A stretch of DNA of 38,373 nt from Chiloscyllium plagiosum. Taxonomy: Eukaryota. The position numbers and the translations under genes are program-made. How positions within the stretch are numbered: position 1 is the stretch's first letter; each line of letters opens with the position of its first letter. Shown here in pieces: positions 1-38,373 of the stretch. The notes under the pieces were generated by a model. The model was not told where the DNA came from and did no database searches. It saw only the letters and a list, made by a program, of their open reading frames with translations. The stretch lies in assembly GCF_004010195.1 (NCBI RefSeq), contig NC_057718.1, forward strand, positions 40,420,712 to 40,459,084, given 5' to 3'.

Positions 1-990
1 TTATACCTCAAACCATGTAACAAAAAACCCTCCCCTTTCTTATCTGTAAAATAACCTAAAATATTACACTTCATAGGTATATGTGAATTGCTTTCTCTAT
101 AGACAATCAAACCTTTCAGAAACAATCGAAAATGCTAGTTCAAGAAGATTTACATCTGTTGTTTGCCCTTCTTAGCCTCGTAACTTATGACTCTACAACT
201 CTTCTTCATGGCAGGAGTAATATTGGAGATTCCCCCTCTAGTGTTAGCTGAGTGATTCTTTCAGCCTCAAGACACTTATCATCAGTTGTATATTTTCAAC
301 CTGAGCAAGCTTCCGTCCACAGTCCAGTACTGTGAATCATTGAAGGTCTTAGCCTATACATACTCTGTTGCTCCAGGATCCTGGCAGACTAAGCTCCCTG
401 TGATATGCAGTGATATTTTAGCAAAATCTACAACCTAATATCACATTGGTTATCTCTGTGCTGTGTCCATCTCAAAGTCCATCAGTGTGACAACATAAAT
501 CACCTGGGACATGTATCCAGGTAGGGATGTTAATTGACAATCATTGAAAGCTCATTTCAGAACTAAATGGACAATTTAAAGTTCAATCATTTACAATCCA
601 TCATTTATAATACTTCTCTGAGAGTTTGGAAACTCATTCTGTCTATTGTTGGCACACAGGCTGTTGCAATCATCTTCAAGTGTAAACTTTCTTCTCAGTA
701 AAACAATTTGGGTCTCTTATAGTCTCTAACAGCCATATCACCCAGGCAGAGAGATTTTAGAGCAGGCCAGATGTCATTTTATCTTCTGTTAAATACTGTT
801 TTGGTAAACATAACAGTTTTATGAAGCTCATAATTCGAGTACAACTTGCAACCATTGAATTATAAATAGTCCAAAAGGGAATGTGTGTTGGATGACATTG
901 CAGTAGGCATGCATTGAATCCATTCCCCACAGTCAAATGATGAAGGAATAGTATATAATAGAAAAAGAAGTAGTTGGCTTATGTAGATAA

Positions 991-1167
991 TATCGCTGCT
1001 GAAAATGTGTTGCTGGAAAAGCACAGCAGGTCAGGCAGCATCCAGGGAACAGGAGAATTGACGTTTCGGGTATAAGAGATGGAAATGTGTTGCTGGAGAA
1101 GCGCAGCAGGTCAGGCAGCATCTAGGGAACAGGAGAATCGACGTTTCGGGTATAAGCCCTTCTTCAG
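991..1167 (-). mobile_element. Short PLE-type / hammerhead-bearing repeat, partial tandem of two units (1001-1076, 1082-1167)
   Basis: Two near-identical ~76-86 bp units (aaatgtgttgctgga..gcagcaggtcaggcagcatc..gggaacaggagaat.gacgtttcgggtataag). Minus strand of the second unit reads CTGAAGA-A-GGGcttataCCC-GAAA-CGTC. Flanked by an imperfect direct repeat ggcttatgtagataa (976-990) / ggcttagttagataa (1168-1182). Confidence 0.75.
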
Positions 1168-1379
1168 GGCTTAGTTAGATAAAATGTCAATGAGGAAGCC
1201 TGAGCCAGCTTACAACATGATTTGGACAAAATCTAACTTTGTGCTGAAATGCCATAATTTTGTTTTGAATCACATGAATGTCAGGTAATAACTATCCAAA
1301 ACACAAAAAGTTGCAACTATGTCGCATAAACCTCAACATTGTCCAATTGTTTTAGCCTTCCACGATTAACATCTTATGG

Positions 1380-1915
1380 TCACCACTGACAATGTGCCTA
1401 ACTGGATTGGACACAAAAGCAATGCAGCTGTTAGGCAAGGCAGCGAGTGGGTACTCTGCAGTGGGTGAGCAACCTTGTGACACCACCATCTAGAGACTGA
1501 AATCTACAGTACAGAAGAATACTCACCACTTACAGCACTACAAGACAGAAGAATATGCCTGATTAGGACCTGTGCCACCCAAGCTAATCTCCACCCCTGT
1601 ACCACTGACAAACTGGCTGCAGTAGGCATCCTTGACAGGATGCATTGTAACAATACTGTGACTGATGCACCAAGCTATCATCAATGTTTCACCAAAAAGA
1701 ATGAGCATTACAATGATGAGTCATAATCCTGCTGATTTCCCTCTAAATCATGCACCACCTTCACTTGGTCAGGAACTCCTTGTTTGACTTTGAATCAAAA
1801 TCCTAGAATTATCTGCCTACCACCACTATGGGAGCACATTGCTGAGACAGCCAGTCCATTTCAGCTTATGGTCAATCATCATCCCCATGATATTGACAAT
1901 AGGATTTCAGGAAAT
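1380..1915 (+). mobile_element. Highly decayed CR1/L2-group LINE 3' fragment
   Basis: Remnants of ORF2 C-terminal motifs (gaatactcacca = EYSP; caagacagaagaatatgcctgatt, resembling QDKAARLI). The 3' part resembles 27990-28460 and 4125-4270. Confidence 0.5.
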
Positions 1916-2919
1916 GCTGCTTGCGTTGAAGATCAGGGCATAGCAGTTGTGTATTTTGCTGAACAAACACTGTACTGCCTCAGGAAGATTGCAACCATCA
2001 GCCTCTCAGAGCAACTTGGGATTGGCCTTTATCAGCTTTTGTACATCAAAAAAATCCAGTTAAGTGAAAACTATACACATTAGCCAATTTACTTTGCCAC
2101 AGTTGCAGTACTATATTGTGGTTTTTCTTATAATATGCATTTAACAAGACCCACATATTGAGTACCTGTAATATCCACATGTAATCCAACAAATTAAGGC
2201 AATGGATTAATGCAACACTATGAAATATTGAACTACTTTAGTGCATGGAAGAGGTCAATATGACAGCAAAACCTTCAGCTAACTTAATTTTCAAGTTATA
2301 ACAACAGGGATTTACTGGCACACCACTTGATGGCAACAAAGCAAAACAAAAGTGTTGTTGCCAATGATACAAATAGTATTTTGCAGAAGCAGTAAAGCAA
2401 TAAAGCAGGGCCCTATAAATCCTATATAATAAATACATAATATGGCAGCAGTGATAATCTAATCTTTGTCTGGAGTCTCTTTGATATATATGGCTCCTGT
2501 GGTTGGATGGCATGCCTTGGCCTGAGGCCTTTACATTTAATCAGCAACTGTTTATGCTTCTTACATTTCTGACAAATAAAAGTTATCTGTTAATTACAAT
2601 ACCCATCAGCTGTGAGACCTTGTACTGCTGACTGTCTGTAATTACATACAGTCTGCTAGAGGCTTAGGCCAGGCTTCAGTGAGGCTCAAGTTAATTATCC
2701 GGTTCTGGCTGGGCTCAATATCAAGAAAAAAGCTAATGTCAAAGGTGAACTGGGCAGAGATTCAAATCCACTAGAGCATGAATACAACATCCTAACTTTG
2801 TGAATAATATCTCTTATATGCAGCATTTTTAATACCACTGCAGTGTGTTCACATTTTTACTTTATTGGTTTCTTAGCCACTGACTCCATCCCTCATCAAT
2901 TGTCTGTGATTAGACCAGA

Positions 2920-3582
2920 TTATTTGGCAACCTTGTTGATGATTTTGAACTGGACTTCACTTCAGCTTCCCAATACATAGCTGCACCATCACTAAGACCA
3001 TCTATTTCTTCATCTGCCCTTGTTTATTTTCTGTTGAACCCTTTGTCCATGCTTCCATTACCTCTAGACTTGACTATTCAAATGCACTCCAGGATGATTT
3101 CATACATTTAGCCATTATAAACTTGAGGTCAGTCCCTCCTGCCTATGTTCTCAATCACACCAGGTCTCACTTCCCCATGACCTGTGTTCACTGACTTATA
3201 CTTGCTTTGGGTTATGCAACTCTTTGTTTTCAATTGCTCCATGGTCTCACGACTCTCTGTTGTGATAAACTGTTTCAGTCTCACCATTCTCTGAGATATC
3301 TACCCCTCTCAAGTTCTGGATTCCTGAACAACACTGATATTAATTGCTCAATTATTGATGGCCATGCTTGCAGCTCTCTTGACCCTAAACTCTGAAATTC
3401 TTTCCCTAAACTCAATTTATCTAGTATCGTCCGTTAAGATGCTCATTTAAATCTATCCTTTTAACCAAACTTTTGGTCATCTGAACTGAAGTTTCTGTAT
3501 GTGGCTAAGTGTGGCAATTTGCTTTTTATTCCCTGTGAAGAACCATGTGATATTTTATTAAGTTAAAAGGTGCTAAAGAATT
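2920..3582 (+). mobile_element. L2-clade LINE 3' fragment
   Basis: About 3036-3089 translates EPFVHASITSRLDYSNAL, the L2 ORF2 'VHAFVTSRLDYCN' motif. Ends in an L2-type tail (cctgtgaagaaccatgtgatattttattaagttaaaaggtgcta). Confidence 0.75.
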
Positions 3583-3606
3583 GCAGAAATTGTATGTAAT
3601 ATGTAA

Positions 3607-3840
3607 TAAAAGCTGTAAGTCCTGGAAAAATCTCAGTAAGTCTGACAGCATCTTTGAAGATGGAATTATAGTTAATGTTTCAAGTCTCATATGGCATTTC
3701 TTCAGAACTACTAGAAGAGTCATATTGGACTCAAAACATTCATACTGTTTCTCTGCCTACAGGTGCTGCCAGACGTGTTGAGTTTTTCCAGACTTACTGT
3801 TTTCATTTCAGATTTCCAGAATCCACAGTATTTTGTGTTT
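3607..3840. repeat. Inverted pair of older PLE-type terminal repeats with degenerate hammerhead cores at the centre
   Basis: Left arm (ctggaaaaatctcagtaagtctgacagcatct..aatgtttcaagtc..tcttcag) is a diverged reverse complement of the right arm (gaagagtcatattggactcaaaacatt..ggtgctgccagacgtgttgagtttttccag). Stem gagtc/gactc is retained. Confidence 0.65.
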
Positions 3841-3944
3841 ATTCGTGGATAATGTGTATTTAGTTGGGATATTGTTCACTGCTGATGTGTTTTGCCTTTA
3901 GGATTCAAAGTTGGAAAAGCATGTAGACAGTTTGAGATAAAAGC

Positions 3945-4110
3945 AGTAAATGTTGAAAATGCGAAACAAGTCTGCTAGCATCTGCAAAGAGAGAAACAGA
4001 ATTAATGTTCATTAGAAATGTCATCAATCCATGCATTTTTGGAGAGAATACATTGGAAGCAAAACTTGCATGATCCTCTCCAAACAAAACCACGCTGACC
4101 TGCAACTCAT
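3945..4110. repeat. Very decayed copy of the same older PLE-type repeat
   Basis: gtctgctagcatctgcaaagagagaaacagaattaatgttc resembles the arms at 3620-3680 and 10160-10220. Confidence 0.45.
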
Positions 4111-4124
4111 TACTGTTTCTGGGT

Positions 4125-4270
4125 CATGATCTTGAAATTTCCTTCATGACAACATTTGCACCAGATAAACTGTAGTGGTTCAAGAGGGGCATCACCACCT
4201 TTTCATGGGCAATTAGAGATGGATAACAAATACTGGCCTGGCCATCAATGCCCACATCCCATGAAAGAAT
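4125..4270 (+). mobile_element. LINE 3' tail fragment (same family as 27990-28460)
   Basis: tggttcaagaggggcatcaccacctttt..ggcaattagagatggataacaaatactggcctggccatcaatgcccacatcccatga matches 28359-28452. Confidence 0.6.
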
Positions 4271-6223
4271 AGATTAAATATGAATGGAGCTCCATCCAAC
4301 TTGCCTTATCTGAAAGTTACATTGTATTGCAATTCTCTTCTTCCTCACATGCTTGTCCAGTTTCCATTGAAATGCATCAGTATTATTTACATCAATTACT
4401 TCTTGTGTTAGCTCGTTCTATATTGAATGCTGATCTCATAACCATTTCCACCACACTCAGCAGTTCAGCTCAACTAGTCATGGTGGGTACTAAAGGGGAT
4501 TCACACCAAGGTCTTTCAGGAATCGTTCCTTTAAAACTGTATTGCTTCATTTATAGTTGCTGCAATTTAATGAAAGTGTTATTAGTTGCAATAATGGTCC
4601 TTCAATTTGTTGAAATATAAGCATTGAGTATCTGGAAAATCTGTTTGCACCACGAGTGCACAGTCCACAGCACCAACTCCTTAAGGAAATCTCAGGCCAT
4701 GATCATGTTGATGGAGAGACTCACAGCTTCAAGTTCAACAGGAAGTAGTTGCAGGGATATGCCATCAAACAGGCCTGTGCAAAACTTCCGCTAAAGGTCC
4801 TGGTCATTGAGAAAAGCCATGAATGTTTATAACCCATAGCTCCTTCTATGCACATGGGAACTCTGTGTTATTTGACAAGTTGTAGTCAAAGATGCATCAA
4901 ACCAATACTGCTATATTCTTCTGCAGAGTGAACACCCTCTTCACAGGAAACAAAAGCAACAAAAACTCTGACTCCCCCAGTGATTCCATGAGATTCCTGG
5001 ATTCCCTACAGTGCTGGGCATTTCCTAATGCAGCAAGTCTGTTTTCCACCCCCTTTCCTACTGATTCGCCATCAAAATGATGCCAGAAAGGTTCACTAAT
5101 CACCAAAGGCAGACTCCGTCAGAACACCATTGATAAATGTAAGTAGGGATCTGGTGACATCCCAAAAACACTTAACCTACTTGATTGTAGTGTCCCCTGT
5201 ATCTGGCCTGCCAAATGAAATTGGCAGGAAGCTAGTGAGTCCACTGAAGGTGAGTCGAATTTATTTAGTGGGGTTAACGATAAACAGGAGTATTTACCGA
5301 GAGATTTACACTGCTGTTGTCTGAGGTGATTGCCCTGACTGACAAACAGGCTAAACCTCCTGCTGCACCAATATAGTTGCGGTATAAATAAAATGGAAAT
5401 GGAATAAGGACAACACTGCACCAATTCTGCAGCCATTGTCTTTTGTTAGATGAAATATGTGCTTTGCTCTCAATGAATGCCTGTTTTTACATAATGACTT
5501 TCCTTAAAGCTGCTGCACAATAGGACATCCCACCCGCAGGCTTGCAGCGAATGCCCATCCCCTGTTGGGAGCTCAGACTGATTCATGAGCTGAACCCAGA
5601 GGTTGTGGTAGGAGCTGCCATGTGGAAGCAATAAGCTGACAGTCCACTCCAACTTGTATTTTTAGCTAATAGTTCATTTCTATTTGTCCATTGGTGCTTT
5701 AAAGGCCTGACTTGTGGATTACCTTGGAGTACTAGAAGGGGAGGCTTGTGTCCAACATTTCCCATGTCATTAGCCTTTTAATTTCAACTGTCTTTTAATG
5801 TAGGGTGGGACAGTTGACAGATTTTACTTGTCTTCCTATCTTACTTTGTAATAATAGCCAGAGAAATCAGTATTGAACTCTTCAAGCCAGTGTGACTGGT
5901 AGTGGAAAATGTATGACGGAGGAACATTTCAGGGGAACAGTGCGGAGGGCAATCAATATAACACCATCGACCATATTATCTGTCAGATTGACATTTTCAT
6001 ATCATTCATTGTCAGTTTATATCAATGTAAGCTATGAGTTATTATTTGAGCAAAGACAGATGATGTTTTGGTAAGGTGAGTTTATCCACTACCATTAGTC
6101 GATGGGAAATGATACCGGGAGAGTAGGAGAACTCTGTATGTTCTCATATATTTGAAATGTGTGTGCACCAGTGCACAGCGAAGCCCGAGTAATATTTTTC
6201 TTCGCTGTTTTTTGGGCAGATAT

Positions 6224-6237
6224 CCAGTAGATGGCAG
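6224..6237 (+). promoter_or_regulatory. Candidate CTCF binding core motif
   Basis: CCAGTAGATGGCAG matches the consensus CCASYAGRKGGCRS exactly and lies in apparently unique sequence that retains several CpGs (5915-6205). Confidence 0.45.
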
Positions 6238-7167
6238 TATATTTCCAACAAAAATATTCTTTTCAGTAATGTTTTACAAATTGAACAGTTTCCTAGTTTG
6301 ACCAAAACAAATTTCAAATCCTTTCATACCCAACACACCATGTAGGAAACCAGATGAAACTAGCCAGACCATTCTCATTAATTTTAATGATAGTCCTAAA
6401 ATCATTATGCATAAAACACACATATCCTTGATTACGAAGACATCAGAGAAATGGAGTATCAAACTTATCATAGTACTGAAAAGAAATTCAGAAATTCTTT
6501 GGTTTGCTGTCTCCAGGAACATAAATATAACTAGTCACTCATTTCCTCCTGCCAATCACTTGCCTTCCAGAAAATGGTCATTGAAAGTTTTGTCATGAAT
6601 TTGAAAATACGGATGTGTTATGCAGAACTGGAGGAACTAACTAATTCCAATGCAATATGTGCATCAAAATTTGAATGTGGAATATCTGAAATCTGACCTA
6701 TTTGGACTACTGAAGAGGTGGGATTTGTGTTTGCAACCATATCTTATACTAATATAGAGATCCCTCCTAGAGCAGCCAGAGTCCAAGAGCACTGGCTAGT
6801 GCAATATTTTAAAATAGATTTTCACTTCTCAGACTTGGGAGAGAAAACACTCCTCCTCTTTATCTTCTAGCTCAAAGTGTGAGACAGGTACAAATCTACA
6901 AAGTACAATTGTCCGTAATTCAGCATTAAATTGGTAGTGTCACCAAGACAGACCACCAGGATAGCTGGCTTGGCCAGTGGAACATTGCTGGAATAGAGTA
7001 CAGAGAGCTTTAGTCTCCATCTGGGTCATGTCATCCTTTAACTAAAAATGCTTGATACCGACACAGGATTTCAAAATGAGAGAATTCTTCATTCCACTGT
7101 GCTGACAGGAAGTGACTGGGCAAAAATACATCACTCTGATAAGCAGGTTGTGAAGTGCTATGTATGA

Positions 7168-7257
7168 ACAGAAAGTGCTGAAATGCTCAAGTGATCAGAC
7201 GGAATCTATGAAGAGAAAATAGAATGAATTTTTTCAGGCTGGTGATCTTGCATCAAG
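7168..7257 (-). repeat. Decayed single arm of older PLE-type repeat
   Basis: agaaagtgctgaaatgctcaag..atctatgaagagaaaatagaatgaattttttcagg..cttgcatcaag is colinear with the arm at 29550-29632. Confidence 0.4.
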
Positions 7258-8559
7258 TGCAGTTTGGTCGTTTGAGGTAGATTCCCCACAACTGGTTTTG
7301 GGAAGGAATTGGCTCTACACAAAAAGAAAAATGGATAGAAAATTGGTCTCTTGATTTTATTTTCTTCTAACTTGTTTCTACTCTTGCTACTCCCTCATTA
7401 GTGCTAGAATATGCCCTTCATCAGCTTGAGGAATTTATTTTTTAATGTTTGTCCAGCTGGAGTTTCCATTTTGTTTCTCGTATTAAAAATTGCCAACATA
7501 CTCGATGGCTGTGGCGATGCTCCATCATACCAACTTCTGTAGACTGTTTTGATTCTCCATGGTTTATGACTTCAAAATTCTTGTTCTATGTTCTCAATTT
7601 TCTCCTATGTCTTTTCCTACTCCGTTTTAGCTCCACCAGCTTACTCATATTCCCTGACTAAGTTTGTATAGGTTTTCTCTCTTTTCAAAAACAGCCTCAG
7701 AGCCCTTCTTTAAATGCTTTCACCCCTAATTTCAAACTATCCATTTTCCCCCTCATGTGCTGACTTTTTTTTCCTCAGTGTAAAATATCTCGTAATACCA
7801 CCCTGCATGTGAGGAGTGTCACGGAAATGCAAGTTGCAATTGTTTCTTGTTCATTCTTGACCAGTTCCCAATGTTTGATACACTGTGTTACTGCTGTCAA
7901 ATAGAGATTCCAGCTTTACACATTGAATGTAACAAAGTGTTACATCTCGATGGTCTAATTTATTCAATGAGCTTTTTGGCAATGTAGAAATAGCAAGAGT
8001 AGTGTAAACCATGAAAATGTAAAGGACGACTCAAAGTAGATTGTAAACAACATGCATTTTACATTAGAAGAATGTTCTATTTAGTTTGGAAATGACAAAG
8101 TTATTTCTAATTTGAATAATAACATTTGATTCAGGTTAAGCAAACAAAGAATAATCTGCAGCAACAGAAGAAAATGCCCTTTATGTGCTCATATTTTCTG
8201 TTAACTCTTCAATCACCAGTTTGCTTAATACTATGTTGCCAAGTGTTTGATTGATCTACTTTGGGACTCAGCAACAAAAGTAAGTGCAAAAATAAGTTGA
8301 CACTACTATTTTTGTTTTAGCGATTTTATTGCCTGAAAATCCTCACTACATTTGCAGGGATGAAGCAATAATTTAGAAATAACAGTTATACCAAACCTTC
8401 TGCTTTTTAGCATTTTCTCAGCATATAAATTCAATGGCGTATGATGGAAAAGTATTGAGTACGATCGTATAAAGGAATTTTACTTTAAACCTTTTAAAAT
8501 TTTCAGCAAACTTATTTTCAGAACAATAAGGACAAAATTGCTGTTGCTACTACAAACCC

Positions 8560-9545
8560 TAAACAATTTGGTAATAAACATTATACTGCATTGGCCATGA
8601 ATTCGCACACTCACACAGCCTGTCCAAATTACTCTGAATCATCTCTACAACATCTTCACAGCTCACCCCCTCCCCACCCAGCTTTGTGTCATCTGCAAAA
8701 TTGAAGATATTACATTCAGATCCCCCATCTAAATAAGTGATACATACAGTGAATAGGTGGGGTCCTCGCATTGATCCCTATGGTACCCCATCAGTCACCG
8801 CCTGCTATTTGGAAAATGACCCATTTATTCCTTCTCTTTGTTTCCTGTGTGCCATCCTGACTTCTATTCAACTCAATACAAGACCCCAAACTCCTTCTGT
8901 TTATACACCTATAGAAACTTCCCAGGTGCTCTGCTATTAAATCTTTTATAATGGACTCTAAGATTTTCTCCACTACTGACATCAGGCTGATTTGTCTATA
9001 ATTGCTGGTTTTCTCTCTCGCTGCCATTTTCAATAAAAAGTTTACATTTGCTACCATCCAATCTGTAGAAACTTCCAGCAGATAAAATGTTGCAAGATAG
9101 CACCTAACGCATCCACAATTTCGAGGTCCAGTTCCTTACATTCTCCAAGGATGTAGCTTATTAGACCCTGAGGATTTATTAACCTTCAGTCGCACCAATT
9201 TCTCCAAAACTATTTTCCTACTATTCCTAAATTCCTTCAGTTCCTCCCTCTCACTAAGCCCAACATTAGTGTATATGTGTTCTCCTTTGTGAAAAACAAA
9301 ACCAAAGTGTGTACTTAGTAGGTCAGACATTTCTTTGTTCCTCTTCATAAATTCCCCTGTTTCTGTCTGCAAGGAGCCTGCATTTGTCTTATACACCTAT
9401 AGAAACTTTTACAGTCAGTTTTTATGTTCTCTGCAAACTTACTCTTTACTATATTTTCTCTTTCTTAATCAATCTCTTTGTCCTCTATTGTAGAATACTA
9501 CTCTTCTCCCACTCCTCAGGTCTGTTGTTTTTCTGGCCAATTGGT
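8560..9545 (-). mobile_element. CR1 LINE ORF2 internal fragment (RT region, rearranged)
   Basis: Minus-strand ORFs give KLVRLKVNKSSGSNKLHP, SNYRQISLMSVVEKILESIIKD and FNFADDTKLGG. The segment with YLDFxKAFD is missing. Confidence 0.9.
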
Positions 9546-9569
9546 GTGCCTCTTCCTTGGACCTAATAC

Positions 9570-9737
9570 TAAAGAACAAAGAACAATACAGCAAAAGAAC
9601 AGATCCTTTGGCCCTCCAAGCCTGCGCCGACACATTTTGCGCTTTCATACTAAAACTGCCTTCACTTACAGGATTCATACCTCTCCATCCCTTTCCTCTT
9701 CATGTATGGTCCAGGTGCTTCTTGAATGCTCCTATTG
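9570..9737 (-). mobile_element. CR1 3' end fragment (different subfamily)
   Basis: Begins with a short tandem tail (aaagaacaaagaac), then a CR1-type 3' UTR. Minus strand encodes a FKKHLDHT-like ORF2 terminus. Confidence 0.7.
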
Positions 9738-9864
9738 TGAAATACCATTTGTAATTGCCCTTGAAAGCCATGATCGATTTGATAATGATGTTCCTGCCAC
9801 AGTTGAACAGCTGGCAATATGAGCAAACTTGGAATGTGAATTACCATAGTAATTGATATCGCAT

Positions 9865-10070
9865 GTCAGTGGAGTGCTGATTGGTTGGTAAGTGATTGCT
9901 AGATAATCAAAGAAATCAGAGTCCATTTGTCAACCAATCAAAGTCCTTCTCTCATTCTGTATAAATGTTGTTTTTGTTTTCCTTCAAAATGATATTCTGC
10001 ATCATTTGCAAAATATCCTGATGAATGCAACAAGAAAATCTTTGACAAAATATGTCTTTTTTCAGCAATA
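9865..10070 (+). repeat. Probable PLE-type 3' terminal region (third family) with decayed hammerhead-like core
   Basis: cCTGATGAatgcaacaaGAAAatctttgac at ~10017-10046, preceded by inverted tgattggttg / caaccaatca and a tataaa box. Confidence 0.4.
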
Positions 10071-10121
10071 CAATGTTAGCTCTTTAAAGTGATATTGAGA
10101 TTCAATTACTTGTCATGAAAA

Positions 10122-10330
10122 TAAAATATTGTGGATATTAGAAATCCGAAAACAATAAGTGCTGGCAAAACTCAGCAGGTCTGGCAGCATTCTGAGAAGA
10201 GTAAAACAGAACAAATGTTTCGAGTTGATTATCTTTTCTTCAGTTCACAACTTGAGACATTAACTCTGTTTCTGTCCTTACAGATGTTGCTAGACCTGCT
10301 GAATTTCTCCTGCACTTACTGTTCTTGTTC
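10122..10330. repeat. Inverted pair of older PLE-type terminal repeats
   Basis: taagtgctggcaaaactcagcaggtctggcagcatt..aacagaacaaatgtttcgagttg is mirrored by caacttgagacattaactctgttt..atgttgctagacctgctgaatttctcctgcactta. Minus-strand CTGAAGA..CGAAACATT remnant lies near the centre. Confidence 0.7.
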
Positions 10331-12019
10331 AGTTACTGTAAAATCTTCACTGTCCTTATCAACCTTGGAATTGCAGTGAGCAACTTTCTAACTAATGTTA
10401 ACAGTTTTCCATTTATGGGAGCACATGTGTTTTACCTGAAAAAAATAGTTAGTTAAGGAAACAACTCATATCTTTGCTTTTTCTGTGTTTTGGAACTCAT
10501 AATCATAATCACTGGGTTTGTGAATAGCAAGTATCCAAGGTCATATATGTGCTAGCCTTACAGCGAATATCAACCTCAGAGTGTTGAAAAGTTTTATTAG
10601 TTTTATAGTATGCTGTTGGTTTACTTTGCCCTTTCAAGGTTTCCTGAATAATTGCAAGTTCTGATCCTTCCACACAGCTGCAGTTGAGTCATTGGATAGG
10701 TGTATCTTGGCATGCTTCAGTCTCAGCCTACTGTTATAGTTTTAATGTGTTGACTCTTGGTTAGAGATAGTCACTGGAAACTATTCAGTGTCACAACCAA
10801 GTAGCGTTCTCTATTTGTGTGGCTATATAGTCAGTGCTGATTCAACTAAAGGGTGTGGTTGTGTGGGGACAGTAAGTGAATGGGGTAATGAAGCTTAAGT
10901 CTGTATCTGTTCAAAGTTTATGTTTGCAATTGTTGAGTTTTATTTCCTTCTCTTTTTAATTTAAGGGTATTAAGAGCAAGTGCCATTGTATTTAACCCAG
11001 AACAGAGACAATCAAAGCTGGTTGAATCTGGGTCTATATGGTTCAAAATACAGTAGTCATTTCATTTTCTTAGTAAGGTATCCAGGAGCATTTATTCTAC
11101 TATAACAGTTTGCTTTTTACATTTTTTTTTCACAAATTTGGTGCTGATCAAGTTGAAAGATACGAATACTACATGTCATAAAACTGAGAGTGAGAAAAGG
11201 CCATTTGGGCATTTAAGCTATCTTCATTTTGAGCCTGTGTACAATTATTCTTATGGCAGATTTTCTAACACATCTTATCCTATACCTTAGGAGTACAAAA
11301 CTGTATGCCCCCAATTTGTGTAGGTTGGCTTTCAGCTTACTCTGCTAGGTGTCAGCTTTTAGATTCAAGAAAGCTGAATCGTTTTCTCCACGGAGATTGG
11401 AGGATGCCAGAGATTGGAATGGCTGGAGAAAAAGATAAAACAGCAATTCAATTCAGTGAGTGTAAATCAAAAAGACAGAGAATGGTAGATACTCAACATC
11501 AGGATTGACCAACAGAAGAGCAGTGACTGTGAGTCAAAAATAATTCACTGACAAGCATTTTGAGATGTCTCGAAGACGTGAAAGAGACATGTTTGTGGTT
11601 GTTAGTGATAGTTGGATGTTGCCTGTCAGCTTTTTAAGGGGCACTGCTACTTTTTATCTTTGAAGCTGTCACTTGAGGGTTTGTTAGTTTTCCAGGTTTG
11701 GAAATAAACTGCCCATATATGCCCGTGTATTTTTGTACCCAGTATTGAGCTCGAACCCTCCCAGGTTAGGTGTAAAGCAGCTCATTTGATCAAATTGCTG
11801 CTTCAGCAGTTATCTTCATTGTCCAAACATAAACTAAGATAAAAGGAAAGTGAAAGTTAAGGCCATTAGGATCATTGAGACCACAATGTTATATGAACTG
11901 ATGTCAAAAAAACTACCTTGAATCACATGTACCTTGTTTTCAATGTAGTCTTCAGCAAAATACAAGCTTTGTTCCTCCCAAAAAGTTAACCTTCAGATAA
12001 AGTTGGGTAAGGTAGCAAT

Positions 12020-12390
12020 AGCTGGTCAGCTGTTTCATGCTCATTAGTAGCACTCCTGCCTCTGTACAAGAAGATTGTGACTTTAAGTCTTACTCCAGAC
12101 CTGAACTCACAATCTAGGCTGTTATTCCAGTACAGTACTGAGGATGAAATGTTAGACCAATACTCTGTCTGCTCTCTCAGGTGAACCCATTGAATGTCAG
12201 GGAAATCCTCCCTATTTCCCTGTCTCATATTTATCCCTCAACTAATTCCCAGAAGAGATTTTCTGTCCATTATCACAATGCTTTTTGCAGAAGCTTGTAG
12301 TGAATAAATTGCTTGATATCTGTTCAATGTAATAATGATGAAGTTCTTCAGAAGTTCTGCATTGGATGTAATGTTCTTTGAAATCATCAC
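12020..12390 (+). mobile_element. Ancient Deu-domain tRNA-SINE (SacSINE1/AmnSINE-like)
   Basis: Degenerate tRNA head, then cagtacagtactgagg, gatgaaatgttagacc, tctcaggtgaacc and catatttatccctcaac blocks, ending in an L2-like tail. Confidence 0.6.
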
Positions 12391-12660
12391 AGACTCATTC
12401 TCTGAGCATTCTGTCTAGTATCTCTTGAATAGGTTGTCTAACTAGTGGGATCACATGAACTTCAGTTATGCAACCTTTTGAATGAGGGATCACCGGAATT
12501 TATGTGGTCGAGAGTATTATCAGCAGTGAGCAATTTTAGTTAACAGTTGAACTTTTGCTGTTAAGAGCTTCCCTTCCCTTACCTGTGTTATAAACCATAC
12601 TTTAGCCACGATGGCTAAGAACTGTTTATCTCACAGCCCCACAGAGGAGTGAATGTATTT

Positions 12661-13321
12661 AGAGTCATAAAGTCATAGAGATACACAGCACAGAAACAGA
12701 TGTTTGGGTCCAACTTGTCCATGCCAACCAGATATCCTAAATAAATCTAGTTCCATTTCCCAGCATTTGGCTCATTTCCCTCCAAACCCTTCCTATTCAT
12801 ATACCCATCCAGGTGCCTTTTTAATGTTGTAATGGTACCAGCTTCCATCACTTCTGGCAGATCATTCTACACACACCACCCTCTGGATGAAAATGTTGCC
12901 TTTTAGGTCACTTTTAAATGTTTCCCCACTCACCTTAAACCTATGCCCTCTAGTTCTGGACTCCCCCACCCCAGGGAAAAGACTTTATCTATTTACCCTA
13001 TCTATGCCTCTCATGATTTTATAAACCTCTATAAGGTCACCCCTCTGCCTCCAATGCTCCAGGGAAACCAGCCCCAACCATTCAGCCTCTTCCTGTAGCT
13101 CAAATGCTCCAATCCTGGCAACATCCTTGTAAATCTTTTCTGAATCCTTTCAAGTTTCACCACATCTTTCCTATAGCAGGGAGACCAGAATTGAATACAA
13201 TATTCCAACAATGGCCTAACCAATGTCCTATACAGCTGCAACATGCCATCCCAAATTCTGTGCTCGATGCACTGACCAATAAAGGCAAGTGTACTGCAGG
13301 CCTTCTTCACTATCCTATCTA
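12661..13321 (-). mobile_element. CR1 (HER1-like) LINE, 5'-truncated 3' fragment
   Basis: ORF 13029-13310 gives LYRTLVRPLLEYCIQFWSPCYRKDVVKLERIQKRFTRMLPG. The (tctatgac)-type tail is at 12661-12680. Highly similar to 35925-36558. Confidence 0.95.
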
Positions 13322-13482
13322 CTGTGTTTGTTTATTTAAATGTCTTTTAAGGAGCCCCAAAACAAAGAATTTGGACAAATTTTTCCATCTTCCTTCAACA
13401 CCTCAGGGTGTCACATTTAATTGGAACTATATTTATACAGGAAGCCCAACTCTGACTGGGAATAAATCTCCAAAACTCTGAG

Positions 13483-13715
13483 GGAGGAAGTGGGTTCGCT
13501 CAGTTGGTTAGACAGCTGGTTTGCAAGTCAGAGTGATGCCAGCAATGTGGGTTTAATTCCTGTACTGGCTGATGTCACCATGAAGGTCCCGCTGCCTCAA
13601 CCTTGCCCCTCAGCTGAGGTGTTGGGGAGCTCTCAGGTTAAATTCACCACTGTCTCTCTCTCTCTCTCTCTCTAATGAGGAAAGCTGGCTGAGTGGGACT
13701 ATGATACCTTTACCT
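13483..13715 (+). mobile_element. tRNA-derived SINE
   Basis: A-box-like cgctcagttggttag and B-box-like gggtttaattcc, with a body containing a (CT)n tract and ending ctttacct. Confidence 0.6.
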
Positions 13716-14488
13716 CAAAAAATCGGATTGTGAATTAAACCCTGAGAGAACAAATTCAACCTCATTCTGTCTGTTTTCTGGATCTAAAACAAGGTAAGTT
13801 CTTATCAAAATTGGACAGTAGTAACCTGTTTCTGCTGTGGACCTCAGGTTTGGCAGTTGCTATATTGGGAAGCTTCTGAAATACCACCTTTCCGAAATAG
13901 CTCCTGGGCTAGTTTTATTTTGAAAATCTGAGACACATGTTGATTGCAGTACTATACTTGGAAAACTGGAAAATAAATGGGAAAGAGGTTGACTCATACA
14001 ATTTCCACCCTATCGTACCAGGTTTATAGAGCCTTTAAAAAAAGCTGCTGAAAAGTAATAAAAGTGACCACGAAACTGAAAATATGGCCAAGAGTGAAGG
14101 AGCAGAGTGTTCCATTAAACAAAAGCCCTGCCTTTTGCTCCTCATACAGATATTCCCCCAACTTAGAAACAAATCACCCTCTGCTTACAGGTCCTACTTA
14201 AGAGGGGAACCTTCATCACAACCATCCCAAACCGTGATGGAGGGAAGGGCTGCTTTCCTGAGACTCTACTTCACCGCACTGGCTTCAAGAAGAGAATCTC
14301 GGTTGCTGAGTTTGGAACAGGTTTGAATTTCTGATGACTGGCCTAACTCACAGCTCTGACCCTGATTCACATTCCTGCTCTGCGGCTTACCAAGAGGGAA
14401 TACTTTGCAGTTAAGGAGGGAACTTTCAACAATATCGCCATATGATTACCACTGAAACATCAGAATGAGCTTTCGACTGGAGCAGAAG

Positions 14489-15318
14489 TGTGAAGGACAA
14501 TTTATAACATTAAGTTAAATTATGTTTTGCATTTTGTGTTAAAGTGGGGAAGATGTGAATAGTCATTTTTACAGTTCATTTGGGAGGTTGTGGCTGAGGT
14601 GTCAAGAGGCTTGGCAGTCTGTTTGACTGTATGCATTTTAATAAGGTTTCACTTGAAGAGCTGGGGTGTTAATGGTTCAGTGCATTATTGAAAACAAGGT
14701 GGAAGAGGAAAAAGAAATAAATGCTATGCTCTTGTTTAGTGCCACACATCCAAAAAAACAGAATAATCCAGAAAGTCAGCCGGGCAGTGTGAGTCAATTT
14801 GACCTGGACAGCTGAGCTTGGGAGCTCATTCCAGTTTGCTCTATAGTTAAAAAAGTAAGAGTGAGTTTAGTTTGCACATTGTCTTGGGGATAGCCACCAG
14901 ATGAAAGGAAGATCATCTTGTGAATGCACAGAAATTTGCCGAAAGGAAACTGGTTGCAGCTGCCCCAGCCTAATTTTGAGCAAAGTGGACTTAGCAAACA
15001 GAATTAGTACAGTAATGGTGCATCTTTACTCAGGTTTTGGGTGTTTGAAAGGGCCTTCCTGGGGTAAAAGTGGTCATGTGAGTTTGAATCTTTATCTCTT
15101 GCCTGTAATGAAACCTTTCTATCATTTCCTTTTGCATAGTGCAATATAATTCATTTTTTTTCTTCTTTAATAAGCATTTTAATGTCATGTTAAAAGTAGA
15201 ATTACAGCCTCTTGAGTAACTGACCTCCATGGCTTATTAAAAACAAAGCTGGATCTAACAAATCAGATTTCCTTCCAGGAACTGCCTTGTCAGCTATGAA
15301 TATCAATTGGGATCATCA
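14489..15318 (+). mobile_element. Possible decayed solo LTR
   Basis: Starts TG and ends gggatcatCA, with internal tataat and aataag signals. No TSD is recognisable, so this is a pattern impression only. Confidence 0.3.
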
Positions 15319-15782
15319 TGGAATATGCTGAAAGGCCTCAGGGGCTATTTTATCTAAAAGCCTCAACCGAGACTGAAACCTTTAGCAACTGACATGAATT
15401 CTGGGTAAACCAAAATGGAGGATGGGAAAAATTTCTGCCTGTAACAGCTGCTCCTTTTTTGAGGTGATTTCCTCGAATTCCAGTGCAGTAATTACTGTTT
15501 TATATGCTGTTGGATTGTTTTGGAACTTTGGAAAAAAAAAGTCAAAACAACAGCAGTTTTAAAAGGGAGAAGAACAGACAAAGGAAGCACATGGTGAAAT
15601 CAGTGCAGGAGAGAGAGAGAGAGAGAAACTGACACCACAGTGTACCTACACAGTTACTGCCTTTGCATCTAAGAAAATTAACAAACAGTTAATAGACAGT
15701 GAAATTCACAACTATCTTGGAGGAACTATTTGGGTGAAGGTCACAGCACAGAAACAGGTAAGTGAATTGTTTTTAAGTGTGG

Positions 15783-15914
15783 AGAAAGTGAGGTCTGCAG
15801 ATGCTGGAGATCAAAGTTGAAACTTTATTGCTGGAACAGCACAGCAGGTCAGGCAGCATCCAGGGAACAGGAGATTCGACGTTTCGGGCACAGGCCCTTC
15901 TTCAGGAATCAGCT
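15783..15914 (-). mobile_element. 132 bp hammerhead-bearing PLE-type insertion with perfect 16 bp TSD
   Basis: ttgtttttaagtgtgg is duplicated at 15767-15782 and 15915-15930. The paralogous CR1 at ~32515-32530 has a single copy of this site (empty site). Confidence 0.9.
15873..15910 (-). ncRNA. Minimal type I hammerhead ribozyme (predicted)
   Basis: Minus strand: GAUUC-CUGAAGA-A-GGGC-CUGU-GCCC-GAAA-CGUC-GAAUC. Stem I GAUUC/GAAUC and stem II GGGC/GCCC pair perfectly, and palindromic ACGU replaces stem III. Predicted cleavage is after GUC, between 15878 and 15877. Confidence 0.75.
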
Positions 15915-16197
15915 TTGTTTTTAAGTGTGGCCTACAGAAAGTTTGCAGTAGTGAGTAGAGTGGGTTCTTTCTTGATTATGTGTATGGAATGAGCTGCCAG
16001 AGGTAGTGGTGGAGGCTGGTACAATTGCAACATTTTAAGGCATTTGGATGGGTATATGAATAGGAAGAGTTTGGAGGGATATGGGGCGGGTTCTGGCAGG
16101 TGGGACTAGATTGGGTTGGGATATCTGGTTGGCATAGACGGGTTGAACCGAAGGGTCTGTTTCTGTGCTGTACATCTCTGTGACTCCAAGACTATGA

Positions 16198-16858
16198 CAA
16201 CTGAGGGATTGGGCCACAACGCAGGCAAAATGGTCTGCTGGTATTTGTATTTCAAAAGGAATGGAATATAAAAGTAGGGAACTTTCACTAAAACCAAACA
16301 AAGCACTAGTCAGATCACATTCTGGAAAGTGTGGGCCCCTTATGGTAAAGAAAAATATATTGACATTGCAGGTGGTCCAGAGAATGTTTACTAGGCTGAC
16401 ACCAGGTATAGAGGGATTGACTTACAATGAGAGGTTAAATAGGTTGTGCCTGTACTCAAGGGAATATAGAAGAATGACAGGCAACCTTGGTGCAACATGC
16501 AAAATTCTTTTGGACTTGACAGGGTAGATGTGGAGAGATTGTTTCCCCTTCTGTAAAGTTTAGGAGCAGAGGGCATAATCTTAAAATAAGGGGGTCACAC
16601 ATTTAAGACAAAGATGAGGAGGAATTTCTTCTGAGGGCAGTGAATCTGTGGAGTTCTTTCCCACTGAGGGCTGTTGAGGCTGGATCATTAAGTATATTCG
16701 GATGAGAAACACAGATTTTTAATCAGTAAGAGAATTAAAGGTTTTGAGGAAAAGGCAGGACAGCAAAGCTGAGGATTATCAAATCGGTCATGATCTCATT
16801 AAATTGCGCAGCAGATCCGATGGGCTGAAAGGTCTGCCTCTGCTCTCATGTTTTATGA
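16198..16858 (+). mobile_element. CR1 LINE 3' fragment (another subfamily)
   Basis: ORF 16261-16527 gives KALVRSH..LQVVQRMFTRLTPGIEGLTYNERLNRLCLYSREYRRM, followed by a CR1 3' UTR. Confidence 0.9.
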
Positions 16859-17844
16859 TAAGGAAGGGGCAGACAGTATTGGTGGTGGCAGATTTGATCT
16901 GAAGGAGGGAAGCTAAGGCTGGGCGGGGTAAGCAGTGTAAACTGTCCCCTGTTGTTTCAATAAACAATCCACCCAACTGAGAGCAGGGTAGCAAAGGAAA
17001 ATCCAGGCTGAAATATCTTTGTGGAAAAGCATTCAGTCTTAAATTGGTTATAAATTGAAAATGGCAGAGATTTGGCTGGAGCTTTTCTCAAAAGAAATAC
17101 AGAGTAGTCATTAGAGAATTATGCCAGTAACATCTGCAAGAGTTTTCTGATCTCCCGCCATAAATTTTGCAGAAGATCAACTGAAACCCTCGAGAACCTC
17201 CAGAGTTTCTGCCAATCTCCCACCAACAATAAGGCCAGAGATCAGGGAACCCTCAAGGAAATTCTACCCTTCACTATCACTCAGTGAAATGCTTTGGGCC
17301 TCAGTTATGTGTCTGTTGCTATTTTGTTACATATAAGTTTTTCTCACTGATCTGGATTTTGAAACACAAGACAAAATATTTATGATACCAAAGTATGAGA
17401 TACAGCAGAATTGGAGGATGCACCACTGAAAATACAGAATTCCCTGGGCAAGACAAACACGGGCAGGACATTAGCAGATCGAATTTGATGCAAACAGTTG
17501 TGAGGGAAGACAGAGGAAGGAAAATAGGTAGCATGTTAACTTCATGAACAGTTTCGATTTCAATCTCCCAGCCTCATTCGATTTCCAGCAGCCTACCTCT
17601 GATCGGTTACAGGTGGAGAGTGACCAGGAAGCAGATCTGGAGGTTGCATTCTGACAATTATGTGGTAGGATTGGCGAATATGTCATCTCATCTTGTAGCA
17701 GGGTGCTAGATAGATTAGGATGACGAGGCTTTCCTTTGCTGAAATACTGCTTATCCTGGTCTCTCAAGGAATTCAGGCCGGAAGATGTTATAGTCCATTT
17801 GCGGGTAGATTTCGGTAAATTATCTTTCACATTTTTCACATAAG

Positions 17845-18063
17845 GAACAGACACAACTTTTTCACACAGAGGGTGGTCCATATGTGGAATGAACTATCCG
17901 AAGAAGTTTTAGAGGTGGACATTTGAAAGACATTTAGGCAGATGCATGAATAGGAAAGGCTTAGAGAGATAGAGACCAAATGCAGGCAAATGCGACTATT
18001 TAAATTTGGGATATCTGGTTGTCATGGATGAGTTGGACTGAAGGATCTGTTTCTGTGCTGTAT
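17845..18063 (+). mobile_element. CR1 3' end fragment
   Basis: caactttttcacacagagggtggtccatatgtggaatgaact..gaaggatctgtttctgtgctgta is homologous to 36323-36542. Confidence 0.9.
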
Positions 18064-18476
18064 CAGGTAAAATAGCTTAGAATTATTGAATAAATAATTA
18101 AATGCTACAGTTAAGGCAGGGAGGGAACCTTCAGAGTTCTATGTATTACATCTGAGATGTGTTAAATCGTCTTCCTCATCTGTGAGTCGTTGCTGGAAGA
18201 ACTGTATAAAATGTTGCAAGAATAGACACAGTGCACTACTAGTCGCATTATACTGCTTTTCTGCACTGCCCTGACAATGTACTTTACCATAACATCAAAA
18301 TCAACACTCTCTAAATCAAATCATTTTTATTTCTCTACAGTGTATACAGAAAAATTACGGTGACTCAATGTTGAATGACTATTTCAAGCTAGACAAATTT
18401 GTCAGCAATTCCCACCAGAAGGATAGCAGATAAGACAGAATTTGGCTGTGTTAACCCCAGATTAGATCATTTGTCT

Positions 18477-18516
18477 AAACTTATCATCTGACCACATCTG
18501 GTCAGATGATAAGTTT
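18477..18516. repeat. Perfect 18 bp inverted repeat with 4 nt loop
   Basis: aaacttatcatctgacca-catc-tggtcagatgataagttt. Confidence 0.95.
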
Positions 18517-18517
18517 T

Positions 18518-18872
18518 GGGGCAACATGGTGGCTCAGCGGTTAGCACGTTCCTTACAGCGCCAGGGATCCGGGTTAAATTCCAGCCTCGGGCGACTGTCT
18601 GTGTGGAGTTTGCACATTCCCCCCGTGTCTGCGTAGGTTTCCTCCAGGTGCGCCGGTTTTCTCCTGTTATCCAAAGAAGTGCAGGTCAGGTGAATTGGCC
18701 ATGCTAAATTGGCCATGCTAAAGTGTTCAGGGATGTGTTGGTTTGGGGCATTAGTCGGGGAAAATGTAGAGTAATAGGGTAGGGAAATGGGTATGGGTAG
18801 GTTACTCTTCGAAGGGTCAGTGTGGACTTGTTGGGTTGAAGGGCCTGTTTCTACACTGTAGAGATTCTATGA
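18518..18872 (+). mobile_element. HE1-type tRNA-derived SINE
   Basis: A box (tggctcagcggtt), B box (gggttaaattcc), central tgtgtggagtttgcacatt.c.cc.gtgtctgcg domain and a CR1-like 3' end (gaagggcctgtttctacactgta..attctatga). Contains an internal 14 bp tandem duplication of aattggccatgcta. Confidence 0.92.
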
Positions 18873-19507
18873 CCCATAGAGCAGAGTTAGACCATACTGA
18901 TGTGCAAAATCATTGAACATGGGACAAGCCATCGTTTGATATCAAGATCTCTTTGTGTACAGACATGCAACACCTGCATATGTATCTAAACTTGTGAGAA
19001 AGTTGAAAGTTGATTGAACAGGAGGTGAATTTGATAGAGCAAGTGGAAAACTATGACAAGAAGTGTGGAAATTGAACTTCGTGAATGATTCCACCATTCA
19101 GTTTGTCAACCATTCTGAAACATAAGGCAAACATTTTGGAACAGTTCAACCAGCAAAAAAGAGGATGAGAAATGGCTGTCTAACTTGATGTTCAAGAAGC
19201 TCCACTACTTTGGTTCAAGGCAGCCAGAGAATGATCCCACTTCCAGTCCAATCCTGCAGGAAAGTGGGAGTTGTCTTGGCACAGAAGCTGGGCAACAAGG
19301 AATTCACCTGCAGCAACAGACATCTGAGCTATTTGAAGAAACGGCTCAGCACCGCCTTCCAAATAATAAGTGGTAATTATTGAAGCAATGACACATGAAC
19401 AACTCCAAAACGGTCTCGTCTACATCCTGAATGGACATACTCCAAGAGAGAGTGGACCTGTGGTGCAATGATAATGTGTCTGACTCTAATTATAATGTTA
19501 TACATAA

Positions 19508-19618
19508 GGGAGTCTTGTGGTGCAGTGGTAGTGTCCCTACACTGAGTCAGAAGGCTTCAGTTTAAGTTCCATCTGTTTCAGAGGTGTGCCATAACACATC
19601 TGAGTGGGTTGATTAAAT
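19508..19618 (+). mobile_element. Short tRNA-headed SINE nested in the transposase (preceded by a second partial head at ~19452-19487)
   Basis: gggagtcttgtggtgcagtggtagtgtcc (A-box-like) and a degenerate B box. It interrupts the transposase between ..ILNGHTPRE and ..SDEAVLF. Confidence 0.55.
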
Positions 19619-20037
19619 ATAAATCAAAATGAAGAAACTTTTAAAATCAGATGAAGCAGTTCTGTTTAACCATCTTTTTGCCAGATCACTCTTTTTTGAT
19701 TAGGGATGAAATGTTTAACGGTGGAAAGCACAATAAGGAATGTGTCATGGTTCTGACTGGTGTTAACATGGATGGCGTCGAGAAACAGACGTGCCTCGTA
19801 CTAGGAATATCTGGGAAGCCAGGATGCCTCAGAAATGTCAAGAAATATCCATGTGTGCTTTGCGAATAAGGTCACCTGGAACACTTGCACCATTTTTTGA
19901 GGCATAGATCAGGAAAGTGGATGAACTGTTTCAACAAAAGCAAAGATTTTTGTCATCATTGCAGACAATTTTCCTGTGCATCTTAATACTACTGCTTTTG
20001 AACATCAAGCTGATCCTCTTGCCTCCTAACATTACGT

Positions 20038-20170
20038 CTGGCAGCATCCGAGGAGCAGGAGAACCAAGGTTTCGACTCTCCTGCTCCTCGCTTGCTGCCT
20101 GACCTGCTGTGCTTTTCCAGCGCAACATTTTTCAATTCTAATCTCTAGCAGTTGCAGTCCTCACTTTCTC
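20038..20170 (+). mobile_element. PLE-type short repeat with 5' inverted segment, nested in the transposase
   Basis: ggcagcatccgaggagcaggaga is followed by its near-perfect inverse tctcctgctcctcgcttgctgcc. Ends gcagtcctcactttctc like the other copies. Imperfect flanking repeat ctcctaacatt (20023-20033) / ctcctaatatt (20168-20178). Confidence 0.8.
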
Positions 20171-20356
20171 CTAATATTGAGGCCAAGCTAATGGATCAGA
20201 GGAATTAGGAACCTAAACACTCATTATTGAAGATACCTGATCTGTTATTGAGACCATCGATAAGAAACAAGAGTACAACCCAACCGTTCTTGCAGCCATC
20301 ATCATGATGCAGACAGTGGTGAAAGCCAACATTGCCAACTGCTTCCACAGCACTGT

Positions 20357-20672
20357 GGGCGGCACGGTGGCACAGTGGTTAGCACTGCTGCCTCACAGCA
20401 CCAGAGACCCGGGTTCAATTCCCGCCTCAGGCAACTCTCTGTGTGGAGTTTGCACATTCTCCCTGTGTCTGCGGGGGTTTCCTCCGGGTGCTCCGGTTTC
20501 CTCCCACAGTCCAAAAATGTGCAGGTTAGGTGAATTGCCCGTAGTGAAGGGGTAAATGTAGGAGATGGGTCTGGGTGGGTTACGCTTCGGCAGGTCGGTG
20601 TGGACTTGTTGGGCCAAAGGGCCTGTTTCCATACTGTAAGTAATCTAAAAAAAAAAGTAATCTAATCTAATC
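20357..20672 (+). mobile_element. HE1-type tRNA-derived SINE, relatively young
   Basis: gggcggcacggtggcacagtggttagc (A box), gggttcaattccc (B box), HE1 central domain and (taatc)n tail. Many CpGs are retained. TSD agcactg at 20349-20355 and 20676-20682. Confidence 0.95.
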
Positions 20673-20726
20673 AAAAGCACTGATTCAATCAAGTTCTGAG
20701 TGCACTGGACACTGAGACTGAGGGGG

Positions 20727-20851
20727 CTGATGAAGGGCTCTTGCCAGAAACGTCGATTCTCCTGCTCTTCGAGTGCTGCCTTACCCTCTGTGCTTTTCCA
20801 GCACCACACTCTCGACTCTGATCTCCACCATCTGCAGTCCTCACTTTCTCT
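20727..20851 (+). mobile_element. 125 bp hammerhead-bearing PLE-type insertion with 8 bp TSD
   Basis: Starts exactly at CTGATGA-A-GGGC-tctt-GCCA-GAAA-CGTC and ends cctcactttctct. tgaggggg is duplicated at 20719-20726 and 20852-20859. Confidence 0.85.
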
Positions 20852-23589
20852 TGAGGGGGAGTAGGGCAAGGCCAACTGACCTGATGATGAAGCTCCTCTT
20901 GTTCACCTGGCAGAAATTTGGCAAGGAAGTTCCGGTAGAAACTCTGAAGGAAACATACCCAGAAGTGAAGAATACTACACACTGAATAGCAGAACCTAAA
21001 AATGTTGCAATTGTAAACTTAGTACATTCTTCAGTTGCGAAGCACAAGGAAACTGATGATGCCAAAGAGTCTGATGAATGCTGACACAGGTACCTGCCGG
21101 TTTCCCTAGCCAAAGTCGCAATGATTCTGGAGATGCTTTCAGATTTTTCACAAAAACACGAGAAACATGTTTGACTGCATTACCGTCATGATAGGCTGTA
21201 TCATAGCCACCAGCACACCAAACAGAGAAAGATTACTGGAGCTAACTCCTGATGGCTTTTAATGCCTTATAAAAGGTCGGATCATTGGAAGCTGTGAACA
21301 AATATATTCGTCACACATTTCATATTTTACTACATTTTCATTTGATATTTCTTTTTGCATAGAGCCCAGTTATAGACAAATGATTTTACAAAACAGTCTC
21401 CATGGTTATCATGAAGTTTGGCTTGATGCAAATTCATGGGCAGATCCCACAGGCTTTGCTTCCTTGTGCGTTTACTGTACTTCCAAAATCTCCTTGAATT
21501 ATTATGATTGCCTGGTTGGATTAGGTGCAGGAGAAATGTTCTGGAACTCTAAAGTAAAGATAAGAGAAAACGTGAGATGTACATGTTGTCCAATAAGAGT
21601 GAATATAAATTTGATTTCTTAGTCTTTTGTCCTTCTGTATCGTTGAGCTACAGGAAGTTAGCAGAGGTTTTTGGATGTGGATTAATGTCTAATGATTATA
21701 CTGCATCTTTTACTGGGAATTTAAGACTCCCGGAGTGATCAATGTCAATGTAGGTAGGTGAAAGGGCAACCTTTTAACTCCTTATGGAATCTGGGCTAAA
21801 TCTGATTGTACTTCCTCTATCTGTACAGTTTTATTACCATTTGGCAGATGTTAGCTGTGACAGTGGGAACGCTACCAAGTTGTCGACAGTGAATGTGTCC
21901 CAAAGGTTTCTTAACAGGATTAGATCACAGCCCAAACCATTTTGCAAGTTTGACTTAATGAAAACAAAATCCAATTGTGAGAATCTTTGTAAAGTCACTT
22001 CGGCTATACACTTTTCTTTCAGGAATGTTTTCAATCTCACTGACCGAAGAAAGGTTAATTCTGCCATTACCGATGCAGACCACGTGGTGGCAGACAATAC
22101 CAAATACATATGGCTTGGTTATGGTTTGATTATCAAACTATCCTTGTGATATGAAGTGCTGGTTGAGATCAATCTACTCAAAATTAAGTGAAGCTGAGTA
22201 TGACAACACTACAGAAGCTGATCGATCAGAAATGGGTCTGAATTCAATGGGATTTGTTTTGGAAGTGGAAAAACAGATTCTAATCAGATATGTATTTATC
22301 AAAGCTTACCCTTATGTAAGTAGATTGGTCAACATAGTCTTCCCTTGTGTCTTCATAGAATCATAGAGTCTTCGAAATGTACAACACAATCCAATTTGTC
22401 CATTCATCACCAGTAATGATAGCTTTGCTCATTTAATACTACAGATCAGAACTTTTTAGTCCTACTGCTGATACCAACCATTGAATGTTTTGACTTTGAT
22501 GTAGCAGCTATTGTGATTTCCTTCTTTAATTAACTTGGAGAAAACAAATTGGGGTTAACACTTTTGTTGCGATTGTATCAATTATATAGTTAACTAACAT
22601 TTTACCAGATCAGTTAAGACTTGAGTTGGATACAGTCCAGGATCTGCGGCTCTTGTACCTTCTCCTAAATAAAAGTGAGAAGGTACCACTGCCCGATAAT
22701 TTCCTCCCAGCTGCTGCATCTCCATTGCCATAAATTCAGATGAGCTGAAGCTGAAGCTCATTCATTTGGGCAAATAGACTTACCTGCAAAATTCTGCCAA
22801 AGTTACACTGAAGTGGGAGCAGCTTCCAAGAAATTCCCAGTCATTGTGTCTTTGAATGATTGAATGTTTACGTTGTTGTTGCACCTTTGAGAAAAGTAAT
22901 CTTTTTTTGAAGGATTTTTTCATATCATCTACCAATTCTTAATTTAAAAAGTTATTTCTCCTTGTTCAGCTGGAACCATGAATGGGATGGTAAGATGAAC
23001 TGGTGTTGACTCTCTTATAGACCTATTCTTCAGAACATCAGTTTGGCTCCTCCTTTGATTGTCTGGCAGAGAATAAGAACCCATTCTGTAGGCAGTTATG
23101 GAGTTGCAAGGGCACAGTGCCAATCTATTGCTTAATACATTGCTGTTATAATAATAGTCAGATCCACCAGGCAACCTTTTTATAATACTGATGTACCATA
23201 AAGTTGGAACAATTGATAATGTTTCACACAGTAGAAAGGAATCATTTACAGTAAGGTAACTTAAAATATATGCACAAAGACAAATCTGAAGGTCTGCCAT
23301 ATTTCCTGGGACATATGAATTTAAACCTGAAACTTGTTATGGACTACCAATATTCAACTTTCATCAATTAACTTTTATAACTGAGACTTTCACGGAGTAC
23401 AAATGGTTTTAAAAGGATCACTGCTGACCGAAAATGGCTACTGTGATCAGCGGCCAAGTCCAGTCAACCCACATGGAATACACAAAGCTAGCTGCCTTGG
23501 GATTGCCATTTTAATCAAGAAACACGAAGGCATCAAGAAGTTGCATCTCTTGTTTTACTTGCAGTTGCATCATAACTTGATTTGATTTA

Positions 23590-24217
23590 ATTAATTAATG
23601 CCACATGGACCTAGGTACAGTGAAAAGTTTTGTTTTGCGTGGAGTACAGGCAGATCATAATATACAAAGATTTTAGAGTGATTGAACAGAGCGAGAAATA
23701 CAAAGTTACGGCTGCAAAGAAGGTTCTCAAAAAGCAAGATTAGATTTGAAATTTGAGAGGTCCATTCAGAAGTCTAATAGCAGCAGGGAAGAAACTTTTC
23801 TTGAACCTGTTGGTATGTGTGTTTAAGCTTTTGTATCTTCTACCCAATGGAAGAGGTTGGAAGAGATTATAACCGGGGTGGAAGGGGTCTTTGATGATGT
23901 TGCCTACCTCTCCGAAGCAGTGAGAAGTGTAGATGGAGTCAATGGATGGAAGGCTGGCTTGCATGATGGACTGGGATGTGTTCACAACTCTCTGTAGTTT
24001 CTTACAGTTCTGGGCAGAACAGTTGCCATACCAAACCATGATGCATCCAGATAGAATGGTTTTTATGGTGTATCTTTAAAAGCTAGCGAGAGTCCTTATT
24101 GACGTACCAAATGTCCTTAGTCTCCTGAAGAAGAAGAGGCATTATTGTGCCTTCTTGACCGTCGCATCAATGTGGGTGGTTCAGGACAGATCGTTGGTGA
24201 TTGTCATTCCTAGGAAG
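23590..24217 (-). mobile_element. Rex1/Babar-clade LINE 3' fragment
   Basis: ORF 23740-24039: VWYGNCSAQNCKKLQRVVNT..LPSIDSIY..IIKDPFHPGYNLFQPLPLGRRYKSL..TNRFKKSFFPAAIRLLN, the typical Rex1 C-terminus. Confidence 0.88.
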
Positions 24218-24219
24218 CG

Positions 24220-24890
24220 ACACTTACTGGAGATGAAAGGTTGCCTGTGGAGGGTTCAATTTGAAAAAGACAGTGGAACTGGACTTGGATTATACAAGCA
24301 AACCATACTTCATTAGCTTGCTTTAAGCAACAAAGCAGAGAAGGAAAGCATCATGGACTGATAACAGCACTGATAAGGAAAGCTCCTCTCCACTTTCCAA
24401 ACATTTCTTAAGCATAGAAACTAGTTGGTGAAAAGCAATTTGGAGCAACAATAAAATTTCGCTGGGAAATGGAGAGTATGTGAAAACTTATTTCTACAGA
24501 AACAGGAAAACACTGAAGCAGCTGGGATTCAGTGTTCAGTCTCACAACCCAAAGACTCTAAAAATGTATAAATTGCAACTCCCGTTACCTTCCTGTCTAT
24601 ACTATCCTTGCTCCACTCTTTCTCCGCAAGTTCAATGCCTGTATCTTTGTGTCTGTGTTTTTTCATGTTTGTTTGCGGGGGGGTTGGGGGTGGATGTAAT
24701 CAGTAATAAAACTAGGCTCCCTTTCTTTGAAGTCTTTGAACTTGCTGTGTTTCATTTTTGAACTGGTTAACTAAGTTTTATTGAATTGTGATAGCCATGT
24801 GTTTAAAAAAAAGAATATTTATTGTGAGTGATGGAGAGGTGCTTAAAAAAGAGGGGAACCATAGGCCCGTCTTCACCAGATTGGAGCAAA
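24220..24890 (+). mobile_element. Possible decayed LTR fragment
   Basis: gtataaa (24567) and aataaa (24705) in LTR-like order, with a purine-rich end (gaggggaacc..cttcacc). No TSD seen. Confidence 0.3.
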
Positions 24891-24989
24891 ATATATACTC
24901 TTTATAAACATCGCAAACTAACATTTACCAGCACTGCTTCATTGAGGTGATAGAAAACAGAGTTTTGATGCCTATATTCAGTACTATAC

Positions 24990-25490
24990 TTGGTCATGTG
25001 AAATATTTTCAAATGCTGAAAGGTCTCAGAATATGTGGAGAGAGAGAAGCAGAGTTCACTTTTCAGGTTGATATCTTTCCTTCAAAACTGGATAAAGTTG
25101 GAGACATAACCAATGTCCTCACTATATTATTTTTTAGTTGTGAGGGGTCTGTTTACTTCAGCATGCAATACCTAAGTATATTCGCTCTGTTGCAGTGTTG
25201 TGCTTAGGGTGTTTTAAAGGACACAGCATGTGAGCTGCCTGCACAATGTCTTCTCGGTCACTCAGTGACCACACACTCACACACACTTTCGAGAAAAAAT
25301 GGAAGTAGTTGTTTTTAAGAAGTCCTGAGGCAATGAAAGAGGCAAAAAAGGGAGAGAAAGAAAGGGAAGGGCATTGATATGTGAAGTGTTTACCGAGTTT
25401 CTCTTTAAGCAGATTTTGGCTGACCTTCTGAACCTTTCATGCATTTAATTCTATTTCATATTTTCAGCACCTACAGTATTTTGTTCCTGT
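24990..25490. repeat. Two oppositely oriented decayed arms of the older PLE-type repeat (24990-25090 and 25390-25490)
   Basis: atgtggagagagagaagcagagttcacttttcaggttgatatctttccttcaaaact, and inverse-type gtttctctttaagcagattttggctgaccttctga..atttcatattttcagcacctacagtattttg. Confidence 0.4.
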
Positions 25491-26344
25491 TGTTAATATG
25501 TTATATGAACCTGATTAATTATTTATGGATAAAATAACACATTGATGAAAATCGAAGCAAACTTCATTCATGTGTGAATCAACATCATACCTTCTCCTCC
25601 CCTCAGTAAGTTTTTTTCTCTCTTCCCAGACCTTTGCTGATTGCCAAAGTCATTCCTTTAAAGAATCCTAAAAAGTAGCTACTAATTAAAAGTGGCATTA
25701 AATCTTGGAGCTAATTGTCAAGAATCCAAGGTTTCAGCATCAGGCAACATCACTACAGCGTTATTATTGAACCTCTGACTAAAACAAAATAAAATATTAG
25801 GGTCAATCAACATATTTAACTTATAGAAACTTATGCTACAGTCAATAATAATGTTTTAGACTAAAGGTCAGAGGAATGTTGCCATGAGAATGCTTCAGTA
25901 GTGAGCCAGCCTCCCACTCTTGTCTATTTTTAGACTGGCAGATGTTGATGTAGTTTCAGTGTGAATGAATGATAAGATAATGTCCACAAGTCTCTCCAAA
26001 AAATAGTTGCAGGAGAAAACAATGGCTAAAATGGCCTTTTGTAATTTGGGGTTGTTTCAATTCCATCAAATCCTTGGAGACACAAATGAATATTAGACAA
26101 GGTTGCTAGGCAATTGAATACAATTTTCAGACAACATAAGAAGATTGTATTCAATGAACAAACATCTGTAAATGTCCCAATGTAAGAAAGGCATTCAAAC
26201 CAGTTGAAGAGAGGTTTCCGTGTTATTTGCCTTGCAAACAGACAATGAAGTGTTTACTTCAACCGTTACTTATAACTGTCTTCTAAAAGCACTTTTGCTA
26301 TTTATATTAACACAACAATATGGTAGTATGGTGCATTTCAGGAA

Positions 26345-26740
26345 AATAAAAAAGAAAAGACATGCAATTATTTGGTTCCTTTTACAACTTAGAGAAGTTG
26401 CAGTGTGATTCATTACAAATTTTGAGCGGTAGTCACTATTATAATGTAAGTAAACAGCAAATATGCACACAGCAAGGTTCCCAAACAGCCATGGAGAAAA
26501 TGAGCTATCTTAGTGACAGTGGTTATGTAATAACTATGGTTTAAGATATTGGAAGAACTCACCTGTTCTTCTTTCAAAATTGCCAAGCAATCTTTTTTGT
26601 CCACTTAGGAGGGAGCACAACTCCTGAGTTCAACAGTTCGTCCACAAAACAGAATCCCTGAGAATGTTGATTTCATTCAGGAGTGCACTGAAATGTCAAC
26701 TTAGTCAGACTTGAGTTTACTGCCTTCTGATGCAGTGGTT
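26345..26740 (-). mobile_element. Ancient Deu-domain SINE
   Basis: Reverse-complement similarity to 12020-12390 (gcacacagcaaggttcccaaacagc; tcttctttcaaaattgcca; attcaggagtgcactgaaatgtca). Confidence 0.55.
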
Positions 26741-26799
26741 CCGAAAGCTTTTGCTATGCGTTTAACTATTATTGCTCACTTTACGACTGCACTTACTAC

Positions 26800-27065
26800 T
26801 TGACAGATGATGAATTAGAGATAATCTCTTTTTGGTGGTGATGGTTGTGTGATATATATTGGCTAGGACAGCAGCAAAACACTCTGCTCTTTTTCAAATA
26901 GTGCTGTAGGATCTTTTATACCCATCAGGCAGGGATAGCTCATCCAAAATACAGCCTCTTCAATAATACCAGTCTACGCCCAAGTGTCAGTCGAGGTTAT
27001 AAAGTGGAGTGGAACAGGGGTTGAATTCACATCTGATTCAGAGGTAAGAGCACGATCAGTCATCC
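26800..27065 (-). mobile_element. Second partial Deu-domain SINE
   Basis: ctgctctttttcaaatagtgctgtaggatcttttatacccatc..ctcatccaaaatacagc..tctgattcagaggtaagagc (inverse tRNA-like head). Confidence 0.55.
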
Positions 27066-27989
27066 AAGTTTAACACTACAATCCTGAAAGACATCAGGAT
27101 GTCAAGGTATGAATCCAAGACCAGAAAAATGAAAAACTTGCACTGTATCACTGAATAATATCTCCACAAATATTACAAGAGTCCTTCACGCTTAAATCTA
27201 GGTGCTTCTTTAGATTGCCATATAGCACATGCTTTCTTCATCTGTCAAAGCAGCCAATTCTTACATTACACCAGTGAATACACGTTGGCACTTAATTGAT
27301 TGTGTCCAGCACCATAGGATGTTTTGTGGTCATGAAAGGCACTCAATAAATGTAAGCCATTCTTTCCTTCTCTAATAATTCAAGATTTTGCCAAAGAGAT
27401 TACGACATTCTTTACTGTCATCTCAATCTTTCACATCTGCACATTCAGTTTGTTAAAGTAGCATAATATTGATTATTATTACACCAGCAATAAAAAACTG
27501 CTCAATCTACCTTTACCTAAAATATGGAGAAAAAAGCTTAAACACAGGTTTGGAAAATATTAGCTAAACCAAATAACAGCTGCCCCCAGTAACTGCTTCA
27601 TTAGTTATTTTCAGTTTACAGCCAAAAATCAATTCCTGTTGTGTTAAACTGTTCTTGGAAAATGGTATTTAGTGGTAATGCCAGCAGAAATATGATTACT
27701 GCCAAAATTACCATTTTCTCCTTGCCAATAATTAAGTGACAACATTACAATGTAACTGAAAATATTCGATCCCCATTCTCCCTTTCTTATTTTACTTTAA
27801 AGTATACTATGCTGAGTAAGAAAGATTATTGATTGACAAGGGAATCAAGGGTTGTGAGGGAACAGGCAAGAAAGTGCCACTAAATTCACAAACAGGTCAG
27901 CATTGTGGTTCAAGTTTGATGCTCCAAATGACATATTTTGGCTTCTATTTTTTATGTTCTTATTTTTCCCACAACCCTTGCCCATTACC

Positions 27990-28460
27990 AAGGAATTCTC
28001 ATCATTTGCCTGCTTGAGAGCTGCCCCAAAAACATTCAAGAAACATGACATCATCCAGGAAAAGCAACTGACTTGATTGGCACTATCTTAAAAATGAACT
28101 TCCTTCACCATTGACACACACTGACAGCAGCATGTACTGTCCACAAGATGTGAAGAAGCAACTGCTGAGGTTACTTTGACAGCAGCTTCCAAACCTGTGA
28201 CTTCTACCGCCGAGAAGGAGCAGGCATGTGGGAACACCATCACCTGCTGGTTCCTCTGCAAGTCACAAACTGTCCTAGTTGAGAAATATATCATCATTCC
28301 TTCATTGTCAAAATCCTTAATCTACACTCGAGGTGCTCCTTCATCAGAAGGATTGTAATGGTTCAAGCAGGTTACTCATCGCCATCTTCTCAAAGGCAAT
28401 CAGGGATGGAAAATAAATATTGACCTTGCCAGTGATGCCCACATCCAATGAGTGAACGAA
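27990..28460 (+). mobile_element. CR1/L2-group LINE 3' fragment
   Basis: gaattctcatcatttgcctgc (EFSSFAC, resembling EYSPLAW), catgacatcatccaggaaaaagcaactgacttgattgg (resembling DTIQDKAARLIG), and a conserved tail shared with 4125-4270 and, inverted, 30720-30830. Confidence 0.7.
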
Positions 28461-29516
28461 AAGCTGTAAGAATCAGTCAGCATCATATTCAGCCATATTC
28501 TGTTCTATGATGGTGCTACAATTGGCATGGGTAGCTCCCAGCTTGTTTGGCAGAAAAAACAGTGCCTCTCAGTCACACGTTATGCTTAACCGGTAATGTC
28601 ACATCACTTCTGAGTTGAGCCCTAACACTGTCTAGCTTCAGACCAATACTGAATTGAACTGAAAATGGACTGGCCATTTCTGAATTGAAAAAGCATACTT
28701 CAAGAGTTGCTGGAACCATATGTTACAGCAAGGGACTTCCAGTGTTTATCATATGATTGCTTTATTCTATTTCACAATGCTATTACTGACTTCGTTAGAG
28801 TCATTTCTGATAGACGTTCACAACAGGTTTTCACCTCATAACTTCACTGCGTGTTGTTTTGGAGCATCAGCTGAGACCACAGTTCTTGAGCTAACTGGTT
28901 GCTGTGGGGAGCGTGACACATGTACACGGCATTCTTACTGGAATTAATCCACGCCTGAGGTTTTCTTTGTCGGTGCTGAAATACATTGGGCCATCTGTCC
29001 GACTACATTCCTCAGTAACATACCAGCACTGTGGTTCAGCCACTGAAGTTTACTTAAATTGCTGAAGATTTTTTTAGAAAAACATTCCTTCTACATTCCA
29101 GATAAGCAGATGTCATTCCAAACTCATTGCATGAATTTGTTAAGTTTTAGAACTTTTGCGTGATTCAACAGGTTTTCCTTTGAAGAAATAGTAATTCCTC
29201 GAGATCACAATTCTTGACCTGTGGCAGTATCTTTGTATGAAATAAATATTTAAGTCTGTAAGCAAATGTCAGTGTGTATTAGCTTGCAGAGTTATAATGC
29301 AACCACTCTGAACTTAATCCAAAGAGTTTTTATCTTCCTTTATCACCTTTTTCTAGTTATGTTTACTTGATCCTTCAATTGAAATTGGGCTTTTAGCTCT
29401 TTTTGCCCATAAAAGCCCAATTTTAACTTAGGATGTGAGTGCAGTGTGTGTGGGATGGGTTATAGTTTCAGTTTCATATTTTAGGCCTGAATTCAGAGGA
29501 AATCATGAGGGTAATC

Positions 29517-29664
29517 TCAAATTACTGAAGATGCTGGACATTTGAAATAAAAGAAACTCAAATATTCAGCAGATCGGGTAGTATCTGTGGAATAAAATAG
29601 AGTTAATGTTTCATATTGACCCTTCATCAGAACAGAGAAAATATAGAAATGCATAAGGTTTGCA
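29517..29664 (-). repeat. Older PLE-type terminal repeat, interrupted by a CR1 (resumes ~30200-30292)
   Basis: Minus-strand CTGATGA-AGGGTCAATAT-GAAA-CATT remnant at ~29605-29630. The arm is similar to 10125-10245. Confidence 0.55.
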
Positions 29665-30195
29665 GTTTTGGTCCCTTTCTTTGAGGAAAGATATTGTGGC
29701 ATTGGAGGCAGTTCAGAGGAGGTTCACTAGATTGATCCCAGAGATGAAGGGTTTGTCGTATGAAGAGAGATTGAACAGCTTAGGCCTATAGTCTCTGGAA
29801 TTTAGAAGAATGAGGGGAGATCAAAATGAGGTATTTAAGATGATAAAATATGTGGATAATATAGGTCTGGAGCAGATACTTCTTCTTGTGGGGAATTCTA
29901 AGATGGGAGGTGATAATCGTGGAATAAAGGGTAACAAACTTAAAACAGAATTGAGGAGAAACTCCTTCTCCCAAAGGGTTGTGAATCTGTGGAATTCGCT
30001 ACCCCAAAATATGGTGGATATTGGGACCATGAATGAATTTAAAGAGGATTTAGACAGATTTTTAATTCATAATGAGTTGAAGAGATATGGAAAGAAGGCA
30101 GGAAAATGGAGATGAGGAGCATTTCAGCCATGATTGAATGGCAGAGTAGACTTGATGGGCTAAACAGCCTAATTCTGCTTCTATATCTTATGAAC
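29665..30195 (+). mobile_element. CR1 LINE 3' fragment
   Basis: ALEAVQRRFTRLIPEMKGLSYEERLNSLGLYSLEFRRMRGDQNEVFKMIK..FSQRVVNLWNSLPQ, followed by a 3' UTR. Confidence 0.93.
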
Positions 30196-30319
30196 TGATG
30201 AACATGCAAACATATAATTGAAAGAAGGAAGGGGGCAGGAAGAACAAAAGTGAACATCTGTGAGAGGGTGGAGGGCAGGAAAGATTAACAGAAGTGTCGG
30301 CAAGTAACTTGTAGCAGAC

Positions 30320-30700
30320 ACTCACTCATGCGTGCGCACACACACATACACATAGACTATGTACAACATACATAAAATACACAGACACACATACACAAGT
30401 GGACACACAAAATATAGTCACACATACAACATACAGTACTCAGAGAAACACACACAGACATACACAGACTCACACACAAGTACACATATAAACATACATG
30501 CAACTTACAGCACACAAACAGCACACACATGCATGCAAACAAAATGCAAAGGCACACACAAACGTGCACACACACATACACATATATAAAAAACGCAGAC
30601 ATATGCAAACAAACACACGTGCATATAAACACACAGTCACAGCCACACACATGCGCAGACATGCACACAGGCACAATACACAGACACACACATACGCATG
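30320..30700. repeat. Degenerate (CA)/(TA)-rich microsatellite tract
   Basis: About 380 bp of alternating purine-pyrimidine cacaca/cataca/gcacac sequence. Confidence 0.95.
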
Positions 30701-32689
30701 GCAAAATGTTCACAGACATTTTTCAATTCACTCGTGGGACATGGGTATTGCTGGCTGGCCAGAATTTATTGCCCTTCCCTAGTTGACCCTGAGGAGGTGA
30801 TGATGATCTGCATTCTTGAACCATTGCAATCCATGAAAGTAACATGTGAAGTAACACTTAACTGTCCACCTCTCAATGGTTCAATTGGTTTCTGGTCAGT
30901 GGTTGATCTACTAACCTTCATGCTTGGCAAAGTGACATAGCAATGGGAGGACTTCGGACACATCTCCCCTTATACCCTCGTAACTCTTTCAATAGATTTT
31001 GCTATGCCTGAACTGAAGATTTTGTCAATATTTCCACCTCCCAGTTCATCATCAAAGGGTTGGGAAAAGTTTGGTTGCTGTCTCTAATACTGACCCTTGC
31101 AGCGTGGCATGGGGGTCAGCAGTGGGTCCCAGTTCTGTACACTCTGGTGGGACTGTGTTGAATGCTCAGTGGACTTTCACTCCCTTGATATGTAACATAT
31201 TCTTCCCGTCAGTATTACTTTTACTTCTTGTCTGACTTTATTATCACATTATATTTATTGTGCTATTTTTGTTAAGATTATCTGATATATCTTTTTATAT
31301 GATTTAAATTTGTGACATTTAATACCATTTCTTAGATTTTGGCTTGGTCTTCCCACGTGTCTACTCCAGCTCTGGTCCTCCATAATCCCAAGGTGCAACT
31401 CCCAGCTGTGAGCTTGATGTTTACTGCAGCTGTACTTACTGTGTGAAGATTTATTTAGGTCATTTCAGGGAAACAGTAGTTATTTTCATGCAACTATTCA
31501 ACAACACTTAGTCTACTGTCTTGAGACAGAAGTTTTAGAAACTCGAGTTGTGTTGCCCTTTTCACTTTGTGATCTCAGTATCCCATTTGCTACAATATCA
31601 CCTCTGACTCGTCATGAGCAATGCCAAGGAACATCTGCTGGAAGTTCTTTAAAAGATGATGCTGTCAAATTTTTTCAGTCAGCCCTGTCTGCAATGAGGT
31701 GGAAGGGAAGAGTTACATTCTCGCAGGTGGGCTCGCCTCACTCTTTGGAGTTACTCATCTTGTATTGGGACACACCATCACCCATTTCTCATTCAATGAC
31801 TCCAAGCAAGAGTGGCCACACCTCAATAAACTGTTCTGGTGGGTGATCCACACCTGTTGAGTGTCCTATCCTCATCGACTCAGGGATTTGTCATGCCTGG
31901 CTTGTGAAAACTGATTCTAGTGGGGTGGACAGATGAAACCAATCTAAGATCTTGAGGTTAAGTCAGCGCCATCTTTGAGGGTACCCTCAGGTTAAAAAAA
32001 AGCTCCACCTGGAAATTAAAGTACTGGGTGTACTGGAGCCCCATTATGAGGTATACAAAATAAACCAGACGGGGGAGTGTTGGGTAATCCAAGATAGAGG
32101 ATGGGAATGATTTCTGGCTGTAACAGGCTGCTCCTTTTTTGAATTATTTTAGGTGTTGGAGGTGATTTCCTCGAATTCCAGGAGCAGCAATTACAGTTTT
32201 ATATACTGTTGCATTGTTTTGGAACTTTGGAGAAAAAAAAGTCAAAACAACAGCAGTTTTAAAGAGGAGAGAAACAGTCAAAGGCAGCACATGGTGAAGT
32301 CAGTGCAGGAGAGAGAGAGAGAGAGAGAGAGAAGAAACCCACACTGTTAACTGACACAGCAGTGAACCTGTACAGTTATTGCCTTTGCTGTTTGAATTCA
32401 TGTATCGCTAGACATCGGAGTGAGTCTGGGAAAATTAACTTCCAGCAAAATTCACAACTGATCTTGGAGGAACCTGTTTGGGAGAGGTCACAGCACAGAA
32501 GCAGATAAGTGAATATTTTTAAGTGTGGCCTTACAGAAAGTCTGCAGTAGTGAGTAGATGATATGCTTTATTGAGATACGTCTCTTGATTAAACTTAAAG
32601 ATATAAGCCATAAGTATTAAGTAGCCCTGGAACAGTGTTTTGTAGAAGAATAAGACAGTGCTATTTTCTGGGTCTGCAGACTGGAAGAA

Positions 32690-33611
32690 GTGATATGCTC
32701 TTCTTGTTGGATGTGGGGTTTAGGGAGAGTTTATGTGTTACTGAGGATTATATCTGCAATAAATGTTGTTGGTTGCGAATCCTATAAGATCAAATGGATC
32801 AGTTGGAGAGACAATTAGAGACAATGAGGAATTTACAAGCCCAAGGGGATGTGATGGATGGCAGTTATAGGAAGCGACAAAAATCACAGATACAGTCACG
32901 TAGATGGGTTAACTCCTGGAAAGGTAAGAGAGGTAGGCAGCTAGTGCCAGAGCCTTCTGTGCCTATACCCATTTCAAACAAGTATGCTGTTTTGGAAAAT
33001 GTAGAGGGTGATGGATTCTCAGGGGAACGTAGCATGAACATCCAAGTTTCTGGTATTGAGACTGGCTCTAATGCAACGAGGGGTACGTCGGGTTCAAGAA
33101 ATCAATTGTGTTAGTGCACTCTCTAGTCTGAGGTACAGACAGACGTTTCTGTGGCCAGCAGTGAAAAATCAGAATGGTGTGTTGCTTCCCTGGTGCCAGG
33201 ATCAAGGATGTCTCAGAGAGGGTGCAGAATGTTCTCAAGGGGGAGAGGGGCCAGCAAGAGCTCATTGTCCAAATTGGAACCAACGACATAGGAAGGGAAA
33301 AGGTTGAGATTCTGAAGGGGGATTACAAAGAGTTAGGCAGGAATTTAAAAAGGAGGTCCTCAAGATTAATAATATCTGGATTACTCCCGGTGCTACAAGC
33401 TAGTGAAGGCAGGAATAGGAGGCTAGAGCAGATGAATGCATGGCTGAGGAGCTGGTGTATGGGAAAAGGATTCACATTTTTGGATCATTGGAATCTCTTT
33501 TGGGGTAGAAGTGACCTGTACAAGAAGGACAGATTGCACCTGAATTGGAAGGGGACTAATATACTGTCAGGGAGATTTGTTGGAGCTACTCAGGAGGATT
33601 TAAATTATTAA
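32690..33611 (+). pseudogene. CR1 ORF1: Cys zinc finger, coiled coil and SGNH/GDSL esterase domain
   Basis: VICSSCWMW..YICNKC; MDQLERQLETMRNLQ; IVLVHSLV*GTDRRFCG (decayed GDS block); CFPGARIKDV; IGTNDIG; DLYKKDRLHLNWKG. Confidence 0.9.
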
Positions 33612-33741
33612 GGTGGAGGGGTGGAGGGGAAGGGTGTGGGATCTAGGGAGATAGTGGACAGAGAGAGCAATCTGAGACTGGTACATTTGAGAAAAGAAGC
33701 TTGCCATCAGTCAGGGCAGGCAGGGACAAGGTAGGACTGAT

Positions 33742-36480
33742 AAATTAAACTGCATTTATTTCAATGCAAGGGGCCGAACAGGGAAGGCAGATGAACTCAG
33801 GGCATGGTTAGGAACATGGGACGGGGATATCACAGCAATGACAGAAACATGCTCAGGGATGGACAGGATTGGCAGCTTAATGTTCCAGGATACAAATGCT
33901 ACAGGAAGGACAGAAAGGAAGGCAAGAGAGGAAGCGGGGGTGGTGTATTTGATAAAGGATAGCATTACAGCTGTGCTGAGGGAGGATATTCTCAGAAATA
34001 CATCCAGGGAAGTTATTTGGGTTGAACTGAGAAATAAGAAAGGGATGATCACCTTATTGGGATTGTATTATTGATCCCCTAATAGTCAGAGGGGAATTGA
34101 GAAACAGATTTGTCAGGAGCTCTCAGTTATCTATAAGAATAATATGGTGGTTATGGTAGGGGATTTTACCTTTCCAAACTTAAATTGGAACTGCCATAGT
34201 GTTAAGGGTTTAGATGGAGAGGAATTTGTTAAGTACGTACAAGAAAAGGTGCAAAACTTGACCTACTCTTGGGAAATAAGGCAGGGCAGGTGACTGAGGT
34301 GACAGTGGGGGAGCAGTTTGGGGCCAGTGACTGTAATTCTATTGCTTTTAAAATAATGATGGAAAAAGATCGACCAGATCTAAAAGTTGAAGTTCTAAAT
34401 TGGAGGAAGGCTAATTTTGACGGTATTAGGCTAGAACTTTCAAAAGCTGATTGGCGGCAGATGTTCGCAGGTAAAGGGACGGCTGGAAAATGGGAAGCCT
34501 TCAGAAATGAGACAACGAGAGTCCAGAGAAAGTACATTCCTGTTAGGGTGAAATGAAAGGCTGGTAGGTATAGGGAATGTTGGATGATGAAAAAAATTGA
34601 GGGTTTGGTTCAGAAAAAGAAGAAAGCATGTGTCAGCATGTGTCAAATGAATCCTTAGAAGAGTATAAAGGCAGTAAGAGTTTACTTAAGAGGGAAATCA
34701 CGATGGCAAAAAAGGGACATGAGATAGCTTTGGCAAATAGAGTTCAGGAGAATCCAAAGGGGTTTTTACAAATACATTAAGGACAAAAGGGTAATTAGGG
34801 AGAAAATAGGGCCCCTCATAGATCAGCAAGGCGGCCTTTGTGTGGAACCGCAGGAGGTGGGGGAGATTCTAAACGAGTATTTTGCATCAGTGTTTACTAT
34901 AGAAAAGGACATGGAAGATATAGAATGTGGGGAAATAGATGGTGACATTTTGAAAAACGTCCATATTACAGAGGAGGAAGTGCTGGATGTCTTGAAACGC
35001 ATAAAAGTGGATAAATCCCTAGGACCTGATCTGGTGTACCCTAGCTTCTGTGGGAAGCTAGGGAAGTGATTGCGGGGCTTCGTAGTGTGATATTTGTATC
35101 ATCAGTAGTCAGAGGTGAGGTGTTGGAAGACTGGAGGTTGGCTAACATGGTGCCACAGTTTAAGAAGGTAGTAAGGACAAGCCAGGGAACTATAGACCGG
35201 TGAGCCTGATGTCGATGGCGGGCAAGTTATTGAAGGGAATCCTGAGGGACAGGATGTGCATGTATGTGGAAAGGCAAGGACTGATTATGGATAGTCAACA
35301 TGACTTTGTGCGTGGGAAATCATGTCTCAAACTCGATGGAGCTTTTTAAAGAAGTAACAAAGAGGATTGATGGGGGCAGAGCGGTGGATGTGATCTATCT
35401 GGACTTCAATAAGGCATTCGACAAGGTTCCCCATGCGAGACTAGTTAACAGAGTTAGATCTCATGGAATACAGGGAGAACTAGCCATTTGGATACACAAC
35501 TGGCTCAAAGGTAGAAGACGGAAAGTGGTGGTGGAGGGTTGTTTTTCAGACTGGAGGCCTGTGACCAGTGGAGTGCCACAAGGATCGGTGCTGGGTCCAC
35601 TACTTTTCGTCATTTATATAAATAATTTGGATGTGAGCATAAGAGGTATAGTTAGTAAGTTTGCAGTTGACACCAAAATTGGAGGTGTAGTGGACAGCGA
35701 AGAGGGTTACCTCAGATTACAACAGGATCTGGACCAGATGGCTAATGGGCTGAGAAGTGGCAGATGGAGTTTAATTTAGATAAATGCGAGGTGCTGCATT
35801 TTGGGAAAGCAAATCTTAGCAGGACTTATACACTTACTGGTAAGGTCTCAGGAGTGTTGCTAAACAAAGATAACTTTGGAATGCAGGTTCATGGCTCCTT
35901 GAAAGTGGATTCGCAGGTAGATAGGATAGTGAAAAAGGCATTTGGTATGCTTTCCTTTATTGCTCAGAGTATTGAGTACACGAGTTGGGACGTCATGTTG
36001 CGGCTGTACAGGACATTGGTTAGGCCACTTTTGGAATATTGCGTGCAATTCTGATCTCCTTCCTATCTGAAGGAAGTTGTGAAACTTGAAAGGTTTCAGA
36101 AAAGATTTACAAGGAAGTTGCCAAGGTTGGAGGATTTGAGCTATAGGGAGAGGTTGAATAGGCTAGGGCAGTTTTCCCTGGAGCGTCAGAGGCTGCGGGA
36201 TGACCTTATAGAGGTCTATAATATCACGATAGGGTAAATAGACAATGTCTCTTTCCTGGGGTGGGGAGTCCAGAACATAGGTTTAGGGTGAGAAGGGACA
36301 GATATAAAAGAGACCTAAGGGGCAACGTTTTCACGCAGAGGGTTGTACATGTATGGAATGAGCTGCCAGAGGAAGTGGTGGAGGCTGGTACAGTTGCAAC
36401 ATTCAAAAAGGCATTTGGATGGGTATATGAATAGGAAAGGTTTGGAGGGATATGGGCTAGGTGCTGGCAGGTGTGACTAG
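33742..36480 (+). pseudogene. CR1 ORF2: APE endonuclease and reverse transcriptase
   Basis: KLNCIYFNAR; AMTET; VMVGDF; LDLLLGN; GASDCN; YLDFNKAFDKVPH; GVPQGSVLGPLLF; KFAVDTK (FADD mutated); LYRTLVRPLLEYCVQF. Confidence 0.95.
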
Positions 36481-36859
36481 ATTGGGTAGGATATCTGGTC
36501 GGCATGGATGGGTTGGACAGAAGGGTCTGATTCCGTGCTGTACATCTCTATGACTCTAAATAGATGTCATCTCAAGTCCTATTGGTTTGTCAATTTAGGA
36601 TGTTCTGTAAAATGTGGAACTTGACAAGACACAAAAAAATCCCTGTCACTCATTACATCTAGTTCTATCATCAACTATCTCGACTTGTAATGCCACTGGG
36701 TCAAGGTACATCAGGCTGAGAGAGTACAACTGATACTATACAACTTTGCCTCACTATTATCCAATTCACGTGCAAGTCATGTTTGTCAACTTTCTCTCAT
36801 CGGTCTGTCACAAACCTTGTGGAGCTGAGTAAATGAAGAAGCAGTAGGTATGGATTCAC

Positions 36860-37110
36860 TGGGAAGGACATCCAAATGGCTGTCCGATTCAAGAACAGGG
36901 AAATGCAAAGCTGAATCAGAAAGCATCAGACTCCAGTCACTTGCTGACCACAAAGACTGAAAGAGATTCTATCATGCTCTGAAATCTGGCTAAAAGCCTC
37001 AGGTTACTGGTTCATCACAATCTTCATGGCCAACAGATTAATGATCCTTACAGATAAAGCTCAAAGTCTAGAATGATGGGTGGAACATTTTGACCACATC
37101 CTTCATTGAT
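36860..37110 (+). mobile_element. Old RTE-clade LINE internal fragment
   Basis: LQSLADHKD*KRFYHALK..ILTDKAQSLE*WVEHFDHIL resembles the RTE EN-RT linker (..FYxALK..LTDKxxILxRWxEHF). Confidence 0.65.
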
Positions 37111-37179
37111 GAGTAAAGAAAAAATGAAGAGGCTGCAACAAGTGCACAGTGAAGGTTTGACTATGTTTTTCCTTTGTTT

Positions 37180-37415
37180 AGAACTAATGTGCACCATTTC
37201 AATTTAAGGGAATACCATTTGAGACAGAGATGTGGTGAATCTTTGGAATAATATACCCCAGAGGGCTGTGGAAGAGATTGATAAATTTTTGTCTATCAAT
37301 GGGTTATGGGAATATTGTGGGTAAAATCATTAAAGTGTTCAATCACAATTGTATTAAATGGTGGAACAGTCTCGATGGGCTAAATGGCCTACTCCTGTTC
37401 CTACATTCATATGTT
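37180..37415 (+). mobile_element. Decayed CR1 3' end
   Basis: gtggtgaatctttggaat..cccagagggctgtgga; gatgggctaaatggcctactcctgttcct. Confidence 0.75.
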
Positions 37416-37439
37416 CCTTGTGAAGAAAACTATAAAGTG

Positions 37440-37590
37440 ATACAACAACAATGTGTATTTACACAGCACGTTTAAAATATTATAATATCCCAAAGTGCTT
37501 CACAGGAACAAAACAGAATTCAACAGTGTGCTATATAAGGAGATATTGAGCGGATAACTAAATGTTTGTTCAAAGAGGTATACATTAAGG
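37440..37590 (-). mobile_element. L2-type 3' tail (probably resumes ~38006-38070 after the RTE insertion)
   Basis: tgtatttacacagcacgtttaa..atcccaaagtgcttcacagg is the inverse of the tail type at 3530-3580. Confidence 0.5.
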
Positions 37591-37597
37591 TATACAT

Positions 37598-38005
37598 GAT
37601 CGACATGAGACTCCCCAAGTCGGTGCTCTACTCCCAGCCTCAAAACAGCAGCTGAGCCCCGGCTTGATGGAGGACGTGCTTCAGTGATCCCCTCAAGGCT
37701 TCACTGTGCGGTTTTCCCACAGACGCCTGGGAATCACTGGCCCAAGACTGTCTGAAATGGAGGAGGAGCATCCGGGAAGGTGTTGAGCCTCTTGAGAATT
37801 GTTGTTGGAAAAATGCAGAAGTCAGGCAAAAACAGAACAAGGAGCACGCCGCCACACCAACGCCCCACTACCCCCTTCTTAACACCACCTTCTGCCCAAA
37901 GTGTAACAGGCCTGTGGATGCTGCATGGGCCTGTACAGCCACCTATGGACTCACCCTGAGAGTGGAAAAGAGTCATCCTTGTCTGCAAGGGACTGCCAAG
38001 GATGC
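37598..38005 (+). mobile_element. RTE-clade LINE 3' fragment
   Basis: DMRLPKSVLYSQ; FSDPLKASL; WESLAQDCLKWRRSIREGVE; CPKCNR..LYSHLWTH zinc-finger-like end. Confidence 0.8.
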
Positions 38006-38119
38006 TGGGGTTACCTTTAAGAAACAAAGAGAGGCAACACTTTGGAGAGTTTAGGGAATAAACTCCAGTGACGAGGGCACCAAGCGAGGTGACTTATCTG
38101 TACCTACTCTGTCTATCCC

Positions 38120-38373
38120 TTTTTTTTATAGATATTTTTATTAGAAATTTAACATTTTTACAAGTTTACAAAAATAAACAAAATTCTCAAATACAAACAT
38201 TGATATACAATTAAATCAAATATACAATAGCCAAAATTTAACAAAAGAAAAAAAAATACAGAAAAAGAACAAAAAACAAAACTCAACTGTCTACTAATCT
38301 AACCTACAACTAACCAGAGTATATATTTAAGTCTCTCACATGCTCGGAATGTGTTAACATCAAATGTAATAAA
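38120..38373 (-). mobile_element. Probable L1/Tx1-like LINE 3' UTR with poly(A), running off the window
   Basis: Poly(T) at 38120, then tttatt (AATAAA on the minus strand) and a strongly A-rich plus strand. No coding part is visible. Confidence 0.4.

Follow-up and report, generated by a model that had tools for sequence, protein, structure and literature searches.

A hammerhead-bearing 132-bp insertion in a shark CR1 element, most likely the short end of an abundant Penelope-like element

The window analysed here, a 38,373-nucleotide stretch of the Chiloscyllium plagiosum genome, contains two CR1 LINEs. One is decayed and near full-length (32081-36560), with a GDSL/SGNH esterase ORF1 at 33165-33608 as well as endonuclease and reverse transcriptase (RT) pieces; the other is represented by a 5' region at 15402-15959, which hosts the focal insertion of 132 bp at 15783..15914 (minus strand), read below as a pseudo-LTR (pLTR)-plus-tail stub of a Penelope-like element (PLE). 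A comparison of the flanking repeats revealed an exact 16-bp target site duplication (TSD) on the plus strand, with its left copy at 15767..15782 and its right copy at 15915..15930; this scored 16, the best of 300 random pseudo-boundaries scoring 9. The sequence-only reading had claimed an empty site in the paralogous CR1 5' region, and sequence comparison bore this out, as the paralog (32081-32558) contains the target once, at about 32513-32528 on the plus strand. Together, the exact TSD and the empty paralogous site confirm that the focal copy is a genuine retro-insertion. Some contigs of a public run (X18, see below) bypass the insert, e.g., one in which 15766 is joined to 15915; these may come from other CR1 copies or from an empty allele. 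Elsewhere in the window there are two SINE copies with a tRNA-like head (18519-18860 and 20357-20640; about 82% alike), putatively HE1, the first having a 14-bp internal duplication at 18693-18722. Directly before its tRNA-like head at 18519 lies a perfect inverted repeat with 16-bp arms (18475-18518, arms within 18479-18514), and the Rfam miRNA matches to this segment were far under threshold.

Pattern matching and folding predicted a minimal type I hammerhead at 15873..15910 on the minus strand of the insertion. Its 5-bp stem I would pair 15910-15906 with 15877-15873; the core CUGAAGA (15905-15899) is followed by an extra A at 15898, a 4-bp stem II (15897-15894 paired with 15889-15886) and GAAA (15885-15882), and an ACGU palindrome (15882-15879) stands in place of helix III. 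Folding alone places the predicted cut between 15878 and 15877. The last five bases of the insertion (15910-15914) depart from the family continuation and lengthen stem I to 5 bp; they might have been added without a template, mark a subfamily difference or derive from a short first exon. An isolated CUGAUGA-A-GGGC start was also found at 7404-7424 (minus), the rest of the unit being absent there (nhmmer E 8.4); this is probably a chance match or a scrap.

Positions within the family are given relative to the first base of CUGANGA (+1), which puts the cut site after +28 and the 3' end of the focal copy at +123/124. We compared the focal copy with three other young insertions. That at 991..1167 (minus) is a tail-less, partial head-to-tail tandem (period 80, 1.9 copies, arms 93.5% alike) with arms running from about 0 to +91 and from +12 to about +90, the +12 and +90 ends being placed by eye from the alignment; the hammerhead core is present in the distal arm only, where stem I is weak. 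The insertion at 20036..20170 is a head-to-head inversion, lacks CUGANGA and folds with z = -5.9; its left arm (20036-20074) is antisense and covers +20 to about +60, and its right arm (20072-20170) is sense, covers +27 to +124, has the tail and begins at about the hammerhead cut site. This sense arm is the sole arm compatible with a cleaved template, the arms overlap on a 4-base palindrome (20066-20075), and the approximate unit length of the whole is a coincidence. The third, at 20727..20851 (plus), is a single arm with tail (+1 to +124) that starts at the first base of CUGAUGA, such that the 5' strand of stem I is absent, and its first stem II pair is broken. That there are four related insertions with flanking direct repeats, as first noticed from the letters, was upheld: besides the focal 16 bp, we found 15 bp with two mismatches at 976-990/1168-1182 (score 7 under a 1-mismatch null, reached by 14 of 300 pseudo-boundaries and thus the weakest), 11 bp with one mismatch at 20023-20033/20168-20178 (score 8, reached by 4/300), and 8 bp exact at 20719-20726/20852-20859 (score 8, likewise 4/300). 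Sequence comparison also bore out that three copies have a common 3' end and that three carry CUGANGA-A...GAAACGUC.

Three further insertions belong to an older family, namely head-to-head pairs on decayed hammerheads at 3606..3845 (core 3705, minus; tail on the right arm only) and 10115..10330 (core 10243, minus; tail on the left arm only), and a single minus-strand arm with a decayed hammerhead at 29510..29635 (core 29630; nhmmer E 0.018); their flanking repeats are at chance level. In total the window has seven insertions, all of them pure end stubs of 125-240 bp, including one partial tandem and three head-to-head inversions, each inversion with a tail on one arm only. The optional 3' tail is about 34 nt long (15783..15815, minus, in the focal copy) and recurs in 20072-20170 and 20727-20851; it is in neither arm of 991-1167. 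The six young arms end 3' at +124 (three), about +90 (two) and about +60 (one), and their 5' ends range from -8 to +27; among all 11 arms in the window, six (three young, three old) begin no more than about 8 nt before CUGANGA, and the others start within the motif. The clustering of 5' ends at the hammerhead exceeds what random truncation would give, and the four young copies are not units of one design. A self-contained non-autonomous unit of ~130 bp, as originally proposed, found no clear support, given the three 3' ends and the spread of 5' ends in the young arms, together with shared sequence past the hammerhead end (see below). The expectation attached to that proposal, that the termini should not be random, stood in part: the 3' end is fixed and the 5' ends are clustered, yet the pattern is that of PLE end stubs.

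We then considered conservation of the motif. In an alignment of six window copies, three from the older family, all 11 core positions are invariant compared to 7 of 40 other gap-free columns, a count that is partly circular in that the old cores were first spotted with the core pattern (though BLASTN with the remainder of the unit also recovered two of them). Covariation in stems I and II is modest, with seven cells changed on both sides, a value that 5 of 500 shuffles reach in these six related sequences, and six slid controls all fell below the real stems. The motif is of the minimal, PLE kind that had been claimed, complete in the focal copy only: among the four young insertions it alone keeps both stems, and the ribozymes of the other three are damaged or missing. 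Among the 40 of 72 variant rows listed, the large variants near the motif sit in loop II and at N7, and core variants stay below 3% in X18 and reach up to 12% in X22. Against an intact ribozyme, ~70% of the family differs at 15875 in a way that disrupts the third pair of stem I. The fold of the entire 132-nt unit is not better than shuffles (z -0.62), which points to no special circle-like structure; a double hammerhead was computed at -21.3 kcal/mol, compared to -11.2 per monomer. A lone copy, being unable to form stem III, probably does not cut. No hammerhead was among 13 weak Rfam matches at E up to 5, so the comparison with Rfam that had been suggested gave no support; the Rfam hammerhead models presumably expect helix III.

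The abundance of the family was assessed in public runs with 270 bases as the query at 85% likeness; matches were obtained to 37,743 of 21.6 million contigs in X18, to 2,629 of 13.0 million raw RNA reads in X22, and to 1,670 contigs in X9; X23 gave no match, which carries no weight as evidence. Summed depth in X18, which is not a copy number, was 1.6-10.6 million inside the unit and ranged from the order of 10^3 to at most 149,000 in the CR1 flanks, in agreement with the four young insertions in 38 kb (a young copy per ~10 kb of the window); the family is very abundant, as had been supposed. Gene models from Chiloscyllium punctatum, C. plagiosum and Hemiscyllium ocellatum include translations of the unit, so the family is present in these sharks and the claim of a shark family is corroborated; we read these models as repeats caught in predicted exons. 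Among the rows listed, copies in three runs end abruptly on the 3' side at 15780-15782, where their flanks are mixed and A/T-rich, and flank agreement at 15779-15782 is 0.34-0.44 in four of six rows; the other two (0.86 and 0.64) look like one locus each. The former comprises 177 X22 reads with one flank before 15782, in which there is a poly(A)-signal-like hexamer on the minus strand, and is probably a single host 3' UTR ending just past a copy. RNA reads in X22 fall on both strands, and no pile-up of RNA ends, at the cut site or elsewhere, was found in this poly(A) single-cell library, to which a 130-nt circle would be invisible.

At the other end, the loose ends behind 15909 listed for X18 (111 records), X22 (301 reads, of about 690 near there) and X9 (23 records) share one common continuation, of which 30 letters are visible with an agreement of 0.38-0.49, and part of the family therefore runs at least 30 nt further 5' than the focal copy. 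The window lacks this continuation (3 matches at 3 mismatches, 3.6 being expected). Counted by eye, 13 of the continuation's first 20 letters agree with the tail of the unit when aligned at a 129-bp period, with a binomial p of 0.0006-0.003 for a register picked after seeing the data. Reads from true tandems may bias the consensus toward the tail, but one X9 contig end bears the distal part of the continuation; possibly there is a decayed tandem copy of the tail upstream of the hammerhead in the master. The joints listed, each at a depth of 50 or less, include one that switches strand (15820/15859) and others that lead back to the tail end from 15813, 15858, 15865 and 15910, and one contig has a head-to-tail joint from 15910 to 15781. 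The loose ends at 15828-15829 were left out as evidence for a tail-less class because their consensus continues as family sequence.

Searches for a coding parent returned no PLE protein. Pfam found no PLE domain in 100 of the 105 window ORFs of at least 70 residues, the matches being CR1 domains and two below the cutoff; the five frames omitted lie over the simple-repeat tract 30356-30783. Protein searches with two frames of the unit matched solely host gene models and chance sequences. One of these, the frame beginning MLPDLL (15859-15782, minus), has no stop before the 3' end of the focal copy, is open in several others, and was considered as the N-terminus of the parent; this was not supported, as only two shark host gene models and two unrelated repeats matched. 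Shark gene models use this frame as an exon or N-terminus, and the frame from 20730 matched one shark gene model. A 19-base core pattern had no match in viral contigs, its 48 metagenome loci were dismissed as chance (matches of at most 28 bases), and the hammerhead pattern had no match in GTDB contigs. We also rejected a SINE identity for the unit, since no pol III A or B box was found at up to two mismatches to the consensus and ARAGORN predicted no tRNA genes; this is in keeping with the earlier statement that the unit is neither a SINE nor a MITE.

Based on these observations, the insert is probably a pLTR-plus-tail stub of an endonuclease-bearing (EN+) PLE, without a coding body, for which reverse transcription started at an internal site; the kind is already known, and most likely we are dealing with the short end of an ordinary, very abundant PLE rather than with a novel kind of element. 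Mobilisation by PLE machinery, which the sequence-only reading had put forward, is supported as far as sequence comparison goes. The PLE protein would make staggered nicks in the target, giving the observed duplications of 8-16 bp, and reverse transcription would start at a fixed internal RNA site, ~96 nt past the cut site of the hammerhead in the 3' direction, or ~34 nt nearer to it at a second site. Two start sites would account for the two 3' ends observed, a mechanism borrowed from the PLE of the green anole (PAc); as the ends lie ~116 and ~82 nt past the start of stem II, we read the inserts as cDNAs begun at two PAc-like sites. Copying would mostly halt in or just 5' of the hammerhead, perhaps most simply because the main RNA begins there, such that priming in the 5' pLTR would run off after ~130 nt in a manner resembling retroviral strong-stop synthesis; run-off and stalling at the ribozyme fold have about even odds. 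Longer copies would stem from priming in the downstream pLTR, and re-priming or strand switching may have produced the partial tandems and head-to-head pairs that we observed. The hammerhead itself would be the parent's ribozyme, passively carried. Since copies extend through the cut site, the template appears to be mostly uncleaved, and the 5' boundary lies elsewhere, most arms running across this site. Three points count against the PLE stub, namely that no RT or GIY-YIG sequence is tied to the unit, that the 5' ends cluster at the hammerhead beyond what random truncation would give, and that the tail-like upstream continuation would also be given by a short master derived from a tandem.

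The last two points bring up an explanation that we regard as unlikely but worth taking seriously, that of a dedicated non-autonomous PLE derivative in which a short non-coding pLTR-plus-tail master RNA (~130 nt or longer) is amplified in trans, as for a SINE; this is the view of the sequence-only reading. Six of the 11 arms share the modal 5' end within about 8 nt upstream of CUGANGA, four young copies occur in 38 kb with no coding body in the window, the descendant of a head-to-tail dimer would give a continuation resembling a decayed tail at a 129-bp period, the contig joint from 15910 to 15781 is head-to-tail, and non-autonomous PLE families that form pLTRs are known (MRC1, PMC8557442). 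However, the same anatomy is seen in the older divergent family, as expected of PLE ends generally, what autonomous PLEs leave behind is reportedly in most cases a single terminal repeat (10.64898/2026.07.22.740005), neither a promoter nor a separate master was identified, and part of the family continues upstream. The more specific version, in which a ~130-nt hammerhead-to-tail RNA is the main mobile unit in these sharks, PLE-dependent and with a master that arose from a head-to-tail dimer, we consider doubtful.

Far less probable is a non-LTR retrozyme proper, whose tandem monomers would self-cleave, circularise and undergo rolling-circle reverse transcription. The type I hammerhead has a dimer-forming palindrome and a double-hammerhead fold is feasible, and retrozymes have been reported from one chondrichthyan genome (10.64898/2026.07.22.740005), but the sole tandem in the window has a period of 80, breaks inside stem II and holds one core, and is for these reasons not the monomer repeat of a circle; the full-monomer tandem that would be its hallmark is absent from the window. 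Moreover, the motif is of the minimal PLE type, whereas the retrozymes of coral, mussel and axolotl have the canonical one (PMC7229834), copies neither begin nor end at the cut site (one arm excepted), and only one of the four young insertions has an undamaged ribozyme. Scarcely credible is a solo pLTR produced when the two pLTRs of a full-length insertion recombined. One terminal repeat within an intact TSD does fit the solo-LTR pattern, and solo pLTRs are mentioned in PMC3846280, but those described in that paper are without TSDs, and recombination fails to account for the variable 5' ends or for 80-bp partial tandems and head-to-head pairs flanked by a TSD.

Read as a PLE stub, the insert is an ordinary but clean PLE end insertion, and the family provides a very large natural set of insertions, from the two ends of which the start and stop points of PLE reverse transcription can be read. 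What the PLE hammerhead does is described as unsettled (PMC8557442). That the 5' ends gather directly before the core, instead of at the cut site, is a clue, from which one would expect an uncleaved template and, at that point, either the start of transcription or a splice junction. Should the short unit prove to have a master to itself, sharks would have a major non-autonomous PLE family in it, and if a ~130-nt RNA is the main mobile unit it would be a SINE-scale family for a third class of retroelement and a step between the pLTR and the retrozyme. The literature that we searched, which lay outside Dfam, Repbase and bioRxiv supplements, contained no account of the hammerhead or ends of this shark family, and no paper found there used strong-stop wording for a PLE run-off product. 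PLEs are reported as expanded in whale shark introns (10.1101/443036, PMC8455134).

The insertions have several counterparts among described elements. Animal non-LTR retrozymes (PMC7229834, 10.64898/2026.07.22.740005) are likewise small, non-coding and PLE-related, with a type I hammerhead and dispersed monomers; unlike anything in the window, theirs are tandem units with a full hammerhead in each, and they give abundant circular RNAs of 150-450 nt with canonical hammerheads (PMC7229834). Another counterpart is the minimal hammerhead of metazoan PLEs (PMC4209133), which shares the type I arrangement, the conserved core, the extra base between 9 and 10.1, the G10.1-C11.1 pair, the palindromic 15.2-16.2 and the lack of a stable helix III. 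These motifs are mostly single and related to truncated PLEs, and the intron of the Drosophila virilis PLE ends at helix I (PMC4209133). Stem II has 4 bp here as opposed to 7-8 bp in the Schistosoma families of that paper, and two of its three supplementary files contained no shark term. In the arrangement of their ends, our insertions resemble those of EN+ PLEs (PMC3846280, PMC8557442) in having a fixed 3' end, an optional one-arm tail of 30-40 nt, heavy 5' truncation, a partial tandem and head-to-head inversions; for PLEs, partial tandems, an adjacent inverted copy and a tail at one end (PMC8557442, PMC3846280), a tail of 30-40 nt and RT start sites within the pLTR (both PMC8557442), and a tail lying between two RT start sites (PMC11167929) are all described. 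TSDs are 8-16 bp here and 8-10 bp in the Adineta examples. The differences are that seven of seven insertions are pure stubs of 125-240 bp with no linked ORF and that the 5' ends are piled at the hammerhead. A further counterpart is PAc, the Poseidon element of the green anole. Its protein, when purified, nicks A/T-rich DNA and initiates reverse transcription at two internal positions of the RNA, of which the main one is 111-118 nt after the start of stem II (PMC11167929). There, uncleaved RNA is the main template, a shorter RNA 5' end gives a shorter product, cleavage is dispensable in vitro, and no RNA-seq ends fall at the cut site (PMC11167929). The PAc ORF starts at stem II and stays open, whereas here that frame stops inside the unit. 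As in PAc, the hammerhead lies about 85-95 nt upstream of what would be the internal RT start and two such sites would define the tail, and the mixed A/T-rich 3' flanks of the shark copies are in line with its A/T preference.
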